Part shown: positions 1 through 6,839 of the stretch, in pieces
How positions within the stretch are numbered: position 1 is the stretch's first letter
How the letters are laid out: each line of letters opens with the position of its first letter
Virus record (IMG/VR): IMGVR_UViG_2695420687_000002
Origin: a virus
Lineage: Duplodnaviria; Heunggongvirae; Uroviricota; Caudoviricetes
Direction: 5' to 3' (one strand)
DNA: 6,839 bases
Made by a program: the position numbers and the translations under genes
Notes under the pieces: generated by a model
What the model was told of the DNA's origin: nothing
Seen by the model: only the letters and a program-made list of their open reading frames with translations
Databases searched by the model: none

Positions 1-355
1 TCTGATCAAACAGGGAAGACAGATCCAGTGTGTTATTCTCACCTGTGGCTTTATTAAGGATATCAATCCGAACGCGGGACAGGACAACCCGCGCATTACC
101 CAGCCTGATTACGGGCAAATCCCCCCGGTTAACCTTGATTCTGGCCTGCGGATTTTTGACCGTGGCCCTTTTCAGCCTGGCCCTTTCCTTTACCAGTTTC
201 CGACGTACCTTTGTCTCACGGGCAACCTGTGACGCCGACTGCGATATCGCGGATGAAGCAACGCGGTTAATGGCCATTGCGGCGGCACCAGGCACCGCCG
301 TTTTGCTGATACGGCTGAGGTTTTCAACGGCCTGCTCAAGACCTTTTATGGCCAT
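1..355 (-). CDS. Z: Tail completion protein Z, N-terminal 118 codons (gene runs off the window edge)
   Basis: ATG at 355-353 (minus) preceded by AAGGTGG; my translation begins MAIKGLEQAVENLSRISKTAVPGAAAMAINRVASSAISQSASQVAR, matching lambda gpZ N-terminus as I recall it; frame open to position 2. Absent from the ORF track because it lacks a stop inside the window. Confidence 0.9.
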   Translation of the reverse strand, partial: MAIKGLEQAVENLSRISKTAVPGAAAMAINRVASSAISQSASQVARETKVRRKLVKERARLKRATVKNPQARIKVNRGDLPVIRLGNARVVLSRVRIDILNKATGENNTLDLSSLFDQ

Positions 356-366
356 ACATCCACCTT

Positions 367-720
367 TCAGCGGCGACGGTTAACGGCAGGCGGTCCCCCC
401 CGCCCAAGCCAGAGATGACAGCTTCCGCCATCATCCGGCGTAACCCGATCTACCCAGAAGTTTTCCTCACCGATGGTCAGCGTGTCTCCACGCCGCAGCT
501 GCCGCACATCATCAGTCCGGACAAACAGGGACGGGCTGGAGCCTTCAACGCGCACGCCCTGTCCGGCATAGCTGATATTTTCAGGGTCATCAAAAACACC
601 ACGTATCACAGCACCGGACTGCTCACCGGATGTCATGGTGGCTGACGTTCCCATGTACCCGCGTATCGTTTCATCGGCGCGGGCAATGGCAGCATCGAAC
701 AGGTTATCGAAATCAGCCAC
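367..720 (-). CDS. FII: Head-tail connector / head completion protein FII (117 aa)
   Basis: ORF track 367..720 (MADFDNLFDAAIARADETIRGY...), recognised as lambda gpFII. The start codon in the sequence is GTG (plus 718-720 = cac), preceded by SD GGGAGG 4 nt upstream; 11-nt gap to Z, as in lambda. Confidence 0.9.
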   Translation of the reverse strand: MADFDNLFDAAIARADETIRGYMGTSATMTSGEQSGAVIRGVFDDPENISYAGQGVRVEGSSPSLFVRTDDVRQLRRGDTLTIGEENFWVDRVTPDDGGSCHLWLGRGGPPAVNRRR

Positions 721-731
721 AGCGCCTCCCG

Positions 732-1127
732 TTATTGCATTCTGGCCAGGCCATGTTCTGTCATTTCGGCTGCCACACTGGCAGAGACACGGAACGCCGT
801 TCCCGGCAGTACGAATGCCACTGGTTCATCCCGCGTGGCGTGAAGTGCAACAGTGTGCAGCGTCACCAGTGCCACGACCGTGACCAGAGCAGCCGTATCA
901 GTCACGGTATCCGGCTGCGCTGATACCACCTCATTTTCATGCCTGGTCAGCACATTTTCCTGGCTGAGAGGTGTGTCCTGACCGGCAGTGTCATCCGTGT
1001 CATCAAGCTCCTCTTCCAGCTCTGCCACACGGAGCGCCAGTTCTTCTTTCGTCCCCGTCAGGCTGACATCACGGTTCAGTTGTTCACCCAGCGAGCGGAG
1101 ACGGGCAATCAGTTCATCTTTCGTCAT
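732..1127 (-). CDS. FI: DNA-packaging accessory protein FI (131 aa)
   Basis: ORF track 732..1166; lambda-like product begins MTKDELIARLRSLGEQLNRD at the internal ATG (plus 1125-1127), preceded by GGAGAAG SD. The 13 extra N-terminal codons in the track overlap the E/FI hairpin and lack an SD. Acidic central stretch ELEEELDDTDDTAGQD. Confidence 0.85.
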   Translation of the reverse strand: MTKDELIARLRSLGEQLNRDVSLTGTKEELALRVAELEEELDDTDDTAGQDTPLSQENVLTRHENEVVSAQPDTVTDTAALVTVVALVTLHTVALHATRDEPVAFVLPGTAFRVSASVAAEMTEHGLARMQ

Positions 1128-1148
1128 GGACTTCTCCACAGAGAGACA

Positions 1149-1166
1149 ATGGCCCCGAAGGGCCAT
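1149..1166 (-). other. Perfect 7-bp GC-rich RNA stem-loop with UUCG tetraloop in the E-FI intergenic gap (minus-strand RNA: AUGGCCC-UUCG-GGGCCAU)
   Basis: Read directly: plus 1149-1155 atggccc, loop 1156-1159 cgaa, 1160-1166 gggccat. Lies 2 nt after the E stop codon and just upstream of the FI SD. No U-run follows, so it is not a canonical intrinsic terminator. Confidence 0.5.
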
Positions 1167-1168
1167 GA

Positions 1169-2194
1169 TTACGCCAGTTGTACGGACACGAACTCATCAG
1201 GGTCAGCCAGCAGCATCAGCGGTGCTGACTGAATCATGGTGAACTCACGCGCCGGATCGCCGGTGGTCACCCAGTTTTTCGGGTAACGGGCAGAGGCGTT
1301 AATGCCTTCGCGCTGTGCGTCCGCATCCTGAATGCAGCCATAGGTGCGCAGACCGCGTGCCTGAGTGTTGCCCAGCACCATCGTGTTGTCCGGCAGGAAG
1401 TTCTTTTTGACACCATTTTCCACGTACTGTCCGGAATACACGACGATGGCCACATCGCCATACATTCCCTTATAAGACACCGCTTTGCCCAGGTCTTTTA
1501 CCGCTGTCTCCAGTTCGGAATGAGAGCCGCGACGGGTATCCAGCTTCTCCCTGACGGCTTTGAAGGAACGGAACAGCGCCCAGCCTTTCGGATCAAACAC
1601 GATGATATTCACCACACCGCTGGCGTTCAGCGCGTAGGCTTCGATATCGTCGGTCGGGTCATACGTGGACTTGTCACGCTTACTCCACTCCGTGCCGCCG
1701 GACTGCGTGATGTTATTCGCCGCACTGCGACCCATATCCACCTCAACCGGATCGAAGGCTTCACCGGTCATGGTGTATTTGCCCTTAAGCACGGCAGAAA
1801 CTGCCTGCATCTCTTCCACCTGGGCAATGGCCAGCTCTTCGTCACGCATGTTCTGCATGATGATGCGACGGCGACGGTAAGCCGGGTCCGCCAGATTCTG
1901 CGGATCTTCATCCGGCAGGCGACGCAGGGTCATCTGCGGATTCACTTCATGCTTGGGTTTGACATATCCCGGCGTAAATTCAGAGGTGGAGCCGCCACGG
2001 GAGCGGATAACCTCACCGGAAACAATCGGCGAAACGTACAGCGCCATGTTTACCAGTCCCGGAATTTGTGAGAGATAGACTTTCTCCGTGGTGAAGGGAT
2101 AGCTTTCACGGAAAAAGAGACGCAGAAACAGCGGATCAAACTTAAATTTCTGCTCATTTGCCGCCAGCAGCTGGGCGGTTGTGTACATCGACAT
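1169..2194 (-). CDS. E: Major capsid protein E (341 aa)
   Basis: ORF track 1169..2221; the lambda gpE N-terminus MSMYTTAQLLAANEQKFKFDPLFLRLFFRESYPFTTEKVYLSQIPGLVNMALYVSPIVSGEV starts at the ATG at plus 2192-2194. The track start at 2221 is a GTG inside the D/E hairpin. Length 1026 nt matches lambda E. Confidence 0.95.
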   Translation of the reverse strand: MSMYTTAQLLAANEQKFKFDPLFLRLFFRESYPFTTEKVYLSQIPGLVNMALYVSPIVSGEVIRSRGGSTSEFTPGYVKPKHEVNPQMTLRRLPDEDPQNLADPAYRRRRIIMQNMRDEELAIAQVEEMQAVSAVLKGKYTMTGEAFDPVEVDMGRSAANNITQSGGTEWSKRDKSTYDPTDDIEAYALNASGVVNIIVFDPKGWALFRSFKAVREKLDTRRGSHSELETAVKDLGKAVSYKGMYGDVAIVVYSGQYVENGVKKNFLPDNTMVLGNTQARGLRTYGCIQDADAQREGINASARYPKNWVTTGDPAREFTMIQSAPLMLLADPDEFVSVQLA

Positions 2195-2207
2195 AAAAAA
2201 ATCCCGT

Positions 2208-2232
2208 AAAAAAAGCCGCACAGGCGGCCTTT
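2208..2232 (-). terminator. Intrinsic-terminator-like hairpin plus U7 tract between D and E (minus RNA: AAAG-GCCGC-CUGU-GCGGC-UUUUUUU); likely attenuator or RNA-stability/translation element rather than a full stop
   Basis: Read directly: plus 2215-2219 gccgc, loop 2220-2223, 2224-2228 gcggc, A7 at 2208-2214 (U7 on the minus transcript). The U-tract runs into the SD-less E start (…UUUUUUUACGGGAUUUUUUUAUG). Confidence 0.45.
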
Positions 2233-2249
2233 AGTGATGAAGGGTAAGG

Positions 2250-2582
2250 TTAAACGATGCTGATTGCCGTTCCGGCAAACGCGGTCCGTTTTTTCGTCTC
2301 GTCGCTGGCAGCCTCCGGCCAGAGCACATCCTCATAACGGAACGAGCCGGACTTGTAGAACGTCAGCGTGGTGCTGGTCTGGTCAGCATCAACCGCCAGA
2401 ATGCCAACGGCAGCACCGTCGGTGGTGCCATCCCACGCAACCAGCTTACGGGTGGAGGTATCCAGCATCAGCGGGGTCATTGCAGGCGCTTTCGCACTCA
2501 ATCCGCCGGGCGCGGTTGCCGTATGTGCCGGGTCACTGTTGCCCAGCGGCTGGTAATGGGTAAAGGTTTCTTTGCTCGTCAT
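2250..2582 (-). CDS. D: Capsid decoration protein D (110 aa)
   Basis: ORF track 2250..2588 ([29 protein letters not shown]...); lambda gpD begins MTSKETF, so I place the start at ATG plus 2580-2582 with SD AAGGGA upstream. 9-nt gap after the C/Nu3 stop, as in lambda. Confidence 0.93.
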
Positions 2583-2591
2583 AAACATCCC

Positions 2592-3197
2592 TTACACTGG
2601 TGTGTTCAGCAAATCGTTAACGGCATCAGATGCCGGGTTACCTGCAGCCAGCGGTGCCGGTGCCCCCTGCATCAGACGATCCAGCGCAGTGTCACTGCGC
2701 GCCTGTGCACTCTGTGGTGCAGCTGCCAGAATGCGGCGGGCCGTTTCCACGGTCATACCGGGGGTTTCGGCCAGCACGCGTGCCTGTTCTTCGCGTCCGT
2801 GAGCCTCCTCACAGTTGAGGATCCCCATAATGCGACTGTTTTCTGCCGCAACCGCTGCGGTGATCTGCGCGTTCACGTCCGGCTGCGCCGCGCTGGCGTT
2901 CTCGCCCTCCGTCGCTGGCACCACGCCAGTAACGTCAGCCTGCGAAGCAGTGGCTGAAACAGTTGTTGATTGAGTCTCTTTGGTCATTCGCCCTCCTGAG
3001 AGACAGGATTTACGTGTATCCAGTGCATCACGCATGACGGTGATCGCATCGGTACTGTTAACAAGTTCATCAGCCAGTCCGGCATCAATGGCCTCCTGAC
3101 CGCTGTACACTGCAGCCTCGGTATCCAGCACAGCCTGCACGGACAGGCCGGTATATGCCGACACCTTCTGTGCAAACATCCGGCGGGTTGCATCCAT
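2592..3197 (-). CDS. nu3: Capsid scaffolding protein Nu3 (201 aa), translated in-frame from an internal start within the 3' portion of gene C
   Basis: In-frame ATG at plus 3195-3197 (minus) gives MDATRRMFAQKVSAYTGLSVQ...NDLLNTPV, which I recognise as lambda gpNu3; it shares frame and stop with C. The nested arrangement is established lambda biology. Confidence 0.8.
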   Translation of the reverse strand: MDATRRMFAQKVSAYTGLSVQAVLDTEAAVYSGQEAIDAGLADELVNSTDAITVMRDALDTRKSCLSGGRMTKETQSTTVSATASQADVTGVVPATEGENASAAQPDVNAQITAAVAAENSRIMGILNCEEAHGREEQARVLAETPGMTVETARRILAAAPQSAQARSDTALDRLMQGAPAPLAAGNPASDAVNDLLNTPV

Positions 3198-3891
3198 CCG
3201 GGACTGCAGTGTTTCCCGGACATCATCCGGTAGATGGCTGTAGGGGTTGCCATCCACCTTATGGCTGCCGCTGTAAATCAGCGTGATTTCCACACCCTGT
3301 TTCTCCAGCGCAGCACCGTAATTACTGTGAGCCATCATGACGCCGATGGAGCCTGTCCGGGCGGTCTGCGTGACCAGACGCCGGGAGGCGGCACTGGCAA
3401 GCAGCTGACCTGCACTGCAGTTCATGTCGTTGGCCAGCGCCCATACCGGTTTTATGTCACGCACACGGGCGATGATGTCAGCGCAGTCAAATGCCCCCGC
3501 CACCATTCCGCCTGGCGTATCCATATCGAGCAGAATGCCGTCCACCATCGGATCGCTGGCAGCCTGTTGCAGACGGGCGATAATGCCGTTGTAACCGGTC
3601 ATCCCCGAATACGGCTGCAGCGCCCGCGTCCGGCTGACCAGCGTGCCGGACACCGGCAGCACGGCGATGCCGTTCATGACCTGATAACTGCGGGCCTGTC
3701 GTGGTCCGTCATCATTACCAGATAACGCCAGCGTCGCGGGCGCCTCTCCGACGGTCAGGCTGTCGCCGGACACCGCATCCGTCAGGCGGCTGATCCCAAG
3801 CTGGCCGGCAAGCGCACAAAAGAAAACCCGCGCATAGGCGGGTTCAAGCATCAGCGGCTCATTAAAGGCCATGCTGGCAATATGCGGGAGA

Positions 3892-3911
<20 letters not shown>
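2592..3911 (-). CDS. C: Prohead protease / capsid assembly protein C (439 aa; S49 SppA-like serine peptidase family)
   Basis: ORF track 2592..4043; the lambda gpC match starts at VTAELRNLPHIASMAFNEPLMLEPAYARVFF, i.e. a GTG at plus 3909-3911 preceded by strong SD GGAGGAG. This gives the 20-nt overlap with the end of B and the 1320-nt length expected for lambda C. The upstream 44 codons in the track are an out-of-frame overlap with B. Confidence 0.88.
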
Positions 3912-6589
<2,678 letters not shown>

Positions 6590-6684
6590 TATTGCCCGGC
6601 ATTAAGCTGGAAAGTCCAAAAATCACCCGTAACCTTACCACTGCATGGTTTGCAAAGCGTGTAGATCACCGAGGGGGGCGCAGT

Positions 6685-6839
6685 ATGAAAAAGAGATCAA
6701 TAGGGAATTGTGTGCCAGATAAGGCGTTTACGCTTTATCTGGCAAAGTACATCTTACTGGCGGCGATGTCGCCCGTGCAGCCATCCGGCCAATATTGCAA
6801 AAATGAATCAGCCAACCAAAAATGGTATCAGTCCAAAAA
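6685..6839 (+). CDS. Possible 5' end of a non-phage gene of unknown function (open to window end; at least 51 codons)
   Basis: ATG at 6685 preceded by GAGGGGGG 6 nt upstream; frame open to the window edge (MKKRSIGNCVPDKAFTLYLAKYILLAAMSPVQPSGQYCKNESANQKWYQSK...). Weakened by the REP-like palindrome lying inside it and by my not recognising the product. Confidence 0.2.
   Translation, partial: MKKRSIGNCVPDKAFTLYLAKYILLAAMSPVQPSGQYCKNESANQKWYQSK
6713..6744. repeat. REP-like imperfect palindrome (tgccagataaggcgt-tt-acgctttatctggca), resembling enterobacterial repetitive extragenic palindromes
   Basis: Read directly: 15-nt arms 6713-6727 and 6730-6744 with one mismatch (G·U in RNA). Resembles the E. 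coli/Salmonella REP core ...GGATAAGGCGTTTACGC... from memory; not database-verified. Confidence 0.4.

Follow-up and report, generated by a model that had tools for sequence, protein, structure and literature searches.

Lambda late genes are read from one promoter by a Q-modified, terminator-resistant RNA polymerase. In bacterial operons, intercistronic hairpins are known to stabilize upstream messages at their 3' ends by blocking 3'-to-5' exonucleases, as exemplified by the REP sequence between malE and malF of malEFG and by the hairpins of the puf operon. The closest described counterparts of the stem-loop considered here are found in two phage records, namely, a stem_loop feature at 7053-7073 of N15 (NC_001901), annotated as a putative rho-independent terminator, and a regulatory feature at 7009-7028 of HK225 (JQ086371), annotated as a terminator; both annotations are predictions. 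Two further types have been described in the literature. According to the account given in PMC8948821, Tuerk et al. (1988) reported hyperstable C(UUCG)G intercistronic hairpins in phage mRNAs. In T7 (Tphi) and LUZ100, a terminator lies directly 3' of the capsid gene, where it is thought to raise the level of the capsid message relative to those of the downstream genes (PMC10134795).

The hairpin analyzed here lies between the major capsid gene E and the packaging gene FI in a 6,839-nt stretch of phage DNA (IMG/VR record IMGVR_UViG_2695420687_000002; the whole stretch is referred to below as the window). It shares with the N15 and HK225 features a homologous position, its orientation, a downstream GGAG and ATG, and the stem (AUGGCCC...GGGCCAU, compared with GUGGCCC...GGGCCAC), and differs from them in its loop (UUCG rather than AUUC or UGUC), in its bottom pair (A-U rather than G-C), and in the spacer between stop codon and hairpin (2 nt rather than 9 to 10 nt). 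Like the hairpins of Tuerk et al. as presented in PMC8948821, it has a CUUCGG motif with complementary arms in an intergenic position on a polycistronic phage mRNA; that class, as presented there, is defined by the loop, whereas among the relatives of the window the loop is replaceable and the GC stem and U-rich tail are conserved. It also resembles the leaky terminator of T7-like phages, in that a strong hairpin closely follows the capsid gene within an operon of structural genes that all run in one direction (PMC10134795). However, the T7-like terminator acts on a phage RNA polymerase and is paired with a local promoter, whereas in lambda the host polymerase is made terminator resistant by Q and there is one distant late promoter. 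With the REP and puf stabilizers it has in common a stable stem-loop, a highly expressed upstream cistron followed by a less expressed one, and a proposed block to 3'-to-5' exonucleases; those elements have no sequence relation to the window hairpin, for which a stabilizing effect is a prediction. We read the cited literature as speaking for the class to which the element belongs and not for what the E-FI hairpin does in lambda.

Literature searches, including searches with the literal sequence, returned no paper describing the lambda E-FI hairpin or mapping the site. The first-pass annotation of this DNA was aware of no described function for the hairpin, and it overlooked the terminator-type class: since homologous hairpins are annotated as rho-independent terminators in the N15 and HK225 records, the feature has already been described.

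A perfect stem-loop in the E-FI gap

The hairpin is encoded on the minus strand, which is the late-transcript strand, and reads AUGGCCC-UUCG-GGGCCAU from window position 1166 to 1149 (Table 1). The first-pass description of a perfect 7-bp GC-rich stem with a UUCG loop, 2 nt after the E stop, was accurate to the base. Five of the pairs are G-C and two are A-U, and the C(UUCG)G loop has 4 nt. The hairpin is separated by 11 nt from the GGAG of FI and overlaps neither this Shine-Dalgarno (SD) sequence nor the FI start codon, so that the SD is not occluded.

Table 1. Features of the E-FI junction in the window, listed in the order of the late transcript
Feature	Position in window	Strand	Basis or remark
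Major capsid gene E, 341 aa	1169..2194	-	ORF list; Pfam Phage_cap_E, 1.2e-71
E stop codon TAA	1171-1169	-	Sequence
Spacer TC (UC) between E stop and hairpin	1168-1167	-	Sequence
Hairpin 5' arm AUGGCCC	1160..1166	-	Sequence; fold
UUCG tetraloop with C-G closing pair	1156..1159	-	Sequence
Hairpin 3' arm GGGCCAU	1149..1155	-	Sequence; outer two pairs covary, inner five invariant
Pyrimidine/U-rich tail TGTCTCTCTGT = UGUCUCUCUGU	1138..1148	-	Degenerate U tract and spacer before FI ribosome-binding site
FI Shine-Dalgarno GGAG, 6 nt 5' of ATG	1134..1137	-	Sequence
FI, DNA-packaging chaperone gene; start ATG at 1127-1125	732..1127	-	Pfam Packaging_FI, 8.5e-52

Folding of the minus-strand RNA with RNAfold, a check that the first-pass annotation had proposed, bore out the structure: the 26-mer containing the hairpin has an energy of −12.9 kcal/mol (z = −3.3, with 1 of 200 shuffles equally good), and the hairpin is retained in both the minimum free energy (MFE) and the centroid structures of a 66-nt context. 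The core GGCCC-UUCG-GGGCC is that of the C(UUCG)G class, and the thermodynamic bonus of such loops is counted in the fold. On the sense strand of the 6.8 kb, this is the sole perfect hairpin with 7 bp and a 4-nt loop, and its 22-nt fold is equaled in stability in just 1.2% of the 47-nt stretches of the window. By energy, it ranks about 12th among the 26-nt local folds of the sense strand, and all of the stronger ones lie within translated ORFs. As about a dozen local folds in the ORFs of the window are equal or better, we rejected exceptional stability as a sole argument; the case for the element comes from its position in an untranslated gap and from its conservation, not from its energy. The strongest 26-nt fold of the sense strand, CGGCGGUGC-CUG-GUGCCGCCG (−15.2 kcal/mol), is located at 279-304 on the minus strand, in the coding sequence of the gene that follows FII. 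A search of Rfam at a permissive threshold gave no hit at the E-FI site beyond noise, the sole overlap being with PhotoRC-I (14.2 bits compared with a gathering score of 45; E = 6.3).

Conservation and covariation of the stem

The hairpin region of the window is about 99% identical to those of lambda, 434, and HK629/630, and its E protein is 98.8 to 100% identical to the E proteins of the lambda group. The stem core does not vary among 78 lambda-like loci, which have A-U or G.U at the bottom of the stem and, apart from single exceptions, UUCG in the loop. The tail occurs as UGUUUCUCUG (lambda), UGUUUUUCUG, UUUCUCUCUG, and UGUCUCUCUG (window). A scan of IMG/VR with E returned only loci with 99 to 100% identity, which are of little value for covariation. 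A scan of genome contigs suffered from heavy lambda spike-in contamination and yet yielded informative prophages of Enterobacteriaceae, with the hairpin present in those of Kluyvera, Phytobacter, Klebsiella, Buttiauxella, Trabulsiella, Citrobacter, Pluralibacter, and Enterobacter. The near-identical lambda fragments from that scan (L103-L118 and others) reside in assemblies from unrelated organisms, on contigs that are short and often of low coverage, including those of Chromatium, Neobacillus, Kitasatospora, Paenibacillus, Bradyrhizobium, and Akkermansia, and most likely represent contamination with lambda control DNA.

Compared with the window, the prophages of Enterobacteriaceae are 76 to 84% identical over the last 300 nt of E and 56 to 65% identical over the first 300 nt of FI. 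Despite these diverged flanks, and with indels in the spacer, the GGCCC-N4-GGGCC core is unchanged in them. N15, phi80, and HK225 carry GUGGCCC-AUUC/UGUC-GGGCCAC, in which the bottom pair is G-C and has thus changed on both sides. Among 21 distinct variants (alignment A3), 96.6% of the cells are paired, and the two outer pairs have changed on both sides, one among A-U, G.U, and G-C and the other among U-A, C-G, and U.G. A covariation score as high as that of the alignment was reached by none of 500 shuffles, and pairing fell to 32 to 57% when the partner was shifted by one to three columns. The refuting outcome named by the first-pass annotation, a lack of conserved pairing and covariation across lambdoid phages, was not observed. 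Further, the variants contain eight G.U wobble cells on the sense strand and zero A.C cells, a pattern expected of a sense-strand RNA and not of a DNA palindrome or an antisense RNA. An invariant stem amid diverged flanks, with outer pairs that are compensated or change by wobble only, indicates purifying selection. The E-FI hairpin is real, conserved, and an element of the sense-strand RNA.

The loop behaves differently. UNCG is found in 16 of the 21 distinct variants, and the N15/phi80 clade departs from it. With the stem intact, the loop is AUUC in N15, UGUC in phi80 and HK225, and UGUU, UUUC, UUCU, UUCA, or UUAG in others, and UCCG and UGCG also occur in relatives. We regard UNCG as the majority state rather than as a loop sequence selected in itself. 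The conserved part is the stem, and the UUCG loop is nonessential, given that N15 and phi80 have different ones. The emphasis that the first-pass annotation placed on the UUCG loop was overstated, as loops vary among the relatives and the stem is conserved.

A GGAG is located 6 to 12 nt 3' of the hairpin in all homologous spacers, and the distance from the E stop to the hairpin is 2 to 14 nt in relatives. In an Erwinia prophage, the same place is occupied by a 7-bp stem of different composition, UGGUCCC-GUCC-GGGGCCA; MAFFT misregistered this variant, and it was omitted from the pair count. In Escherichia phage PhiR70_1 (L005, PV340577), an IS4 element (transposase InsG; about 846-933) is inserted within the 3' arm, where ATGGCCCTTCGGGG is followed by TAATGCC..., and splits E from FI.

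The U tract and the terminator class

With 7 bp, 5 G-C pairs, a 4-nt loop, and −12.9 kcal/mol, the hairpin has the form expected of an intrinsic terminator, whose GC-rich stem spans about 5 to 14 bp and whose loop is short. It also has the expected placement, being located on the late-gene sense strand in the untranslated gap between the E stop and the FI SD. The tail is less canonical. In the window, UGUCUCUC has 4 U in its first 8 positions and falls below the rule of our terminator scan, whereas the lambda tail, UGUUUCUC, which has one U-to-C change fewer, was called terminator-like. Tail scores were −3.08 for the window, −3.66 for lambda, and −5.24 for a homologous locus, L166; homologue tails have 7 to 8 U in 10 positions, with U tracts of up to 8 U and scores down to −5.2. 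Canonical U tracts directly 3' of the hairpin are found in many relatives, among them L166 (UUUUUUUU), L132 (UUUUUAUUU), and L123 (UUUCUUUUAU), where the end of the stem joins the tail as GGGCCGUU-UUUUUUCU, GGGCCAUU-UUUAUUUCU, and GGGCCG-UUUCUUUUAU, respectively. The U-rich tail is present on the sense side only; what lies 3' of the hairpin on the plus strand is GATTACGCC. As the U tract is degenerate (UUGUCUCUCU) in both the window and lambda, the element can be at most a weak, leaky terminator there. The E-FI hairpin is of an already recognized kind, namely, a leaky terminator-type stem-loop after the major capsid gene.

Hairpins after the capsid genes of other phages

In phage 21 and PhiR5_1, the E-FI spacer is unrelated yet contains the hairpin CGGGGGC-GAAAU-GCCCCCG followed by UGUCUUUUUU. 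More distantly, we sampled 11 phages with E-type capsid proteins at 25 to 35% identity (Suzuki, AH2, Vibrio K251, MA12, Chi, PS3, Ruegeria V7, RcJoli, PPF1, NrS-4, and AchV4). A strong GC hairpin is present in the gap 3' of the capsid gene in 10 of the 11 (Fisher-combined p = 1.2e-6 against each genome's own background), and when the window is counted with them, no head-module gap has a stronger hairpin than the post-capsid one in 10 of the 12 genomes. Suzuki, AH2, and MA12 have each acquired a UUCG loop independently. On the basis of these comparisons, the E-FI element belongs to a widespread and positionally conserved class of terminator-type hairpins right after the major capsid gene.

Proposed role of the hairpin

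We hypothesize, with moderate confidence, that the E-FI hairpin is the stem-loop of an intrinsic-terminator-type signal on the late mRNA that has a weak U tract, is read through by the Q-modified polymerase, and then serves as a 3' barrier favoring the E message. RNA polymerase without the Q modification would pause and partly terminate at the hairpin, and this partial termination would insulate the downstream genes from stray transcription. The Q-modified polymerase would pass, leaving the C(UUCG)G hairpin in the message, where, after cleavage downstream, it could block 3'-to-5' exonucleases so that segments bearing E (and D) would outlive those of FI and the genes beyond. Together with residual termination, such a block would shift message dosage in favor of the protein of which each head requires hundreds of copies. 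The setting matches that of the known stabilizers, in that a stable hairpin separates E, which encodes the capsid shell protein, from FI, and the two cistrons are unequally expressed. The sequences show the structure, its rarity in the window, its covarying conservation and strand specificity, the U tracts of relatives, and the analogous hairpins of distant phages; termination, read-through, exonuclease blocking, and an effect on the E:FI ratio are inferred. Of the roles suggested by the first-pass annotation, protection from exonucleases, processing, and reduced FI translation are likewise conjectural. If this mechanism is right, the hairpin would be a small device that helps one 26-kb late transcript to yield differing amounts of virion proteins and that also keeps the late genes silent until the Q-modified polymerase arrives.

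Several points weigh against the terminator and barrier reading. The U tract of the window is poor, with 4 U in its first 8 positions; ribosomes at the E stop, 2 nt upstream, would have to melt the 5' arm each time; and the ORFs of the window contain about a dozen folds of comparable energy. Because the Q-modified polymerase is terminator resistant, little termination is expected in lytic growth. Further, Sampson and coworkers reportedly found, in 1988, that late-mRNA levels were roughly uniform over the length of the lambda operon and ascribed protein ratios to translation initiation, in which case any dosage effect in lambda would be limited or small.

Translation offers another explanation, which we judge to be unlikely: the hairpin might mainly serve FI by shielding its ribosome-binding site from E sequence and terminating ribosomes, burying a stray AUG or GUG located 2 nt after the E stop, and blocking re-initiation there, so that FI initiation is set from its own SD. 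The constant location of the hairpin 6 to 12 nt 5' of a conserved GGAG would fit such a role, as would the in-frame ATG or GTG within the hairpins of lambda, N15, and phi80 and a weak GUGGA/UCCAU stem that, in the centroid structure, can bring part of the SD into pairing with the AUG. However, the hairpin itself is clear of the SD and start codon, and the weak SD-pairing stem is not conserved. The hairpin lies anywhere from 2 to 14 nt after the stop codon, and many relatives have CCG, GCG, or ACG in place of the buried start codon; therefore, a block to re-initiation cannot be the conserved role. The U tracts of relatives, and analogous hairpins at sites where the downstream gene is not FI, instead point to a role at the level of the transcript.

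It is also conceivable, though in our estimation improbable, that the hairpin of lambda and the window is a decaying, functionless relic that has been retained through descent or has spread by recombining at the boundary of the E and FI modules. The U tract is indeed degenerate in lambda and more so in the window, an identical stem core across genera would also be expected from recombinational spread of a shared junction, and PhiR70_1, with IS4 in the 3' arm, was deposited as a complete phage genome, so that the hairpin may be dispensable. Against this stand the ten noncoding stem positions that are invariant next to coding DNA of 56 to 84% identity, the outer pairs that change solely by compensation or wobble, and the independent placement of hairpins at this spot in unrelated phages.

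The ten bases of the GGCCC/GGGCC core are more invariant across genera than base pairing alone demands. This excess could mean, although we consider it very unlikely, that the hairpin is recognized in a sequence-specific manner by an RNA-binding or processing factor, of host or phage origin, that defines the 3' end of the head message, or that it is a conserved linker at which head and packaging/neck modules are exchanged among lambdoid phages. An RNase III site is unlikely, as 7 bp is far below the roughly two helical turns that the enzyme needs. Finally, action on the DNA level (as a protein-binding site, cruciform, or recombination hotspot) or on an antisense transcript is highly improbable and was rejected, since the perfect DNA palindrome, the nearly equal fold of the plus strand (−12.5), and the IS4 insertion into the palindrome of one phage are outweighed by the eight sense-strand G.U pairs (A.C on the other strand) with none of the reverse type, by the confinement of the U-rich tail to the sense side, and by the bias of the loop to UNCG, an RNA-specific stabilizer.

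Start codon of FI

The in-frame ATG at 1166, which opens the 5' arm of the hairpin, had been dismissed as a spurious start by the first-pass annotation, and the comparative data agree. The equivalent codon in relatives is ATG, GTG, CTG, CCG, GCG, or ACG, it lies in frame 0, 1, or 2 with respect to the FI ATG, and the changes are mostly nonsynonymous; we therefore rejected a coding extension of FI from this codon. In the RefSeq record of phi80 (NC_021190), the FI homologue is begun at position 538, at a GTG that coincides with the first stem base of the hairpin, and in the N15 and HK225 records it is begun at the downstream ATG with a GGAG SD. For phi80 as well, the sequence comparison favors the downstream start. 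Annotators should not place the start of FI at an in-frame ATG or GTG within the hairpin.

At the true start, a weak second stem, GUGGA-GAAG-UCCAU (1126-1139, minus strand), may form in which, according to the centroid structure, the AU of the start codon pairs with part of the FI SD. The GGA...UCC/CCC complement before the ATG recurs in several relatives and is broken in one variant (L061).

Genomic context

The window is a lambda-type head-gene block on the minus strand, comprising the C-terminal part of A followed by W, B, C/Nu3, D, E, FI, and FII, and the identities of all eight genes were borne out by Pfam. The gap between D and E (2208-2232, minus strand) contains a stem-loop with a more canonical intrinsic-terminator shape, AAAGGCCGC-CUGU-GCGGCUUUUUUU, followed by ACGGGAUUUUUUU-AUG, the start of E. 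In a 76-nt context, its MFE is −19.4 (z = −2.5). The terminator scan missed this hairpin because the scan extends the stem into the U run. Together, the D-E and E-FI hairpins flank E on both sides with terminator-like structures in a Q-antiterminated operon, and those who engineer capsid expression from lambda should be aware that the E-FI spacer, like the D-E spacer, holds a terminator-like signal.

At the other end of the block, the frame of terminase gene A is interrupted at about 6589, and positions 6590-6839 have the look of nonphage sequence. None of the complete E. coli genomes searched has the junction at about 6589, with matches ending at the terminase part. The window is probably a defective lambdoid prophage without cos, Nu1, and the N terminus of A. 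A REP-like palindrome, GCCAGATAAGGCGTTTACGCTTTATCTGGC, with a weak match to Rfam naRNA4, is located at about 6712-6745.
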